Shown: piece after piece, positions 1 through 64,000 of the stretch | Layout of the letters: each line of letters opens with the position of its first letter | How positions within the stretch are numbered: position 1 is the first letter of the stretch | Source of the DNA: an uncultured Alphaproteobacteria bacterium | GTDB taxonomy: Bacteria; Pseudomonadota; Alphaproteobacteria; RF32; CAG-239 | Assembly (NCBI GenBank): GCA_944391705.1 | Contig: CALXUN010000005.1 | Coordinates: forward strand, 19,873 to 83,872 | Direction of reading: 5' to 3' | DNA length: 64,000 nt | Notes under the pieces: model-generated | Told to the model about the DNA's origin: nothing | Databases searched by the model: none | What the model saw: only the letters and a program-made list of their open reading frames with translations | Made by a program: the position numbers and the translations under genes

Positions 1-1
1 A

Positions 2-985
2 ATCAACGCCCATACGCAAACCCAAACCGCAGTTGAAACGGTTACACCTGACGTGATTGCTGAAGTGGTTTCCAAATGGACGGGAATTCCGGTTGATAAA
101 TTAATGAGCAACGAAAAAGAAAAACTTTTGGAAATGGAAAAAGTTTTGGCACGCCGCGTGGTTGGTCAGGATGAGGCTATTACGGCCGTGGCCAATGCCG
201 TGCGCCGTTCGCGTTCAGGATTAAATGACCCCAACCGCCCGATTGGTTCTTTCTTGTTTTTAGGTCCGACCGGCGTCGGTAAAACCGAACTCGCCAAAGC
301 TCTGGCTGAATTTTTGTTTGACGAAGAATCGGCATATTTAAGGATTGATATGTCCGAATATATGGAAAAACACGCCGTCGCCCGTTTAATCGGCGCCCCT
401 CCGGGATATGTCGGTTATGACGAAGGCGGGGTTTTGACCGAAGCCGTACGCCGCCGCCCTTACCAGGTAATTTTGTTTGATGAGGTGGAAAAAGCGCATC
501 CGGACGTGTTTAACATTTTGTTACAGGTTTTGGATGACGGTCGTTTAACCGACGGACAAGGACGTACTGTTGATTTTAAAAATACGTTTTTGATTATGAC
601 TTCCAACCTCGGCACCGGCGAAAAAGGCAAAGACGTGCGAGAAATGCTTAAAGGTTTCTTCAGACCGGAATTTATCAACCGGTTGGATGAAATTATTGTT
701 TTTCATGCTTTGGGTAAAGAGCAAATCCGCCAAATCGTGGATATTCAGCTCAAACGTTTGCAAGAGCGTTTAAGCGAACGGCATATTGTTTTGCAGCTTG
801 ATGACAAAGCCAAAGACTGGTTGGCGGAAAACGGTTATGACGAGGCTTACGGCGCACGTCCGTTAAAACGTCTGATTCAGCAGGAAGTGGAAAATCCGCT
901 GGCGGTAAAACTTTTAAATGGTGATATCAGAGATGATTCCACCGTTAAGATTTCCGCCGATAAAACCGGTCTGCTTATCGGATAA
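2..985 (+). CDS. clpB: ClpB disaggregase, C-terminal part (5' end lies outside the window)
   Basis: The frame is open from the window edge. The second AAA+ module is present: Walker A GPTGVGKT, Walker [11 protein letters not shown] and GARPLKR in the small D2 domain. A TAA stop is followed by a hairpin terminator. Confidence 0.93.
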
Positions 986-1008
986 GATAACCGGTTTCAA
1001 GTTAAAAA

Positions 1009-1042
1009 CATCCCCGTTTTGCATTATGCCGGGGATGTTTTT
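1009..1042 (+). terminator. Rho-independent terminator after clpB
   Basis: Stem CATCCCCG / CGGGGATG followed by T5. Confidence 0.7.
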
Positions 1043-1165
1043 ATGTTTGGTATTAAAAATTTAGGGTTGATTCTTTATAATTAATGTTTTATAAGAACGG
1101 CAGTTCGTTTCGGTTCACAAGGCGACAGGGTACCTGGCGCTCGACCGGTTAAAAAAACTTATTAT

Positions 1166-1241
1166 GGGGTTGTAGCTCAGTTGGGAGAGCGACAGGTTCG
1201 CAATCTGTAGGTCAGGGGTTCGATCCCCCTCAGCTCCACCA
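1166..1241 (+). tRNA. tRNA-Ala (anticodon CGC)
   Basis: A 76-nt cloverleaf was folded by hand. The acceptor is GGGGTTG/CAGCTCC with the G3:U70 Ala identity pair. The anticodon loop is TTCGCAA, the T-loop is GGTTCGATCC, and CCA is encoded. Confidence 0.9.
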
Positions 1242-1251
1242 GTTTAACAAA

Positions 1252-1284
1252 CACTTCCGATAAAAATTCGGGAGTGCTTTTTTT
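1252..1284 (+). terminator. Terminator after tRNA-Ala
   Basis: Stem CACTTCCGA / TCGGGAGTG followed by T7. Confidence 0.6.
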
Positions 1285-1296
1285 AATAATATTTCT

Positions 1297-1701
1297 TTAT
1301 TTTATATCTTCTTTCAGGCAGCCTGATTTGTCATCCCATTTCCAACAATCATCACGACAGATTTTTTGCACCGGATCATATACTTTACCAATTTCCAGGC
1401 AATTTACGAATCGGCGCCGCTCAATGATTTCTTCCGTATTATGATACATATAAGCATAAACAGTCAGACAAAGCATAAAAAGCATATAAGCGACAATTTT
1501 GATTTTTTGAAAAAAAGTTAAAATAAAGAAAAACAAACTTGCCGCCATTACCGCATAATATACATTTAAAACATTTGCTTTGGTTCCACCGTTAACAGTG
1601 ATGTAATCAAAAGTAAAAAATGTTAACATCAGAAAAATAACAAATAATTTTATGATGATGTTTAAGAACATTTCTTCTTCAATTTGTACTTTCCTCTTCA
1701 T
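1297..1701 (-). CDS. Hypothetical membrane protein (about 3 TM segments, Cys-rich C-terminus)
   Basis: 134-aa ORF with hydrophobic segments and the tail CLEIGKVYDPVQKICRDDCWKWDDKSGC. It starts 8 nt after the stop of the upstream SAA-like gene. The region is very AT-rich. Confidence 0.5.
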   Translation of the reverse strand: MKRKVQIEEEMFLNIIIKLFVIFLMLTFFTFDYITVNGGTKANVLNVYYAVMAASLFFFILTFFQKIKIVAYMLFMLCLTVYAYMYHNTEEIIERRRFVNCLEIGKVYDPVQKICRDDCWKWDDKSGCLKEDIK

Positions 1702-1709
1702 TTTTCCTT

Positions 1710-2099
1710 CTATTTATACTTTGTATGATGTGTCGGACAAGTTTCTTTTAAACTTTTTCCTGCTTTTGCGCCCTTACGTCCTCTGCGATTGGCTCGTAAA
1801 TCACGAATACTATCTTTCACAGGAAACTTGTTAACCCCTATATCCCACATTTCTTTTACGATACCAAGTTTATCAGCAACAAAGCTTCCATATCTGCCAC
1901 GCATTGCAGCTTCATAATTAGCTTTGCAATGAAAAAACGGATCACTTTCTTTCAGTCTCATTTTTTTCATTAAATCATGGTTACGTTTTAAATCCTTAAC
2001 AGGTGCCATTAAACCAGTTGTGGTTTTCCCTTTTGGGAGGGTATAATTTTTCAAATAATTATCAAGTTCTTTTGCTGTTTTATCTCCATATTCAGGCAT
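1710..2099 (-). CDS. Serum amyloid A (SAA)-like domain protein
   Basis: The internal ATG at 2099 is preceded by AAGGAG. SDPFFHCKANYEAAMRG...DSIRDLRANRRGRKG aligns by eye with vertebrate SAA [17 protein letters not shown]...[15 protein letters not shown]. Confidence 0.6.
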   Translation of the reverse strand: MPEYGDKTAKELDNYLKNYTLPKGKTTTGLMAPVKDLKRNHDLMKKMRLKESDPFFHCKANYEAAMRGRYGSFVADKLGIVKEMWDIGVNKFPVKDSIRDLRANRRGRKGAKAGKSLKETCPTHHTKYK

Positions 2100-2327
2100 T
2101 TTTTCTCCTTTACAAAATTTAATAAATATCATATATAATATATGATAAACAATATACAGAGATTGTCTTTGTCTTTTGCAACCTTTTTACATGTTAAATG
2201 CTTTTTATTTACCGCTTTTATATTTTAACATACCTGATTTTCCAAAAGCCTTGTTTTCCTTTGACACTAATATTATTTTTATTATGATATCAATATATTT
2301 TAATAACATAAAATTAAGGAATTAAAC

Positions 2328-3434
2328 TTGCCGAATCTTGATTTTGTTATAAACGGAGATGTTCTGAAAGTCGCCTTAAGCGGTGACTTTTTGCATTTTG
2401 CCGGTAATCCGGACTTATATCAAACCGCTGGTTCAACCCGGGTTAAAAGCATTATCGTTGACGGGAAAAATATCGGCAAGTGGGATTCTTCTCTGCTTTT
2501 GGTATTATTTGAACTGGCTCAGATTGCTAAACAGCGGCAAATTGTTTTAGAAAAAGACAATCTTCCCCCCGGCTTAAATCGGATGCTTGATTTGTCTTTA
2601 GCCGTTAAACCGCATACCGATACCGTTCTTGCAAACAAAAGCGATTTTCTGGAAAGGCTTGGCGGATGGGGAATTGATATCTGGCAGATTTTCAATAAAG
2701 GACTGGATTTTGTTTTAGAAAATGTCGGTGCTTTGTTTCGTTTCTTAAAAGGCAAAACCGTTACCCGCAAAATAGATTTTTTGTTTGCCCTGGAAGATTG
2801 CGGCCCGAAAGCGGTCGGCATTGTTTCCCTTATCAGTTTTATGGTCGGGCTTATTTTGGCTTTTGTCGGTGCTATCCAGCTTAAAACCTTCGGTGCACAG
2901 ATTTATGTGGCAAGCCTTGTCACCATTGGCATGACCAGGATTATGGGCGCCATTATGGCTGGTGTCATTATGGCCGGACGTACCGGAGCTTCTTTTGCTG
3001 CCACACTCGGTACCATGCAGGTTAATGAAGAAATTGATGCACTTAAAACGATGGGGATCCCTGTTGCCGATTTTTTAATTTTACCCAGACTTGCAGCTTT
3101 GGTGCTGGTTATGCCGCTTTTGACCATGCTGGCTGATTTTATGGGAATGCTCGGCGGCGGATTTGTCGGCATACTTTTATTGGATATTTCTGCCGGCGAA
3201 TATTGGAAATACTCATGGGAAGCCTGGGATATGGTTAACTTCTGGGTCGGTGTTTTCCATGGTTTTGTATTTGGCTTTATTATTGCCTTATGCGGATGTT
3301 ATTACGGCGTTAACAGCGGACGCAATGCCGACGGCGTCGGTGTTGCCACAACAAGAGCCGTGGTTTCTTCCATCGTCTGGATGATTGTTGCAACCGGAGT
3401 GATTACTGCTATCTTTGAAAGGCTTGGAATATGA
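2328..3434 (+). CDS. mlaE: MlaE-family ABC permease with an N-terminal STAS-like extension
   Basis: 368 aa from a TTG start. The multi-TM MlaE-like core follows an N-terminal soluble domain of about 110 aa. The stop overlaps the next start (ATGA). Confidence 0.8.
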   Translation: MPNLDFVINGDVLKVALSGDFLHFAGNPDLYQTAGSTRVKSIIVDGKNIGKWDSSLLLVLFELAQIAKQRQIVLEKDNLPPGLNRMLDLSLAVKPHTDTVLANKSDFLERLGGWGIDIWQIFNKGLDFVLENVGALFRFLKGKTVTRKIDFLFALEDCGPKAVGIVSLISFMVGLILAFVGAIQLKTFGAQIYVASLVTIGMTRIMGAIMAGVIMAGRTGASFAATLGTMQVNEEIDALKTMGIPVADFLILPRLAALVLVMPLLTMLADFMGMLGGGFVGILLLDISAGEYWKYSWEAWDMVNFWVGVFHGFVFGFIIALCGCYYGVNSGRNADGVGVATTRAVVSSIVWMIVATGVITAIFERLGI

Positions 3435-4198
3435 GTACGGATAAAATCACAGCTCATAATCTTAAGGTGGCATACGGCGACAAAGTCATCATTAAAAATG
3501 CCGATTTTGCCGTTAAAGAAAACGACATTTTTATCATTATGGGCGGTTCCGGTTCAGGTAAAAGCAGCTTACTCCGCGTTTTGACCGGATTAATGCCTCC
3601 GGCCGGCGGAACTTTTTATATTAACGGTAAAGATTATCCGAAAGCTGATGCTGAACAAAAACTCGAAATTATGAAAAAAGTCGGTATTTTATATCAAAGC
3701 GGCGGGTTGTTTTCTTCTATGACTTTGGCTGAAAACATCGCCCTGCCCTTGCAAAAATACAGTAATTATCCTGATGAAACCATAAAAGAACTTGTTAATC
3801 TGAAACTTTCTCTGGTCGGGCTCGGTGGTTTTGGCGATTATTATCCGGCCGAAATCAGCGGCGGCATGAAAAAACGCGCCGGCCTGGCCCGGGCGTTGGC
3901 TTTGGATCCGGAAATCGTTTATTTTGATGAGCCCTCTGCCGGTTTAGACCCCGTCAGTTCGGCCCGGCTTGATAATCTGATGAAAGATATTAATCAAAGC
4001 TTAGGCACCACACTGGTTGTCGTTACCCATGAATTGGATTCCATTTTTTCCATCGGCACCAATTCTGTTTTTCTTGATGCTGACAGCAAAACCATTACTG
4101 CCCGCGGAAATCCTCATGAACTCTTAAAAAATCCGCCGAATCAAACCGTTTATAACTTTTTAACCCGAGGGGGAAAAGATGAAAAAAGAACCAAATAA
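3431..4198 (+). CDS. mlaF: MlaF-family ABC ATPase
   Basis: Walker A GGSGSGKSS, signature ISGGMKKR and Walker B VYFDEPSAGLD. Confidence 0.88.
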   Translation: MSTDKITAHNLKVAYGDKVIIKNADFAVKENDIFIIMGGSGSGKSSLLRVLTGLMPPAGGTFYINGKDYPKADAEQKLEIMKKVGILYQSGGLFSSMTLAENIALPLQKYSNYPDETIKELVNLKLSLVGLGGFGDYYPAEISGGMKKRAGLARALALDPEIVYFDEPSAGLDPVSSARLDNLMKDINQSLGTTLVVVTHELDSIFSIGTNSVFLDADSKTITARGNPHELLKNPPNQTVYNFLTRGGKDEKRTK

Positions 4199-4982
4199 AA
4201 AACGCATTGCCATGTTTATCATTTTGGGCTTTGCCGTTATGGCCGGAATTCTCTTGAAAGTAATTGCCGATAAGTGGATAACCGAAAATAAAAATCTGGC
4301 AGTGATGTATTTCTCCGAATCAATAAAAGGCTTAAGCGTCGGTTCCCCTGTCGTTTATGAAGGCGTACAGGTCGGAAAAGTTGTGAATATTGAAATTCTG
4401 ACCAACCCGAAAACGCTTGAGTTCAGCATTCCGGTTTATGTCCGTTTTGCTGAAGACGGCAATATCAGCACGATGAGTTTTGACAAGGAATTAAGCCGGA
4501 GACAAATTTTGCATACCCTGATTGAAAAAGGGCTGCGGGCGCGGCTGACAAATCAAAATTTTTTAACCGGACAGCTGATGATTGAATTGCAAATGCTTCC
4601 TAACACACCGATTATCTTAAAACATGAGCTGACCGAAAAACGTACTGACAGACATGTTTTTGAAATTCCGACCACTTTATCAACCATCGGCAACTTGTCC
4701 AAAGATTTTCAGGATCTGCCGTTAAAACAAATTATCGGCAGAATGGACAATATCCTGGCCGAATTTGAAACCCAGCTGCCCCTTATTCTGCCGCGTTTTG
4801 CCGATTTGGGGCAAAAACTTAACACCTATACCGACCGGTCGGCACCACAGACGGCACAGACGTTAAACCAGTTGAACCGGACTTTAAAAGATGTCGGCGC
4901 GGCCGCCAAATCTCTTAAAAATCTGACCGATTATCTGGAGCGCCATCCTGATGCGCTTTTGAAAGGCAAAAAGGAGAATTAA
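4179..4982 (+). CDS. MCE-domain protein (MlaD/PqiB-like)
   Basis: An N-terminal TM anchor is followed by an MCE-like block (GLSVGSPVVYEGVQVGKV). It overlaps mlaF by 20 nt. Confidence 0.75.
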   Translation: MKKEPNKKRIAMFIILGFAVMAGILLKVIADKWITENKNLAVMYFSESIKGLSVGSPVVYEGVQVGKVVNIEILTNPKTLEFSIPVYVRFAEDGNISTMSFDKELSRRQILHTLIEKGLRARLTNQNFLTGQLMIELQMLPNTPIILKHELTEKRTDRHVFEIPTTLSTIGNLSKDFQDLPLKQIIGRMDNILAEFETQLPLILPRFADLGQKLNTYTDRSAPQTAQTLNQLNRTLKDVGAAAKSLKNLTDYLERHPDALLKGKKEN

Positions 4983-4983
4983 G

Positions 4984-5547
4984 ATGAAAAAATACGCTTT
5001 TTTGTTTGTATCTCTGTTTTTATCCGGATGTTTTGCCGCAACACCCGACAGCCGTTTTTATCTGTTGGAAAACCCCCGACAGGCCGAGGTTGTATCCACA
5101 AAAAAAATCAATATTGCCGTCCAGGATGTTGTTGTACCTTCCTATCTTGACCGGCCGCAGATTGTTCTGCAACGTCAGGAAAACCCCGAACTTAAAATTT
5201 CGGAATTTGACCGCTGGGCATCGGATTTAAATACGATGCTGCAAAATCTTCTGATTGATGACTTGCAAAGCGCCCTGCCCAACGCCGTTGTCAAACCGCT
5301 TAGCTATGGCAGCACGCCACGTTACAGTGTTAGGCTTAACATTGAAAAATTCAGCGGTTGGCTTGGAGATGAAGCCTATTTTAAGGGAAACTGGCAAATC
5401 TTAAATGCCAAAGGGCGCATTTTGTATGAACAGGAAATTAAATTATCGCGTAAAATCGGCAAAACTTACGGAAGTTATGTCGAAACCCAAAGTCAGATGT
5501 TAAATGAAGTTACAAATATGGTTGCAAAAAAAATAATTTCTTTGTAA
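4984..5547 (+). CDS. ABC-transport auxiliary lipoprotein (PqiC/YmbA, DUF330-like)
   Basis: Lipobox LSGC. This is the typical fourth gene of MCE operons and starts 1 nt after the previous stop. Confidence 0.65.
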   Translation: MKKYAFLFVSLFLSGCFAATPDSRFYLLENPRQAEVVSTKKINIAVQDVVVPSYLDRPQIVLQRQENPELKISEFDRWASDLNTMLQNLLIDDLQSALPNAVVKPLSYGSTPRYSVRLNIEKFSGWLGDEAYFKGNWQILNAKGRILYEQEIKLSRKIGKTYGSYVETQSQMLNEVTNMVAKKIISL

Positions 5548-5596
5548 AACATGCAACATAAATTTATTTGAAACTTATTTATTAAAGCGTGAAAAA

Positions 5597-6688
5597 ATGA
5601 GTGTACTAACACAACCGACTTTGGAAATAAATTTGGGCTGCCTGCTTGAAAATTTCCTGACTTTGCAAAAACTCTCCAAACCTTCCGTTGCTGCCGCCGT
5701 GGTTAAAGACGATGCTTACGGTCTGGGTGCAAAACAGGTGGTTGAACTTTTGTATAAATACGCAGACTGTCGGCATTTCTTTGTTGCTCAGGCTGTTGAA
5801 GGTGAAAAAATTGCTCCTTTTGCCGATAAAGCCGTTATTTATGTTTTACAAGGCATGGGGCAGGATAATCTGGAAATTTTTAAACAAAACCCGCAATTGG
5901 TTCCGGTTGTTAATTGTCCGGAAGCCTTTGAATTCTGGAAACAAAACCGGCTGGATAAACGCCAGCCCGTCATTCATATTGAAACCGGCCTGAACCGTTT
6001 GGGTTTCCGTGAGCATGAACTTGAGGCCTTAAGCCAAGCTGACAAAAAAGAATTTTCGCTTGTGATGTCGCATTTGGCATGCGGTGATGAAAAAGACCAC
6101 TTTATGAATGCTTATCAGCTTGAAAATTTCAAACGTCTGAAAAATACATATTTTCCTGATCTTCCGGCTTCTCTGGCCGCTTCCGACGGCATTTTTTTAG
6201 GTAAAGATTTCCAGTGGAACATGGTTCGCTTAGGTGCTGCCATGTATGGTATAAATACCGCACCTTATCGGGAAAACCAAATGAAAAATGTTGTCAGTGT
6301 TACCGCACCCGTATTGCAGATTGCAGATTTGCCCAAAGGGCAATTCGTCGGTTATTCGGCAACTTACCGGGCCAATACAAACCGTAAAGTTGCCATTATT
6401 TCCATCGGTTACGGCGACGGGTTACCGCGTTCGCTTTCCAATGTCGGCAAAGTGTTTTTTAAAAACGGGGGTGTTTTGCATGAAGCACGGATTATCGGTC
6501 GGGTATCTATGGACAATATTATTTGCGATATAACGGGAATCGATAATTTGCAGGTCGGCGATACGGCTTATCTGGCTGCTGATTTCTATACGCTTGATGA
6601 TATGGGGCGCGATGCCGGTACGATTTCTTATGAAATTATGTCGCGGCTGGGTAAAAACCCGCGCTTTATCCGAAAATATATTAAATAA
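5597..6688 (+). CDS. alr: Alanine racemase
   Basis: PLP-lysine motif AAVVKDDAYGLG. The 363-aa length and C-terminal beta-domain pattern fit. Confidence 0.85.
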   Translation: MSVLTQPTLEINLGCLLENFLTLQKLSKPSVAAAVVKDDAYGLGAKQVVELLYKYADCRHFFVAQAVEGEKIAPFADKAVIYVLQGMGQDNLEIFKQNPQLVPVVNCPEAFEFWKQNRLDKRQPVIHIETGLNRLGFREHELEALSQADKKEFSLVMSHLACGDEKDHFMNAYQLENFKRLKNTYFPDLPASLAASDGIFLGKDFQWNMVRLGAAMYGINTAPYRENQMKNVVSVTAPVLQIADLPKGQFVGYSATYRANTNRKVAIISIGYGDGLPRSLSNVGKVFFKNGGVLHEARIIGRVSMDNIICDITGIDNLQVGDTAYLAADFYTLDDMGRDAGTISYEIMSRLGKNPRFIRKYIK

Positions 6689-6693
6689 TTCTT

Positions 6694-8781
6694 TTATCCG
6701 GCGTGATAGGTCTTTAAGGCGCTGTCTTGTTCAAATAAATAAAGTAATATTCTTAACGCCTGCCCGCGCGGCGAGGTAAAATTTTTATCAGTTTGCAAAA
6801 CCAGTTCGGCGTCTTTACGGGCGGTATAAAGCAAATCTTTATGTATGGTTAAATCCGCCAACTTAAACTCACCGAATCCAGACTGGCGGGTACCCAAAAC
6901 TTCACCACCGCCGCGCAGTTCCAAATCCTTTTCGGCAATCAAAAAGCCGTCTTCGCTGTTTTTCATGATATTTAAACGTTCGCGGGCGGTTTCGCTTAAC
7001 GGGACACCATACATCAAAATACAGGTTGAGGCTTCAATGCCGCGTTTAATCCGGCCACGCAACTGATGCAATTGTGCCAGACCAAAACGCTCGGCCTGTT
7101 CAATAATCATGACGGTTGCTTCAGGCACATTAACACCGACTTCAATGACGGTCGTTGCCACCAAAAGCGATATGGCACCGGTACGGAATTGTTCCATTAC
7201 GGTATCTTTTTCCTTTTCTTTCATTTTGCCATGTACCAGTCCAACGCTGTTTCCAAAAATTTTTTGCAAAGAAGCAAAACGTTCCTCAGCCGCCGCCAAA
7301 TCCGTTTTTTCAGATTCTTCAACCAGCGGACAGACCCAGTATGCCCGGCAGCCCGAATCCAGTTTGCGCTTTAATCCGGATATGACATCGGTAATTTTAC
7401 TTAACGGTATGACGCGGGTATCCACCGGTTTGCGGCCTCTGGGCATTTCATCAATTTTGGAATATTCCATATCACCGTATTGGGTCAATACAAGCGTCCG
7501 GGGAATAGGCGTTGCTGTCATAACCAACACATCCGGCTTGTTGCCTTTTCCGGATAATTCCAGACGCTGGTTGACGCCGAAACGATGCTGTTCATCAACC
7601 ACAATACAGGCCAAATCTTTAAATGCGACATCTTCGGTAAACAAAGCATGAGTGCCGATTAAGACATCAATATTTCCGGCTTTCAAATCTGCCAAAATTT
7701 CACTGCGTTTTCTGCCCTTGATTTTTCCGGTTAAAAGTTCGGCACGAATCCCGGTGGTTTGCGCCCATCCGGACATGGTTTCCATATGCTGTTTGGCCAA
7801 GATTTCGGTCGGTGCCATAATGGCCGCCTGAAAGCCGCATTCCACGGCATTAAGCATGGTTAAAAAAGCAACGACCGTTTTGCCGCTGCCGACATCACCC
7901 TGCAAAAGCCGCAGCATTTTATACGGCGCGGCCTGATCTGTTTTAATTTCTTCCCAGACACGTTTTTGGGCAGCGGTCAGTTCAAACCCCAGACTTTCAA
8001 GCAAAATCCGGCTTAAATGCCCGTCGCCCCTGATGGTGCGGCCGGTCTGTTTTTTAACCCGTTCACGCGCCAAAGCCAAAGTCAGCTGATTGGCCAGAAG
8101 TTCGTCATAAGCCAGACGGCGGCGGGCGGGTGCGCCATTTTCCAAATCCGCCGGTTTTTGCGGATGATGGGCTATGTCCAGTGCGGTTTTAAATGAGGGA
8201 AACCCTTCACGGCTCAAAAAGCGTTCATCCTGCCATTCGGGCAAATCCGGCACTCTGGCAAGCGCCTGTTGTTCGATTTTCAGCATTGTTTTATTGGAAA
8301 CGCCGGCACAAAGCGGATAAACCGGTTCAACACTTTTAAGCGCCGGAAGCATCTCAGGCGGCGTTATATAATCAGGATGATTCATCTGTAAGCGGCCGTT
8401 AAATATTTCCAGTTTGCCGCTGATGGCTTTCCGGCTTCCGGACGGCAAACTTTTAGAAAGCGAATCTTTATAATATTTAAAGAAATTCAAAGTCAGTTCC
8501 GTGCCGCTCTCATCAACGGCCGCAACCCGGTAGGGCTGCTTTTTGGTTGCCGGAATTTGGTGCTCTATAATTTTAACCGCTCCGGTCCAAATGCGTCCCG
8601 CCGCTGCCCGGTTCAGCGGCGTGTCATAAGTCCGGTCAACAATGTTTGACGGCAGGTGCCACAATAAATTTATTATCTTTGAGCCGCCGACCAAATTGCA
8701 AACAAGCTTGTTGTAACGACTGCCGACACCTTTTAAATTTTCAATTAAGCCAAACAACGGATTTAAGATTTCCGGACGCAT
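6694..8781 (-). CDS. recG: ATP-dependent DNA helicase RecG
   Basis: GDVGSGKT, DEQHRFG and QLHQLRGR motifs. The start was chosen at the ATG at 8781, preceded by AAAGGAG. The longer ORF start at 8841 is less likely. Confidence 0.9.
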   Translation of the reverse strand: MRPEILNPLFGLIENLKGVGSRYNKLVCNLVGGSKIINLLWHLPSNIVDRTYDTPLNRAAAGRIWTGAVKIIEHQIPATKKQPYRVAAVDESGTELTLNFFKYYKDSLSKSLPSGSRKAISGKLEIFNGRLQMNHPDYITPPEMLPALKSVEPVYPLCAGVSNKTMLKIEQQALARVPDLPEWQDERFLSREGFPSFKTALDIAHHPQKPADLENGAPARRRLAYDELLANQLTLALARERVKKQTGRTIRGDGHLSRILLESLGFELTAAQKRVWEEIKTDQAAPYKMLRLLQGDVGSGKTVVAFLTMLNAVECGFQAAIMAPTEILAKQHMETMSGWAQTTGIRAELLTGKIKGRKRSEILADLKAGNIDVLIGTHALFTEDVAFKDLACIVVDEQHRFGVNQRLELSGKGNKPDVLVMTATPIPRTLVLTQYGDMEYSKIDEMPRGRKPVDTRVIPLSKITDVISGLKRKLDSGCRAYWVCPLVEESEKTDLAAAEERFASLQKIFGNSVGLVHGKMKEKEKDTVMEQFRTGAISLLVATTVIEVGVNVPEATVMIIEQAERFGLAQLHQLRGRIKRGIEASTCILMYGVPLSETARERLNIMKNSEDGFLIAEKDLELRGGGEVLGTRQSGFGEFKLADLTIHKDLLYTARKDAELVLQTDKNFTSPRGQALRILLYLFEQDSALKTYHAG

Positions 8782-8910
8782 AATATTCTCCTTTTTTGCA
8801 ATGTAACAACAAAAGCAAATCTTGTAAACAAAGGAAACCAAAATATGTTATGAAAATATTAAACGCAATAATCGGTTTGCCTGATTTTTATAATATTCAA
8901 CAAACCAAAG

Positions 8911-9001
8911 TTTGTCTTAGTCCGGCATCCATGAACGAACAGCTAAGCCATATTCTTTTGGCCCCTAGTATTCGCCGACGTTGTCGGCTCATATGGGTGA
9001 C
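8911..9001 (+). repeat. Intergenic structured repeat: degenerate module B tail plus module A copy
   Basis: GGCATCCATGAAC (B tail) is followed by GCCATATTCTTTTGGCCCCTAGTATTCG-CCGACgttGTCGG-CTCATATGGGTGAC. See findings. Confidence 0.7.
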
Positions 9002-9025
9002 GGCGTATGTGGAACATATACGCCC

Positions 9026-9073
9026 GGAGAATCTTTAAAGTTGCAAAAAAAAAAAACGGTTTAGAATGACGCG
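9026..9073 (+). promoter_or_regulatory. Conserved 48-nt promoter block upstream of a pilin-like gene (TTGCAA-N15-TAGAAT with an A12 tract)
   Basis: This block is identical to 61320..61367. The -35-like TTGCAA is at 9041-9046, the -10-like TAGAAT is at 9062-9067, and the A12 run is at 9045-9056. Confidence 0.55.
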
Positions 9074-9116
9074 TAAATCTTATTTTATTCATATTCTTTG
9101 CAATTTTGGAGGTTTT

Positions 9117-9833
9117 ATGAACAAAAAAGAAAGAAACGAACGGACGCTGAACCGGACAGATGCGAAGCCTTGTTTGAGCGACGTGTACAAAAAGCGTACA
9201 CGAGCGAAAAGAAGGCAAGAAGATGTTCGGTTATCCGGTCGTTCTATGGTTGAAATGCTTGGGGTTTTGGCTATCATCGGGGTCTTATCGGTCGGGGCTA
9301 TCTCCGGTTACTCCAGAGCCATGGAAAAATACCGGCTTAACAAAACGATTACCGGATATTCTCAACTTTTAGTCCATTTGTTTGAGTTTAGAAATAATTA
9401 TATACAGCAAGATAATGTTTATCTTGCTTCTTATTTGCAAAAAATGAACTCTGTTCCGGAAGGAATGTATGTAAAAGGTGAATTTTTATTTGATTCTTTG
9501 GGCAGGCGAAATCGTATTTTCACCAGAGAAAAGAGAATTGTTTTTGATTATTTCCTGACTGATGTTTCACAGTCAGGAGAAAATGATATTGAATTTTGCA
9601 GACTTGTTTTTCAAAACCTGATTATACCTTACAGCAATATTATATATTCCGTTTCAATGTATATGCCGCAAAATACATCACCGGCAACAAAATATGGCGA
9701 TGAAAAATGCCGGTCATATTCTTCTCAACAATGCTTACGCAATATGTCGCTTGAGAACATTTATTCTTTTTGCCAAAGCTGTCTTTTGCGTACAAATCAA
9801 GACTCTAATTGTATTCTGGTTATTACTGTTTAA
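9117..9833 (+). CDS. Type IV pilin-like protein with an unusually long basic leader
   Basis: GGAGG-N5-ATG at 9117. A class III signal, G|RSMVEMLGVLAIIGVLSVGAISGYSRAM with Glu at +5, follows a 41-aa leader. The C-terminus is Cys-containing and paralogous to 61416..62069. Confidence 0.7.
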   Translation: MNKKERNERTLNRTDAKPCLSDVYKKRTRAKRRQEDVRLSGRSMVEMLGVLAIIGVLSVGAISGYSRAMEKYRLNKTITGYSQLLVHLFEFRNNYIQQDNVYLASYLQKMNSVPEGMYVKGEFLFDSLGRRNRIFTREKRIVFDYFLTDVSQSGENDIEFCRLVFQNLIIPYSNIIYSVSMYMPQNTSPATKYGDEKCRSYSSQQCLRNMSLENIYSFCQSCLLRTNQDSNCILVITV

Positions 9834-10008
9834 TTTAATCCTGCTTGCTTATTGCATTTTTAACTTGAAAATTTAATCTTTAATGCTAAATTAGCAGGCG
9901 ATTAAAGGTTTTATTTATGCCCGTGCGGGGCTGTCCGCACACCCTTTGCCGACATATTATCTTTTATAAAAACCGGCAAAGGCGCAACTTTTTTGATTGA
10001 AGGAATGA

Positions 10009-11019
<1,011 letters not shown>

Positions 11020-11032
11020 GCTTTAAATTTTT

Positions 11033-11094
11033 CCCCGTCAGGCATCTGCTTTTGTTTTTTTAACATGAGTTTATGCCGACGGGGTGTTTTTTTT
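11033..11094 (+). terminator. Long hairpin plus T8 between gap and pgk
   Basis: CCCCGTCAGGCAT ... ATGCCGACGGGG followed by TGTTTTTTTT. Confidence 0.5.
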
Positions 11095-11113
11095 ATTAGA
11101 GGAAATTTTTAAT

Positions 11114-12325
11114 ATGCAACAATACAGAACGCTTGAAGATTTGAATAATTTAAACGGCAAAGTGGTTATGCTGCGCGCTGACCTGAATGTGCCGATGGAT
11201 GAAAACTTTAATGTTACCAACACAGCCCGAATCGTCCGTACGGTTCCGACTATTAAATATCTGATGGACAAAGGCGCTAAAGTGGTGGTTATTTCCCACT
11301 TCGGTCGTCCTGAAGGCAAAGGCGATATGAAAAACTCTTTAAGCCATGTTGCCCCTGAATTGCAAAAAGCTCTCGGACACAAAGTTGTTTTTGTTGACGA
11401 CTGTATCGGCGAAAAGGTTGAAGCTGCCGTTAAAGCCATGAAAAATGACGAAGTTTTGCTTCTTGAAAATCTGCGCTTTTATGATGAAGAGAAAAAAGGC
11501 AATGCCGAATGGGCCAAAGAACTGGTTAAACCGGCTGATGTTTATGTTTCCGATGCTTTTTCCACCGCTCACCGCGCTCATGCTTCCATGGTGGCTGCCG
11601 CTGAACAAATTCCGTCGGTGATGGGGTTGTTGATGGAAGAAGAAGTTAATGCCCTGACAAAAGGCTTGAACAATCCGGAACGTCCGCTGATGGCCATTGT
11701 CGGCGGTTCAAAAGTTTCCACCAAGTTGGATTTGTTGAACAACCTGGTCAAAAAAGTTAACAAGCTCGTTATTTCCGGCGGCATGGCACATACCTTCCTT
11801 AAGGCTAAAGGTTTTGATGCCATCAATACCAACAATTCTCTGGTTCAAATGGATATGATTGACACGGCCAAAGAAATTCTGGCAACAGCCGAAGCCAATA
11901 ACTGTGAAATTATTTTGCCGGTTGATTTGGTTGCCGCTAAAGAATTTAAACCCAATGCCGAACATATGACGGTTGATTTGGAGCATATTCCGGCGGAAGG
12001 CTGGGAGTTGTTGGATGTCGGTGAAAAAACCATCGCCCAGATTAACGCCAAGCTGGAAGAATGCAAAACGCTGGTTTGGAACGGTCCGTTGGGCGTGTTT
12101 GAGATGAAGCCGTTTGACAATGCCACCAACAAGGTTGCTCAAAAAGCTGCCGAATTAACCGAAGCCGGAAAACTTACTTCGGTTGCCGGCGGCGGTGATA
12201 CGGTTTCGGCGCTGGCAAATGCCGGGGTTGAAAACAAGTTTAGCTATATTTCAACCGCAGGCGGCGCTTTCCTGGAATGGATGGAAGGCAAAGAACTGCC
12301 CGGCGTTGCCGTTATGAAAAAATAA
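11114..12325 (+). CDS. pgk: Phosphoglycerate kinase
   Basis: ATG at 11114 (MQQYRTLEDL...RADLNVP). The protein shows PGK similarity along its full length. Confidence 0.93.
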   Translation: MQQYRTLEDLNNLNGKVVMLRADLNVPMDENFNVTNTARIVRTVPTIKYLMDKGAKVVVISHFGRPEGKGDMKNSLSHVAPELQKALGHKVVFVDDCIGEKVEAAVKAMKNDEVLLLENLRFYDEEKKGNAEWAKELVKPADVYVSDAFSTAHRAHASMVAAAEQIPSVMGLLMEEEVNALTKGLNNPERPLMAIVGGSKVSTKLDLLNNLVKKVNKLVISGGMAHTFLKAKGFDAINTNNSLVQMDMIDTAKEILATAEANNCEIILPVDLVAAKEFKPNAEHMTVDLEHIPAEGWELLDVGEKTIAQINAKLEECKTLVWNGPLGVFEMKPFDNATNKVAQKAAELTEAGKLTSVAGGGDTVSALANAGVENKFSYISTAGGAFLEWMEGKELPGVAVMKK

Positions 12326-12350
12326 CCGGCTTTTTGGCAGGATTAATGTT

Positions 12351-12380
12351 AAGGGGAGGTTTTTTACCTCCCCTTTCTTA
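12351..12380 (+). terminator. Terminator after pgk
   Basis: Stem AAGGGGAGGT / ACCTCCCCTT followed by a T-rich tail. Confidence 0.6.
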
Positions 12381-12430
12381 CATAATTGAAACAAAAGTTT
12401 TATAATTTTCGTTGCTTTTTCGAATAAGAG

Positions 12431-12459
12431 TTGTAGCATATCCATGTAATATTTAATAT
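12431..12459 (+). promoter_or_regulatory. Candidate sigma70-type promoter for the OMP gene
   Basis: TTGTAG-N17-TAATAT lies about 55 nt upstream of AAAGGAG-ATG. Confidence 0.3.
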
Positions 12460-12512
12460 GCTTTGATGCTTTTTTAGATATTGCTTTTCTCAATCAGATA
12501 AAGGAGTTTATC

Positions 12513-13280
12513 ATGAACTATAAGACTATTTTAATGGCAACCGCTGCCGTACTTTTAAGTTCTCAAGCTATGGCTGCCGACATCACTAATCCGTTTTTCA
12601 CGCCGGCTAAAGGCGAATTTTTATCAAATACCGAAGCCGGTTATTATCGTGAAAAAGGTACCAGCAAAGCTGATGGATATGTTGATGAAGGCTGGGCTGC
12701 CGCAGAAACCCTGGAATACGGCATTACAGACACAATCAGTGTAAATGCGACAATTGCCAACCAGTTTGATACTTCCGGCGAATATAATAATGACCATAAC
12801 TTTATGTACAGAATCGGTGCTAAATACAACACCCGCTTCAACAGTGTTTTATTCCAGGCTTCCGTTGATTACATGACCTATGATGAACAAGATTTCATCG
12901 GTGGTGAAGGCGACGGTACATGGTATAAAGAATTGGGTGCTGAACTGAAGGTTGGCTATGAGCTTGATTGCGGATTAACTCCTTATGCTTCTTATGCCGT
13001 CCGCGGCAACATTGATGACGGCGACCGTGAATTGGAACAATCGGTTAAAGCCGCCGTTTACAAGAACTTCGGCGCTTATGCCCTTGACCTTGGTTTAAGA
13101 TATGACTTCAATACCGACGGCGACAACACCAACAATTTGTGGGCTGAAGCCGCTGCCGACTATTATGTAACCGATAATGTGGCGGTCGGCTTGTTCGGTG
13201 CTTACCGGATTGACGGTTCAGGTGATAAATACATTGATTACAGCTACAATGCCGGCGTCCGCGTCAAAGTATTGTTCTAG
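12513..13280 (+). CDS. Outer-membrane beta-barrel protein (porin/OMP-like)
   Basis: Signal peptide ending AMA|AD, alternating beta-strand pattern and C-terminal ...VRVKVLF. Confidence 0.7.
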   Translation: MNYKTILMATAAVLLSSQAMAADITNPFFTPAKGEFLSNTEAGYYREKGTSKADGYVDEGWAAAETLEYGITDTISVNATIANQFDTSGEYNNDHNFMYRIGAKYNTRFNSVLFQASVDYMTYDEQDFIGGEGDGTWYKELGAELKVGYELDCGLTPYASYAVRGNIDDGDRELEQSVKAAVYKNFGAYALDLGLRYDFNTDGDNTNNLWAEAAADYYVTDNVAVGLFGAYRIDGSGDKYIDYSYNAGVRVKVLF

Positions 13281-13302
13281 TCATCGATTTTATAAAATTG
13301 AA

Positions 13303-13330
13303 GGGAGCTTGAAACAAGCTCCCTTTTTGT
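13303..13330 (+). terminator. Terminator after the OMP gene
   Basis: Stem GGGAGCTT / AAGCTCCC followed by T5. Confidence 0.65.
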
Positions 13331-13345
13331 GGATTTAATGCCACA

Positions 13346-14043
13346 TTATCGTTTACGAGCAATACAAAAAATATTTTTTCCGCATATCTTTCCAAACGTT
13401 AAAATATCTGTCAGACGGCTTAGCGGAAAAATAATTCTGTCAAAGAAAACCAACGCCCGAGGATTGATTTTTCCACCTTTATCACCAATCAATTTATAGA
13501 GCAAAGTCACCCAAAAACCGGCAAAATCGACATAGCGGCATTGTTCTATGACAAAACCTGACTGCAGTAATAACGACATAAGCCGAGGACGAGTGTATCT
13601 CCGATAATGACCGACTTTTTTATCCATGGACGAATAAAGACATTGAAAAGCCGGAAGATAAAGCAGCAACACACCATCGGCGTTTAATTTATCATTTAAA
13701 ATTTTGAGAATTAAAGCATCTTCTTTGATATGTTCCAAAACATTATACGAATATATTAAATCTGCCGTTCGGTCAAAATCACCAATATCCGTATAGAGTT
13801 TTAATTTATCATTGTTTTGATAAAATTTTTGCAAGTTGTCTGCTTTTTCTATGCAACAAATTCTTTCCCCCCCCCTAGATTTTCGGCAATTTCCGCAGCA
13901 AACAGACCTGTTCCGGCGCCAAAATCCATAATTTTTTCGGCTTTATTTTTCCTAATTTCCTTCAATGCCAGATTAAGCAAAAACCGGTTGTAGTTTTTTG
14001 CAAGTTTCATTGTTTGTAAATTATCTTCACCTGAATAATTCAT
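13346..14043 (-). pseudogene. Class I SAM-dependent methyltransferase split at a G9 homopolymer (frameshifted or phase-variable)
   Basis: ORF 13849..14043 carries motif I (IMDFGAGTG). ORF 13346..13834 carries the rest (YSYNVLEHI...DGVLLLYLP). The C9 run on the + strand at 13867-13875 is G9 on the coding strand. One extra G fuses the two ORFs in frame. Confidence 0.75.
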
Positions 14044-14064
14044 TTGTTATCTATACCTCGAATA

Positions 14065-14979
14065 TTATATTTTATACCTCAAATACGCCTGGCGGCGGGC
14101 TTCATGACGCGAATTTGAAACACTGTCCAAAACAAAACCAACCAATAAAAAGATAAAAGCACAAATCATAATACCGGTAATTAAAATCGCGGTCGGAAAC
14201 CTTGGAACTAAGCCGCTGTGAGCATATTCAACCAACAATGGTATTGATAAAACAACGCCGAACAAAAACAGTGCTAAAGAAATCAAACTGAAAAACAATA
14301 ACGGACGTTCTTCTTTAACGAGCATCACGATAGTTTTAAGAATCCGGATTCCGTCGCGGTAAGTTGACAATTTGCTGAACGATCCTGCCGGCCGCGGAAA
14401 ATAATCCGTATCCACTTCTTTTATCCGCATCCGCGAAGAAAGGGCATAAACCGTTAATTCCGTTTCTATTTCAAAGCCTGCCGATTGTGCCGGAAACGTC
14501 TTGACATACCTTTTGGAAAAAACTCTAAAACCGGAGAGCATATCTTCCAGCTTATGACGGAAAAACGTTTGCACCAAACGCGTCAACAACACGTTTCCCC
14601 ACCGATGACCAACACGATAACACGCCAAATCTACTTCTTTACGCGCACCAATGACCATATCGTACTGACCATCTTTTAAGGTTTTTATCAAATCCGGCGT
14701 ACGCTTGATGTCATAAGTTTCATCACCGTCGGACATTACATAAATATCCGCATCAATATCCGCAAACATACGCCTGACAACATTTCCCTTGCCTTGAAAA
14801 GGCTCTTGGCGGACAATAGCGCCGGCTTTGCGGGCAATCTCAGCTGTATTATCGGTTGAGTTGTTGTCATAAACATAAATATCTGCCTGTGGAAGATATT
14901 TTTTGAAATCTTTAACGACCTTCTTAATTGCTTTGGCTTCATTATAACAAGGCAGTAATACGACTATTTTTTCGTCCAT
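14065..14979 (-). CDS. GT2 polyprenyl-phosphate glycosyltransferase (GtrB/ArnC/DPM1-like)
   Basis: The N-terminal GT-A domain has LLPCYNEA, YDNNSTDNT and SDGDETY motifs. Two C-terminal TM helices follow. Confidence 0.8.
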   Translation of the reverse strand: MDEKIVVLLPCYNEAKAIKKVVKDFKKYLPQADIYVYDNNSTDNTAEIARKAGAIVRQEPFQGKGNVVRRMFADIDADIYVMSDGDETYDIKRTPDLIKTLKDGQYDMVIGARKEVDLACYRVGHRWGNVLLTRLVQTFFRHKLEDMLSGFRVFSKRYVKTFPAQSAGFEIETELTVYALSSRMRIKEVDTDYFPRPAGSFSKLSTYRDGIRILKTIVMLVKEERPLLFFSLISLALFLFGVVLSIPLLVEYAHSGLVPRFPTAILITGIMICAFIFLLVGFVLDSVSNSRHEARRQAYLRYKI

Positions 14980-14981
14980 GA

Positions 14982-16739
14982 TTATTCTCCCAAAATTTGT
15001 TTTTTCAATTCAAGCGGTACACAAATTTTCCATGACTTTCGAAGATTATTTTTAAGCGGACGACAAAAATATCCGTCACTTAACTCCCGGCTCAAGGCTA
15101 CTTCCAAGCGTGTCCAGGTCGGACAATGACCGGCCGCACAATTCCAAGATGCCGGCAGGGTACCTGCCTGACGAAAGTCCTCACATTTTGCACGGATTGA
15201 TGCATACTCTTCAAAATTTTTTAAATTATTTCCTATACCGTCATCATAAACAATTACAACCGGACCAGTATGATTTTTAACAATATCATCACGAATTTGA
15301 CAGAATTTTCCTCTTTCCACAAAATCCGAACCTTTCATCGGCCGGCAGTTAAAATGTTCATATCCGACTGCTCGAAATATATTATTTTCTGCTAATGGTA
15401 CAATAAGTCCGGCAGTCGGATAATTATATAATTTTAACAACGTATTTGGCGGAAATCTTATATCTTCAACATCTACAAACTTATTTTCATCCTGCAACGT
15501 ATTCCACCCTTTTGATCTCCATGCAACAGATATTAGAAACAAAGCTGTCAGCACCATAAAAGAAATATAAAAGCCCTGACTGATTGCTCTTTTGGGGAAT
15601 AAACGCCGTACCAAGATAATAATCAGCAAGGCGCCAAGCATTTCAATCACAACAGCATATCTTAATATGGAAAACAGCAGCATCCAAATTATAAAACTTA
15701 TAAAGATATAAATATATAAAGAAGATAAAAGATGATTATTTTTATATATATCTGTTACTTTATGCCGGTATAGACAATATATCAAAATTCCCCATAGTAT
15801 GGAATAAATCAAAGTTAAACGAATATCCGCATAATCAACTTCAGATATTATCTGATTGTGTAAATACCACAAATAAGGATAGAATAAAAATTTCTGCCAA
15901 TCAGGTAAAAAGCGTTCATCCCGATAATTAAACTTGTCAAAATATTCTGATCCGAACACATTATTTAAAAATGGGAAAACGGGATTATCATACAAAATTC
16001 ACATTTTCCACATCCACCAGCCGTTTATAAGTAAAAAGCCGATTAAGCCGCCCAAAGCAAAAATGATTATTGATTTATACGGCTTTTTCAAATACGGAAG
16101 ACAACATATGAGCATTAATCCGGCACTTATGCAATAAACCACAACAGTTTGCTTTAAGCCTAAGGCAACACCCATTATCAGACCGGCATAAAAAAATTTT
16201 TTAAGGCTTTGCGAATCCGGAAATTTTATCATTTTTAGAAGCAGGTAAAGTCCCCACAGTATCAAGAATGCCATGGGAATTTCATTTGTCGAACTGCCGA
16301 TTTGAAAAAATGTTGCCTGCCCGCTGACAGCAATCACCAAAGTCAAAACCACCCAAACATAATTTTTGATTTGAGTTACATCAAAAAACAACCGGCAGAT
16401 TTGGTAAAATACAAATATCAGCAACCCTGCCCACACACCCTGTAAAGCAAAAATCAGCGGCAAATTCTCATTAAAATGAGAAATAAAAAAATAAAGAGGC
16501 AACTCAATCAAGGGATTAAAAAATGTATTGATTGAAGCCGGAACAATATCATAATTCAAACGGTCGTTTAGAAATGCGAAGGCATTATAATAATGATAAT
16601 TAGCAAAATCCCAACGAAAATCATTACATAAAGATACGCTTAAAATGATGCCGACTGCAAGTAATATCAGAAAGATGGCCACATTACCAAAAAAGCAAAG
16701 CTTACAAGCCCCTGTTTTGTTACCTGAACTTTTCGGCAT
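14982..16739 (-). pseudogene. Polytopic GT-C-like membrane glycosyltransferase candidate interrupted by one in-frame TGA
   Basis: ORFs 15999..16739 and 14982..15995 are in the same frame (1758 nt). They are separated only by TGA at 15999-16001 plus one codon (...WMWKM*ILYDNPVFPF...). There are many TM helices and an early loop RWDFANYHYYNAFAFL. Confidence 0.55.
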
Positions 16740-17745
16740 GGACGACTCCGCCGTTTTTGATTAAATTAGCCTGACCGCGCTCCAATTTAATCGGCGAATC
16801 CGCCCCCAGATTGCGTTCATAAATTTCTCCCATATTGCCCAAATCGCCAACGGCCTGGCGTACCCATTGCGGCCGCAAACCCAAAGACAGCCACAACAAA
16901 TCATCATCACCAAGCAAATTCCGGGTTGAGATATCTTCATTGCCGATTAAAATGGAAATATTCTTTTGATTAATTCCTAAATCTTCAGCCAGATATAAGG
17001 CATTTAACGCCCATTTTAAGGCCACCCGCAAGCGGTTGTTTTGCTGGCTGACAAATGCATAAACCGGTTTATAGGCAAATTCTTCAGGCAGGATTTCCAC
17101 ACCTGCGGCCGGGCTGTCCATCAGCATCCCTTCCAAAAGCATTCCCCGGCTGGTAATTAAGTCACAGCGTTTCAAGAAAAAGGCTTTTCTTGCTTTGCCC
17201 GGAGAATTAAACGGTAGAATTTTTAAATCCAGCTTATATTTCAAATTATATTCTTTCAAATTTTCGAGATAATCGGAATCGGTCGAAACACAAACCCTTT
17301 TGCCTTTGAAAGCCTCCATCGATTTGGCATCATCCGGGGCATCTTTGGCTGCAAACTTCTGGCGGTCGTAATACAAAAGCCCGATGGCTTCGGCCTGCTG
17401 TTTGCCTTCAAAACCGGCGGAAAACACACCGCCGCTTAGCATAACGTCAATCAGCCCGCCTTTTAAATAGCGGCCGACATCATACGGACGGACATCCACC
17501 ATTTCAAAGCGGCTACCGTCTCCGTATATTGCCCAGGCAAACGCCCGGCAGATATCGGCATCAAAACCTTTCCATTCACCGTCTTGTTTATATGCAAACG
17601 ATTTGACGCTTAAATCGCTGCCGCAACGGATGACTTCGGTGTTTAAAATCGGCTCTAAGCGGACATCTATGGCTTTTGCCGTCGAAATGACCATGACCGA
17701 AAGAATTATTGCAAAGCTGAATTTTAATTTCATTTTATTAACCAT
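16720..17745 (-). CDS. Family-3 amino-acid ABC substrate-binding protein (AapJ/GltI-like), orphan
   Basis: A signal peptide is followed by a periplasmic binding-protein pattern. No cognate permease or ATPase gene is adjacent. The 3' end overlaps the GT-C start by 20 nt. Confidence 0.65.
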   Translation of the reverse strand: MVNKMKLKFSFAIILSVMVISTAKAIDVRLEPILNTEVIRCGSDLSVKSFAYKQDGEWKGFDADICRAFAWAIYGDGSRFEMVDVRPYDVGRYLKGGLIDVMLSGGVFSAGFEGKQQAEAIGLLYYDRQKFAAKDAPDDAKSMEAFKGKRVCVSTDSDYLENLKEYNLKYKLDLKILPFNSPGKARKAFFLKRCDLITSRGMLLEGMLMDSPAAGVEILPEEFAYKPVYAFVSQQNNRLRVALKWALNALYLAEDLGINQKNISILIGNEDISTRNLLGDDDLLWLSLGLRPQWVRQAVGDLGNMGEIYERNLGADSPIKLERGQANLIKNGGVVHAEKFR

Positions 17746-17793
17746 TACATGTTATAAGTAAAATTATCTGTTTTGTATGTTAAGGCATTTTTC

Positions 17794-18453
17794 ATGAAAA
17801 GTAAGATTTTTTTACAACTTATCACAGCCGTTTTTATGTTTTGGTATTTTTCAGACCATGCAAAAGCGGCGCCGGTACCGGAGCAGGAAGCCGTTTACTG
17901 GGCCAACGCTACCGGTTATAAACTGCTTGAAGCGCTCGGAAACCCGGATTTGGAACAAAAATATGCCACTTTGGATGCCATGTTTGAAAATGATGTCGAC
18001 ACCGGGTATCTGGCACGGTTTGTCATCGGTAAATACTGGAAAACGATGGATGCCGCACAAAAAGAACAATACCTCGGGCTTTTTAAACGTTATGTTTTAA
18101 GCCTTTATAAAAATTACCCGTTGAATTTTAAGACCGACGGCATTGATTTTACCATCACCGCTGCCAAGATAAACGGTAATTACACCGACATTTTCTGCCA
18201 TGTCAAACTGCCGGAAGAAATGTCTTCGGAAAACTTAAATTCTATCGGTTTGGAATTCAAGGTAACAAAAAATCAGGGAAAAATCAAAATCGTTGACTTA
18301 AAAATCGGTGAAAGCAGTCTGCTGTTGACCTACCGAAACCGTTTTTATACCATGATTAAAGATGTCGATGAGGAGATGGACTGGTTTTTGGAAGATTTGG
18401 AAACCCTTACCATATCCAATGAAAAAAATGCCGCAGAAAGCCTTTTGCGTTAA
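17794..18453 (+). CDS. mlaC: MlaC/Ttg2D-family periplasmic lipid-binding protein
   Basis: ATG at 17794, a signal peptide, and FENDVDTGYLARFVIGKYW, which is typical of the toluene-tolerance Ttg2D family. Confidence 0.7.
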   Translation: MKSKIFLQLITAVFMFWYFSDHAKAAPVPEQEAVYWANATGYKLLEALGNPDLEQKYATLDAMFENDVDTGYLARFVIGKYWKTMDAAQKEQYLGLFKRYVLSLYKNYPLNFKTDGIDFTITAAKINGNYTDIFCHVKLPEEMSSENLNSIGLEFKVTKNQGKIKIVDLKIGESSLLLTYRNRFYTMIKDVDEEMDWFLEDLETLTISNEKNAAESLLR

Positions 18454-18529
18454 TAATTAATTTTTAGTTGAATTTATGTTGCAAGCTTTATAATATGTAA
18501 GCCGGTTTTTAAAATGGAAGATATGGTTT

Positions 18530-19852
18530 ATGAGCAACATTAAAGTCAGATTTGCCCCGAGCCCGACCGGGCATATGCATATCGGCAACACGCGCACGGC
18601 TTTGTTTAACTGGCTGTGGGCAAAAAAAATGGGCGGAAGCTTTATGCTCCGCATTGATGATACCGACTTTTTACGCTCTAAAAAAGAATATGAAGATTCT
18701 TTACGTGAGAGCTTAAAATGGCTTGGCTTAACCTGGAGCGAAGAAGCTCGTCAGTCTGCCCGTTTTGAGCGCTATAACGAAGTGGTCGAGCAGCTTAAGC
18801 AACAAGGGCGGATTTATGCCTGTTATGAAACGCCCGAAGAGCTTGAATTTAAACGTAAACGTGCTTTTGCCAAAGGCTTACCCCCGATTTATGATCGTCA
18901 GGCCTTAAATTATTCCAAAGAAGACATTGCCGCATTTATCGCCGAAGGACGCAATCCGCATTACCGCTTTAAACTGCTGCCCGGGGAAATCAGCTGGAAT
19001 GACGTGGTGCGCGGTCCGGTTAAATATGAAGCCGAAAATTTAAGCGACCCGATTGTCATCCGCGAAGACGGCAGCTTTCTTTACCACCTGCCGTCGGTGA
19101 TTGATGATTGCGATTTCGGCATTACCCACATTGTCCGCGGTGAAGACCATGTTACCAACACCGCCTCGCAAATCCAGATGTTTGAAGCCATCGGCGGACA
19201 GGTGCCGACATTTGCCCATTTACCGCTTTTAACCGGTAAAGAAGGAAAACTTTCCAAACGACTGGGAAGCTTAGGCGTACGCGAATTGCGCGCCGAAGGG
19301 GTTGAAAACATGGCCATCTGCTCATTTTTGGCCAAACTCGGCACATCCGAAGCCATTGAGCCCTTTTATAATCTGGAAGAACTGGCACAATCACTTGATT
19401 TTTCTACAATCGGGCGCGCTCAGCCAAAGTTTGACGAAGAGGAGCTGAAACATTTTAACTTAAAATATATTCATAATCTTCCTTATGAAAATGTCCGCGA
19501 CCGTATCAGCGGCAATGAAGAATTCTGGCTTAAAATCCGTCATAACCTGACAACGGTTGCCGACGCCGAAATCTGGAATGATATCTGTAACGGCGAAATC
19601 ATGCCGGTTATGGAAGATAATACTTTAACCGATGCCGCGGCCGAGATTTTGCCACCGGAACCCTGGAATGAGGAAACTTTTAATGCCTGGATTAACGGTA
19701 TTAAGGCTCATACCGGCAAAAAAGGGCGCGATTTATTCCACCCTTTGCGTAAAGCCTTAACTGGTCTTGATGACGGGCCGGAATTAAAAGCTTTGCTTCC
19801 GCTTATCGGTTATCAAAAAACCTTAAAACGCCTCAATGGCCAAAAAGCTTAA
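18530..19852 (+). CDS. gltX: Glutamyl-tRNA synthetase
   Basis: HIGH-type motif PSPTGHMHIGN and KMSKS-type motif KLSKR. Confidence 0.92.
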   Translation: MSNIKVRFAPSPTGHMHIGNTRTALFNWLWAKKMGGSFMLRIDDTDFLRSKKEYEDSLRESLKWLGLTWSEEARQSARFERYNEVVEQLKQQGRIYACYETPEELEFKRKRAFAKGLPPIYDRQALNYSKEDIAAFIAEGRNPHYRFKLLPGEISWNDVVRGPVKYEAENLSDPIVIREDGSFLYHLPSVIDDCDFGITHIVRGEDHVTNTASQIQMFEAIGGQVPTFAHLPLLTGKEGKLSKRLGSLGVRELRAEGVENMAICSFLAKLGTSEAIEPFYNLEELAQSLDFSTIGRAQPKFDEEELKHFNLKYIHNLPYENVRDRISGNEEFWLKIRHNLTTVADAEIWNDICNGEIMPVMEDNTLTDAAAEILPPEPWNEETFNAWINGIKAHTGKKGRDLFHPLRKALTGLDDGPELKALLPLIGYQKTLKRLNGQKA

Positions 19853-19862
19853 AGGAAAAGCC

Positions 19863-21242
19863 ATGACACAAATTTACCTGCATAATACCCTCAAGCAACG
19901 CAAAGACGAATTTATCCCGATTGATGAAAAAAATGTCAGGATGTATGTCTGCGGACCGACGGTTTATGACCGCGCTCATCTTGGAAATGCAAAAACTTCC
20001 GTGGTTTTTGATGTTTTATATCGTTTATTGTGTCAGGTTTATGGGAAAGATCACGTTACGTATGTTTCCAATATTACCGATGTTGATGATAAAATTTTAA
20101 ACAAACACAAAGAAACCGGAAAGCCAATCCGCGAAATTACCGAACAAACATATCAGTGGTATCTGGAGGATATGGGCAAGCTTAATGTGCTGGCGCCGAA
20201 TTACCGGCCGCGGGCAACCGAATACATCGATGAAATGATTGAATTGGTTAAAAGGCTTCTTAAAAACGGCCATGCCTATGAAGCTCAGGGCCATGTGTTG
20301 TTTGATGTAGACTCCATGCCCAATTACGGTTTTCTTTCCGGCCGTTCCATGAAAGAAATGCTGGCCGGCGCCCGAATCGAGGTGGCGGATTATAAGAAGA
20401 ATCCGGCAGACTTTATCTTATGGAAGCCCTCTGACCCGGATCAGCCGGGCTGGGACAGCCCTTGGGGCTACGGACGACCGGGCTGGCATCTGGAATGCTC
20501 GGCGATGAGTTCAAAACTTTTAGGCAATGATTTTGACATTCACGGCGGCGGTTCGGATTTGATTTTTCCGCATCATGAAAACGAATGTGCGCAATCGACC
20601 TGCGCCTTTGAGGGCTCGCATTTTGCCCATTACTGGGTGCATGCCGGCATGTTGATGGTGGACGGTGTTAAAATGTCAAAATCTTTGGGCAATTTTCATA
20701 ATGTTGACGAGATTATTTCAAAATATCCGGCCGAGGCATTACGTTTATTGTTTTTAACCACGCATTACCACCAGCCGTTTAACTTTACCTTTGCCGGACT
20801 GGAGCAAGCTAAATCAGTGTTGGATAAATTTTATAATGCACTTTTAAAAACTTCCGATGTGGAAGTCATATCTTGCGCTCCGAATGCCAAGCTTCTGGAC
20901 GCCCTGGCCGATGATTTGAACACGCCGGCGGCTTTGGCTGTTTTGCATGAAATTGCCGGTGAACTAAACAAAGCTGAAATAACTGAAGATAAAGCCCGGC
21001 TTAAAGGCGAGTTTTTGGCCAGTGCCAAACTGCTCGGTTTGTTATATCAACAGCCCGAAATCTGGTTTAAAGGCGGTGTCAATGATAATGAAGATGCCGA
21101 AATTGAAGCCAAAATTCAAGCAAGAGCGGAAGCCAAAAAAAATAAAGACTGGGCAACGGCCGATAAAATCCGTGATGAACTTAAAGCCCAAGGCATCGTG
21201 TTGGAAGATTCTGCTGCCGGCACAACTTGGAAAAGATTGTAA
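19863..21242 (+). CDS. cysS: Cysteinyl-tRNA synthetase
   Basis: ATG at 19863. Motifs CGPTVYDRAHLGN and KMSKSLGN are present. Confidence 0.93.
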   Translation: MTQIYLHNTLKQRKDEFIPIDEKNVRMYVCGPTVYDRAHLGNAKTSVVFDVLYRLLCQVYGKDHVTYVSNITDVDDKILNKHKETGKPIREITEQTYQWYLEDMGKLNVLAPNYRPRATEYIDEMIELVKRLLKNGHAYEAQGHVLFDVDSMPNYGFLSGRSMKEMLAGARIEVADYKKNPADFILWKPSDPDQPGWDSPWGYGRPGWHLECSAMSSKLLGNDFDIHGGGSDLIFPHHENECAQSTCAFEGSHFAHYWVHAGMLMVDGVKMSKSLGNFHNVDEIISKYPAEALRLLFLTTHYHQPFNFTFAGLEQAKSVLDKFYNALLKTSDVEVISCAPNAKLLDALADDLNTPAALAVLHEIAGELNKAEITEDKARLKGEFLASAKLLGLLYQQPEIWFKGGVNDNEDAEIEAKIQARAEAKKNKDWATADKIRDELKAQGIVLEDSAAGTTWKRL

Positions 21243-21246
21243 TTTC

Positions 21247-21268
21247 AGCCGGTTTAACCGGCTTTTTT
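21247..21268 (+). terminator. Terminator after cysS
   Basis: Stem AGCCGG / CCGGCT followed by T6. Confidence 0.65.
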
Positions 21269-21611
21269 AATTTCTGGTTTTATAAACATCTGCCGGCAAT
21301 TCAACATACGGACCATATGTTAAATACGCCCCGACCGAGATAGCAAAAACATAGAAAGAAATATTGTTGAGGAAAAGACCATATCGACTCTGTTTATATT
21401 AGATGTTCGTTTTAGACAAACATTAATGAATAAAAAATATACAATTACAAACAAGAAAAATATTAAGTATTGCAATAAGATAAAATTAGGATATTTTTAC
21501 ATAAAATATTTACTTTAAACGAACCGGGCGGACCACGTGTAGAATGTGCCAGCGAATCTGTATGTGAAGGATTTTATTACGGTTAAACTGCCATATTTTG
21601 CCAATAGATTT

Positions 21612-21727
21612 CCCCCAGTAAACTGGGGGTTCTATAACAGCTACAAACCTTACGGTTTGACCACGCTCGTTGGCGTGGAGCGGTGTTGTTCCAACACCTT
21701 GGCATTCAGCCCCGAGTAAACTCGGGG
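21612..21727 (+). other. Structured intergenic segment with twin hairpins (candidate sRNA or repeat)
   Basis: Two related hairpins are present: CCCCCAG-TAAA-CTGGGGG at 21612-21629 and CCCCGAG-TAAA-CTCGGGG-TTTTCT at 21710-21727. Two further hairpins lie between them. Confidence 0.35.
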
Positions 21728-21810
21728 TTTTCTGTAAGGCAACTAATAACCAAGAACCACCAGATATTGCTGGTGGTTCTTAATTTATCTGTAAGTATGA
21801 AAATTATATA

Positions 21811-22149
21811 TTACCGGCAGCGGTATAAGCCCCCGCAGCTGTTGGAGCTGTAACGAAGACCGGCTTTTAAGCATTCTTCTTTGGTGAATTTGTATGCTTC
21901 CGGGCAGCAGCTTTTATAATAACTGCTGTTATACGGACACCGGTCAGTTAAAATCTGGTCGCTGCTGCAGGAAGTACGGCGGTAGCCTTCGCTGATACAT
22001 TTTTGATCAGAACTCTGGGATGCATTACCCTTATTTGAATTGCCAACGCTTCCCCCCGCTGCCGGCAGAAAAGTAACACCGGCTTCGGCCGTAGCGGCAA
22101 AACCTAACATTAAAGCAGCTGCCAGATATATAACGTTAATTTTTCTCAT
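21811..22149 (-). CDS. Small secreted Cys-rich protein
   Basis: Signal peptide MRKINVIYLAAALMLGFAATAEA. The mature part has 11 Cys. Confidence 0.6.
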   Translation of the reverse strand: MRKINVIYLAAALMLGFAATAEAGVTFLPAAGGSVGNSNKGNASQSSDQKCISEGYRRTSCSSDQILTDRCPYNSSYYKSCCPEAYKFTKEECLKAGLRYSSNSCGGLYRCR

Positions 22150-22228
22150 TATGTCTTACTCCTTAAATTGTATATATTTTTATTATATTTATTTTATTCT
22201 TAAAATGCAAGTCAGATAAAACTTATGT

Positions 22229-22258
22229 AAAAAAATCCCCATAAACGGGGATTTTTTT
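22229..22258 (-). terminator. Terminator after fabG
   Basis: Stem AAATCCCC / GGGGATTT with a T-run on the minus strand. Confidence 0.65.
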
Positions 22259-22278
22259 AAAGCTTCAAAATTTTAAGC

Positions 22279-23016
22279 TTAAATCATTGCCATACCGCCA
22301 TTGACGTGAATGGTCTGACCGGTAATATACTGCGCCTCATCAGATGCCAGGAAAGCAACCGCATTGGCGATATCCTGAGCTTCACCGAGCTTGCCTTCCG
22401 GAATTTTTGCCAGCAGATTTGCTTTGACATCATCAGGCAAAACATCGGTCATCGGTGTCCGGATAAAGCCCGGTGCTACTGAGTTTACCGTAATGCCGCG
22501 GGAACCGACTTCCTGAGCCAGACATTTGTTCATGGCAATCATACCGGCTTTAGAGGCCGAATAATTGGCCTGACCGGCGTTACCCATCACACCGACCACG
22601 GAAGCAATACCGATAATACGGCCGAAACGGCGTTTCATCATACCGCGGACAATAGCTTTTGCCAATTTGAAACCGGCCGAAAGGTTAACATCCAAAACCA
22701 GCTGCCAGTCTTCATCGCTCATGCGCATAAACAAATTATCGCGGGTCAAGCCGGCATTATTTACCAGAATATCGATTTTTCCGAACTTTTCTTCCACTTT
22801 TTTTACCAAATCGGCAATTTCTTCGGCTTTGGAAAGGTTGGCAACAAACCATTCAACACGGTCACCTAATTCAGCTTTTAATTTTTCCATCGGCTCAGAA
22901 CGCATATCGGTTAAAGCCAGTGTTGCACCCTGTGCATGCAGCGTACGGGCAATTTTATCGCCTAAACCGCCGGCCGCACCGGTAATTAATGCTACTTTTC
23001 CATCTAATCTAAACAT
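22279..23016 (-). CDS. fabG: 3-oxoacyl-ACP reductase
   Basis: SDR motifs TGAAGGLG and YSASKAG. It lies directly downstream of fabD. Confidence 0.9.
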   Translation of the reverse strand: MFRLDGKVALITGAAGGLGDKIARTLHAQGATLALTDMRSEPMEKLKAELGDRVEWFVANLSKAEEIADLVKKVEEKFGKIDILVNNAGLTRDNLFMRMSDEDWQLVLDVNLSAGFKLAKAIVRGMMKRRFGRIIGIASVVGVMGNAGQANYSASKAGMIAMNKCLAQEVGSRGITVNSVAPGFIRTPMTDVLPDDVKANLLAKIPEGKLGEAQDIANAVAFLASDEAQYITGQTIHVNGGMAMI

Positions 23017-23039
23017 TTGTTTAATCCTTTTCTAAAAGT

Positions 23040-23984
23040 TTATAAATTTTTTGCCAGTTCCTCTATTTCGGCAACAGAACCGACCGAAGCGGTGTTTATT
23101 TCTTTGTCGCTTCTCTTGACAATTCCTGAAAGAACTTTGCCGGCACCAAGCTCAATAATGTCGGTTATTCCCTGTTCTTTCATATACATAACGGTTTCCC
23201 GCCATCTGACTGTTCCGGTAACTTGTTCAATTAAGTGCTTGATTATTTCTTTATGATTTGTAATCGGAGCAGCTAAAACATTTGCAATCAATGGTATTTC
23301 GGCATCATGGCTTTCGACCTGCATAAACGCCCTGGCCATGGCTTCAGCCGCCGGCTGCATCAACGGGCTGTGAAACGGCGCGCTGACCGGCAGCCTGACA
23401 CAGCGCTTTGCCCCAAATTCCGCGGCAATTTCCACGGCTTTTTCAATGGCTGCCGCATGACCGGACAAAACAACCTGCCCGTCTGAATTATCATTGGCGG
23501 CAACACAAAGGCTGTGATCATCATTACATGCCTCAACCAAGGCATCAATATCCTTAAAAGACATACCGAGCACCGCCGCCATACCGCCGACGCCGACCGG
23601 CACGGCTTTTTGCATGGCATCGCCGCGAATCCTTAAAAGCTTGGCCGTATCTTCAAGCGAAAAAACACCGGCTGCACAGGCTGCCGAATATTCACCTAAA
23701 GAATGGCCGGCGACATATGACGCCTTATCTTTTAATTTAATACCGAATTCTTTTTCCAAAACTCTGACAACAGCCATGGAATGTGCCATCAAAGCCGGCT
23801 GGGCATTGGCCGTTAACATCAATTCGCTTTCCGGACCTTCCGTCATCAATTTGAACAAATCCTGCTTTAAGGCATTGTTGACTTCTTCAAAAACCTCTTT
23901 TGCCGAGGCAAAGTTATCGGCCAGTTCTTTTCCCATACCGACAAACTGTGACCCCTGCCCGGGAAAAACAAAAGCATATTTCAT
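23040..23984 (-). CDS. fabD: Malonyl-CoA:ACP transacylase
   Basis: Active-site motif GHSLGEYSA. Confidence 0.9.
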   Translation of the reverse strand: MKYAFVFPGQGSQFVGMGKELADNFASAKEVFEEVNNALKQDLFKLMTEGPESELMLTANAQPALMAHSMAVVRVLEKEFGIKLKDKASYVAGHSLGEYSAACAAGVFSLEDTAKLLRIRGDAMQKAVPVGVGGMAAVLGMSFKDIDALVEACNDDHSLCVAANDNSDGQVVLSGHAAAIEKAVEIAAEFGAKRCVRLPVSAPFHSPLMQPAAEAMARAFMQVESHDAEIPLIANVLAAPITNHKEIIKHLIEQVTGTVRWRETVMYMKEQGITDIIELGAGKVLSGIVKRSDKEINTASVGSVAEIEELAKNL

Positions 23985-24103
23985 CTATAAAAAACCTCTT
24001 CTCATTAATCTTTTATTTGGGAATTTAGGTTTACTTTATTTTAAAGTCAAGAATTTATGAAAAATCAGACACAAGCTCTGAATAAAACAGATAAGAGGGT
24101 CGG

Positions 24104-24925
24104 ATGTTCCATTATAAAAAAGTGTCGGTCATTACGGTTGCGCACAATTGCGCCCGTTTCTTAACGACTGCTTTTAAATCCTTTGCTTATCAGGATTACG
24201 AAAATATGGAATGGATCATCGTTAACGATGCCTCAACCGACAGTACCGCCCGAAATTTACAAAAATACCGTAAACGGGATTCGAGAGTAAAATTATGCTT
24301 AAATACTTCAAAAAAAGGATTAACGGCGTCGTATGAATTTGCCATATCCAAGGCAAGCGGCGATTATATTGCTTTTTTAGAGCCGGAAAATTTCTGGGTT
24401 AAAGATAAAATCTCGCGTCAGGTCGGATTTATGGTACGCTATAATGCCTTGTTAAGCCATACCAGCTATGCTTTTGCCGATGATAAAGCCAATCTGCTGC
24501 CGACCGGCTGCTGCCACATTGAACCTAAGGTAACCCTTTTAAACTTCGGTAAAGAAACGGACATCTGCCTTTCGACTTTTATGATGAACCGGGAAGAAAT
24601 CAAAGACTTGTTTCCTATTCCCCAAAAATATAAAGAAACCGACATTTTAATGTATCTGATGCAAAAAGGGCTGACTTCCCAGGGAATGAACGAGGTTATG
24701 ACGCTCTGCCGCCCGCAATATGATTACCCGACACAGCAAAAAAAAATCAAAAACGTACGCAATATGTTTGATTTGATGGACAGCAAGAATATTCCCATTC
24801 CCAATTTGGTGCGTTATCAGGCTTATAAAGCTTCCAATATTGCTAAAATCAGGCTTGACCCTTCAATTTGCATCGGACGGGACGTCAGCATCAGTCTTGA
24901 CGAGCTTAAAAAGTTTAAATTATAA
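24104..24925 (+). CDS. GT2-family glycosyltransferase
   Basis: VSVITVAHNCARFL and IVNDASTDST motifs. An A9 run in frame lies at 24738-24746. Confidence 0.75.
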   Translation: MFHYKKVSVITVAHNCARFLTTAFKSFAYQDYENMEWIIVNDASTDSTARNLQKYRKRDSRVKLCLNTSKKGLTASYEFAISKASGDYIAFLEPENFWVKDKISRQVGFMVRYNALLSHTSYAFADDKANLLPTGCCHIEPKVTLLNFGKETDICLSTFMMNREEIKDLFPIPQKYKETDILMYLMQKGLTSQGMNEVMTLCRPQYDYPTQQKKIKNVRNMFDLMDSKNIPIPNLVRYQAYKASNIAKIRLDPSICIGRDVSISLDELKKFKL

Positions 24926-24946
24926 TTTGAAACAGCAGGTTAAAAA

Positions 24947-27232
24947 ATGGCTAAAAGGACGAAAAAAAACAAAGACAGCAAATTTAACAAAATATTACGC
25001 AAATTCTGGGGCGCCGTTTTTATATTGGCAGCTGTTGCCATTTATGCGGCTTTGGCCACTTATCATCCGGATGATCCGGCTTTCAATAATCAAAATGATA
25101 ATGTTCCGCTTAATCTTCTGGGCGGGTTCGGTGCTAATCTGGCTGAAGGGATTTTGTTTGCTTTCGGGCTTTCTTTTCCGGTTTTCCTTTTAGGCTGGCT
25201 GGTATGGGGATATAATCTGCTGCGTTATAACACAATTCTGGAATTTAAGGCCAGAATTCTGGCATTTATCATCGGTTTGATGACGACTTCCGCTTTTCTT
25301 AATCTTGTATCACAATACCGGTTCGGTAATTACGGACTGGGCGGCAAGCCGGCACAAAAGCTTGCCGGCGCGTTACAGACTTATCTTAACGACATGGCCG
25401 TACCCTATGCCCGCAATATTCTGGCCGTTTTGCTCTTGATTGTCAGCATAATGGCCTTAAACCTTGTTTTGGGAATTACCTTTAAGGACTGGGGCAAAGC
25501 TTTACGTTATGCCTGTCTGCACATATGGGTTTTGATAAAATATCTGACAAAAGGTTTTTGTTTTGCAGCCGGACTTTTACGCCGGCCGAAAACAACCGCT
25601 GCAAAAACCCGGGTTGAACCGCAGCTTAAAGCCAAAGCAAACCATAAAAATGAATCTGCCGTAAAACCGGATGTTTCCAAGAAAAGTAAACCCGCCAAAG
25701 CTTTAGAAACGACTTCAAAAGCAAATACGGCGGCAGACGGCTACCAATATCCGGATATTAATCTGCTGTCGCGGCCGAAAGATAAAGGCGGCAATGAGGT
25801 CAGCCAGAAAGAACTGGAAGCGGTTGCCCGCCAGCTGGAAGAAGTTTTGCAGGAATTCGGCGTTAACGGTAAAATCGTCCGTGTCCGTCCCGGCCCGGTG
25901 GTTACTTTATATGAACTGGAACCGGCGCCCGGAACAAAAACCGCCCGTGTTATCGGCTTAGCCGATGATATTGCCCGTTCCATGTCTGCGGTTTCGGTGC
26001 GTATTGCGGTTGTGCCGGGGTCAAACACCATCGGTATTGAAATGCCAAACGCCAAACGTGAAACCGTCTGGCTAAAGGATTTGCTGGCTGATCCGGCATT
26101 TAAAGAAACCAAAAACACACTCAATATCGTGTTGGGTAAAGACATAGGCGGCAAAAACACTTATGCCGATTTGGCTAAAATGCCGCACCTGTTGGTGGCA
26201 GGTACCACAGGTTCGGGTAAATCCGTCGGGGTCAATTCAATGATTTTATCTCTTTTATACCGCCTGCGGCCGGAAGAATGCAAACTTATCATGATTGACC
26301 CGAAAATGCTTGAGTTTTCCATGTATAACGGTATTCCGCACTTATTGACGCCGGTTATTACCGATCCGGCCAAGGCGGTCATCGGTTTGAAATGGGCCGT
26401 GCGTGAAATGGAGGAGCGCTATCGCAAAATGGCACAACTTAATGTGCGCAATATCACCGGCTATAATCAGAAATTAAAAGAGCTTAAAGAAAGCGGCGAA
26501 AAACTCACCCGTACCATTCAGGTCGGTTTTGACCCCGAATCCGGTAAACCGATTTTTGAAGAACAAGAACTTGATACGACCCCGTTGCCATATATCGTTA
26601 TTGTGGTTGACGAAATGGCTGATTTAATGCTGGTGGCCGGCAAAGAAGTTGAAGCGGCCATCCAGCGTCTGGCGCAAATGGCGCGTGCGGCCGGCATTCA
26701 CTTAATTATGTCAACCCAGCGGCCGTCGGTCGATGTGATTACCGGTACGATTAAAGCCAATTTCCCGAGCCGTATCAGTTTTCAGGTTACTTCCAAAATC
26801 GACAGCCGCACCATTTTGGGCGAGCAAGGCGCCGAACAACTTTTGGGCATGGGCGATATGCTTTACATGCCGGCCGGTCTCCGGCCTTTGCGTGTACACG
26901 GAAGCTTTGTCAAAGACAGCGAAGTTGAAGCCGTGGTTGAATTCTTAAAAGCCCAGCGGGCACCGGAATATGTTGAAGCGGTAACCGAAGGTGAATTAAA
27001 CAGTAAAGACGGCGGTGCCGTATTTGACAATACCGGCATGGGCGGAAGTGACAATGATTTATATACGCAAGCCGTTGCCATTGTCCGTAATGATAAAAAG
27101 GCCTCCACCAGCTATATCCAGCGAAAACTGCGCATTGGCTACAACCGGGCGGCGGCATTGATTGACCGCATGGAAGAAGAAGGCATTGTCTCGGCGGCCG
27201 ACCATGTCGGACGGCGTGAAGTTATCGGATAA
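24947..27232 (+). CDS. ftsK: DNA translocase FtsK
   Basis: N-terminal TM helices, Walker A GTTGSGKS, VVDEMADL, and a C-terminal gamma winged-helix (YIQRKLRIGYNRAA). Confidence 0.93.
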   Translation: MAKRTKKNKDSKFNKILRKFWGAVFILAAVAIYAALATYHPDDPAFNNQNDNVPLNLLGGFGANLAEGILFAFGLSFPVFLLGWLVWGYNLLRYNTILEFKARILAFIIGLMTTSAFLNLVSQYRFGNYGLGGKPAQKLAGALQTYLNDMAVPYARNILAVLLLIVSIMALNLVLGITFKDWGKALRYACLHIWVLIKYLTKGFCFAAGLLRRPKTTAAKTRVEPQLKAKANHKNESAVKPDVSKKSKPAKALETTSKANTAADGYQYPDINLLSRPKDKGGNEVSQKELEAVARQLEEVLQEFGVNGKIVRVRPGPVVTLYELEPAPGTKTARVIGLADDIARSMSAVSVRIAVVPGSNTIGIEMPNAKRETVWLKDLLADPAFKETKNTLNIVLGKDIGGKNTYADLAKMPHLLVAGTTGSGKSVGVNSMILSLLYRLRPEECKLIMIDPKMLEFSMYNGIPHLLTPVITDPAKAVIGLKWAVREMEERYRKMAQLNVRNITGYNQKLKELKESGEKLTRTIQVGFDPESGKPIFEEQELDTTPLPYIVIVVDEMADLMLVAGKEVEAAIQRLAQMARAAGIHLIMSTQRPSVDVITGTIKANFPSRISFQVTSKIDSRTILGEQGAEQLLGMGDMLYMPAGLRPLRVHGSFVKDSEVEAVVEFLKAQRAPEYVEAVTEGELNSKDGGAVFDNTGMGGSDNDLYTQAVAIVRNDKKASTSYIQRKLRIGYNRAAALIDRMEEEGIVSAADHVGRREVIG

Positions 27233-27389
27233 TCTTAAACCTTTGCAAGAAAAATAAAATACCAACACTTTAATAAGTGCAAAATACATATCCTTGGTTG
27301 TTATTGTTAAAAAATTCTTTTGTTCTTGAAAACGGGAGTTTTATGATATATGATGCATTATGTATTAATATTATGCAACCGGAATAGAT

Positions 27390-27653
27390 ATGAATCAAGG
27401 GCTTGAAATCAAATCTGCCAGGAAACTTTCTTCCGAAGACATTAAACGTGCCGTCGGTGTTTTGTTATACACGTTAAGAATTGAGCATAATGACAGTTTG
27501 GAGAAGATTTCATTTCAAACCGGGTTAAGTCCTGCCAAAATCCGCAGTATTGAAAACGGCCGGCAGATGCATACCTGGAACCAGTATCAGCGCCTTTTGG
27601 ATTTTTATCAAAGAGATATCAAGATTACCATTTCCCTTGCCAACCGGAAATAA
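27390..27653 (+). CDS. Small XRE-like HTH protein
   Basis: 87 aa. SLEKISFQTGLSPAKIRSIENG is HTH-like. It is a paralog of 31414..31764. Confidence 0.55.
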   Translation: MNQGLEIKSARKLSSEDIKRAVGVLLYTLRIEHNDSLEKISFQTGLSPAKIRSIENGRQMHTWNQYQRLLDFYQRDIKITISLANRK

Positions 27654-27675
27654 AGACGGACAAACGGTTTCTATT

Positions 27676-27846
27676 AAAGCATCCGTTAAGAGCCTGCCGA
27701 TATCCGGATACTAAAGTCTGCTCTTAAGCGGTGACAACATGTACGCGCCCTGCACCTGTCATGTCTACGAAGACGCATTAGCGTCTGAGTATCAGGCATC
27801 CACGAATTAAAAAAAACAAGCCATATTCTTTTGGACCCCTATAGCC
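27676..27846 (+). repeat. Intergenic structured repeat cluster (degenerate B copies, intact B, truncated A)
   Basis: Module B lies at 27757-27807. A truncated module A (GCCATATTCTTTTGGACCCCTATA) lies at 27820-27843. Confidence 0.7.
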
Positions 27847-28111
27847 ATGTGCCGGAATGTTATCATTGCCATCAAAGAAAATGCAGCGATACTTTACCGG
27901 ATGGTGACTCATGATGCCGGCGGGGGGCCTTCTCCTTCAAAACATACCATATACAGCGGTTATGACACTTGTGATGAATTCAATTGTATCAGCGACCTGA
28001 CTTTTACAAAAATTGACGACATGTGCCGCGGATTTGCAGAGGATTATCCCCAAATATACATTTCCGCTTCTTTCAGATAAAACACTTTTGCTTTTACAGG
28101 CAAATAAATAC

Positions 28112-28135
28112 AAAAACCCCTGCTTTACGCAGGGG
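28112..28135 (-). terminator. Terminator of the 6S-like RNA
   Basis: The minus strand reads CCCCTGC-gtaaa-GCAGGGG followed by TTTTT. Confidence 0.6.
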
Positions 28136-28145
28136 GAAAAGTTAA

Positions 28146-28300
28146 AAAGCCGTCTGGTCGTTTATTACATTTCATATCGAACCGCTTGACCAAGGTGGGC
28201 ACCATTTAATCAGACCACGATCTGAACAGTGACAGTTCCCTAATAATATACTGTTGGCTCGGATAGACCAATGCGGGATAAGACGCGCCAGACAGCCTGT
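28146..28300 (-). ncRNA. ssrS: 6S RNA candidate
   Basis: It lies immediately downstream of zapA, as ssrS does in E. coli. The 5' AGGCTGTCTGG pairs with the 3' CCAGACGGCTT (11 bp including 2 G.U) to close a roughly 155-nt rod. The segment CACCUUGGUCAAGCGGUUCGA resembles E. coli 6S CACCUUGAACCAAGGGUUCAAGG. The ends are approximate. Confidence 0.55.
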
Positions 28301-28315
28301 TTTTATGATATAATA

Positions 28316-28699
28316 CTACATTGATTCAATTTCATTTGCAAGCGTTTTTATTTGCTCTGTGAGTTGATTTAAAACCCCTGCCAATTCCGCATCAAGCGGG
28401 GCGTAATCCGGTTCAACAACTTTTTCAACGACTTTTTCTTCCGGTATTATTTTAACTTCCGGCAACTGCGGATTTTCCTTGGATTTTTCTAACTTTTTCC
28501 TGGTTTCGGTTAATTCATCTGCCACCAAAAGACCTACCATGGCCAGCAGCATATTTTCATTGATATGGCCGCCGCCAGCGGTCAGTTGTTTTGCCTTTTC
28601 ATCCAAAAGGCGCGCCAGCTGCAGCATGTAACGTTCCTGCCCGTCATCACAGGCCACGGCATATTCGCGCGAATTAATCGTGATTGTTATCTGAGCCAT
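28316..28699 (-). CDS. zapA: Cell division protein ZapA
   Basis: MAQITITINSREYAVACDDGQE... is a ZapA-like N-terminus, and the C-terminus is a coiled coil. Confidence 0.8.
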   Translation of the reverse strand: MAQITITINSREYAVACDDGQERYMLQLARLLDEKAKQLTAGGGHINENMLLAMVGLLVADELTETRKKLEKSKENPQLPEVKIIPEEKVVEKVVEPDYAPLDAELAGVLNQLTEQIKTLANEIESM

Positions 28700-28937
28700 C
28701 GTCTTTTAACACCATATCAATTTTTTTAACAACTTCCGCCACCCGGGCCACCACAGCTTCCGTTTTTTTGCCTTCGGCTTCCAGATGTGCATTTTTTTCA
28801 GCCATATTACGTTTATAAGACTGCCTTTGCTGAACAAGAGCGTTTTTTTTGACCGCCGCAACCTGCTTTAGCTTTTCAAGCGCCGTCTTAAGTTCTTCCA
28901 GCGCTTGTGCAGACTTAACAAATTTTTCTTTATCCAT
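28674..28937 (-). CDS. Coiled-coil protein upstream of zapA (DUF4164/ZapB-like)
   Basis: 87 aa, all helical heptad-like. It overlaps zapA by 26 nt. Confidence 0.5.
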   Translation of the reverse strand: MDKEKFVKSAQALEELKTALEKLKQVAAVKKNALVQQRQSYKRNMAEKNAHLEAEGKKTEAVVARVAEVVKKIDMVLKDDGSDNNHD

Positions 28938-29023
28938 TGACTTTTTTCTTTTCTTTCAAAAGATTTTGCTGTATTGCTTATAATAATGTTTTTTACCTAT
29001 TTGACAAGAAGCAATCCGTGATT

Positions 29024-29545
29024 ATGCAAAAATTTATCATCAGAATAACAAAACCGGACTTTGTTCTTTTAACACACACCGGGTTGGAGTGTTTTATTCT
29101 TGCGGCAGATTTGCCGGAAGATTTTATAAACGACTTTGCCGGCCGCGCCCGCGCGGAAAATAAAATTACGCTTGCCGAAACAGCGGAAGACTGCCGGCGC
29201 TTTAACACGGACGGGGTTTTGCTTGACTTGTCAAAATCAGAAGACATTGCCGCGGATTTTAAAAAAGAAACTGCCGGACTTAAAAACAAATTCACGGGCA
29301 TCATCTGCCGAAACCGGCGGCATGAAGCCATGCTGGCATCCGAATGCGAGCCGGATTTCGTTGCTTTCAGGGCATGGCATGACGGTAAACAAAAAATCCG
29401 TGATTTAACGGACTGGTATAACGAATTTTTCTTAATTCAATCTGCGCTTGTGCCGCAAGACGACAATCTTGATTTTTCAGGTTTTAAAACCGACTTTGTG
29501 ATTTTAGATGACACAAAATATAAAATTTTTGTTGCCAATCAATAA
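29024..29545 (+). CDS. Hypothetical protein, possibly a degenerate TenI/ThiE-fold
   Basis: ATG at 29024. Only weak resemblance was seen (TDGVLLDL and EPDFVAFRAW). Confidence 0.35.
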   Translation: MQKFIIRITKPDFVLLTHTGLECFILAADLPEDFINDFAGRARAENKITLAETAEDCRRFNTDGVLLDLSKSEDIAADFKKETAGLKNKFTGIICRNRRHEAMLASECEPDFVAFRAWHDGKQKIRDLTDWYNEFFLIQSALVPQDDNLDFSGFKTDFVILDDTKYKIFVANQ

Positions 29546-29617
29546 AGTTTAGAGTATGGTGCGCACACAAGTCAAATTTTTAATCATTTCAAAATTGTAA
29601 ATACGGAGATATATAAA

Positions 29618-30181
29618 ATGAAACAACTTGCAGGATCTATCAGAATTGGCTGGGTCATTGAATATAAAGGCAAACCCTGGACCATTACCAAAGCACAACA
29701 TATTAAACCGGGCAAAGGCGGCGCCTTTATGCAGGTCGAGATGAAAGCGGTCGAAGAAGGTACTAAAACCAACGAACGTTTCCGCACCGAAGATACGGTT
29801 GAAAAAATGATGGTTGAGGATAAAGACTGCCAGTTTTTATTTGAAGATACCAACGGACTGACTTTTATGGAAAGCGAAACCTTTGAGCAGTTTACAATGC
29901 CTGCCGATATTTTAGGCGACTCGCGCCCGTTTTTAACCGACGGCATGAATGTGCGCATTGCCCACATCAACGGCCGGCCGATTTCGGTTGAGTTGCCGCT
30001 TCAGGTTACCTGCACGGTTGTGGAAACCGAACCGGTTGTCAAAGGTCAGACGGCTGCCTCTTCTTATAAACCGGCCATTTTGGATAACGGCGTCCGGGTT
30101 ATGGTTCCGCCGTTTATCGGTGCGGGCGATAAAATTGTTGTCGGCACCTCCGAAGCCAACTATGTCGAGAGAGCAAAATAA
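29618..30181 (+). CDS. efp: Elongation factor P
   Basis: IKPGKGGAFMQVEMK loop. The length is 187 aa. Confidence 0.93.
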   Translation: MKQLAGSIRIGWVIEYKGKPWTITKAQHIKPGKGGAFMQVEMKAVEEGTKTNERFRTEDTVEKMMVEDKDCQFLFEDTNGLTFMESETFEQFTMPADILGDSRPFLTDGMNVRIAHINGRPISVELPLQVTCTVVETEPVVKGQTAASSYKPAILDNGVRVMVPPFIGAGDKIVVGTSEANYVERAK

Positions 30182-30981
30182 TGTCTTACCTTTCCCCTTT
30201 GTTGACAGCCATTGTCGGGGCGGTCAAAAAATCCGCCTCATCGCTTGACCGTGATTTCAGCGAACTTGAACAGCTGCAAAACTCCGTCCGCGGCAACAAA
30301 AATTTTGTTTTTAATTCTTATAACCGGATTGAGCAAAACTTAAAAACAGAGCTCGGAAGAATCCGTCCGGACGTTCCGATTCTTACCCCAAACGACAGGG
30401 TTGCCGGCACAGCTTATTTTGCCATCAGCCCGATTGAGGGGCTTATCAATTTTGCCCACGGCAATCCGGAATTTGCGGTTTCGGTCGCTTTAATCGAAAA
30501 CGGCGCACCGGTTTGCGGCGTGGTTTATAATCCGGCACGCGATGAAACCTTTTTTGCCGAAAAAGGCAAAGGCGCCTTTAAGGAAGGTTACCGCAGCCAT
30601 GAACGCCTGCGCGTGTCTTCCGTCAAAGAATTAGACGGTGCTTTAATCAGCACAACGGCCGGCTATAAAGAAAACAGCGATGAAGCCGCCAGGCTGCATG
30701 CTTTAATCTTGAAAAAAACCGGAAACCTGCGTTTAAGCGGCTGTATTGCTCTGGATTTGGCTTATCTTGCCGGCGGCAAATATGATGCTTCTTTAAGCCT
30801 TAACAACCATGTCTGCTCCATGGCGGCAGGTTTGTTGCTGGTTAAGGAGGCCGGCGGCGCCGTTCGCGGCATGGCGCAAAAAGATATGCGGGTCGAAGAT
30901 TTAAAAGAAATCTTTAAAAACGGCAATCTGGCTGCGTCTAACTTTAACCTTAATCCCAAGGTTGCGGAAATTTTTAAATAA
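30181..30981 (+). CDS. suhB: Inositol monophosphatase family protein
   Basis: IMPase-like pattern, including the C-terminal SMAAGLLLVKEAGG. Its start overlaps the efp stop. Confidence 0.8.
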   Translation: MSYLSPLLTAIVGAVKKSASSLDRDFSELEQLQNSVRGNKNFVFNSYNRIEQNLKTELGRIRPDVPILTPNDRVAGTAYFAISPIEGLINFAHGNPEFAVSVALIENGAPVCGVVYNPARDETFFAEKGKGAFKEGYRSHERLRVSSVKELDGALISTTAGYKENSDEAARLHALILKKTGNLRLSGCIALDLAYLAGGKYDASLSLNNHVCSMAAGLLLVKEAGGAVRGMAQKDMRVEDLKEIFKNGNLAASNFNLNPKVAEIFK

Positions 30982-31068
30982 ATGGTAAAAAAACTCTTGA
31001 TAAATTGATTTGATTAAGGTATAAGGGCTTAAAATTTAGAAAAAGCTTTCAAAAATGGAGAAATTAAA

Positions 31069-31311
31069 ATGAAAAAAGGCATTCATCCGGATTATCATGA
31101 GATTACTTATGTCATGACAGACGGTACGGAATATAAAGTCAATTCGACCTGGGGCAAAGCCGGCGCTAAAATGAATTTGGAAATCGATCCTAAATCTCAT
31201 CCGGCTTGGACGGGTATTCACCGCATGGTTGATACCGGCGGTCAGGTATCCAAGTTTAACAACAAATTTGCCGCTTTCGGTATTAAAACCGATACCAGTG
31301 TTAATAAGTAA
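31069..31311 (+). CDS. rpmE: Ribosomal protein L31
   Basis: [12 protein letters not shown]... is the classic L31 N-terminus. Confidence 0.93.
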
Positions 31312-31336
31312 TACTCAGGTTTTAATTTGTGTTTTA

Positions 31337-31367
31337 ATCCTGCTTTCAACTAAGCAGGATTTTTTTA
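31337..31367 (+). terminator. Terminator after rpmE
   Basis: Stem ATCCTGCTT / AAGCAGGAT followed by T7. Confidence 0.7.
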
Positions 31368-31413
31368 ATGCCCGGCACATGGATTCGCGTGCCGGGCATG
31401 GTTCTGTTGCCGG

Positions 31414-31764
31414 TTATGGCACCTTCGGGGCTTCCGTTTGAGAGGCTTCAGCCGCTTGAAGCGTGGTCTGTTCTTCACTTTCCTCTTCTGCCTCAAGCTC
31501 CTCTTCTTCCGGTTCGTATTGTTTCTCGTCTATCAATTTCACCGAAAACCATTTCCCGTAGAAATATAACAGTTTTGCCATATCAAACCACGGCAGATTC
31601 CCCGTACGCTCTGATTTTTTTATCCGACATTCCGGTATTAATGTTGCCGCCGATACCTTCGAGGCTGATATCCGGTGTTTCGTCCGATAGTCATGCATCC
31701 GGTGTAATAGTTGGACATTAAATGATTTTTTCACCACTTTCGCGTGGCAGCTTCTTTTGCTCAT
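31414..31764 (-). CDS. XRE-like HTH protein with an acidic C-terminal tail
   Basis: SASKVSAATLIPECRIKKSERTG is HTH-like. The tail is EPEEEELEAEEESEEQ. GAGGAG precedes the ATG. Confidence 0.55.
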   Translation of the reverse strand: MSKRSCHAKVVKKSFNVQLLHRMHDYRTKHRISASKVSAATLIPECRIKKSERTGNLPWFDMAKLLYFYGKWFSVKLIDEKQYEPEEEELEAEEESEEQTTLQAAEASQTEAPKVP

Positions 31765-31795
31765 GTTTTTTAACTCCTCATTTGTTTATAAAATT

Positions 31796-31825
31796 AAAAC
31801 AAAACCGCTTTGAAAATCAAAGCGG
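31796..31825 (-). terminator. Terminator downstream of the zeta-toxin operon
   Basis: The minus strand reads CCGCTTTG-atttt-CAAAGCGG followed by TTTTGTTTT. Confidence 0.55.
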
Positions 31826-31992
31826 AGGAGCTGAAAAACTGTGTAAACTCAATCAGAGTTATTCGTGCGCAAAAGCCTTATTTCCTCCACTCCCCTTTTC
31901 AAGGAGTTTGTTTACATGATGTTTTTGAGACACCACCGTCAAGCGACGGCAGTGCTTATATTAAAGAATTATGTGATTTTTGCAAGGAAATT

Positions 31993-32928
31993 TTATAGCG
32001 TATTCTGATTGTTTCTTTTGACCATAATTTTGCCGGAAGAAGCCGGCATATTTTTCTTATTATCTTGATTGCTTTCAGGTGCTGTCATTTTAGAACGCGT
32101 ATTCTTGATAAGTTTTATTGAAAGTTGGCGGCGCCAAGCGCTTAAATCATCAATATATTCCTGTCCTTCACCACGGTTTTGCATTTTTTCAAGCAAATCA
32201 TTACAAAGCCCGCCATAACGTCTGATATTTTCATGGCTCAGTGGTTTTGCTCTTTCAGCGCTAACAGCTTTTGCCACACCTTTATCCCCGGTTTTGAATA
32301 TAATTTCACCGGCGCGGTTATAAATCGTTATCGTATCATAAAGCCTTTCATCTTCAATTTTTTGCAGCGTGTCAAGCATGCCGTGATAAGCTGCGTCATG
32401 GGAAAATTTTGACGTAAAGCGGGCCAGCGGATATCTGTCAAGCTGCTCCTGATATCGGGCATAAATTGAAATCCGGCTTTCAATTTCCGGCACGGCTAAT
32501 GCCAGAATATTAATTTTATAGCCTTCCGTCTGCAAATGTTTGATTGTATCGCAAATCTGCGTGGTTCGCATGGTACCTTCAAAAACAATATTATAATGCC
32601 CGGCAATGGCCGCATCAAATACCGATTTTCCCCATGCCCGCACGTCCGGATCGGTATATGCGGCAAAATCCTTGTCATGCAGGGCAAAAATTTCCTGCGC
32701 CTGCGGATGATTCAAACGAAATTCATCACTGTTGATTGTTACAATGTTTGAACTGCCGAAATTTTCATATACACGTTTGGTTAAAACGCTTTTTCCGGCA
32801 CCGGGCTGACCGCCCAAAATAAAAACCTGCGGATTGGAAACCGGCTCTTTTCCGATAAATAAACTGTTTTTTATTTCTTGACAAATGGCGTCATGAACTT
32901 CTTGCGGAAGTTTGTATTCATCTAACAT
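31993..32928 (-). CDS. Zeta-toxin family kinase with a basic C-terminal extension
   Basis: Walker A FILGGQPGAGKS, followed by the zeta-like NSDEFR and FEGTMR blocks. The ATG at 32928 overlaps the upstream ORF stop (ATGTTAGATGA). Confidence 0.8.
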   Translation of the reverse strand: MLDEYKLPQEVHDAICQEIKNSLFIGKEPVSNPQVFILGGQPGAGKSVLTKRVYENFGSSNIVTINSDEFRLNHPQAQEIFALHDKDFAAYTDPDVRAWGKSVFDAAIAGHYNIVFEGTMRTTQICDTIKHLQTEGYKINILALAVPEIESRISIYARYQEQLDRYPLARFTSKFSHDAAYHGMLDTLQKIEDERLYDTITIYNRAGEIIFKTGDKGVAKAVSAERAKPLSHENIRRYGGLCNDLLEKMQNRGEGQEYIDDLSAWRRQLSIKLIKNTRSKMTAPESNQDNKKNMPASSGKIMVKRNNQNTL

Positions 32929-33211
32929 TGTTTTTTCCCGCAAGATATTCTTTCATTTCTTTGGAATATTCATTCAAAATTTTATTTCTGATCTGCTGAT
33001 TTCCCCGGTACATTAAATGGCGTTCTTCATTAAGCAAACTCAACTCTTTTTCCAGACGTGCCACAAGTTTATTATCTCTTTGCTGTTCCGGCTTCATTTT
33101 TTCCAAAGCAAGGCGCGTCACACGGGTTGCCCGCATTCCCGCCATAATTTCAATGGCAGTATCCATTTGTGCCAAAATGACCGGATTGCTGTCATCTGTT
33201 TTTTCATTCAT
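32918..33211 (-). CDS. Candidate antitoxin (epsilon-sized helical protein)
   Basis: 97-aa helical, charged ORF that appears translationally coupled to the zeta toxin (11-nt overlap). I recognised no motif in it. Confidence 0.5.
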   Translation of the reverse strand: MNEKTDDSNPVILAQMDTAIEIMAGMRATRVTRLALEKMKPEQQRDNKLVARLEKELSLLNEERHLMYRGNQQIRNKILNEYSKEMKEYLAGKNNVR

Positions 33212-33406
33212 TGCTTTTCTCCTTTATTGGTAAGGTATCAGTTTCTTTTTAACCTGACAAGAAAATTATTTTTTTAAGAAATGTTACCGGCTATAAATAC
33301 CGGCTTTTTCCCTTTGGTAAAAAATTATAAAAAAACCTCTTGTATAATCTTAAAGTTTTGCCTATTGTTAATGTATTAAAAACATAAAAATGAAAGGAAA
33401 AAAATA

Positions 33407-34165
33407 ATGACGGCTCCTTTAATGCCTAAAGCCACGGCGGTCTGGCTTGTTGAAAATACGACGCTCACTTTCCGCCAGATTGCTACGTTTTGCGAATTGC
33501 ACGAACTGGAAATCCAGGCGATTGCCGACGGCGATGTTGCTTATAACATCATCGGTATCAGTCCGGTTGCCAACGGTCAGTTGTCCGCAGAAGAAATCAA
33601 ACGCTGCGAAGCCGATGCGTCCGCCAATCTGGTCGCGAATATTATTGAACGCAACGTTAAAGAGTCTAATGCCAAAAATAAAAAAGTTTTGTCGCCGTCA
33701 CAACGCAGTGATAAACCGGCAGCCATTTTGTGGATTATCCGCAATTGTCCGGAAATTACCGATCCGCAGATTTGTAAACTGATTGGTACCACCAAACCGA
33801 CAATTGCAGCCATTCGTACCGGAACGCGGCCGGATATGTCCGCACTCAGAGCCAAGAACCCGGTTGCCATCGGGCTTTGTTCGGAAAAAGATTTGGATGC
33901 GGCCATCACGATAGCCAAAGAAAAGGCCGAAAGACTTGCCAACCCGAAACCCAAAACCCAAAAGAAAGCAGCAAAGAAAAAAGTAACGGCCAAAAAAGAA
34001 ACGGTGAAAAAAACAGCTAAAAAAGCTGCGACTAAGAAAGCCACGGCAAAAAAAGCTACAGCTAAAAAAACAACCGCCAAGAAGGCTCCGGCCAAAAAAG
34101 CGGCTAAAAAGACAACCGTTAAAAAAGCACCGGCGAAAAAGAAAGCCGCTAGAAAAAGCAAATAA
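33407..34165 (+). CDS. DUF1013 (TrcR-like) protein with a histone-H1-like AKK-repeat tail
   Basis: The N-terminus MTAPLMPKATAVWLVENTTLTFRQIATFC..LE.QAIADG is the alphaproteobacterial DUF1013 signature. The last approximately 70 aa are Lys/Ala/Thr/Pro repeats. Confidence 0.75.
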   Translation: MTAPLMPKATAVWLVENTTLTFRQIATFCELHELEIQAIADGDVAYNIIGISPVANGQLSAEEIKRCEADASANLVANIIERNVKESNAKNKKVLSPSQRSDKPAAILWIIRNCPEITDPQICKLIGTTKPTIAAIRTGTRPDMSALRAKNPVAIGLCSEKDLDAAITIAKEKAERLANPKPKTQKKAAKKKVTAKKETVKKTAKKAATKKATAKKATAKKTTAKKAPAKKAAKKTTVKKAPAKKKAARKSK

Positions 34166-34187
34166 CTCCTGGCGACTGTTTTAATTA

Positions 34188-34221
34188 ATCCCCTGAAATT
34201 TTTCTTTCAGGGGATTTTTTA
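34188..34221. terminator. Hairpin terminator between convergent genes
   Basis: Stem ATCCCCTGAAA / TTTCAGGGGAT, followed by T6 on the + strand. Confidence 0.7.
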
Positions 34222-34296
34222 TTACAGATCATGGCGAAAAACCAGCATACCGGTATGGACATTATAATTGTTGCGCAACTGTCCGTAATAGCCAAG

Positions 34297-35383
34297 CTAG
34301 ATATGCGTCGTATCATTTATGCTGAGCTCGGTTCCGGCATTAAGTTCCAAACCAAACTTTGACATTTGCCTTTGTTCGACAGATACGGGCCCGGCCTCAA
34401 ACATTCCGCCAATGTGCCGGTCGCTTTGTGTAAAATCATACAGCCCCGAAATTTTAACCTGCGGTTTAAGACGCTTTCCGCCGGCAAGCAAAAATTCCTG
34501 CTGCATTTTAATACCGATAATTCCGGTTAAAACATCGTTTTTGTTATCATCAACCCGGATACCTTCTAAATTTTTATAATCGCCATGCCATATATGTAAA
34601 TAACGTAAGCCGGCTTCCGGGGTCAGCCAGCCGGTATCATAACCGGACATTATCTGCAAACCCGCCGTCTGGAAATTATATTTTTTTTGTTCCGCCGCCC
34701 TCATCAAAACGGGTATGCGCATACATCATTATCAAATCAGCATACCACGGCGACGGTTTATACTCTCCATAAACAAAACCACTGTGCGTGTTTGCGTTGG
34801 CATCATTTGAATTTCCTTTAATGTCATTATATAAATAACTGTATCCGAATCCGAGTTTATAATCATCAAACCGCTTTTCAAAACCGGCCGTCAGGCCATA
34901 TGCTTCAGTGCTTTGATTCTGGTAATGGCCGGCAACGCTATTAACCCAGATGCTGCTGTTTTTTTCCAGGCTTATTTGTTCGCCGCCTTCATAAACATTA
35001 ATACCGCCGCTGGTGCGGGAAGAAATGTTGTTTAACAACAGACCGGCATTTTGAACAACCAGATTAAGCGCATCAATATTAAGTTCTGCCGTTTTTAGTC
35101 CGGAATTTTTTAAAGACAGATGCAGGGTGGAATCTTTTGAAACGGAATAACCCTGCAGCGTGTTTCCGTCTTCTAATATTTTACCGGCAAAAACCAATTG
35201 CTGCTGATCCGGAGGAATACCTTCTTTATCCTGAATTTTGGCTTTGACATCTTCAATTCTGTCGGTCGGTTCCACTTCAAGCGTGATGTGTTTGCCGTTT
35301 AAAGTTTTTACGAAAATCTGCATAGCCTGGGCTGACCCGCTCCATAATAAAACCAATATTAAAACCATGTAAAATTTTTTCAT
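34297..35383 (-). pseudogene. Signal peptide, ubiquitin-like domain and autotransporter beta-domain gene, frameshifted at an A8 tract
   Basis: ORF 34676..35383 encodes [22 protein letters not shown] followed by MQIFVKTL...STLHL. ORF 34297..34722 continues the beta-barrel in another frame. The total length of 1087 nt is not a multiple of 3. T8 on the + strand lies at 34681-34688. Confidence 0.8.
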
Positions 35384-35386
35384 TTC

Positions 35387-36919
35387 TTAAAATTCCTTTT
35401 CAACTGTTAAAATTTTTTCTGCCGCAACGACATAACCGTATACCACTTTGTCCCCTTCATTGCGCAGTGCTTTGCGTTCCATGGAAAGCTTATTAAAACC
35501 GTTCTTTTTCAAAAGTTTTAATACATAATCGCTGCCATGAACAAAGCGTCCTGACGGGGTTAGAAAATAATCATCATTATTGTGCGTGTTTTCCGAAACC
35601 GTAAACACAAAAAGCCCTTTATTGCCCAAGACACCGGCAACCAAAGCAAACAACTTCTGTAAATCGCCAAAATAAGTCAGGACATCAGCCGCCGTTACCA
35701 GGTGGTAAATACGTTTATCCGTGGCCAGAAAATTAAGAATATCATCTGCCGTCAAACGGTCATAAACATATTTTTTCCCGGCTTCTTCCAACATTTTTTC
35801 GGATAAATCAACCCCGGTAATTTCACTCCAGCCGATAACCGGCTTAACGGCCTGGGCGCACAAACCGGTGCCGCAGCCTAAATCCAGGCAGCGGACGGGT
35901 TTGAAAAAATCTTTTTTTATCACGGTCCGGACAGCTTCTGCCACATATTCGGGTGCCTGGTATTCAAGCCCGGCCAGCGTCGAATCGAAATCAGCGGCAA
36001 AGGCATCAAAAATCTGCAGCACATAATCTTTATCCGCCTTTTTCACCGGCTTATCATTTAAAACGGCATCGGCCATGTAAGCCACAACTTTATTATCGGC
36101 AAAGGTATCGCGCCATTTGGAAGCATAATATGCGGCGGCTTCTGCTCCTTTTTCTTCGGCGCATTCATACAGAAGATAACCAAAATTGATGTGCTGGTCT
36201 TTTTGTGCTTCACCGGCGTACAAAACAGCATTCCATCCCGCTTCCAGCGCTTTGTCCCAGTTTTCGATTTTTTGGTAAAGACGGCTTAACGACGTATAAA
36301 TCCACGGGTTATCGTTTCGTAAATCCAACGCCCGCAGTAAACAGTTTTCCGCCTTTTCATACCGCCCGAGCTCTATATAGGAATTGCCGCGGATAATATA
36401 GGCATCAACGCTTGAGGGATATAATTTTAAGGCTTTACGGGCATAATCAAGCGCTTTGACAAAACGACCCAGATCATAACAGGTGTTGGCCATGTTTACA
36501 ACGGCAATATAACTGGCTTTGTTATTTTTATAAACAGCTTCATAAAACTGAAATGCCGTTTCATAATCGCCTTTACAATAGGCAATGTTACCCAAATTAA
36601 GCAGTGCCGAAGCATTATCGGGAAATTTTTTTAATATCCGGCGGGAAAATTTTTCCGAATTTTTATAATCACCGTGATTATAATAAACATTAGCCAGAGC
36701 AACTAAAGAAGTGACGGAAACCGGATTAAGCCTTGATGCCCTTTTATAAAAAGCTATAGCCTGTTCGGCATCGCCAAGCGCATCAAAACAGTTGCCGCAG
36801 AAAATGGAATATTTCTCGGTTTTCGGGCTTTTTTTATACAGCGAAAGGTAAATATCCAGCGCTTCCGGATATTTTTGTTCGCCGTATAAGGCTGCTGCTT
36901 TTTGCTCCAGAATGCTCAC
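35387..36919 (-). CDS. TPR-repeat protein fused to a class I SAM methyltransferase
   Basis: The N-terminal half has TPR-like repeats (AIAFYKRA, ALANVYY, AYIIRGNSYIELGRYEKA). The C-terminal half has motif I VRCLDLGCGTG. Its stop lies 3 nt before the ubiquitin-like gene start. Confidence 0.8.
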   Translation of the reverse strand: MSILEQKAAALYGEQKYPEALDIYLSLYKKSPKTEKYSIFCGNCFDALGDAEQAIAFYKRASRLNPVSVTSLVALANVYYNHGDYKNSEKFSRRILKKFPDNASALLNLGNIAYCKGDYETAFQFYEAVYKNNKASYIAVVNMANTCYDLGRFVKALDYARKALKLYPSSVDAYIIRGNSYIELGRYEKAENCLLRALDLRNDNPWIYTSLSRLYQKIENWDKALEAGWNAVLYAGEAQKDQHINFGYLLYECAEEKGAEAAAYYASKWRDTFADNKVVAYMADAVLNDKPVKKADKDYVLQIFDAFAADFDSTLAGLEYQAPEYVAEAVRTVIKKDFFKPVRCLDLGCGTGLCAQAVKPVIGWSEITGVDLSEKMLEEAGKKYVYDRLTADDILNFLATDKRIYHLVTAADVLTYFGDLQKLFALVAGVLGNKGLFVFTVSENTHNNDDYFLTPSGRFVHGSDYVLKLLKKNGFNKLSMERKALRNEGDKVVYGYVVAAEKILTVEKEF

Positions 36920-37044
36920 AAATTTTCCTCTGTTTTTATGTTCAGGCTACTATACAATAAAATTTGTCAAAAGAAAATACTAAAAATTAATAAAAAACTA
37001 TTGACGGACGGAATTAAATATTATATTTATGGCATACGTTTTAC

Positions 37045-37130
37045 GGGGGTATGGCGGAATTGGTAGACGCGCTAGACTCAAAATCTTGTGGGTTCATCCC
37101 GTGTCAGTTCGAGTCTGACTACCCCTACCA
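37045..37130 (+). tRNA. tRNA-Leu (anticodon CAA)
   Basis: 86 nt with a long variable arm, D-arm GCGGAATTGGTAGACGC, anticodon loop CTCAAAA, T-loop GTTCGAGTC and encoded CCA. Confidence 0.88.
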
Positions 37131-37138
37131 TTTAAGAA

Positions 37139-37168
37139 AAAGCTCCGGAATTTTCCGGAGCTTTTTTC
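37139..37168 (+). terminator. Terminator after tRNA-Leu
   Basis: Stem AGCTCCGGA / TCCGGAGCT followed by T6. Confidence 0.7.
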
Positions 37169-37304
37169 GTTTGTTTTCTTTTGAAATATGTGCACCTGCT
37201 GTCCAGAGCAAAAAATTACTTATAAACATAGACTTTAGTATTATATGCCTTTTTTTAGCTCAAATTAAAGGTTATATCCTTTAATGTCATTCCGGGAGGG
37301 TGCC

Positions 37305-37499
37305 ATGATAAAAGTTAACGTTGCCAACTATATTATTCATGATTTACAAAAAAGGTTCCCGATGCAAAACGAAAATATCGTGGATACCGACATCATTGAT
37401 GTCTTGGTTGACCGCTGGTCGCATCATCAGTATGTGGCGCCGAATTCAACCGTGAAACTTAATCATCCACCTTCTCAAAACAATCTTTATTTAATGTAA
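37305..37499 (+). CDS. Small hypothetical protein
   Basis: GGGAGGG-N4-ATG at 37305. The 64-aa ORF is followed by a terminator. Confidence 0.4.
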   Translation: MIKVNVANYIIHDLQKRFPMQNENIVDTDIIDVLVDRWSHHQYVAPNSTVKLNHPPSQNNLYLM

Positions 37500-37521
37500 G
37501 TTTTACCTCATGAAAGTTTGT

Positions 37522-37552
37522 ACTCGGGCCTGAATTTCCCGAGTCTTTTTTT
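37522..37552 (+). terminator. Terminator
   Basis: Stem ACTCGGG / CCCGAGT followed by CT7. Confidence 0.65.
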
Positions 37553-37646
37553 ATTGTCAAGATAGCTTTGTTTATATCTTTAAAATTATTCAAAACAGCA
37601 TACGTCTTTTGCTGTACAAAAAAATTATTAACTATGAGGTGAAGCT

Positions 37647-37889
37647 ATGAATACATTGCAAAAACAAAAAGAAATCGAAAGAAACATTATGTTTGTCGGT
37701 ACCATTTATGACAGTTTTGAAGCTTTGGAAGAAACTTTAGGTAAACTCAAATTAGAAAAGCCTCTGTTTATTACGCACATCGCCAAGCAGGCCTTTGCCC
37801 AGGAAATTTTTGATTATGCCGAAAAAAAGCCGGAAATTTATGCCGCGCCAAAGATAAAAACAACCGACAAACGGCCGATATTACATTAA
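37647..37889 (+). CDS. Small hypothetical protein
   Basis: GAGGTG-N6-ATG, 80 aa. Confidence 0.4.
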   Translation: MNTLQKQKEIERNIMFVGTIYDSFEALEETLGKLKLEKPLFITHIAKQAFAQEIFDYAEKKPEIYAAPKIKTTDKRPILH

Positions 37890-37964
37890 AGTAAAAATTC
37901 TGATAAAAACTGCTCAACCACAAAAGAAGCGGATGCCATACGGCACCCGCTTCTTTCTTGCTTT

Positions 37965-38402
37965 TTATTTCCGACGCAAGGAATAATATTCCTCGCTGTC
38001 GCCGCCGTTGACGGTAACGTAGTTTCCTAGCGCCCCGCCGCTGACATAGACCTTTACTTCCAGCGGTTTTCCGGTTAAGCCGGTAACATAGAATGTATCT
38101 TCCACCTGCTGGCGGGGAATACGTAAGTCATAACATTTAATGACTTCACCGTCTTTATTTAAGACTTTGGCGATCATTCCCCAACGGGTAATAGCCGCAT
38201 TTGCCCAATAGAGACCTACCGGACAGCTGCGATTGCCGACAATCCGAGTACCATTGTAGGTAATTTTCCCACTTCGATAAATTACATCATCTTGGGCATA
38301 TTGTCTGACACTTCCATCGGCGCGGTAATACCCTATCGTACCACAACTTGAGGCGCTGACCATCATGCCTAGCATGAGCATCAGCCAAAAAAGCTTTTTC
38401 AT
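37965..38402 (-). CDS. Lipoprotein, function unknown
   Basis: Signal peptide with a lipobox-like SASSC. Confidence 0.55.
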   Translation of the reverse strand: MKKLFWLMLMLGMMVSASSCGTIGYYRADGSVRQYAQDDVIYRSGKITYNGTRIVGNRSCPVGLYWANAAITRWGMIAKVLNKDGEVIKCYDLRIPRQQVEDTFYVTGLTGKPLEVKVYVSGGALGNYVTVNGGDSEEYYSLRRK

Positions 38403-38543
38403 AATTATATCTATTATAATTTGTTTTCCATTATCAGATTAACATAAAATCCCCAAAAAGTCCAGCGCTTAAAATTTTGTTCTGCCCTTTTTCTTTACAT
38501 TTTAAAATAAGCAGTATATTTTATCCCAAAAGAGGAGAAGAAA

Positions 38544-39029
38544 ATGAATTATACCGATCAAGATATTAAAGCCATGCGTGAAGCAATCCGGCTTTCTGCC
38601 ACATCTTTGGCCGATAACGGCACCCCGGCCGGCGGCCCGTTCGGAACCGTTATTTATAAAAACGGCGAATTTATTGCCGGGGGTTACAACCATGTCCTAG
38701 CCAATCACGATCCTTCTGCACACGGTGAAGTACAGGCGATTCGCGAAGCCTGCCGCAGACTAAAAACCTGGGATTTGTCCGGTTGTATTTTATATACCAG
38801 CTGTGAACCCTGCCCAATGTGCCTGATGACATCCAAATGGGCAAATATTGAAAAAATTTATTTTGCCGCCAATCGTAAAGATGCCGCGGCCATCGGTTTT
38901 AAAGACGATGACTTGTATGAGCTTCTAAAACCTGGGGTTTATGCCTTTGCCATTCCCGAATGCCGTGATGAAGCGGTCGATGTTATGCAAAAATGGTTTG
39001 AAAAATTCGGTGAAGACGGAAAATATTAA
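38544..39029 (+). CDS. CDA-fold nucleoside/guanine deaminase
   Basis: Zinc motifs HGEVQAI and CEPCPMC. The length is 161 aa. Confidence 0.8.
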   Translation: MNYTDQDIKAMREAIRLSATSLADNGTPAGGPFGTVIYKNGEFIAGGYNHVLANHDPSAHGEVQAIREACRRLKTWDLSGCILYTSCEPCPMCLMTSKWANIEKIYFAANRKDAAAIGFKDDDLYELLKPGVYAFAIPECRDEAVDVMQKWFEKFGEDGKY

Positions 39030-39138
39030 AAATTTTACATAAAATCAGCATACTAATTGTCAAGCAATAAATATTGATGACTTTTTTGAATTTTTACGTT
39101 ATAGTGATGCCGTTTGTAAAAAAACAGGATTATAAAAT

Positions 39139-39783
39139 TTGGTAAAGAAAATTGTTTCAATTGCCGATGCGGCTAAATTAATACCGGACAATGCTTCCGT
39201 CATGATCGGCGGTTTTTTGCGCTGCGGTTCTCCGGCACGTATTATTGACGAGATGGTCAGGCTTAAAACCTCCGGCTTGACACTGATTGCCAATGATACC
39301 AGTTTTCCGGATTCCGACCGCGGCAAACTGGTTGTTAACAAGCAAATCAAAAAAGCTATTGTTACTCATATCGGCACAAACCCGGAAACCGGACGCCAAT
39401 GGCACAACGGTGAGCTGGAAATTGAGCTGGTGCCAATGGGAACGCTGATTGAACGAATCCGTTCCGGCGGTGCGGGCTTAGGCGGTTTTTTAACACCGAC
39501 AGGCGTCGGTACCGTAGTCGAAACGGGCAAACAAACCGTTGAGTTAAACGGCCGCAAATATCTCTTGGAAACACCGCTTAAGGCTGACTTTGCCATTGTT
39601 TATGCCACCAAAGCCGACAAGTTCGGCAATGCTTTTTTGGAAGGCACCACCCGCAACTTTAACCCGGTTATGGCAACAGCTGCCGAAACGGTTATTGTCG
39701 AGGCCGATGAAATCTGCGACGAGCCGCTTGACCCCAACACGGTTACAATTCCCGGGGTTTTTGTTGATTATATTGCATCATGA
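39139..39783 (+). CDS. scoA: 3-oxoacid CoA-transferase subunit A
   Basis: AtoD/ScoA-like, from a TTG start. Motifs DNASVMIGGF and GELEIELVPMGTL. Confidence 0.85.
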   Translation: MVKKIVSIADAAKLIPDNASVMIGGFLRCGSPARIIDEMVRLKTSGLTLIANDTSFPDSDRGKLVVNKQIKKAIVTHIGTNPETGRQWHNGELEIELVPMGTLIERIRSGGAGLGGFLTPTGVGTVVETGKQTVELNGRKYLLETPLKADFAIVYATKADKFGNAFLEGTTRNFNPVMATAAETVIVEADEICDEPLDPNTVTIPGVFVDYIAS

Positions 39784-39790
39784 GGGAAAA

Positions 39791-40456
39791 ATGGATTTAA
39801 GTAAAGAACAATGCCGCGAAATTATCGCCCGCCGCACGGCAAAAGAATTTAGACAAGGTGATGTCATTACTTTAGGTATCGGACTACCGACCGAAGCGGC
39901 TAATTATATTCCGGCGGATATGCATGTTATTATCCAGTCTGAAAACGGTATGACAGGCCTTGGCCATCGCGACCTGGCGGCACCGGAAAAACCTAAAATC
40001 ACCAACGCGGGCGGAATTCCGGTGACAGCAAAAAAAGGTGCGGTATTTTTTGATACCGCCATGTCGTTTACCATTATCCGCGGCGGACATGTCGATGCCA
40101 CGGTTTTAGGCGCTTTACAGGTTGATGAAGAAGGAAATCTTGCCAACTGGATGGTGCCGAATGTTTTTGTTCCCGGCATGGGCGGTGCCATGGATTTGGT
40201 GGTGGGTGCCAAAAAAGTGATTGTGGCCATGGAACATACGGCCAAGGGAGAACCACGCATTGTCAAAAAATGCACTCTGCCTTTAACCGCGGCAAAAGAA
40301 GTTGATATGATTATCACCGAACGCGCCGTTATTGACGTGACCCCGGAAGGGTTGGTGTTAAAGGAAATCAATCCGCTGTTTTCATTACAAGATGTTTTGG
40401 ATTCGACGGCTGCGGATTTGATTATTCCGGATTATATCGGTAAAACGGCCGCTTAA
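39791..40456 (+). CDS. scoB: 3-oxoacid CoA-transferase subunit B
   Basis: ATG at 39791. The catalytic Glu motif is IIQSENGMTGLG. The longer ORF from 39590 overlaps scoA and was rejected. Confidence 0.85.
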   Translation: MDLSKEQCREIIARRTAKEFRQGDVITLGIGLPTEAANYIPADMHVIIQSENGMTGLGHRDLAAPEKPKITNAGGIPVTAKKGAVFFDTAMSFTIIRGGHVDATVLGALQVDEEGNLANWMVPNVFVPGMGGAMDLVVGAKKVIVAMEHTAKGEPRIVKKCTLPLTAAKEVDMIITERAVIDVTPEGLVLKEINPLFSLQDVLDSTAADLIIPDYIGKTAA

Positions 40457-40481
40457 ATATTTTAACTTAAGCGGGTTTAAG

Positions 40482-40512
40482 AAAAAGACAGCCGCAAGGC
40501 TGTCTTTTTATT
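40482..40512. terminator. Bidirectional hairpin terminator
   Basis: Stem AGACAGCC / GGCTGTCT flanked by A- and T-runs. Confidence 0.65.
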
Positions 40513-40984
40513 TTTGTTCCATGGTTGTACAAACATCAATCCATCCGCTGTTGACGGTGTATTTTTCCAATTCTTCCGGAGTTAGTTCTATGGCGCTGTT
40601 GGCACTGCCACAGGCCGGAAAAACCGTTTGAAACCGTTTCAATGAAACATCTAAATAAATTTTAACATTTTCAGGAACGGCAAACGGACAAACCCCGCCA
40701 ATGGCAAATCCGGTTGTCTGCAAGACTTCATCCGCTGAGAGCATTTTGGCCTTTAAACCAAACGAATGTTTGTATTTGGCGTTATCAACTTTGCAATCAC
40801 CGGCAGCCACAATTAAAACCGCCCCGCCGGCTTGTTTGAAGCTAAGGGTTTTGGCAATCCGGCAAGGCTCGCAATTTAAGGCCTGAGCCGCCTGGGCGAC
40901 AGTGGCGCTTGAAACCGGAAATTCCCGGATACGTCCATTCAGATTAAATTGATGCAAATATGTTCTGACCTTTTCTATACTCAT
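40508..40984 (-). CDS. YbaK/EbsC-type aminoacyl-tRNA deacylase domain protein
   Basis: 158 aa with AKTL.F and GGVCPF patterns typical of YbaK editing domains. Confidence 0.7.
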   Translation of the reverse strand: MSIEKVRTYLHQFNLNGRIREFPVSSATVAQAAQALNCEPCRIAKTLSFKQAGGAVLIVAAGDCKVDNAKYKHSFGLKAKMLSADEVLQTTGFAIGGVCPFAVPENVKIYLDVSLKRFQTVFPACGSANSAIELTPEELEKYTVNSGWIDVCTTMEQK

Positions 40985-41082
40985 TTTGCCCTCAAAAAAT
41001 CGCTAAAACTGTGAAGAATTTGTGAAAACTGTAAATTGGTAATTCAGGAAAGTCAAGGATTGTGTGAATATTATGTGAATAC

Positions 41083-41114
41083 GAAAAGAGGGTTGTAATT
41101 TCTTGCAACCCTCT
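41083..41114 (-). terminator. Terminator after rpsI
   Basis: Stem GAGGGTTG / CAACCCTC with TTTTCG on the minus strand. Confidence 0.6.
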
Positions 41115-41143
41115 GAAAATATTTTATATTTTCCTGATACCAA

Positions 41144-41632
41144 TTAACGTTTGGAGAACTGGTAAGAACGGCGGGCTTTGGCTTTACCATACTTCTTACG
41201 TTCAACAACACGGTCATCACGGGTTAAGAAACCAGCCTGTTTCAGAACAGTTCTCAACTCCGGCTCATATTCATTTAAGGCCTTGGAAATACCGTGTTTG
41301 ATAGCACCGGCCTGACCGGACAATCCACCGCCTTTAACCGTGCAAACAACGTCAAATTCATTCATACGGTTGGTAATTTCAAACGGCTGATTGATAATCA
41401 TTTTCAAAACCGGACGGGCAAAATACTGATCAATGGATTTTTCATTAATGGTAATGTTGCCTTTACCCGGCATAATCCAAACGCGGGCAACAGCGTCCTT
41501 TCTTTTACCCGTGGCATAAGAGCGACCCTGTTTGTCTTTGTTGGGTTTGCGGACAGCTTTGGTTTCAGCATTGGATGTTTCGGCTGCAACGCTTTTGATT
41601 TCCTGCAAAGATTCAATTTTTTTCGTAGCCAT
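41144..41632 (-). CDS. rpsI: Ribosomal protein S9
   Basis: C-terminal ...RRSYQFSKR, with an N-terminal extension. Confidence 0.93.
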
Positions 41633-42099
41633 TATAATGCACTCCTCTTATTTTTCGGGTTACGTCCGGCAATGTCCAAAACAACCGGATTCTGAGCCAC
41701 ATGCGGATGATTGCTGCCGGCATAAACCTTGAGTTTGGTCATCTGCTGGCGGCCCATCGGATTACGTGAAATCATGCGTTCAACAGCTTTCTCAATGACA
41801 CGTTCCGGGAAACGGCCGGCCAAAATTTTTGCCGGGGTGGTTTCTTTGATACCGCCAATCCAGCCGGTATGCTTGAAATATTTTTTATCCGTCAGTTTTT
41901 TGCCGGTTAATTTAACTTTATCGGCATTAATGACAACGACATAATCGCCGCAATCCAAATTCGGGACGAAGTAAGGTTTGTTTTTACCGCGCAAAATTTT
42001 GGCAACTTCAGCGGCCAAACGACCCAAAACAACGCCTTCCGCATCGACGACATACCATTTTCTCTCAATATCTGAGGGTTTGGTTGCATATGTATTCAT
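41632..42099 (-). CDS. rplM: Ribosomal protein L13
   Basis: [16 protein letters not shown] motif. It overlaps the rpsI start by 1 nt. Confidence 0.93.
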
Positions 42100-42306
42100 A
42101 TTTATTCTCTCTCTTTAAATAGAAGGGTTATTCAATTCGGGTTTAATATACTTAAATTAAGCGCATTGTCAATAATAAAAAATAAAGAAAATACAAATAA
42201 TTGCAAAATAGTATTATAATACCGTTTATTAATTATCTGTTTTTGTTTTATTTTAGCAGCATAAGATAAAAAACACCGGTAAAACATTTTAAACCTGAAT
42301 GTTTTC

Positions 42307-42511
42307 TGGATCCCTGGCACTCAGTGCTAAAGCACTTCGTAGGGATGACAGGTTGATATGTCACCCTTATGAGCGGGCTTTAGTCCGCGAATACTAGGGG
42401 TCCAAAAAGAATATGGCAATGATGTGTGATTCGTGGATCCCTAATACTCAACAGCTGCGCTGTTTCGTAGGGATGACAGGAAAGGTGGATGCCTGCTCTT
42501 AAGGCATGACA
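42307..42511 (-). repeat. Array of structured repeats (B-B-A-B when read on the minus strand)
   Basis: Module B copies lie at 42486-42511, 42429-42478 and 42307-42350. A module A copy lies at 42360-42417. Confidence 0.75.
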
Positions 42512-42713
42512 GGTATGGGTGTATGACGGAAAAAGAGGGTTGGAAAGAGAAGTCAAAAAAAAGAAATCTGCCGCAACAAAAGTTACGGCAGACCTTTTAG
42601 GGGAAAATATTATTTTTTTGCAGCTAGGGAACCGCTTAAAACAATATTTCCGTTTTTTATGCCCGAAAGCCGCTTATAGGGATTGCCGCTTTCAAACATA
42701 AAACTTTCTTACA

Positions 42714-43415
42714 TTAGTAGTATTTCCAGGCAACTTCACATGTCGTACCTGTACAAGAACAAGCATTAACAGCATTGGTAACGCTCATCGGCGTCGGATT
42801 TTCATCTCCGCCCGGAACAGCGATGGCTGTGCAGGTACCGGTGCCGGTGCCATTACAGGCTACACTTTGGTCGCCGCTTTCTCCCAAATAAACAGAATCG
42901 ACACCATTTTCTTGAGCCGCATCATCTTCGCCTGTAACGCCGGATGTATTACCATCTATACCGGCAGCAATAGCAATCAAACCAGAAGCCTGTCCGGAAC
43001 CCCAGTCGCCGGTGGCAATCGTTACACAAGCTTCGGATGATAAACCGCTGTACACAATACTAAACGCTTCATTATCATTACTTTTCCGGCCACCGGAAGC
43101 GCCGATTTTTACCGCACCGCCAAAAGCGTTTGTAATTGTAGATGTGTTGGCAGAAGCGGCATTATACATATCATTCGGAACCACGCCGAATTTGATGGCT
43201 TGCGCATTGCTCAAACCTGTATAATCACCTTGGGAAGAGAACAGGGTGCGGATATTGGCAACCAACATCGAAACCTGGTCTGTGGTTTTGTTGATTTTGT
43301 ATTTGTTCATGGCTTTGGAATAACCGGCGATACCACCGACGGACAGAACACCGATAATGGCTAAAACGCCTAACATTTCGACCATCGAACGGCCGTTTTC
43401 ATTCATATGTCTCAT
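42714..43415 (-). CDS. Type IV pilin-like protein
   Basis: The leader MRHMNENG is followed by RSMVEMLGVLAIIGVLSVGGIAGYSKAM. The C-terminal domain is Gly/Thr/Cys-rich. Confidence 0.75.
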   Translation of the reverse strand: MRHMNENGRSMVEMLGVLAIIGVLSVGGIAGYSKAMNKYKINKTTDQVSMLVANIRTLFSSQGDYTGLSNAQAIKFGVVPNDMYNAASANTSTITNAFGGAVKIGASGGRKSNDNEAFSIVYSGLSSEACVTIATGDWGSGQASGLIAIAAGIDGNTSGVTGEDDAAQENGVDSVYLGESGDQSVACNGTGTGTCTAIAVPGGDENPTPMSVTNAVNACSCTGTTCEVAWKYY

Positions 43416-43971
43416 AATAACAATCCTTTGTTTAATGTTTCACCTTACAAAAAATCGCTCATTTCAACTTGGAAATTAAGCGACTGGAAGCAGAAAACTA
43501 TCCAAAGGATATAGTGCGACATATTCGAACTATAAAAATTCTTATTTTGACGCCTTCCAGTCTTCTGACAAGAAGGCATGCAAATATGTTTTGCATCAAC
43601 ACCTTTGGGTGGATTTTCTGATCCACAGGAAGTCAACACAACTTCCTATTGTCCAGCATAGGAAAAATGTTTCCAAAAGTCAATTTGGAATTTGGATATA
43701 TATCTTTGGCAATAATCTTACTTTTTTTATAAAACATGCCGTAAAACCGGCTTTATCAGCAGCAACAAAATTTTTTATATTTTTTTTACTTTTTTCAAAC
43801 TTCCGACAGATAACGCTTTGAAGATGTATCCCGTTATTTTTTTAAGAACAAAACAAGAACAGTTAACAAAATCCTAAAATTTTCCATTGCATCCCATAAA
43901 ATACCATGATATACCATAATTAATGTCATGTTAATTTTTGGGGCGCGAAATTGAGAAAAACTTTTCTTTTC

Positions 43972-44424
43972 ATGGATACGGTCATAAACAAGGTTGACGC
44001 CAAAGGGCGCGTTTCCCTGCCGGCCGATTACCGCGCCATTGTTAAAGAGCTTAATTCCGAAATCGTTTGTTACCGCAGCCTGAGCGCCCCCTGTATTGAA
44101 GGCTGCGTAGAAGATTTATTAGAAAAACTTGCTGCCGAAATTGAAAATTCAACCGATTTCTTTTCCCAGACGCAGGATGATTTAACCAATCTGATTTTCG
44201 GCGATGCCCGGCGTTTTACGTTTGACAGCACCGGGCGCATTGTTTTAACCGAAAAACTTTTGCAGCATGCCGAAATTACCGATACCGCCGTTTTTGTCGG
44301 CAAGGGTCGGAAATTCCAAATCTGGAACCCGCAGAACTGGGCAAAAGAAGAAGCCCGCATCCGTGCTGAGGTCATGAAAAAACGCCCGGTTTTAAACACC
44401 GGAAAATGCGGAGGTACAAACTGA
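43972..44424 (+). CDS. mraZ: Transcriptional regulator MraZ
   Basis: Two DxxGR boxes (DAKGRVSLP and DSTGRIVL). ATG at 43972. Confidence 0.88.
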   Translation: MDTVINKVDAKGRVSLPADYRAIVKELNSEIVCYRSLSAPCIEGCVEDLLEKLAAEIENSTDFFSQTQDDLTNLIFGDARRFTFDSTGRIVLTEKLLQHAEITDTAVFVGKGRKFQIWNPQNWAKEEARIRAEVMKKRPVLNTGKCGGTN

Positions 44425-45386
44425 TGACCGCGGCTCAAAAACATATTTCGGTCATGCTTAAAGAGGTTTTACAAAGCCTTTTACCCGAAGACGGTAAAAC
44501 CTATGTCGACGCCACTTTCGGCAACGGCGGCTATTCCCAGGCTATTTTAGAGGCTGCCGAATGCAAGGTTATTGCCCTTGACCGCGATCCGACGGTTGCG
44601 GACAGAGCCAGCGAACTAAAAGCCCTGTACGGCAGTCGTTTTGAATTTAAATCCGGCTGTTTCAGCCGTATCGGCGAACTTATTGACGAGCCGGTCGACG
44701 GGTTTGTGTTTGATATCGGTGTTTCATCCATGCAGCTGGATATTGCAGAGCGCGGATTTTCTTTTGCCAAAGAAGCACCGCTTGATATGCGGATGTCCTG
44801 TTCCGGCAAAACCGCGGCAGATATTGTTAACGGCATGGATGAAAAAGAACTGGCCGATTTGATTTATCAATACGGCGAAGAACGGAAATCACGCCAGATT
44901 GCCCGCAAAATTGTGGAATACCGCCGCCATAAGCCGATTGAAACCACCACCGAACTGGCCGGCATTATCTATACGGTTTTACACCGGACGCATAATGCCA
45001 TTGATCCGGCAACCCGGACTTTTCAGGCTTTACGGATAGCCGTTAACGACGAACTCGGCGAACTAAAAACAGGTTTGCAGGCGGCAGCCGAAAAACTTTC
45101 TCCCGGCGGACGTCTGGTGGTGGTTGATTTTCATTCTTTGGAAGACCGAATCGTTAAAACCTTTTTTAACACGTTAAGCGGAAAAACCGCCGGCGTATCG
45201 CGCTACCTGCCGGAAACTCATAAAGAAGAACAGCCGCTTTTTAACCAGGTTTCCAAAGCCATTGCCGCAAGCAGGGAAGAATGTGCCGTTAATCCGCGCG
45301 CCCGTTCGGCAAAACTCCGCTTTGCCGTCAAGGCCGGAAAAACAGAAGGCATCACTTTGAAAAATAAAGGAGATGAACATGATTAA
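44424..45386 (+). CDS. rsmH: 16S rRNA m4C1402 methyltransferase RsmH
   Basis: HISVMLKEV, DATFGNGGYS and DLGVSS-like (DIGVSSMQLD) motifs. The start overlaps the mraZ stop (TGATG). Confidence 0.92.
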   Translation: MTAAQKHISVMLKEVLQSLLPEDGKTYVDATFGNGGYSQAILEAAECKVIALDRDPTVADRASELKALYGSRFEFKSGCFSRIGELIDEPVDGFVFDIGVSSMQLDIAERGFSFAKEAPLDMRMSCSGKTAADIVNGMDEKELADLIYQYGEERKSRQIARKIVEYRRHKPIETTTELAGIIYTVLHRTHNAIDPATRTFQALRIAVNDELGELKTGLQAAAEKLSPGGRLVVVDFHSLEDRIVKTFFNTLSGKTAGVSRYLPETHKEEQPLFNQVSKAIAASREECAVNPRARSAKLRFAVKAGKTEGITLKNKGDEHD

Positions 45387-45744
45387 TACCAAAACCGCCA
45401 TTACCATTTTGTGGTTTACTTTAACCTGTGTTATCTGCTTTGGTTCTTTTGTATTGAAAAACCAGGTGCATGATTTGGAAACCGAACTTTCCAAAATCAA
45501 CAGCAACATTCAAAAAGATGTCAAAACAATCCATGTCTTAAAAGCGGAATGGAGCCATTTGAACAACCCTTCCCGCTTAAAAAAACTGGCCTCTGAACAT
45601 ATTTCTTTAAATAAAGTCCGGGCTGAACAAATTATTAACTATTCTGCGCTACCATTCCAATATGAAAACGGCGGAATCGATGAGGTCGTTACCGCCGGCG
45701 TTAATAACAAAGAATATAAAAAACTGGTTAAGGCCGAACGCTGA
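45373..45744 (+). CDS. ftsL: Cell division protein FtsL
   Basis: Small bitopic protein in the canonical position with a single TM and a coiled coil. Confidence 0.7.
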   Translation: MNMINTKTAITILWFTLTCVICFGSFVLKNQVHDLETELSKINSNIQKDVKTIHVLKAEWSHLNNPSRLKKLASEHISLNKVRAEQIINYSALPFQYENGGIDEVVTAGVNNKEYKKLVKAER

Positions 45745-45798
45745 GCCGTTCTTTTCTTAAAATGAACAAATAAGCTGCAGCACGGCTGAAGCCGGAAC

Positions 45799-47568
45799 AT
45801 GGTGTCAGAGGAAAAAGTGCTGGGCGTTACCCTTTCAAAGAAAAATAATAATTTTTATTTCCCGGGACAAAATTCCGATTCTGCCGGTTTGGATGTTCTG
45901 TTTGAAGAAAGCCTGTCGGCCGGAGCCATTCGCACCTGCCGGCAGCGTATGCTGGTTGCCATTGCCGGTTTTATGCTGGTTTATCTTATTATTGCCATCC
46001 GCGTTATCAGCGTTTGTCTGACAGACGGCATCCGGATTTATACGCCGGGAGAAGACGCGGCAGAAAGCGAAATTTATATCGGCACGCCGATTTCAAGAGC
46101 AGACATCACTGACCGCAACGGGGCTATTATTGCCACCTCATTGCCAACCGTCAATTTATACGCCAACCCGAAAAACGTCCGCAATCCGGAAGACATTGCC
46201 GAAAAACTGTCGCTATTGTTTCCGGAAATAAGTTATAATGATTTAATTGCCAAACTGACCCGCAAAAGAACATCTTTTTCCATGATAAAATACAATCTTT
46301 CGCCGGCTCAACAGGCCGCTGTTAACAATCTCGGGATCCCGGCGCTTGAATTTCAAAAAAGCGAAAAACGCGTTTATCCGCACAAAAATTTATTTTCCCA
46401 TATTTTGGGCTATACGAATATTGACAATCTCGGGCTGTCCGGCGTAGAAAAATCTTTACACAAACGCTTAACCGAATCGTCAAAACCCTTACGCTTGAGC
46501 CTTGACATGGGCATTCAGGACACCATTCGCGAAGAACTTTTGGCCGCCGTGGAAGAATTTCAGGCCGAAGGCGCCAGCGCCATTTTGATGGATGTTAAGA
46601 CAGGTGAAATTATTTCCATGGTTTCAGTGCCGGATTATGACCCGAATTTAAGTATACCGGTCGGTGACCGTTCTTTGTTTAATTTTGCCACACAAGGAGT
46701 CTATGAAGCCGGTTCGGTATTTAAAACTTTTAACACGGCACTCGGACTGGAAAGCGGTAAAGTCAAAATCAATGACAAATTTGATGCCACCAAACCGATA
46801 AAGGTTCAGGGAATTACGGTTTCCGATTACCGCGGCGAAAACCGCTGGCTCAGCGTGGGCGAAATATTAATCTACTCTTCCAACATCGGCTCGGCCCAGC
46901 TTATCAGCCGGATCGGCAAAGATGCCCAGCGCCGCTTTTTGATAAATATGGGGTTTGAAGAACCTTTAAGTGACTTTGAAGTGTTTGAAAAAGGGCGGCC
47001 GCTGTTTCCGAGCCAGAAAAAATGGCGCGATGATACAATGGCAACCGTTTCTTACGGTTATGGCGTTTCCGTTACGCCTTTGCATCTGATTGCCGCATTT
47101 TCCTCGCTTATCAACGGCGGTATTTACCATTATCCGACACTTCTTAAATCTGTTGAAGGCCAACACCCTGCCCGCCGGGTTATTTCCGGGCATACCTCGG
47201 AAAATATGCGTAAACTCCTGCGCGACGTTGTTGTTTACGGATCAGCAAAAAAGGCCAACATTCCAGGATATCAGGTTATCGGCAAAACCGGAACCGCCAA
47301 TAAGCTCGTCGGCGGTCGTTATGTTGATAAAAAAGTAATTACTTCCTTTATTTCCGCTTTCCCGGAAAGCAATCCGCAATATGCTTTACTGGTGGTTATG
47401 GACGAACCCAAAGGCAGCAAAAAAACCTTTGGCTTTGTTACTTCCGGCTGGAATGCCGTACCGGTCGGCGGAAAGATTATTTCTCAGATTGCACCGCAGC
47501 TTGATATTCAGGCTGATTTTGACCTGGATGTCCAGCGCCAGCATGTCAAAGCGGCATATGTTCGTTAG
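45799..47568 (+). CDS. ftsI: Penicillin-binding protein 3 (FtsI)
   Basis: SxxK (GSVFKT), SxN (YSSN) and KTG (GKTGTA) motifs. Confidence 0.9.
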   Translation: MVSEEKVLGVTLSKKNNNFYFPGQNSDSAGLDVLFEESLSAGAIRTCRQRMLVAIAGFMLVYLIIAIRVISVCLTDGIRIYTPGEDAAESEIYIGTPISRADITDRNGAIIATSLPTVNLYANPKNVRNPEDIAEKLSLLFPEISYNDLIAKLTRKRTSFSMIKYNLSPAQQAAVNNLGIPALEFQKSEKRVYPHKNLFSHILGYTNIDNLGLSGVEKSLHKRLTESSKPLRLSLDMGIQDTIREELLAAVEEFQAEGASAILMDVKTGEIISMVSVPDYDPNLSIPVGDRSLFNFATQGVYEAGSVFKTFNTALGLESGKVKINDKFDATKPIKVQGITVSDYRGENRWLSVGEILIYSSNIGSAQLISRIGKDAQRRFLINMGFEEPLSDFEVFEKGRPLFPSQKKWRDDTMATVSYGYGVSVTPLHLIAAFSSLINGGIYHYPTLLKSVEGQHPARRVISGHTSENMRKLLRDVVVYGSAKKANIPGYQVIGKTGTANKLVGGRYVDKKVITSFISAFPESNPQYALLVVMDEPKGSKKTFGFVTSGWNAVPVGGKIISQIAPQLDIQADFDLDVQRQHVKAAYVR

Positions 47569-47655
47569 TTGCTGTTTTTAAATAGTCTGCTTGACAAAAA
47601 AGATAAAATTTTTTACATTACTTGATGATAACTTTATTATTCATCATAAATTTTT

Positions 47656-48396
47656 ATGTATATGGAAAAAAATCAAAAAATTCTTGTCGGTGAAAAATCT
47701 TCCCATCTCCTTTCGGCTTTATCCGATTTTGAAGGGATGACGGTTGAAAAATGGCAACGTATCAGAAAAGACCGGTACATACCGGATAACTTTTTATTTC
47801 TGGCCGGGGTTGCAAAATATCCCAAGCACTGTCCGCAGGCGAATCTGCGTTTTGGGAAAGAGCTGGTCTTTGTCCAGAACTTCCTGCCTTACAATGACAA
47901 CGGCATATACAGAACCAGAAGATACGGCAATATATACTGCCTGTATGAACCGGAAAAGCTTTTTGATGACGATGTCGTTTTGGAAAAATCAGCACTTTAT
48001 CTGGCTCTTCCTGATGATACCATAAAAATGGTCCTGGCAGATGGCGAACACCGGCAACTCAAAAGTGTGGATAAGATGTTCCATGATTTGTGCGAACAAC
48101 GCGGGTTGCAGGATTTTTCCAGACTCGATGATGTTCTCGGAATTTATGAAGTAACCTTTAAAACAAAATCCTGCGGTTATTTCTTAAAAGACAGAACTTA
48201 CCTGGTTTGGGCAATGCCAATCGGAATCCCTGACCGGATTTCCGGCGAGCTTGTCAAGGGCTGGATTATCTGCGACATCAACTGCGGCGTTCCTGCCATA
48301 TTAAAAGCTAATCAGGAAACGCTTTGCCGCCTTCCGTCTGATGAAGGAGATAAAATCGGTATGTTTACCATGAAGGAAAACACCCTGGTTTTTTAA
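47656..48396 (+). CDS. Hypothetical protein
   Basis: 246-aa ORF with a terminator downstream. I recognised no motif. Confidence 0.45.
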   Translation: MYMEKNQKILVGEKSSHLLSALSDFEGMTVEKWQRIRKDRYIPDNFLFLAGVAKYPKHCPQANLRFGKELVFVQNFLPYNDNGIYRTRRYGNIYCLYEPEKLFDDDVVLEKSALYLALPDDTIKMVLADGEHRQLKSVDKMFHDLCEQRGLQDFSRLDDVLGIYEVTFKTKSCGYFLKDRTYLVWAMPIGIPDRISGELVKGWIICDINCGVPAILKANQETLCRLPSDEGDKIGMFTMKENTLVF

Positions 48397-48407
48397 GTAA
48401 TTTTCTA

Positions 48408-48439
48408 CAAGGGAGCATAAGGCTCCCTTGTTTGTTTTT
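48408..48439 (+). terminator. Terminator
   Basis: Stem CAAGGGAGC / GGCTCCCTTG followed by TTTGTTTTT. Confidence 0.7.
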
Positions 48440-48738
48440 CAGGCTGCGAATCTGCAGACATTAAAATTCTTGTTTTTTAGTTTCCGTTTTATCATTTTTC
48501 TTTTTTATTTTGATTTTTTAATTTACTTAAAAATATATAACTTTAGTCTATATCAATCTTAAGTACGGGGTTTCAATCTTAAAACCTAATCTTTAGTAAC
48601 AATTTATTATTTTTTTGTTTTTTCTTATTGAAAATTTCAATTTTATTACTTAACTTATGTGTTGTATTAGTTGTTCCGCAATTAAAACTGTTCCGTGCGT
48701 TTTACGGAATATATTTTAACCCATATGGAGAAAATAAA

Positions 48739-49212
48739 ATGAAAAAACTTTTGAGTTTGTTCTGTGCAATGGCTTTCTTGGCTGGTTGTTCTTCCGTTGG
48801 CTCCAACGGCGGCATGTTCGGCGGCAGTGAATGCGAAGATAAAGAAGCCCGTGACTTCATGGCAAATGCCGAAGACAGAGTTTTCTTTGCTTTTGACAGC
48901 TCTGCTTTAACCAACAACGCAACCGAAGTTTTGGATACTCAGGTTGAATGGCTGAACTCCAGAAAGCATAAGAAAGTTAACGTCATCGTTCAAGGTTACT
49001 GCGATGACAGAGGTACCCGTGAATACAACCTGGCTTTGGGCGAACGTCGTGCCAATGCCGTTAAACAGTACCTCGTTTCCCAGGGCGTTGCTGCTGATCG
49101 TATTTCCGTAATTTCTTACGGTAAAGAAAGACCGGCTGTTTTGGGCAACAATGAAGCTGCCTGGGCGCAAAACCGTCGTGCCGTTACTGTTGTTAAAACC
49201 AGCAACATGTAA
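48739..49212 (+). CDS. pal: Peptidoglycan-associated lipoprotein Pal
   Basis: ATG at 48739 after GGAG. Lipobox LAGC and an OmpA-like domain (NLALGERRA, NRRAV). Confidence 0.9.
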   Translation: MKKLLSLFCAMAFLAGCSSVGSNGGMFGGSECEDKEARDFMANAEDRVFFAFDSSALTNNATEVLDTQVEWLNSRKHKKVNVIVQGYCDDRGTREYNLALGERRANAVKQYLVSQGVAADRISVISYGKERPAVLGNNEAAWAQNRRAVTVVKTSNM

Positions 49213-49232
49213 TTTTACAGCATGAATCAAAA

Positions 49233-49263
49233 AGCATTCCTTTTTTAAGGGGTGCTTTTTTTT
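49233..49263 (+). terminator. Terminator after pal
   Basis: Stem AGCATTCCTT / AAGGGGTGCT (contains G.U pairs) followed by T8. Confidence 0.5.
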
Positions 49264-49364
49264 GTTTTAAATCTTTGACATAAAATTAGTATTTTGTTCT
49301 TGTTAATCATAAAGTTTTATTTTATATTTCTTTACATTATGATGCAACTTACAGGATTACAGAT

Positions 49365-50219
49365 ATGAAATTACTGCCTTTATCCGTTTTGGTTTTTGCC
49401 TTATGCCACAGTGTTAATGTTTCTGCTCAGGAACTGGTCGGCATACAGGAACAAATTGATGCCCTAAAAGAAGAAATGATTATTCTGCAGCGCAAAGTTT
49501 ACCGCGAAACCACCGACGGTCCGATTCAGGCTGCAGCCGGACAGGCTGAAGTTAAACTCGGCGAATATGATGAAATAATCCGCTCCATGAATGGCAAAAT
49601 CGACGAAATGGCACATCAAATCAAACAACTGGAAGAAAAAGTCGATAATATTAACCGGGATACAGATATCCGCTTTAAATTGTTGGAAGGAAAGCCCATT
49701 CCGGCAGCAGAAGGTAATGCCGCTCTTCCTAAAAAATTTGATACGGTTGTTGCAACCGGCGCGCCGAAATCTATCGTCGGCGATGAGGTAACAAGCGGGG
49801 AACTAAAAAACCTGACACCAAAAACAAAAGATCTGAGCGTGGAAGAAATTTATACTCAGGGGTTGGAGGCTCTTAAAGCCGGAAAATCTGCCGAGGCCGA
49901 ACAAAACTTTAATCTGATTTTGGAAAAACACGGTTCTGATAAATTGGCCGGAAATGCTCAGTACTGGCTCGGTGAAGTTTATTATAATGATAAAAACTTT
50001 GCCAAAGCTGCCGTTGCTTTCGGCCGCGGATATGATAAATATAAAAACGGCGGCAAAGGTCCGGACTGTTTATTAAAGCTCGGCCTTTCCATGATGCAGC
50101 TGGGCAAAAAAAATGAGGCATGTCTGGCCTTTACCAATCTGCCGAGCGAATTTCCCAAAGCTGATAAAACGATTTTGACTAAAGCCGCGGATGAAGCTAA
50201 AAAGCTTGGCTGCCAATAA
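49365..50219 (+). CDS. cpoB: Tol-Pal system protein CpoB/YbgF
   Basis: A signal peptide, a coiled coil and a C-terminal TPR block (AQYWLGEVYY). Confidence 0.85.
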   Translation: MKLLPLSVLVFALCHSVNVSAQELVGIQEQIDALKEEMIILQRKVYRETTDGPIQAAAGQAEVKLGEYDEIIRSMNGKIDEMAHQIKQLEEKVDNINRDTDIRFKLLEGKPIPAAEGNAALPKKFDTVVATGAPKSIVGDEVTSGELKNLTPKTKDLSVEEIYTQGLEALKAGKSAEAEQNFNLILEKHGSDKLAGNAQYWLGEVYYNDKNFAKAAVAFGRGYDKYKNGGKGPDCLLKLGLSMMQLGKKNEACLAFTNLPSEFPKADKTILTKAADEAKKLGCQ

Positions 50220-50240
50220 AATCTTTTAAATCTCGGATTA

Positions 50241-51347
50241 ATGATGTTTCGGGAATTTTTGGAAAGAAATCATATTGAAGATAAAAATATTGCCGTCGGT
50301 GTATCCGGCGGCAGCGATTCTTTGGCTTTAATTTTGATGGCTTATGATGAACTGGCTCCTTTAGGATATAAATTAACGGCTCTGACGGTCGACCACCGGC
50401 TGCGGCCGACTTCTGCCCAAGAAGCAGCTTATGTCGGCAAAATTATGCAAGAAAACAGTATTAATCATTATATTCTAGTTTGGGATGAAAAAGAAAAACC
50501 ATCTTCCGGTATTGAAGAAGCGGCACGCAAAGCCCGTTACGGTCTAATTAATGAATGGTGTAAAGATAACGGAATTAAGTTTGTTATGACGGCACACCAT
50601 ATGTACGATCAGGCAGAAACTTTTTTTATGCGTTTGTTTCGCGGCAGCGGCTTAAACGGCCTTTGCGGCATGCGGGAAGTTTTTCAACTGAATGGTTTAT
50701 GCATTTTAAGACCGCTGTTGAATACTAATCCCGAGATTATGAAAGATTATCTCCGAAAACGGAATATTTCCTGGATTCAAGATGAAAGCAATGATGCAGA
50801 AGAATATTTAAGAGTCAAAATGCGCCATATTTTGCCTGAGTTTTATGAAAAGAGCGGCATTACGGCCGAACAAATCGTCAATACCATGAAAAGATTGCAA
50901 AACTCCAGAGATTATTTGGAACATGAAACCCTGACTGTTATCAATAACGCTTTCAAAAATTGGTTTAATTATGCATATTGCTGTCTTTTGCAAAAATTTT
51001 TGGCATTCGATGATGAGTTGAAATTCCGGTTATTATCATTTCTTTTGCGTACTGTCGGACAAACCGAATACGCCCCACGGGCCGAAAAAATTCTTAATCT
51101 TATCGGCAGGTTGAAAAAAAACGGATTTCATTCGGCAACTTTAGGATATTGCCGTTTATACGTTATGGACGGTTGTTTATGGATTTATCCGGAAGAATTT
51201 GAGATTGGAAATTATAATTCGGCAAATTGGAAAATGTTTAAACAGCTTAATCCGAAATTTCGCAGAATAAAACTTCCTTTTCAGGTACGGGCTTATCTTT
51301 TCAACCATTTTAGAGAACTTAAAAACTACCCTTTTCCTTTTAATTGA
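50241..51347 (+). CDS. tilS: tRNA(Ile)-lysidine synthase
   Basis: PP-loop motif VGVSGGSDS. Confidence 0.88.
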   Translation: MMFREFLERNHIEDKNIAVGVSGGSDSLALILMAYDELAPLGYKLTALTVDHRLRPTSAQEAAYVGKIMQENSINHYILVWDEKEKPSSGIEEAARKARYGLINEWCKDNGIKFVMTAHHMYDQAETFFMRLFRGSGLNGLCGMREVFQLNGLCILRPLLNTNPEIMKDYLRKRNISWIQDESNDAEEYLRVKMRHILPEFYEKSGITAEQIVNTMKRLQNSRDYLEHETLTVINNAFKNWFNYAYCCLLQKFLAFDDELKFRLLSFLLRTVGQTEYAPRAEKILNLIGRLKKNGFHSATLGYCRLYVMDGCLWIYPEEFEIGNYNSANWKMFKQLNPKFRRIKLPFQVRAYLFNHFRELKNYPFPFN

Positions 51348-51503
51348 TGCAACCAAAGAGCTACCGACTTTGAGCCGGCTGTGATTAGGTAAGTTTAGAA
51401 ATCAGGCTTGCTTGTCAGCTGAAGGGCTTCGCAAACCTACGGTTCAGCTGAGGTACACCCCCTAACCTGCTTACACTGGTTGCACCTAAAGTGCCTCAAC
51501 GTT

Positions 51504-51613
51504 GACCCCCGGTATTCGCCGACGTTGTCGGCTCATAGGGGTGACAAAGTCGGTGACGGCACAAAGTTGTCATGCCTTCAAAACGCAAAGCGTTTTGGAT
51601 TAGGCATCCACAA
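51504..51613 (+). repeat. Structured repeats (module A followed by module B)
   Basis: Module A at 51504-51545 reads GACCCCCGGTATTCG-CCGACgttGTCGG-CTCATAGGGGTGAC. Module B lies at 51568-51613. Confidence 0.75.
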
Positions 51614-52234
51614 GGATATAAATACTTAAGTTATGTCTGTCAACCTGCTACCTGCCCGGACGGCTATTCCACCGCTTATCAGTCGGCTGATGACTGTGGA
51701 ACAACCGGCGCTCAAGGCTGGACTTTCTCTTCTAACGGTTACAGCGGCGATAAGCTTTGCGGCAAGTGTACTGCAAAAGACTGTGACGAATATAGGTGGG
51801 AAGAAGGAAGCATCCTTTCGGCAGCGCTTAGTAGTTGTGGAGAAGATTGTATTAAAGAATCTTGTACAGCCGGTGATACCATTAAATATAAAGTTACAAA
51901 ATGCAGTAATGATAAATATACCAATGATGATAAAACCGCATGTTTGGACCGTCCGGTTGTTTATGTTACAGTATCAGGATCTGGAAGTGTACAATGCGCT
52001 TTATCTAATATTGACAGAGCAACGACAGATGTCAAAATATGCAGAAACACCAGCTGTCAGGATTGCAGCAGTGCCGGACGTTCCGGTGACAGAATTTGTG
52101 TTGCGTCCGACTTCAATCCAGACCTAGGTTCAAATTATTTGAGTACGGTATGTCGTTATATAAACAAAAACCCGACATCTGGATCTTATACTGATTTATC
52201 ACATCCTGATAAAGGAAGGATTATTTACAAATAA
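51572..52234 (+). CDS. Cys-rich protein lacking a signal peptide (possibly 5'-truncated)
   Basis: 220 aa and Cys-rich. The only Met is the start, and that ATG lies inside repeat module B (TGTCATGCC). An in-frame stop lies at 51554. Confidence 0.45.
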   Translation: MPSKRKAFWIRHPQGYKYLSYVCQPATCPDGYSTAYQSADDCGTTGAQGWTFSSNGYSGDKLCGKCTAKDCDEYRWEEGSILSAALSSCGEDCIKESCTAGDTIKYKVTKCSNDKYTNDDKTACLDRPVVYVTVSGSGSVQCALSNIDRATTDVKICRNTSCQDCSSAGRSGDRICVASDFNPDLGSNYLSTVCRYINKNPTSGSYTDLSHPDKGRIIYK

Positions 52235-52277
52235 CTAACCTAAAATCAGCTTTTAAATTAAATCTCGACATTATATA

Positions 52278-52313
52278 AAAATTTCCCCCACGTTAAACGC
52301 GGGGGAAATTTTT
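52278..52313. terminator. Bidirectional terminator (rpoC and the Cys-rich ORF)
   Basis: Stem AAATTTCCCCC / GGGGGAAATTT flanked by A- and T-runs. Confidence 0.7.
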
Positions 52314-52331
52314 ATGGTTTTTGGCTCCGGT

Positions 52332-55300
52332 TTATTCTGCCGGGGTTTCGGCAGCTGCCGGCGTTTCTTCATTGCTGTGTTCCAGCTGGGCATTGGCTGC
52401 CGCTTCACGTTGAGCCAGAATTTCTTTATCATTCTGGGCGGCAACGCGTTTGAGCGAACGCAATACCGTACCGGTACCGGCCGGAATCAAACGGCCGACA
52501 ATGACGTTTTCTTTCAAACCGGTCAAGTGGTCAACCTTGCCGCAAACGGCTGCTTCGGTCAGGACACGCGTGGTTTCCTGGAAGGAAGCGGCAGAAATAA
52601 ACGACTTGGTCTGCAATGAAGCCTTGGTGATACCCAACAGCACCGGATCAGCCTGAGCCGGCGTGCCGTTCTCGGCAATCACTTTGGCATTCTCTTCTTC
52701 AAAGACATCGCGGTCAACCTGTTCGCCAACCAGGAAGGTGGTGTCGCCCGGCGTGGTAATCTCGACTTTCTTGAGCATTTGCGAAACAATGACCTCAATG
52801 TGTTTGTCGTTAATTTTCACACCTTGCAGACGGTAAACGTCCTGAACTTCCTTGACCAGATATTCGGCCAGTTTTTCAACACCCAAAACGCGCAAGATAT
52901 CATGCGGCGCCGGTGTGCCTTCAACCAGCAAGTCACCTTTTTTAACGATGTCACCGTCTTGGACAACCAGGTGGCGACCCTTCGGAATTAAATATTCCAC
53001 CGGCTCGCCTTTTGCCGGAATAACGCTGATACGCTGTTTGGCTTTATAGTCTTTGCCAAATTCAACCATACCGTCGACATCAGAGATAATTGCCTGATCC
53101 TTCGGGTGGCGGGCTTCAAACAACTCAGCCACACGCGGCAGACCACCGGTAATATCTTTGGTCTTGGAGCTTTCCCGCGGAATACGGGCAATCACATCAC
53201 CGACCTTGACTTCCGAACCGTTGTCAACATTCAAAACGGCATCAACCGATAAGTAGTAACGGACTTCTTTTCCGTTATCAAACGTAACCGCTTTACCTTT
53301 AGCATCTTTCAAGACAATGCTCGGTTTTAAGGAAGCATTGGCCGAAGAACCGCTTTGCCAGTCAATAACGACTTTGGAAACAATACCGGTTGTTTCATCC
53401 ATGTTTTCTTTAACCGAAACATTATTAATCAGGTCAACCAGTTGTGCGGTACCGGCCTTTTCGGAAATGACCGGAATGGTAAACGGATCCCACTCGGCAA
53501 CTTTCTGGCCTTTTTTAACTTTAGCGCCTTCTTCAACCAAAATTGTTGTTCCGTACGGAACATGATGGCGTGATTTTTCACGTCCCTGTGCATCTTCAAT
53601 AATGATTTCGCAGTTGCGGGACAGAACAATCAGGTGGCCTTGAGAATCGGTAACCGTATGTTTGTTTTCCAACTTCAAAATGCCGGCAAACGGGACTTCA
53701 ATGCTGGATTGTTCGGCTGATTTTGATGCCGCACCACCGATGTGGAACGTACGCATCGTTAACTGAGTACCCGGTTCACCGATGGATTGGGCAGCAATAA
53801 CGCCGACCGCTTCACCGACATTAACCGGCGTACCGCGGGCCAAATCACGCCCGTAGCAGGCAGCGCAGACGCCATGTTCGGATTCACAGGTTAATACCGA
53901 ACGAATCTTTACTTGTTCAACACCGGCCTTTTCAACCAGTTCGGCATCGTTTTCATCAATCAGTTTGCCTTTTTTAACCAAAACTTCACCGGTTTCAGGA
54001 TGAACAATATCTTCCTGAATGGTCCGGCCCAAAATACGGTCACCGATGGAAACAATCACGTTGCCGCCATCAACCACCGGACGGACGATAATGCCGCGTT
54101 CGGTGCCGCAATCGGTTTCGGTAATCACGACATCCTGGGCAACATCAACCAGACGACGGGTCAGGTAACCGGAGTTAGCGGTTTTTAACGCCGTATCCGA
54201 CAAACCTTTACGGGCACCGTGGGTGGAGTTAAAGTATTCGGACACCGTCAAGCCTTCCTTAAAGTTGGAGATAATCGGCTGTTCGATAATCTCACCTGAA
54301 GGTTTGGCCATCAAACCACGCATACCGGCCAGCTGGCGCATTTGAGCGGCAGAACCGCGGGCGCCGGAGTGAGCCATCATATATACGGAGTTGATGTAGC
54401 CGTGTTCGGTTTTGGAGATGTTTTTCATCATTTCATCGGCAATTTTATCCGTACAGGCCGCCCAGATATCGACGACTTTATTATATTTTTCGCCTTTGGT
54501 AATCAAACCGTTTTGATACTGCTGTTCAAATTCCTTGACCTGCTCGGTGGTTTCTTTAATCAGCTCCTGCTTCGCAGCCGGAACAATCAAATCATCTTTA
54601 CCGAAAGAAATACCGGCTTTGCAGGCATTGGTGAAGCCCAAAGTCATAATTTTATCAACCATGATACAGGTTTCTTTCTGACCGCAATGGCGGTAAACCG
54701 TATCAATAATTTCAGAAATTTCTTTCTTCTTTAACAAACGGTTGACCAAAGAAAACGGAATGTTCGGATTTTTAGGCAGAATGTCAGAAACGATAATACG
54801 TCCCGGTGTCGTTTCAACCAAACCATATTTGGTTTCGCCGTTGTCATCGACATATTCCATGCGGCACTTAATCTTGGCATGCAAATCAACCACTTTGGCA
54901 TTTAAGGCCAGCATAACTTCATCGGCATCGGCATAAATTCCGCCCTCACCCATGACATCGTCTGCTTCATAGGTCAGGTAATAAATACCCAAAACCATGT
55001 CTTGCGACGGCACGATAATCGGCTTGCCGGATGCCGGCGACAAAATGTTGTTGGTTGACATCATCAGCACGCGGGCTTCCAACTGCGCTTCAATTGAAAG
55101 CGGAACATGGACAGCCATTTGGTCGCCGTCGAAGTCAGCGTTGAACGCGGTACAAACCAGCGGATGCAGGTGAATGGCTTTACCTTCAACCAAAACCGGT
55201 TCAAAAGCCTGAATACCCAAACGGTGCAAAGTCGGCGCACGGTTTAACAGAACCGGATGTTCGCGAATGACTTCTTCCAGGATATCCCAGACTTCCGGAC

Positions 55301-56519
55301 GTTCTTTTTCAACCATGCGTTTAGCCGCTTTAATGGTGGTGGCATGACCGTACAGTTCGAGCTTGGAATATACGAACGGTTTGAACAATTCCAGCGCCAT
55401 CTTCTTGGGCAGACCGCACTGCTGTAACTTCAATTCCGGACCAACCGTAATAACCGAACGACCGGAATAGTCAACACGTTTACCCAACAGATTCTGGCGG
55501 AAACGACCTTGTTTACCTTTGAGCATATCCGACAAAGATTTCAGCGGACGCTTGCTGGTGCCGGTAATGGCACGGGCACGGCGGCCGTTGTCAAACAGTG
55601 CGTCAACAGATTCCTGCAACATTCTTTTTTCGTTGCGGACAATAATATCCGGTGCATGCAATTCCAGCAAACGTTTCAAACGGTTGTTGCGGTTAATTAC
55701 ACGACGGTACAAATCATTCAGATCAGATGTGGCAAAACGACCGCCATCTAATGGCACCAACGGACGCAATTCCGGCGGAATAACCGGCAATACGGTCAAA
55801 ATCATCCATTCCGGCTTGGTGTTGGAATCTATAAAGGATTCAACAATCTTCAAGCGTTTGACCAATTTTTTACGTTTGGCTTCGGAATTGGTTTCTTTTA
55901 ATTCGGCGCGCATGGAGGCACGTTCGGCTTCCAAATCAATATTTGCCAGAATTTCGCGCAGCGCCTCGGCGCCGATACCGGCGCGGAAGGCATCTTCACC
56001 ATATTTATCCAAGGCGTCCTGATATTCATCTTCGCTTAAAAGCTGGTGCAGGGTTAAGTCGGTCAAGCCCGGCTCAATCACCACATAGCTTTCAAAGTAA
56101 AGAATTCTTTCCAAGGCCTTCATCGGAATGTCGGTCAACATGGAAATGCGGCTCGGAAGTGACTTCAAAAACCAGATATGGGCAACAGGCGCTGCCAGTT
56201 CAATGTGTCCCATACGTTCACGGCGGACTTTGGAAAGCGTGACCTCAACGCCGCACTTTTCGCAGACGATGCCGCGGTATTTCATTCTTTTGTATTTGCC
56301 GCACAAACATTCATAGTCTTTGACCGGACCAAAAATGCGGGCGCAGAACAAACCGTCGCGCTCCGGTTTGAATGTGCGGTAGTTGATGGTTTCGGGTTTT
56401 TTGACCTCGCCGTATGACCATGAACGAATCTGTTCAGGAGAGGCAATGGAAATCTTGATTTCGTCAAAACTCTCTTCAGCCGGTTGCTGCTGGCCAAAAA
56501 ATTTCATTACGTCATTCAT
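52332..56519 (-). CDS. rpoC: RNA polymerase beta' subunit
   Basis: 1395 aa with the catalytic [12 protein letters not shown] motif. Confidence 0.97.
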
Positions 56520-56539
56520 ATTTATAAAACTCCTTATCC

Positions 56540-59500
56540 TTAAACTTCTTCGTTCAACATTTCAACATTCAGGCACAAAGATTTCATTTCTTTGACCAAA
56601 ACGTTAAACGATTCAGGAACGCCGGTGTCAAACGTATCTTCACCGCGGACAATGGCTTCATAAACCTTGGTACGGCCGTTGACGTCATCGGATTTGACCG
56701 TCAACATCTCTTGCAAGGTATAAGCCGCGCCGTAAGCTTGCAGCGCCCAAACTTCCATTTCGCCGAAACGTTGACCGCCGAATTGAGCCTTACCGCCTAA
56801 CGGCTGTTGGGTAACCAAACTGTACGGACCAACCGAACGGGCGTGCATCTTTTCATCAACGATGTGGTGCAATTTAATCATATAAATGATACCCACCGTC
56901 ACTTTGCGGTCAAATTTTTCACCGGTGCGGCCGTCATAGAGGTCTATCTGACCGGAAGTCGGCAGACCTGCCATTTCCAACATGCGGTTAATATCGTCGC
57001 CGCTGGCACCGTCAAAGACCGGTGTCGCCATCGGGATACCGTCTTTCAAGTTGGAAATCATTTCCATCTTTTCCGGCTCGCTTAAGGTAGCAATTTCGGC
57101 TTTATATTGTTTTTCGCCGTAAATTTCTTTCAAGCGGTTGTTTAATTCATCAATCGTCTTTTCACCGCGTTTATACTGTTCGCACATTTCATTTAACTGG
57201 CGGCCGAGTTCTTTGGCTGCCCAGCCCAAATGTGTTTCGAGAATTTGCCCGACGTTCATACGGGACGGAACACCCAGCGGGTTTAAGACGATATCAACCG
57301 GCGTACCGTCGGCCATATACGGCATGTCTTCCAGCGGCAAAACGCGGGAAACCGTACCTTTGTTACCATGACGACCGGCCATTTTATCACCAGTTTGCAT
57401 TTTACGCTTGGTGGCGATAAAGACTTTGACCATCTTTAAAACGCCCGGCAGCAAATCATCGCCGCGCTGAACTTTTTCAACCTTATCGTCAAAGTGTTTC
57501 TGGACTTTGGCAACACGGGCGTCAAAAGCGGCTGCAAATTCTTCAATCTGCGCCATGATGTTTTCATCTTTAACAACGATTTTGCGCCATTGTGCCGACG
57601 GAACACTGTCCAAAGCTTCAGCCGTTAATTTGGCCTTCTTGTCAATGCCTTTCGGGGCATCAACAACCGTTTGGCCGATTAACATCGCTTTCAAGCGGGC
57701 ATCAAAGCTCTTGCGGACAATCGCAATTTCATCATCACGGTCTTTGGCCAGCTGTGAAATTTCCTGCTGTTCAATGGAAAGGGCACGTTCATCTTTTTCC
57801 ACACCGCGGCGGGAGAAAACGTGAACATCAACCACAACGCCTTCAATACCCGGCTGAACACGCAGCGAAGTATCGCGGACATCGCTTGCTTTTTCACCGA
57901 AAATCGCCCGTAAGAGTTTTTCTTCCGGCGTTACCGGAGATTCGCCTTTCGGGGTCACTTTACCGACCAAAATGTCGCCGGCTTTAACTTCGGCGCCGAT
58001 ATAAACGATACCGGCTTCATCAAGGTTGCGCAATGCTTCTTCACCGACATTGGGAATATCACGGGTGATTTCTTCCTGACCCAGCTTGGTATCGCGCGCC
58101 ATAACCTCAAACTCTTCAATATGCAGTGAAGTTAAAACATCGTCGCGGGAAATACGTTCGGAAAGCAAAATTGCATCTTCGTAGTTCAAACCGTTCCACG
58201 GCATGAAAGCAACCAAAACGTTCTTGCCTAAAGCCAGTTCGCCCATATCGGTACACGGACCGTCGGCGATAATGTCACCGGCTTTAATTTTGTCGCCAAC
58301 CTTAACAAGCGGTACCTGATTGATGCAGGTATTTTGGTTGGAGCGGCGGAATTTTTGCAGACGATAGATTTCCACACCGACATTATTGGCATGCGGATCA
58401 TCGGAGCGAATAACAATGCGGTTTGCATCAACCGAATCCACAACACCATCATATTTCGCCACCAGCGTTGCACCGGAATCTTTGGCAACGGTTGCTTCAA
58501 TACCGGTACCGACAAGAGGTGCTTCGCTTCTTAACAACGGTACGCCCTGGCGCTGCATGTTTGAACCCATCAAAGCGCGGTTGGCGTCATCGTTTTCCAA
58601 AAACGGAATAAGAGCGGTTGCAACCGAAACCAACTGTTTTGGTGAAACGTCAATAAGATTGATGTCAGCCGGGGCGGCATAAACAACTTCACCGGCTTTG
58701 CGGCAGGCAATCATATCATTTTCGAAACGACCGTCTTCGTTAACTTTGGCATTAGCTTCGGCTATAATATATTTGCTTTCTTCATCGGCAGATAAGTATA
58801 TAACATCTTTAGTTACCACACCGTCAACCACCTTGCGGTACGGACATTCAATGAAACCGTATTTGTTGATGCGGGCATATGTTGCCAGTGAGTTAATCAA
58901 ACCGATGTTCGGACCTTCCGGCGTTTCAATCGGGCAGATACGGCCATAATGCGTCGGATGCACGTCGCGCACTTCAAAACCGGCCCGGTCACGGGACAAA
59001 CCGCCGGGACCCAAAGCTGACAGACGACGTTTGTGGGTAATTTCAGACAACGGGTTGTTCTGATCCATAAACTGCGAAAGCTGGGAAGAACCGAAAAATT
59101 CGCGGATGACCGAGGCAATCGGCTTAGCATTGACCAAATCCTGCGGCTTGACGTTATTTAACACTTCAGCGCTCATTTTTTCTCTGATGGCGCGTTCCAT
59201 TCTGAGCAAGCCCATACGATACTGATTTTCCATCAGTTCGCCGACCGAACGGACGCGGCGGTTGCCCAAATGGTCAATATCATCAACTTCGCCTTTACCG
59301 TCGCGCAATTCAATCATGTGCTTGACAATACGCAAGATATCATCTTTACGCAATGTACGGTATGTATCAGGCGCTTCCTCAAACGGAATATCCAAGGCCA
59401 GATTCATCTTAACGCGGCCGACAGATGACAGGTCATAACGTTCATTATCAAAGAACAGGCCTTTAAATAACTGGTAAGAAGCATCCAGCGTTGCCGGTTC

Positions 59501-60706
59501 GCCCGGGCGCATCACACGGTAAATATCCAGCAAAGCTTCTTCACGACAGTGGTTTTTATCAGCTTCCAGTGTGTTGCGGATATACGGACCGACATTAATG
59601 CCATCAATATAAAGAATGCTTAATTCATTGATTTTGGCATCGGCAATTTTGGCTAAAACTTCTTCATTTAATTCTGCACCGGCATCGGCAATAACTTCAC
59701 CGGTCTTGGCATTTACAGCTGCCTTGCCCAGGAACTTCCCGTAAAGCTGCTCTTTATTGACCTGATAGTATTCCAGGCCGTCTTCCACTAATTTAGCAGC
59801 AGTTCTCGGGGTGATTTTTTTACCTTGTTCCCAAACCGTTTTTCCGGTTTTGGCATCAACCAGATCAAAATCAAATTTGACGCCTTTCATGCGTTCCGGA
59901 ATAAATTTGACTTTCCAGCCTTTTTTGTTGGCAACATATTCATCTGCTTCATAGAAGTAATTTAAAATTTCTTCCTTATCCATGCCTTTGATTTCTTCGG
60001 CCGGAACCTTTTCACCTGCCTTGATACGGTCTTCGGTTTCTTTGGAATACAAAGAATACAAAACGGAAGTTACCGGCAGTTTGCGGCGACGGTCAATACG
60101 GGCATATATCAAATCCTTGGCATCAAATTCAAAATCAAGCCAAGAACCGCGGTAAGGTATCACACGGGCGGCAAACAGGTATTTGCCCGAAGACATGGTT
60201 TTGCCTTTATCATGGTCAAAGAACACACCCGGAGAGCGGTGCATCTGGGAAACGACCACGCGTTCGGTACCGTTAAAAATAAACGTACCTTTATCGGTCA
60301 TCAGCGGAATATCACCCATGTAAACATCTTGTTCTTTGATGTCATGAATTGATTTGGCGCCGGTAGCTTCATCAATATCCCAAACAACCAGACGCAGCGT
60401 TGCTTTAATCGGCGCGGCATAAGTCATGTCGCGTTTGATGCATTCGTCAACATCATATTTAGGCTCTTCCAGTTCATATTTTACGAACTCAAGCTCACCG
60501 TTGCCGGAAAAATCTTTAATCGGGAAAATTGATTTGAATACTTCTTCGAGCCCGAATTCGCAGTGTTCGCCATATGCGTCAACATTGTTGATAAAACTGG
60601 AATAAGAACCCGTCTGGACTTCGATTAAACTCGGCATATCAATCACAGAATCGATTTTGCCAAAGTTCTTTCTTACACGTTTTTTGCTCGTATAAGATTC
60701 CTTCAT
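56540..60706 (-). CDS. rpoB: RNA polymerase beta subunit
   Basis: 1388 aa with [12 protein letters not shown] and the Rif-region [17 protein letters not shown]. Confidence 0.97.
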
Positions 60707-61141
60707 TGTGCTTTTATCCTTTTCTTGGTTATAAATTCTGCGGCCATCCTATCAGCGCTTTTTAAGGGAGCTACCCGTTACAAGCGTCAAACCCCGCCGG
60801 CAGAAGGTTAAATAAAAAAACGTTTTTTCATCTGTTTTGCGATATAAACTTTCAGCCTTTATGCAAAACACAACCGAATCGTCCGAACCCCCAGGCTTTG
60901 CACCAAACTCGGACAAACTCAACCAAATAATTGACATTTAAACTGCCTGTTTTTTACATTATTTCGGTTTTAAATGCAAGCAGAATCTGTTAAGAAAAAA
61001 ACAAAGACAAACCTTACATTTTAACAAAATTATTTTTTTTAAAAGACAACCCTGACGGAGCCTGTCAAAACAGCACTCCTTTTACTTTTTAATCAATCCC
61101 TTTATAAGGGCAACGACAGCATACCGACATCCATCCTGACC

Positions 61142-61261
61142 CGTCATGCCTTAAGAACGAGCGTAAGCGAGTGAGTACCAGGCATCCATACATCAAATAA
61201 TATGCCTTGTTTTTGTGGACCCCTAATATTCGACAGGCAAAGCCTGTCTCATAGGGGTGAC
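61142..61261 (+). repeat. Structured repeats (module B followed by module A)
   Basis: Module B lies at 61142-61190. Module A at 61201-61261 has the inner stem GACAGGC-aaa-GCCTGTC. Confidence 0.75.
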
Positions 61262-61319
61262 AGTGAAAAGGAAACTATGCACGTCGGAGAGGTAACAACG
61301 GCTATGGAGCAATCCCCGC

Positions 61320-61367
61320 GGAGAATCTTTAAAGTTGCAAAAAAAAAAAACGGTTTAGAATGACGCG
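61320..61367 (+). promoter_or_regulatory. Second copy of the 48-nt pilin promoter block
   Basis: This block is identical to 9026..9073. TTGCAA is at 61335-61340, A12 is at 61339-61350, and TAGAAT is at 61356-61361. Confidence 0.55.
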
Positions 61368-61415
61368 CAAATCGTATTTGTTTTCTTTTCTTTGTAACTT
61401 GGGAGGGGTTTTTAT

Positions 61416-62069
61416 ATGTTTTACAATCAGTCCGGGCGTTCTATGGTTGAAATGCTGGGGGTGCTCGCCATTATCGGCGTTTTATCGGTCGGTGCCATCA
61501 GCGGTTATTCCAAGGCCATGATGAAGTATAAACTCAATCAATTTTCCGAATCTCTTAATCAGTTGTTGAACAATATTACTCAACTGCTATCATCCCTGGA
61601 TCATACTGGCGGAAATATCAATGTATCTCTATTAGACAAGCTATCTCTTATTCCAGATGGTTTTTCCATTGAAAACACTGCATTACTTGATATATTTCAC
61701 AATACTGTTACATTCGGCTCTTTTCCACATAACAGTTTGGGACGCGAAACTTATCTTTTCTTCTCTCTTGAGCGTACAGGCAATAAAGTCGGCAATGCAG
61801 CCATAACCTGGTGTCTTAATATTATCAACGCAGCCAAAGAACATCATGGTGATTTGTTTGCCCTGCAAGTCAGACAATATGGCGAAACAGGAAGCGCTCA
61901 GGATTATACGGCAACTTCTTTATACGGCGATCCATACTGCGGAAAATTCAGGCAATGTCTAAATACGGTTTCATTAGATAAGCTTTATACATTTTGCAGC
62001 CAATGCGAGTCTTCAACCGGTTGTCTTCTCGGAATTTTTTGGGCTCAGAAAAATCCCTATAGCTTATAA
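61416..62069 (+). CDS. Type IV pilin-like protein
   Basis: GGGAGGGG-N7-ATG. The leader MFYNQSG is followed by RSMVEMLGVLAIIGVLSVGAISGYSKAM. The C-terminal motifs (QCLNTVSLDKLYTFCSQC) are shared with 9117..9833. Confidence 0.78.
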   Translation: MFYNQSGRSMVEMLGVLAIIGVLSVGAISGYSKAMMKYKLNQFSESLNQLLNNITQLLSSLDHTGGNINVSLLDKLSLIPDGFSIENTALLDIFHNTVTFGSFPHNSLGRETYLFFSLERTGNKVGNAAITWCLNIINAAKEHHGDLFALQVRQYGETGSAQDYTATSLYGDPYCGKFRQCLNTVSLDKLYTFCSQCESSTGCLLGIFWAQKNPYSL

Positions 62070-62119
62070 AACATTCAAACTTATCGAAAGATATGCCTTG
62101 TTTTATTTTTGTAAGATAT

Positions 62120-64000
62120 TTATCGGGCTTCTCTTCCATTTTTAGCCGGGACAGAAGCAGCTTCCCGGGGTGGATTTTTAGCTGCTTTTTCCGCCTCAAG
62201 TGCGGCATCAAAACCCTGCGGGCGGGCAAAATCCAAACCGTTATGTTCTGTTGGAAGCGTTAAAGTTTCAATTCCCTTACGCTTCAGGATAATATTGATT
62301 TCATTGACTGCTCCTTTGACACCCGGGAACAAGTCGCTTGAAAGGACAACACTATCAGCACGTTTCGGACCATTGCGCCTTGATTCCCGGCGATATGCTT
62401 CTAAAATCTCCTTTTTGGCAGTTTCAACCTGTCGCGGCAGCAAAGTCTGGTACAAAAGCATAAAATCTGATGTCCCGAACTCCGTAAACACTTTGTTTTC
62501 GGGAATGGAACTGAGTTTTGCACGCTCCTCCGGTGTTACTTTTAACTGTTCAAACCTTTCATCTTTTAAGAAATCACCAAATGTTTTGTATTGATATTTT
62601 TCATATATATCAAAAACAGTCCTTAAAGTGCGCATGGCGCCAAAGGTTGTGGCGGCACCGGTTTCTTTGTCTTTTCCGCCTCTTTCGATATCTTTTAAGA
62701 CTTCATTATATAAACCGTTTTCTCCGTCATATGCACTACGGAAATTATCAAAATCAAAATCAGCTTTTAAGTTATTGATATAATCAAATTCAGATCCCGG
62801 CAGGCCCAATTTGCGATCATTTTTGTCTTTGCATTTTTTCGCGGCATTTTCCAGCATTTGATCAGCCAGATTCCGCTTAAAAGTCATAAATTCTTCCGAA
62901 CTTAGTTTTTTGCGGGCGGCTTCCACCATTGCTTTGGCCTTGGCCATATTAATGCCGATGCCAATCGGAACCAGTCCTTTTTCGGCACATGCCATCATCC
63001 ACACACCTTTATCCAGACTGGATAAATCAGAGAAATTAACATGGGTAACACCTGTTTTTTTAACAATACCAAGATAGTCGCCGGCCATAACATCATCTAG
63101 TTTTTTACCGCCCGGCGTGGCGTAACCAAATACAAAACGACCGCTTTTGGGATCTTGTGAAATATACAGACGATACGCATATGTCGGCACATAAACACCG
63201 TTTTTATCTTTTAAGCCGTCTTTCTTTTCATTGTCCTTGCTTGGCTTGTCATAAAGACTGAAAACATAAGTTGATAAACCGTCTATTCTTCTTAAATGTT
63301 CAAAATAGCTCAACCCCCTGGTTTTATGCATGTCTTTTTCAAGCATATCAATTAAATCATCTCGAATACTACCCAGCGTTTTTGCTTTTTTATCCGCGGT
63401 TTTGTTTTCTTTTTTCTTTTGTTCCGCCGTCTTTTGAGGCGTCTGAATATCCAAATCGGCAATTGGTGCCTCTACGGCCTTAACATCCAGCAGATTAAAG
63501 TCACGTTCACTAACAGCTTCTACTTCCGGCGAATTTTGTTGTCCGGCTTCCTTGCGGCGCTCTTCCATAAACTGTCTGGTCAGGGTTGCAAGCTTTTCAT
63601 CAACATCTATCACACCGTCCTTCATCGGTAAATCAATATCATAAACCGACAAACCCCGGCGCTCGCAAAATTCCAGAATTTGTCTTAAACGTCCGGCATT
63701 TAAATCTTCAAGTGCTTTTTGCGAAAAATTAATCCGTGCTTTAAGCTGGCGATTGTCTTCCCCGGCTTTGTCATACGGTTCCAAAGATAAACCAAAACTT
63801 CCGGCTCCGTCAATTGCACACACGAGTTCCAACCGCTCATCCTTGGGCAACACATCATGCGCTTCCGTTACGATTTCCGATTTATCATTTAAAGTTTCTC
63901 TGAACTCAAGAGATACGCCCTCTTCACCAACCCGGTTTCTCATGGCATAAAGCGCCGGAAACTCATCCGGATATTTCTCCAAAAGTTCCCGATTATAACG
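62120..64000 (-). CDS. Large hypothetical protein (the frame stays open to the window edge, so the 5' end may lie outside)
   Basis: The ORF is 620 aa or longer, and the annotated start is TTG at 63982. The upstream codons remain sense to position 64000. I recognised no motif. The protein is charged and helical-looking. Confidence 0.5.
   Translation of the reverse strand, partial: RYNRELLEKYPDEFPALYAMRNRVGEEGVSLEFRETLNDKSEIVTEAHDVLPKDERLELVCAIDGAGSFGLSLEPYDKAGEDNRQLKARINFSQKALEDLNAGRLRQILEFCERRGLSVYDIDLPMKDGVIDVDEKLATLTRQFMEERRKEAGQQNSPEVEAVSERDFNLLDVKAVEAPIADLDIQTPQKTAEQKKKENKTADKKAKTLGSIRDDLIDMLEKDMHKTRGLSYFEHLRRIDGLSTYVFSLYDKPSKDNEKKDGLKDKNGVYVPTYAYRLYISQDPKSGRFVFGYATPGGKKLDDVMAGDYLGIVKKTGVTHVNFSDLSSLDKGVWMMACAEKGLVPIGIGINMAKAKAMVEAARKKLSSEEFMTFKRNLADQMLENAAKKCKDKNDRKLGLPGSEFDYINNLKADFDFDNFRSAYDGENGLYNEVLKDIERGGKDKETGAATTFGAMRTLRTVFDIYEKYQYKTFGDFLKDERFEQLKVTPEERAKLSSIPENKVFTEFGTSDFMLLYQTLLPRQVETAKKEILEAYRRESRRNGPKRADSVVLSSDLFPGVKGAVNEINIILKRKGIETLTLPTEHNGLDFARPQGFDAALEAEKAAKNPPREAASVPAKNGREAR

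What the first reader, a model, noticed from the sequence alone, without database searches (positions are those of the whole stretch)
13346..14043. G9 homopolymer splits a SAM-methyltransferase in a glycosylation locus (candidate contingency locus)
The coding (minus) strand reads ...GAA AAT CTA GGG GGG GGG AAA GAA TTT GTT GCA TAG. The run is C9 at 13867-13875 on the + strand, and it is the only long G/C homopolymer I found in this AT-rich window. With one extra G the frame becomes ...LGGGERICCIEKADNLQKFYQNNDKL..., which runs straight into ORF 13346..13834. That joins motif I (DFGAGTG) and an acidic post-I residue to the rest of the fold (YSYNVLEHI). Poly-G tracts in surface-modification genes are the classic slipped-strand phase-variation device. 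The alternative is a homopolymer sequencing error.
Basis: partly seen in the sequence, partly recalled or inferred. Interest (0 to 1): 0.7.

Follow-up and report, generated by a model that had tools for sequence, protein, structure and literature searches.

The report
Poly-G switch in glycan methyltransferase gene
A run of nine G's switches off a sugar-pathway methyltransferase gene in an uncultured gut alphaproteobacterium, and the same gene in 40 other metagenome contigs carries ten run variants, about half on and half off, so it is a real mutable on/off switch of a well-known kind.

Summary
C9 at 13867-13875 (G9 on the coding minus strand) splits a class I SAM-methyltransferase into 64-aa and 162-aa ORFs, and G10 restores a 232-aa enzyme.

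A G9 is not rare by composition alone: 26 of 100 shuffles contain one. The comparative data decide the matter.
- The same gene (at least 98% nt identity) lies on 42 fetched metagenome contigs from several studies.
- These carry ten G(n)A(m) alleles: G5A5, G6A4, G4AG5A3, G8A3, G8A4, G8A5, G9A3, G9A5, G10A3, G10A4.
- Run lengths of 3n+1 are ON and all others are OFF.
- Contigs identical over 3.1-3.4 kb of flank differ only by G10 against G9.
- The window's own haplotype occurs as G9A3, G9A5 (both OFF) and G8A5 (ON).
- Short or interrupted tracts are always in frame. The interrupted allele is unchanged across five flanking haplotypes.
- No OFF allele has a second lesion, and pN/pS is 0.16.

This is slipped-strand phase variation of the last gene of a conserved GT-C / GT2 / methyltransferase envelope-glycosylation module. 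The closest known case is Campylobacter cj1426.

Caveats: within-clone switching and the enzyme's substrate are untested, and the window lineage also carries a nonsense codon in the partner GT-C gene.

The parts
13867..13875 (-). G9 homopolymer (C9 on the + strand). This is the hypermutable tract. It encodes the Gly-Gly-Gly loop between the motif I helix and strand beta2.
   Evidence: In the structure model the loop spans residues 56-61. The tract lies at a 1-2 residue insertion relative to homologues.
13864..13875 (-). Composite G9A3 run of total length 12, which is the OFF frame. Total lengths of 10 or 13 are ON. Lengths of 11, 12 or 14 are OFF.
   Evidence: Allele tables. Frames checked against the proteins.
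13849..14043 (-). 5' fragment of the methyltransferase: 64 aa ending at TAG. It holds only helix alpha-Z, strand beta1 and motif I (DFGAGTG). It lacks the invariant acidic residue E66 and the rest of the fold.
   Evidence: E66 is invariant in alignment A1.
13346..13866 (-). 3' part of the methyltransferase reading frame, reached only when the run length is 3n+1. The listed ORF 13346..13834 is its TTG-initiated remnant.
13301..13325 (-). Terminator-like hairpin (11 pairs, 6 of them G-C) followed by a T-rich tail, after the methyltransferase stop codon. The gene is last in its operon, so OFF states should have no polar effect.
13301..14049 (-). Island of 98.1-98.5% identity to the other lineages. 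The flanks are only 80-81% (left) and 88-89% (right) identical. This marks a recombined or transferred gene cassette.
14065..14979 (-). GT2 glycosyltransferase (304 aa) with two C-terminal transmembrane helices. It resembles polyprenyl-phosphate sugar synthases (AglJ/DPM type). It is the conserved upstream partner of the methyltransferase.
   Evidence: PF00535. (AglJ model at 207 bits, below its cut-off). (adjacent in 60 of 79 distant loci).
14982..16739 (-). GT-C-like membrane glycosyltransferase gene (PMT_2 hit in the N-terminal part). It is 583-584 aa in relatives. Here it is split into 246 + 337 aa by an in-frame TGA at 15999-16001.
   Evidence: relatives have TGG there. (TGA is a genuine stop in this genome).

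Best explanation
The tract is a simple-sequence contingency switch.

How it works.
- During replication, slipped-strand mispairing in the G run changes the length of the G(n)A(m) run. The run lies in codons 58-61 of a 232-aa class I SAM-dependent methyltransferase.
- Occasional G-to-A changes at the run's 3' edge or inside it also alter the run.
- When the total run length is 3n+1 (10 or 13), the full enzyme is made.
- When it is 12, as in the window, translation stops after 64 aa.
- When it is 11 or 14, translation stops after 77-78 aa.
- In both OFF cases the product ends before the SAM-ribose-binding acidic residue and the rest of the Rossmann fold.

What the gene does.
- It is the terminal gene of a conserved three-gene module: a GT-C membrane transferase, a polyprenyl-phosphate sugar synthase (GT2), and this methyltransferase.
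- Switching would therefore add or remove a methyl decoration on a lipid-carrier-linked envelope glycan without affecting the other genes.

Shown: the sequence, the frames, the allele diversity on identical flanks, purifying selection, and the module's conservation.

Inferred: the rate and reversibility of switching within a clone, the substrate, the surface location, and the selective agent (phage or host immunity).
For: - Ten tract alleles occur on 42 contigs carrying the same gene at 98% identity or more. About half are ON and half OFF.
- After collapsing identical contigs there are 23 sequence types.
- One 686-bp flanking haplotype (H0) carries five tract alleles. H1 carries G10A3 and G9A3. 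The window's haplotype H2 carries G9A3, G9A5 and the ON allele G8A5.
- Contigs with zero differences over 3.1-3.4 kb differ only by G10 against G9.
- The interrupted allele G4AG5A3 is invariant over five haplotypes, so mutability depends on an uninterrupted run.
- All 8 sequence types with short or interrupted tracts are in frame, against 4 of 15 with long tracts. A one-sided hypergeometric calculation done by hand from the counts gives p of about 0.001.
- No OFF allele has any other lesion.
- pN/pS is 0.16, from 17 synonymous and 10 non-synonymous changes.
- The GGG residues lie in a loop that is 1-2 residues longer than in homologues at 45-58% identity, which lack it.
- The module is conserved: a GT2 homologue is adjacent in 60 of 79 distant loci.
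- A terminator follows the gene.
- In Campylobacter jejuni, cj1426 is a poly-G phase-variable capsule methyltransferase, and interrupting its G run locks the phase (PMC8437040).
Against: - All the data are assembly consensus sequences. No read-level or single-clone data show mixed tract lengths or reversibility.
- Many contigs have low coverage (about 2-9x, from the contig names), and several are probably the same samples assembled by different pipelines.
- A G9 is not improbable by composition alone.
- In the window's own lineage the partner GT-C gene has a fixed nonsense codon. Five of the six sequence-distinct contigs or groups of that haplotype are OFF.
- The enzyme's substrate is unknown. 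Only generic methyltransferase matches were found.
Confidence: 0.75

Rival explanations
1. The gene is a pseudogene in the window's lineage. On this view the tract mutates easily, but here the pathway is already dead and the OFF state is neutral decay, not an adaptive switch.
For: - The upstream GT-C gene carries an in-frame TGA where relatives have TGG. It is identical in the window and in L005-L007, and TGA is a real stop in this genome.
- Window-haplotype contigs are G9A3 (window, L005-L007, L122, L008) or G9A5 (L038), and both are OFF.
Against: - L121 has flanks identical to the window (0 differences in 686 bp) and is ON with G8A5.
- No second lesion occurs in the methyltransferase in any of the roughly 20 OFF contigs.
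- pN/pS is 0.16.
- The split GT-C might still function as two polypeptides, since the stop and an in-frame TTG are 3 nt apart. This was not tested.
Confidence: 0.13
2. The G9 is a homopolymer sequencing or assembly error in the window, and the true sequence is G10 with an intact gene.
For: - Homopolymers of 9-10 are error-prone.
- The window appears to come from a metagenome-assembled genome, since the same proteins occur on an 86-kb contig found in NCBI, Logan and ENA.
- The contigs have low coverage.
Against: - G9A3 recurs in six distinct sequence types from different samples, assemblers and studies.
- The window's strain gives G9A3 in contigs whose record names indicate different assembly sources (Logan contigs, 'NODE_' contigs and 'scaffold_' contigs: L005, L006, L007, L122).
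- Other alleles differ by 3-4 nt or by substitutions, which are not homopolymer miscalls.
Confidence: 0.07
3. The G9 allele is still expressed. RNA polymerase slippage or -1 ribosomal frameshifting on the G run would restore the frame, so the DNA frameshift would not be a real OFF state.
For: In the zero frame GGG GGG GGG allows perfect tRNA-Gly re-pairing at -1. Slippage on long homopolymers is known in other bacteria (general knowledge).
Against: - There is no stable downstream RNA structure: -10.9 kcal/mol, z = -0.41, and 67 of 200 shuffles fold at least as well.
- Alleles in all three frames exist at the DNA level, and stable alleles are always in frame. This means the DNA frame matters to selection.
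Confidence: 0.05

Closest known systems
Campylobacter jejuni cj1426, the poly-G phase-variable capsule heptose 6-O-methyltransferase, together with the other poly-G genes of the capsule, LOS and flagellar glycosylation loci
   Same: - Both have an intragenic poly-G tract of about 9-10 in a SAM-dependent methyltransferase inside a glycan-biosynthesis locus.
- In both, frame-dependent ON/OFF states occur.
- In both, interrupting the G run locks the phase. This was done experimentally in C. jejuni (PMC8437040). The natural G4AG5 allele here behaves the same way.
   Different: - The organism here is an uncultured gut alphaproteobacterium, not a campylobacter.
- The enzyme family is unrelated apart from the class I fold, as far as was tested.
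- The glycan pathway differs: it is a polyprenyl-phosphate GT2 plus GT-C route, not capsule assembly.
- Only one G/C tract was found in 64 kb, so a multi-gene phasome is not shown.
- The switching rate was not measured.
GtrABC-type and ArnC/ArnT-type periplasmic glycan modification modules (general knowledge)
   Same: - A GT2 with C-terminal transmembrane helices resembles Und-P/Dol-P sugar synthases, and a large GT-C membrane transferase is present.
- A GtrA-family gene is present in sister lineages.
- Salmonella gtr operons are also phase variable.
   Different: - Salmonella gtr phase variation is epigenetic (Dam/OxyR), not driven by a repeat tract.
- Those modules have no dedicated methyltransferase.
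- All NCBIfam matches here are below the equivalog cut-offs.
Haloferax volcanii Agl pathway: AglJ (Dol-P hexose synthase), AglP (methyltransferase) and AglB (GT-C) (general knowledge)
   Same: The same three enzyme types are combined. The best NCBIfam match for the GT2 is AglJ.
   Different: That system is archaeal N-glycosylation. The match is below the cut-off (207 bits against 325), and no phase variation is known there.
Neisseria pgl and lgt genes, and Haemophilus lic and lex genes (general knowledge)
   Same: Simple-sequence repeats inside glycan-modifying genes give stochastic surface-glycan heterogeneity.
   Different: The enzymes and hosts are different, and the repeats in Haemophilus are tetranucleotides.

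Membership tests
Simple-sequence-repeat (contingency locus) phase variation | A homopolymer or short repeat of mutable length (about 7 or more) inside an ORF or promoter | tested here: met
   G9 lies within codons 58-60.
Simple-sequence-repeat (contingency locus) phase variation | A change in repeat number moves the gene between an intact and a truncated frame | tested here: met
   Run lengths 10 and 13 give 231-232 aa. Length 12 gives 64 aa. Lengths 11 and 14 give 77-78 aa.
Simple-sequence-repeat (contingency locus) phase variation | Tract length is polymorphic among otherwise identical or near-identical strains, mutating much faster than the flanks | tested here: met
   Five alleles occur on one 686-bp haplotype. 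G10 and G9 occur on contigs identical over 3.1-3.4 kb. The interrupted allele is invariant over five haplotypes.
Simple-sequence-repeat (contingency locus) phase variation | The gene is otherwise intact and under purifying selection, so it is not a decaying pseudogene | tested here: met
   There are no extra lesions. pN/pS is 0.16. Stable alleles are always in frame.
Simple-sequence-repeat (contingency locus) phase variation | High-frequency, reversible switching within a clonal population | not testable with these tools
   Only assembly consensus sequences are available, with no reads and no cultures.
Simple-sequence-repeat (contingency locus) phase variation | The product affects a surface or host- or phage-exposed structure | tested here: inconclusive
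   The gene is co-located with GT2 and GT-C glycosylation genes, and this arrangement is conserved. The target glycan is unknown.
Class I SAM-dependent methyltransferase | Motif I (D/ExGxGxG), an acidic residue at the end of beta2, and a Rossmann-like seven-strand fold | tested here: met
   DFGAGTG is present and E66 is invariant. Pfam Methyltransf_23 scores 43.7 bits against a cut-off of 27. The AF2 model has pLDDT 86.5, and its top Foldseek hits are all SAM methyltransferases.
Class I SAM-dependent methyltransferase | Assignable substrate class (equivalog-level family) | tested here: not met
   All NCBIfam hits are far below their cut-offs. PDB sequence and fold matches are generic.
Polyprenyl-phosphate-sugar (GtrB/ArnC/DPM-like GT2 plus GT-C) glycosylation module | A GT2 catalytic domain with C-terminal transmembrane helices, next to a multi-pass GT-C transferase | tested here: met
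   PF00535 is present, with two hydrophobic C-terminal segments in the 304-aa protein. The adjacent 583-aa gene has a PMT_2 hit. In the window this gene is split by TGA.
Polyprenyl-phosphate-sugar (GtrB/ArnC/DPM-like GT2 plus GT-C) glycosylation module | A GtrA-family flippase in the module | tested here: not met
   No GtrA gene lies in the window's operon. One is present (PF04138) only in the 4-gene insert of sister lineages.

The most novel reading that the evidence does not exclude
The methyltransferase and its hypermutable tract may behave as an exchangeable cassette. It is 98-99% identical across gut alphaproteobacterial lineages whose flanking genes are only 80-89% identical, and it sits in three different gene contexts.

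Within this shared gene pool two kinds of allele coexist. Switchable alleles have G8-G10 tracts. Locked-ON alleles (G4AG5, G6A4, G5A5) arise by G-to-A erosion of the tract. This would be a natural polymorphism for evolvability itself.

Together with the length-variable A10-A12 tract in the promoter-like element of pilin-like paralogues, it would be the first described repeat-based phasome in uncultured commensal Alphaproteobacteria. All of it is readable directly from metagenomes.
Probability: 0.3. Interest if true: 0.6.

Novelty: new member of a known kind. Interest (0 to 1): 0.45.

Why it matters
Poly-G contingency loci are textbook in a few pathogens (Campylobacter, Neisseria, Haemophilus, Helicobacter). 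They are hardly documented in uncultured gut commensals.

This case shows that ON/OFF states of such a switch can be read across public metagenome assemblies. It also yields natural locked-ON alleles.

It points to a conserved but uncharacterised GT-C / GT2 / methyltransferase module whose methyl decoration is apparently worth toggling, plausibly under phage or host immune pressure.

For annotation, the split gene should be recorded as a phase-variable gene in its OFF state. It should not be recorded as two hypothetical proteins or as a simple pseudogene.

Tried and rejected
- Composition statistics on the window alone: a G9 occurs in 26 of 100 shuffles, so this does not establish significance.
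- A JGI metagenome scan with a variable-gap pattern around the tract gave 0 hits.
- Two literature look-ups of run, sample and assembly identifiers, meant to identify the host or environment, found nothing relevant.
- A search for a downstream frameshift-stimulating RNA structure found none.
- Rfam has no families near the locus.
- Attempts to assign a substrate by NCBIfam, PDB sequence search and Foldseek gave only generic class I methyltransferase matches.
- I tested whether TGA might be recoded, which would make the split GT-C gene intact. This was rejected, because the other TGA-terminated frames have only short continuations.
- I first assumed that the window had lost four genes relative to the L040 type. 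Distant relatives show that GT-C / GT2 / methyltransferase is the common arrangement. The four genes are therefore more likely an insertion in the sister lineage.

Full report
**1. The observation**

The minus strand of the window reads ...GAA AAT CTA GGG GGG GGG AAA GAA TTT GTT GCA TAG. The G9 occupies 13875..13867, which is C9 on the + strand. It separates a 64-aa ORF (13849..14043, with motif I DFGAGTG) from a 162-aa ORF (13346..13834).

Adding one G gives a continuous 232-aa protein. That protein passes Pfam's Methyltransf_23 threshold. The tract is the only G/C run longer than 6 in the 64 kb.

- The window is 43% G+C, so it is not markedly AT-rich.
- A G9 is not significant by composition alone. 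The expectation is 0.35 per window, and 26 of 100 shuffles contain one. G/C runs are, however, depleted elsewhere.

**2. The same gene in other assemblies**

The members of its 90% cluster, and of the cluster holding the 64-aa fragment, have lengths of 232, 231, 162, 161, 64, 77 and 78 aa. Their sequences differ at exactly the tract position.

I fetched DNA for 42 contigs (L001-L040, L121, L122). They come from several studies and assemblers. The G(n)A(m) run takes ten forms:

| Allele | State | Contigs |
|---|---|---|
| G9A3 | OFF | 14 fetched contigs plus the window |
| G4AG5A3 | ON | 7 |
| G10A3 | ON | 5 |
| G6A4 | ON | 4 |
| G5A5 | ON | 4 |
| G10A4 | OFF | 2 |
| G8A3 | OFF | 2 |
| G8A5 | ON | 2 |
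| G8A4 | OFF | 1 |
| G9A5 | OFF | 1 |

- Total run lengths of 10 and 13 are in frame.
- A length of 12 stops translation at 64 aa.
- Lengths of 11 and 14 stop it at 77-78 aa.
- Contig counts attached to the cluster members give about 24 ON and 25 OFF.
- Some contigs are probably the same samples assembled by different pipelines. Collapsing all contigs that are identical in tract and in up to 2.5 kb of flank on each side leaves 23 sequence types.

**3. Evidence that the tract is hypermutable and the gene is functional**

Excluding the run, there are only 14 haplotypes, with 27 variable sites in 686 bp.

- Haplotype H0 carries five tract alleles.
- H1 carries G10A3 and G9A3.
- The window's haplotype H2 carries G9A3, G9A5 and the ON allele G8A5. 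L121 has 0 differences from the window.
- L001 and L003 (G10A3) have zero differences over 3.1-3.4 kb from L024, L025, L027 and L029 (G9A3), which come from differently named samples.
- The interrupted allele G4AG5A3 is the same on five different haplotypes. Mutability therefore depends on an uninterrupted run, as it does when C. jejuni poly-G tracts are experimentally interrupted (PMC8437040).
- All 8 sequence types with short or interrupted tracts are in frame, against 4 of 15 with tracts of G8 or longer. A hypergeometric calculation by hand gives p of about 0.001.
- No OFF allele carries any other disabling change. L036 merely loses its last residue.
- Polymorphism is mostly synonymous, 17 against 10, giving pN/pS of 0.16.

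Together these results argue against both sequencing error and simple pseudogene decay.

**4. Where the tract sits in the protein**

In an alignment with homologues at 44-59% identity, the GGG lies in a 1-2 residue insertion. Other family members lack it. It lies between the helix after motif I and strand beta2, whose terminal E66 is invariant.

An AlphaFold2 model (pLDDT 86.5) places residues 56-61 in a coil between helix 47-55 and strand 62-65.

ON alleles encode GGGE, GGGK, GGK or GEGE at this position, so the loop tolerates changes in length and charge. The truncated products lack E66 and everything after it.

**5. Genomic context and likely function**

The organism is an uncultured Alphaproteobacteria MAG lineage. 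The GTDB species representative is BRZ_EQ__bin53, contig CALXZJ010000010.1, with allele G10A3. Its nearest relatives are gut and rumen MAGs, judging from the record titles.

In the window the gene is last in a minus-strand operon with this order:
- a solute-binding-like protein;
- a GT-C-like membrane protein (PMT_2 hit);
- a GT2 of 304 aa with two C-terminal transmembrane segments, whose best NCBIfam match is AglJ or a Dol-P hexose synthase, below the cut-off;
- the methyltransferase;
- a terminator-like hairpin at 13325..13301.

Among 79 distant loci, the methyltransferase homologue has a GT2_304 homologue within 3 kb in 60. In 21 a GT-C homologue also lies within 3 kb. GT-C / GT2 / methyltransferase is therefore a conserved module.

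Sister lineages carry four extra genes between the GT2 and the methyltransferase: an ArnC-like GT2, a second methyltransferase, a GtrA-family gene and a 536-aa protein.

The substrate cannot be assigned. PDB sequence search, NCBIfam and Foldseek give only generic class I methyltransferases.

My inference is that the enzyme methylates a polyprenyl-phosphate-linked sugar or the glycan built from it. Switching would then toggle a methyl decoration on an envelope glycan.

**6. Rival explanations**

- Sequencing error in the window (confidence 0.07). G9A3 recurs in six sequence types. The window's own strain gives G9A3 in contigs whose record names indicate different assembly sources.
- Lineage-specific pseudogene (0.13). 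The partner GT-C gene in the window and in L005-L007 has TGA where relatives have TGG. TGA is a genuine stop here. Most contigs of the window's haplotype are OFF. Against this, L121 is ON on identical flanks and there are no other lesions.
- Expression by transcriptional or ribosomal slippage (0.05). There is no downstream structure, and the in-frame bias of stable alleles shows that the DNA frame matters.

**7. Comparison with known systems, and verdict**

This works like the poly-G contingency genes of Campylobacter jejuni. The closest case is cj1426, a phase-variable capsule heptose 6-O-methyltransferase whose phase is locked by interrupting the G run (PMC8437040; see also PMC4965091 and PMC3417653, listed).

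It is a new member of a known kind, in a new host group and a different glycosylation pathway.

Still untested are within-clone switching, the switching rate, the substrate and the phenotype. Interest is moderate, at 0.45. The finding is real and well supported by population data, but a specialist would not find the mechanism surprising.

Noticed in passing
window 9034-9068 and 61328-61362; also L009, L010, L016-L018 and L040 (for example L040:16606): There are two copies of a promoter-like element, TTTAAAGTTGC-A12-CGGTTTAGAATG, with TTGCAA and TAGAAT hexamers and a 15-nt spacer at A12. Each lies about 50-70 nt upstream of a type-IV-pilin-like paralogue with the N-terminus ...RSMVEMLGVLAIIGVLSVGAISGYS. 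In related contigs the A run is A12, A11 (L017) or A10 (L018) on otherwise identical flanks. This is a possible second, transcriptional, phase-variable locus.
   Followed up: partly
window 15999-16001 (minus strand), within 14982-16739: The GT-C-like glycosyltransferase gene is 583-584 aa in relatives. Here it is split into 246 + 337 aa by an in-frame TGA where L009, L010, L011 and L040 have TGG. The same TGA is present in L005-L007, which are 100% identical over 1758 bp. TGA is a real stop in this genome.
   Followed up: yes
window 13301-14049 compared with L040 and L009: The methyltransferase cassette, from 6 nt upstream of the ATG to the terminator, is 98.1-98.5% identical between lineages. 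Their left flank, including the adjacent GT2, is 80-81% identical, and the pgk/gap flank is 88-89% identical. The same gene sits in three contexts: after GT2_304, after a 536-aa gene, and with or without the 255-aa gene downstream. This suggests recent recombination or transfer of the gene between lineages.
   Followed up: partly
window 12513-13280 (+): A 255-aa protein with a signal peptide and a C-terminal ...VRVKVLF looks like an outer-membrane beta-barrel, but has no Pfam or NCBIfam hit. It lies between the methyltransferase and pgk in the window lineage and in L026, L028 and L038. It is absent in L001, L009 and L040.
   Followed up: no
tract alleles across L001-L040 and L121: At each total run length the G/A boundary varies: G9A3 and G8A4; G10A3 and G8A5; G10A4 and G9A5; G6A4 and G5A5. 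The only internal interruption is also G to A. This suggests recurrent G-to-A changes at or inside the run, possibly by transient misalignment. Such changes shorten the run and stabilise it.
   Followed up: partly
L042-L120 (distant homologues): The methyltransferase family has a GT2_304 homologue within 3 kb in 60 of 79 loci from many phyla (Alpha-, Beta- and Gammaproteobacteria, Bacteroidota and others). In 21 of 79 a GT-C homologue also lies within 3 kb. This is a widespread module that appears to be uncharacterised.
   Followed up: partly
window 28143-28301 (-), 1166-1238 (+), 37045-37127 (+): 6S RNA and two tRNA genes were found by Rfam. They are unrelated to the finding.
   Followed up: no

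Follow-up and report, generated by a model that had tools for sequence, protein, structure and literature searches.

What kind of genetic element is a short two-stem repeat that keeps its pairing while its sequence changes from copy to copy? The question is raised by an array at 42307–42529 of a 64,000-nt stretch of DNA (hereafter the window) from the genome of an uncultured gut alphaproteobacterium (G000; 1.49 Mb in 37 contigs). An earlier note on the window had placed these copies in a "family B" of intergenic repeats and had left a REP/BIME-type element, a MITE core and a transcribed RNA motif as candidates. The analysis presented here indicates that the repeats are probably a new REP/BIME-like variant and most likely a DNA-level element. 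The stems and the alternation of the units speak for this part of the proposal, and the RNA part and, more tentatively, the MITE part are disfavored.

Sequence, sub-types and fold of the repeat unit

The unit is a 42–47-nt imperfect palindrome with the layout GTCAY-outer stem-AYGAR-inner hairpin-YGARTA-YY-outer stem-YCCA, in keeping with the short (about 20–45 nt) imperfect stem-loop palindromes that define REPs. It comes in two sub-types, B (GTCATGCCT…) and A' (GTCACCCCT…), which can be aligned column by column over their whole length. The earlier note had held a "family A" to be separate from family B; its reverse complement, however, reads GTCACCCCTATGAG-[hairpin]-CGAATAYYAGGGGTCCA, making it one and the same unit, inverted. 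The folding strand is the one running from GTCAY to YCCA: its fold opens with an outer stem of 6 bp, followed by an A-Y-Y bulge of 3 nt and by 2 bp; next come the tandem G·A/A·G mismatch, in a YGAR setting, and a variable 5–7-bp inner stem closed by a small loop. This inner stem is hypervariable; the flanks are invariant across the aligned copies (5' G1 T2 (C3) A4; 3' T-C-C-A). The invariant parts, namely the G·A block, the bulge and the GTCA and TCCA flanks, suggest recognition by a protein.

Among the unit copies, extra G.A pairs number 30 versus only 2 T.C pairs, which marks one strand as the folding strand, and the nearly equal counts of G.T (19) and A.C (15) wobbles mean that wobble pairs do not discriminate between DNA and RNA. 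DNA folding of the units reproduced the two-tier stem, with energies of -7.6 to -12.2 kcal/mol for the Watson-Crick unit types. The YGAR/YGAR motif recurs within the purine-rich inner types, and clean copies of this kind (e.g., ACGAGCGAGCGTAAGCGAGTGAGT) pair via repeated tandem G.A mismatches, as seen by hand pairing and with a simple zipper script.

Covariation and copy number

For the analysis of covariation, we aligned with MAFFT 61 distinct copies that had been picked by a regular expression imposing no complementarity. In this alignment 90.2% of the cells are paired, versus 29–37% in slid controls, and 196 cells carry double changes, versus 77+/-9 in shuffles. The central proposal of the earlier note, that structure rather than sequence is conserved with compensation in both stems, is thus borne out. 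The outer stem occurs as UA/CG and as GC/CG/UA/AU, in at least five variants. The 60 canonical copies contain 34 distinct inner segments, 29 of which zip over at least 4 pairs (mean 4.6 pairs versus 1.1 when shuffled), and chimeric inner segments, such as ACAGCGCA joined to AGCGAG, are also present. Across species, 95.8% of the cells are paired in an alignment that was fitted to the model and is so biased towards structure.

A covariance model (R1) recovered 94 matches at E<=0.01 and 107 at E<=1 in G000. The 94 group into 50 clusters, all of which lie between genes by ORF-based gene calls, as the earlier note had stated for its copies; the only ORFs overlapping them are of 70–220 aa and were judged to be non-genes. 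The family thus combines the high copy number (94–107 copies in 1.49 Mb) and the extragenic confinement that are typical of REPs. The possibility that the unit is a known RNA motif found no support in Rfam 15: at the gathering threshold the whole window matched only two tRNAs and the 6S RNA, with no family for the unit, and in a permissive scan of 42150–42700 all matches fell far below the gathering scores.

The array upstream of rplM and other copies in the window

Read on the minus strand, the array opens with a C-rich linker and an orphan GTCAT head (ccGTCATACACCCATACCT; 42511..42529, read from sequence), a head-plus-linker pattern also found ahead of other arrays. Its first unit, at 42486..42510(-), is a minimal B unit, GTCATGCCT-TAAGAGC-AGGCATCCA, which comprises the outer stem only, as had been described earlier (R1 25.1 bits, E 0.008; DNA fold a 6-bp stem, -4.0 kcal/mol). 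A B unit GTCATCCCTACGAA-ACAGCgcaGCTGT-TGAGTATTAGGGATCCA follows at 42434..42477(-), and its DNA fold shows the predicted two-tier stem (R1 61.8 bits; DNA fold -8.6 kcal/mol, z -3.45). It is connected to the next, inverted unit by a linker, L1, at 42405..42433(-) (CGAATCACACATCATTGCCATATTCTTTT; consensus CCAYRAATCAAACA..GCCWTRTTCTTTT), which recurs genome-wide after B units. The inverted unit, at 42360..42404 with its top strand on the plus strand, is the "family A" copy of the earlier note and an A' unit of the form GTCACCCTTATGAG-CGGGCtttaGTCCG-CGAATACTAGGGGTCCA (R1 59.1 bits). A short linker, L2 (ATATCAACCT; 42350..42359(-), read from sequence), leads from it to the last unit of the array, the B unit GTCATCCCTACGAA-GTGCtttaGCAC-TGAGTGCCAGGGATCCA at 42307..42349(-) (R1 51.6 bits; DNA fold -7.6 kcal/mol).

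Consensus scans place an intrinsic-terminator-like site (a 14-pair stem and then a T run) at 42564..42595(-), upstream of the array and downstream of the pilin-like gene 42714-43415(-). On the other side, at 42145..42172(-), they place a sigma-70-like promoter site, TTGACA-16-TATATT (11/12 matches), which precedes rplM (41632-42099, minus strand; its product matches Pfam Ribosomal_L13). The array is hence framed by the terminator-like site on one side and by the promoter-like site of rplM on the other, and terminators lie ahead of arrays at other loci too.

The six family B copies of the window were all recovered by R1 within 1–5 nt of the coordinates given in the earlier note. Its outer stems (ATGCCT/AGGCAT in three copies, ATCCCT/AGGGAT in two and ATGTCT/AGGCAT in one) and inner stems (AGACGC/GCGTCT, AGTGC/GCACT, AACAGC/GCTGTT and CAAAACGC/GCGTTTTG) were correctly read. 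The copy with the G.T pair in its outer stem (ATGTCT/AGGCAT) lies at 27758..27802(+) (R1 60.0 bits), downstream of the 3' part of an inverted unit (…CTCTTAAGCGGTGAC; 27704..27735(+), read from sequence) that resembles the TTAAGAG-type A' units. Behind it, L1 and the first 10 nt of another inverted unit (TGGACCCCTA; 27803..27841(+)) end at a deletion junction, directly followed by the promoterless 3' remnant of a pilin-like gene (27842..28082(+); by blastx, 93.8% identical to a 273-aa paralogue over its residues 193-273). At 8911..8936(+), the degenerate tail AGTCCGGCATCCATGAAC reads from the sequence as a plausible B 3' end, as proposed earlier, and is succeeded by L1. An A' unit lies nearby at 8959..9001(-) (R1 35.1 bits), 36 nt upstream of a conserved promoter, and the pilin-like gene behind it starts at 9066/9117.

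A further pair is made up of an A' unit at 51502..51545(-) (R1 40.6 bits) and a B unit of the TTCAAAACGC/GCGTTTTGGA type at 51569..51610(+) (R1 39.3 bits), the latter with a continuous stem that lacks the G.A block (DNA fold -12.2 kcal/mol, z -5.7). The B unit at 61143..61188(+) (TTAAGAACGAGCGTAAGCGAGTGAGTA; R1 54.5 bits), whose inner stem the earlier note had called degenerate, is instead of the purine-rich sub-type, whose clean copies pair through YGAR/YGAR repeats. This TTAAGA head variant needs one extra A.G mismatch in a hand fit to the YGAR scheme; a fixed-register zipper failed on it, and its ViennaRNA prediction lacks an inner stem. The pilin-like gene 61416-62069 has its conserved promoter 70 nt downstream of the A' unit at 61216..61261(-) (R1 53.7 bits). 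The promoter block itself (…CTTTAAAGTTGCAAAAAAAAAAAACGGTTTAGAAT…) spans 61320..61367(+), with a second window copy at 9026-9073, and the mosaics stop just upstream of it.

Ordered mosaics upstream of a pilin-type promoter

B(+) and A'(-) units alternate strictly in multi-unit clusters (e.g., C35, with the order B A' B A', C9 and C14), giving an array formula (B-L1-A-L2)n with two conserved linkers, L1 and L2 (L2 consensus …GGCACAAAGTY), both of which recur. Two alternating REP sub-types joined by a limited set of conserved linkers are what defines a BIME, and this is the arrangement found here, in intergenic arrays that occupy the space from a terminator-like site to the following promoter. 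Three aspects had escaped the earlier note: that A and B are one element, that they form ordered mosaics, and that most mosaics stand before a conserved promoter found chiefly ahead of pilin-like genes.

This promoter mostly precedes genes of a large pilin-like family and is found in 31 copies in G000, at least 19 of which have R1 units 31–51 nt upstream, more having been lost at contig ends; G001 and G002 have 57 and 46 copies, respectively. The junctions between the last unit and the promoter fall into classes that recur at several loci, three clusters adjoin promoterless 3' remnants of pilin-like genes, and many contigs end within mosaics. The tie to the pilin-type promoter is far stronger than that of classical REPs to any gene family, which hints at a local function or a history of co-duplication. 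A plain REP model leaves this tie unexplained.

In 39/49 cases, the top strand of B points the same way as the gene upstream of it. Local GC skew was examined for a replication-strand bias: B lies on the negative side in 37/49 and A' on the positive side in 32/45, a bias inseparable from gene-orientation effects without a closed genome. An IHF site in L1, as in BIME-1, was considered by eye and set aside, with ATCAA kept and the downstream TTR of the WATCARNNNNTTR consensus not.

Strain polymorphism and distribution

Orthologous loci of strains of the same species differ by whole units, swapped inner segments and deletions, showing that the arrays change rapidly through unit gain and loss, inner-segment exchange and deletion. 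At 42307–42529, strains are distinguished by an indel of units that measures 127 nt and is accompanied by a hybrid B unit; at the rlmH locus, 1, 2, 3, 5 and 7 units are found across near-identical strains; and at the Zip locus, a module is replaced between strains. At the 27803..27841 site, strain L083 has the inverted unit in full, as well as another B and A', the promoter and a complete pilin-like gene. In the window allele, CCCCTA is joined directly to the 3' part of the pilin-like gene, by a deletion that runs from the foot of A' into that gene; G001 and G002 also have a whole pilin-like gene with its promoter at the 27842..28082 locus.

The differences at these four polymorphic loci consist of whole or part units bounded by repeat sequence. 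A MITE appears less likely, in that neither terminal inverted repeats around a body nor target-site duplications (none being definable there) were seen at the polymorphic sites. In the strain comparison no single unit was seen cleanly inserted at an empty site, no empty/filled pair turned up, and transposition of the unit is only putative. Two anchors were uninformative for such comparisons: the 368-aa gene beside the 51502-51610 cluster had no exact match, and ribosomal protein S21 is too conserved, drawing matches from other genera.

The distribution within the bacterial family is patchy, with one large expansion. R1 found matches in 2 of 41 related genomes, and in one of the related genomes, G011, 36 diverged copies retain the G.A block and the bulge. 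A further model, R2, matched 8 of 40 genomes of the same family, with 1–9 copies each outside G000, and related units are also present in further genera of that family. Copy numbers across the genus and family are about 100 in G000, at least 36 in G011, 10 in G002 and 0–9 elsewhere. Among 185,579 species genomes, the first exact B pattern had no match and a degenerate pattern hit two contigs, both of G002; pattern scans of viral contigs and of JGI metagenome contigs returned 0 matches.

Search for a partner enzyme

The earlier note had suggested looking for a RAYT/TnpA(REP)-type gene. A six-frame search of the 37-contig G000 assembly, many contigs of which are broken inside mosaics, with PF01797 recovered only a C-terminal relic of 27 aa that contains a stop codon (C1:10507-10587; 19 bits, below the cut-off). 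The hairpins flanking this IS200-like relic resemble those of intact IS200 copies in sister species. The intact Y1 genes of those species were dismissed as RAYT candidates: they belong to ordinary IS200 elements that have end hairpins of their own and lack units in their vicinity. Units are likewise missing around the Y1-like genes of G018 and G013. For a small Ssn-type GIY-YIG nuclease (PF01541), G000 has a single match, in an open frame of 605 aa, which is taken to be UvrC by its length and its presence in every member of the genus. The REP/REPIN tags GTAG and CGTC are absent from the hairpin foot of the unit, and no recombinase or nuclease partner of a pilin-like cassette was identified.

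Nature of the repeats

We consider the units to be probably a lineage-specific family of REP/BIME-like intergenic repeats acting at the DNA level. In such a family, the hairpin would form in single-stranded DNA, and the GTCA head, the G·A block, the bulge and the TCCA tail may constitute the recognition surface of a structure-specific protein. This candidate protein would be RAYT-like in role, and either has not been found or has since been lost. Current turnover would proceed mainly via homologous recombination and gene conversion between units, and complementarity could be maintained by selection for the hairpin, by templated correction of quasipalindromes, or by both.

Strong covariation and the co-orientation of the B top strand with the upstream gene would also fit cis-acting RNAs, either 3'-UTR hairpins that shield upstream mRNAs from exonucleases, a role reported for some E. 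coli REPs, or small RNAs that bind proteins through the G·A motif; tandem G.A pairs beside bulges are common protein-binding motifs in RNA. We nevertheless regard an RNA as quite improbable, given that terminator-like and promoter-like sites flank the array, intrinsic-terminator-like sites precede arrays, and one locus holds from 1 to 7 units in near-identical strains. Moreover, the A' units, which make up half of the total, are inverted, so that in any one transcript they would carry C.U/U.C rather than G.A; most sister species have no units at the thresholds used, and Rfam gave no match in either the gathering or the permissive scan. The geometry is not that of a kink-turn either: in the K-turn rule, tandem sheared G.A/A.G pairs follow immediately 3' of a 3-nt bulge, but in the unit alignment the A-Y-Y bulge lies 3' of the G.A block with 2 Watson-Crick pairs between them.

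The remaining alternatives turn on the pilin-like genes. The mosaics could be a working part of pilin-like cassettes, which we hold to be unlikely. As hairpin-prone DNA just ahead of the promoter, they would either serve as recombination or cleavage sites that promote deletion, replacement and exchange of these genes, or bind a nucleoid protein or regulator controlling promoter activity. In both cases they would be a variation or insulation device rather than selfish DNA. Such a role would account for the units 31–51 nt upstream of 19/31 promoters (others being cut by contig ends), for an equivalent placement in G011, there with diverged modules, and at some loci of G002, for the three clusters next to promoterless remnants and for contigs often breaking inside mosaics. 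The deletion junction exactly at the foot of the A' hairpin, where another strain has the whole gene with its promoter, points the same way, although a single junction is an anecdote rather than a rule. Against it, most of the 24 promoters sampled from G001 and G002 have unique upstream sequence and no units, so that the promoter does not require the units. Units also occur where neither a pilin-like gene nor a remnant of one can be detected (e.g., between convergent genes at C3:12637), a Cys-rich 3' fragment behind the rlmH array has no blastx match, and the partner search came up empty. A more specific proposal, to which we give only a slim chance, is that the units are single-strand DNA sites of an unrecognized non-RAYT recombination or cleavage system wired to the pilin-like genes. 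Promoter-plus-gene cassettes would then be lost, replaced and reshuffled through cutting or pairing at the hairpin feet, every event altering the length of the array, and the G·A block and A-Y-Y bulge would be recognition marks of the enzyme. Conversely, the units may be mere passengers of pilin-like gene duplications, a conserved upstream flank under concerted evolution with no mobility or function of its own. The location of most clusters at pilin-like loci or remnants, the junction classes shared among several loci and the evident gene conversion between units agree with this. It leaves unexplained, however, both the complementarity kept over 34 inner segments and no fewer than five variants of the outer stem and the persistence of the G.A block and bulge across species despite stem change. 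Further, the promoter family grew in G001 and G002 largely without units, and the related units of further genera in the bacterial family may tell against it as well. We accordingly deem passengers highly improbable, and hardly more credible is the corollary that solitary copies are leftovers after gene deletion.

Relationship to known palindromic repeats

As a REP/BIME-like family, the units share with the REP/PU sequences and BIMEs of E. coli and other enterobacteria (PMC2817692; PMC3479197) imperfect palindromes of about 35–45 nt in high extragenic copy number, and two alternating sub-types (y/z there, B/A' here) with few linkers. Also shared are a conserved mid-stem purine mismatch and a species-restricted, strain-variable occurrence. 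In the E. coli REP hairpin, the mid-stem mismatch (C:A and A:G) is required for RAYT binding (PMC3479197). They differ in having no RAYT in the G000 assembly, a GTCAY head and YCCA tail instead of a 5' GTAG tag, and a two-tier stem that has a bulge of 3 nt and is hypervariable in its inner tier. Their arrays lie after terminators and before one promoter family, whereas those of E. coli are inside operons. Similar to the REPINs of Pseudomonas fluorescens (PMC3116915; PMC3337134), inverted pairs of units with a spacer form the repeating block, and many sequence variants populate one genome. Unlike REPINs, there is no single-copy RAYT flanked by repeats, arrays reach at least 7 units, and the sub-types are mixed. 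The GTAG/CGTC palindromic repeats (Di Nocera et al. 2013, PMC3733652) are likewise short and occur in many prokaryotes, with many families lacking an identified transposase, but the present unit ends without GTAG and CGTC: the sole GTAG lies in the interior of the B bottom strand (TTCGTAGGCATGAC), with ATAG in A' units. The Ssn (GIY-YIG) systems of Neisseria and others (PMC11893778), in which dispersed ssDNA hairpin repeats are paired with a dedicated small nuclease, are a possible model for repeats that lack a RAYT, though no small Ssn-like gene was found in G000.

Two other classes of structured repeats resemble the unit in part. In attC sites of integrons, structure is conserved over sequence, one strand folds, extrahelical or unpaired bases set the choice of strand, and the sites flank gene cassettes. 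The unit shares the conservation of structure rather than sequence and the single folding strand; however, the R''/L''-L'/R' boxes (RYYYAAC…GTTRRRY) are absent from it, and the cassettes here own a promoter. The RIMEs (Rhizobium-specific intergenic mosaic elements) are units of about 100 nt with two large palindromes and no known transposase. Like these and other alphaproteobacterial mosaics, the present repeats are palindrome-built intergenic elements without a known transposase in an alphaproteobacterium, but they are set apart by description, both in sequence family and in host lineage.

REP/BIME elements rank with the features of bacterial genomes that have gone unexplained the longest, and those without a RAYT are the least understood. 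The present family offers unusually clear data in this regard, with about 100 copies of a sharp fold in a small genome, many strain-level alleles in public metagenomes that reveal array change, and a tight tie to one promoter and gene family. A partner enzyme, if one exists, would define a new repeat-plus-enzyme pair; if there is none, hairpin repeats would persist and diversify by recombination alone. Were a non-RAYT system at work, gut Alphaproteobacteria would gain repeat-driven variation of pilus-like surface proteins. In practical terms, the mosaics break assemblies in this gut bacterial group and mark hot spots of pilin-like gene loss.

Hairpin units, their fold and the folding strand

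The repeats make up a real, strongly structured REP/BIME-like family, restricted to one lineage, whose hairpin is unusual in having two tiers and a G·A block. The six copies of family B and the degenerate tail described in the earlier note are all found in the sequence, with the stems as quoted there. Covariance-model placement puts units of the window at 8959-9001(-), 27758-27802(+), 42307-42349(-), 42360-42404(+), 42434-42477(-), 42486-42510(-, outer stem only), 51502-51545(-), 51569-51610(+), 61143-61188(+) and 61216-61261(-), and a plain regular expression (GTCATNNCT…AGGNAT) recovers about 48 copies across the source genome, G000. The supposedly separate family A dissolves into the same unit: reverse-complementing its sequence, TGGACCCCTAGTATTCG-hairpin-CTCATAGGGGTGAC, gives a B-like unit, GTCACCCCTATGAG-hairpin-CGAATAYYAGGGGTCCA, which aligns over its full length with B, GTCATGCCTACGAA-hairpin-TGAGTAYYAGGCATCCA, when the regular-expression copies are printed with their flanks. 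In multi-unit clusters the orientation of the B and inverted (A') sub-types alternates, B(+), A'(-), B(+) and so on, with two recurrent linkers between them, the same layout as in bacterial interspersed mosaic elements. The B unit at 51569-51610 contains the start of a 220-aa ORF (51572-52234(+)) that lacks a promoter and, by blastx, did not match the pilin-like family; it may not be a genuine gene, or it may be what is left of a different type of gene.

Compensatory change in both stems, as the earlier note had claimed, was borne out by a MAFFT alignment of 61 distinct copies, picked with a regular expression that imposes no complementarity at the variable stem positions. The fold scored has an outer stem of 6 bp, then 2 bp, two columns left unpaired and an inner stem of 6 bp. 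Standard pairs fill 90.2% of its cells versus 29–37% with the 3' partners slid, and 196 cells show double changes versus 77±9 in shuffles. A cross-species alignment including the related genomes G002 and G011 is 95.8% paired, but it was fitted to the model and so leans towards structure. The outer stem occurs as ATGCCT/AGGCAT, ATCCCT/AGGGAT, ACCCCT/AGGGGT, ACTCCT/AGGAGT, ACGCCT/AGGCGT and ATACCT/AGGTAT, and in G002 as ATTCCT/AGGAAT. The inner segments of 60 canonical copies comprise 34 different sequences, and 29 of these zip with at least 4 pairs (mean 4.6 pairs versus 1.1 for shuffled segments).

The two "unpaired" columns are invariably 5'-GA-3' facing 5'-GA-3', preceded by a pyrimidine and followed by a purine, so that each is half of a tandem G·A/A·G mismatch set in a YGAR context. 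The 3' strand bulges by 3 nt, nearly always A-Y-Y, where the outer stem gives way to the next 2 bp. The purine-rich inner types are unpaired according to both the earlier note and ViennaRNA, yet they are repeats of the YGAR motif; paired partly by hand, ACGAATGAAC-gaa-GTGAATGAGT gives A-T, C-G, G·A, A·G, A-T, T-A, G·A, A·G, A-T, C-G. The inner stem at 61143-61188, previously called degenerate, is instead of this purine-rich type; this copy, a TTAAGA head variant, fits the repeated YGAR pairing only by hand and with an additional A·G mismatch. Across the copies, extra G·A pairs number 30 versus 2 T·C pairs, while G·T (19) and A·C (15) are nearly equal; therefore one strand, GTCAY→YCCA, is the folding strand, and the wobble pairs do not help to tell DNA from RNA. 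Templated correction within quasipalindromes could help to maintain complementary arms without selection. Within the leader-peptide coding region of a pilin-like gene (window 9176-9208(+)) lies a hairpin, CGTGTAC-aaaaagc-GTACACG, whose flanks, GAGCGA…AGCGAA, recall the YGAR-flanked inner stems, and a relation between leader modules and the repeat family is possible.

Distribution among related genomes

Among 41 relatives, R1, the narrower of two covariance models of the unit, matches only in G000 and G002, the latter with 7–10 copies. A relaxed threshold adds 36 diverged copies in G011, with sub-types GTCATGCCTCCGAGG…CCGAGGATAAGGCATC, GTCACGCCTTGAGAG…CTCGAGGTTAGGCGTC and GTCACCCCACGAG…CGAGTTTAGGGGTC, all of which keep the G·A block and the 3-nt bulge on different stems. 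The broader model, R2, run on 40 genomes from the same bacterial family, adds 7 genomes with 1–9 copies each, so that with G000 counted 8 of the 23 genera sampled are represented. A degenerate pattern run against 185,579 species genomes retrieved two G002 contigs and nothing else, and it had no match in viral contigs or JGI metagenome contigs. The distribution is that of a superfamily of patchy occurrence, with a single large burst, in G000.

Genomic setting and the pilin-type promoter

In G000 (1.49 Mb, 37 contigs, 42% G+C), of which the window is C5:19873-83872, R1 detects 94 copies with a cut-off of E≤0.01 and 107 with E≤1, grouped into 50 clusters; the true copy number is probably higher because many clusters lie at contig ends. 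All 50 clusters fall between ORF-based gene calls, in keeping with the intergenic placement reported for the window. The array at the rplM locus is set between the terminator-like site of a pilin-like gene (42595-42564(-)) and a promoter-like site of rplM (42172-42145(-)), both located by a simple consensus scan, and terminators lie ahead of arrays at further loci as well. Elsewhere in the window, a tandem repeat with a 15-nt period (33956-34158(+)) gives the product of ORF 33407-34165 a tail rich in Lys and Ala, of AKKA type.

G000 has 31 copies of a conserved promoter, AAGTTGCAAAAAAAAAAAACGGTTTAGAAT, which, where an ORF is called, mostly precede pilin-like genes with a GRSMVEMLGVLAIIGVLSVGA motif. 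Units lie 31–51 nt upstream of 19 of the 31 promoters, and more are cut by contig ends. The window holds two promoters with an A12 spacer (9026-9073 and 61320-61367). Where a B unit is the last module (C9:3916-3960, C5:86204-86248, C6:73085 onward, and on contigs C17 and C33, all beyond the window or at its edge), the junction to the promoter carries a small terminator-like hairpin and a T run (tCTCTCCaaGGGGAGGcctttttttt). Between last unit and promoter at window 9002-9025, and at the corresponding positions of other contigs, there is a short hairpin of a third kind, with locus-specific sequence (e.g., GGCGTATgtggaacATACGCC, ggaacatattcc), followed by a constant (c)gGAGAATCTTTAAAG.

The related genomes G001, G002 and G008 have 57, 46 and 6 copies of the promoter, respectively. 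As 24 sampled copies from G001 and G002 mostly have unique upstream sequence instead of units, the promoter is independent of the units; in these two genomes it has a different conserved upstream extension (…ccggttgcgacttatccccaaaagactCTTTAAAATTGC). In G011, mosaics again precede the promoters, made of diverged modules.

Change between strains

Same-species contigs were picked from public assemblies via exact matches to flanking proteins. At the rplM locus a stretch of 127 nt, the length of one B-L1-A'-L2 period (L1 and L2 being the linkers), is missing from three contigs, which have a hybrid B unit with a mismatched outer stem (ATGCCT/AGGGAT) and a diverged left linker. The rlmH locus has one unit in G000 and 2, 3, 5 or 7 units of mixed type in other strains, between near-identical flanks. 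Behind its array, the 3' end of a Cys-rich gene (C2:18290-18661 region), in a frame differing from the called ORF and without start or promoter, is another truncated gene abutting an array. At the Zip-transporter locus a different module type replaces the second unit. Chimeric inner segments such as ACAGCGCA|AGCGAG demonstrate exchange between unit types. Arrays are shown to change now by unit gain and loss, inner-segment conversion and deletion, that is, by recombination between units; in these comparisons no single unit was found inserted in a demonstrably empty site.

At the zapA/6S locus (window 27704-28082) one strain (contig L083) has B-A'-B-A' followed by the promoter and a whole pilin-like gene, and sister species also have a whole gene here, whereas in the window allele the foot of the first A' (…GGACCCCTA) is joined directly to the last ~80 codons of the gene. 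Such promoterless 3' remnants of pilin-like genes directly behind units are seen at window 27842-28082(+) and in the flanks of C12:45524 and C27:8373. As L083 keeps an intact pilin-like gene with its promoter at the first of these loci, the loss is recent and strain-variable. The 6S RNA gene downstream of zapA (28143-28301(-); Rfam RF00013, 57.5 bits) is kept in all 12 species of the genus, adjoining this variable locus. Small tandem duplications unrelated to the units (19 nt, TAGCTGCAAAAAAATAATA, in strain contig L066; 9 nt in L070) also distinguish strains, just after the stop of a pilin-like gene or at its terminator.

Possible partner enzyme and nature of the units

The earlier note proposed a search for a RAYT/TnpA(REP)-type gene, but the sole PF01797 (Y1 transposase) match in G000 is a relic outside the window (C1:10507-10587(-); locus L001 1501-1581) of 27 C-terminal residues (…WSDGYFVSTTGVNTNII*RYIEQQ) interrupted by an in-frame TAA. 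B-B units lie on one side of it and A'-B units on the other, and its flanking hairpins (CCACCGGCTTACGCCGGCTGG) look like the termini of intact IS200 copies found in sister species. No units accompany those intact copies, nor are any near the Y1-like genes of the related genomes G018 and G013. The relic could stem from an IS that inserted into the mosaic; that it is a vestige of an enzyme belonging to the repeat family itself is less likely. The only GIY-YIG match in G000, a 605-aa frame, is taken to be UvrC, which leaves this genome with no match to an Ssn-type nuclease. These searches of G000 found no mobilising enzyme for the family, which shows rapid strain-level change and a marked preference for sites upstream of pilin-like genes. 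The REP/BIME-type reading, one of those offered in the earlier note, stands as a descriptive class, every defining feature of which the units show; it fails for the REP-RAYT system, as the search of G000 found no RAYT gene and the units have no GTAG or CGTC tag.

That the units are RNA structures is a weak reading, because terminator-like sites precede the arrays, unit orientation alternates, copy number differs among near-identical strains and most sister species lack units at the thresholds used; the units also have no match in Rfam. We give a minority share of probability to a reading in which recombination or cleavage at the units would drive the turnover of pilin-like genes. In its favour are the association with the pilin-type promoter, which recurs in G011, and the deletion whose junction falls at the foot of a hairpin; against it are the independence of the promoter from units in G001 and G002 and the presence of units at loci without detectable pilin-like genes. 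In E. coli, too, the stem of the REP hairpin is interrupted midway by a purine mismatch, one needed by the E. coli RAYT (PMC3479197). By analogy, the invariant features of the units (G·A block, bulge and GTCA/TCCA flanks) are most readily taken as a putative protein recognition surface, which would be presented on a single-stranded DNA hairpin.
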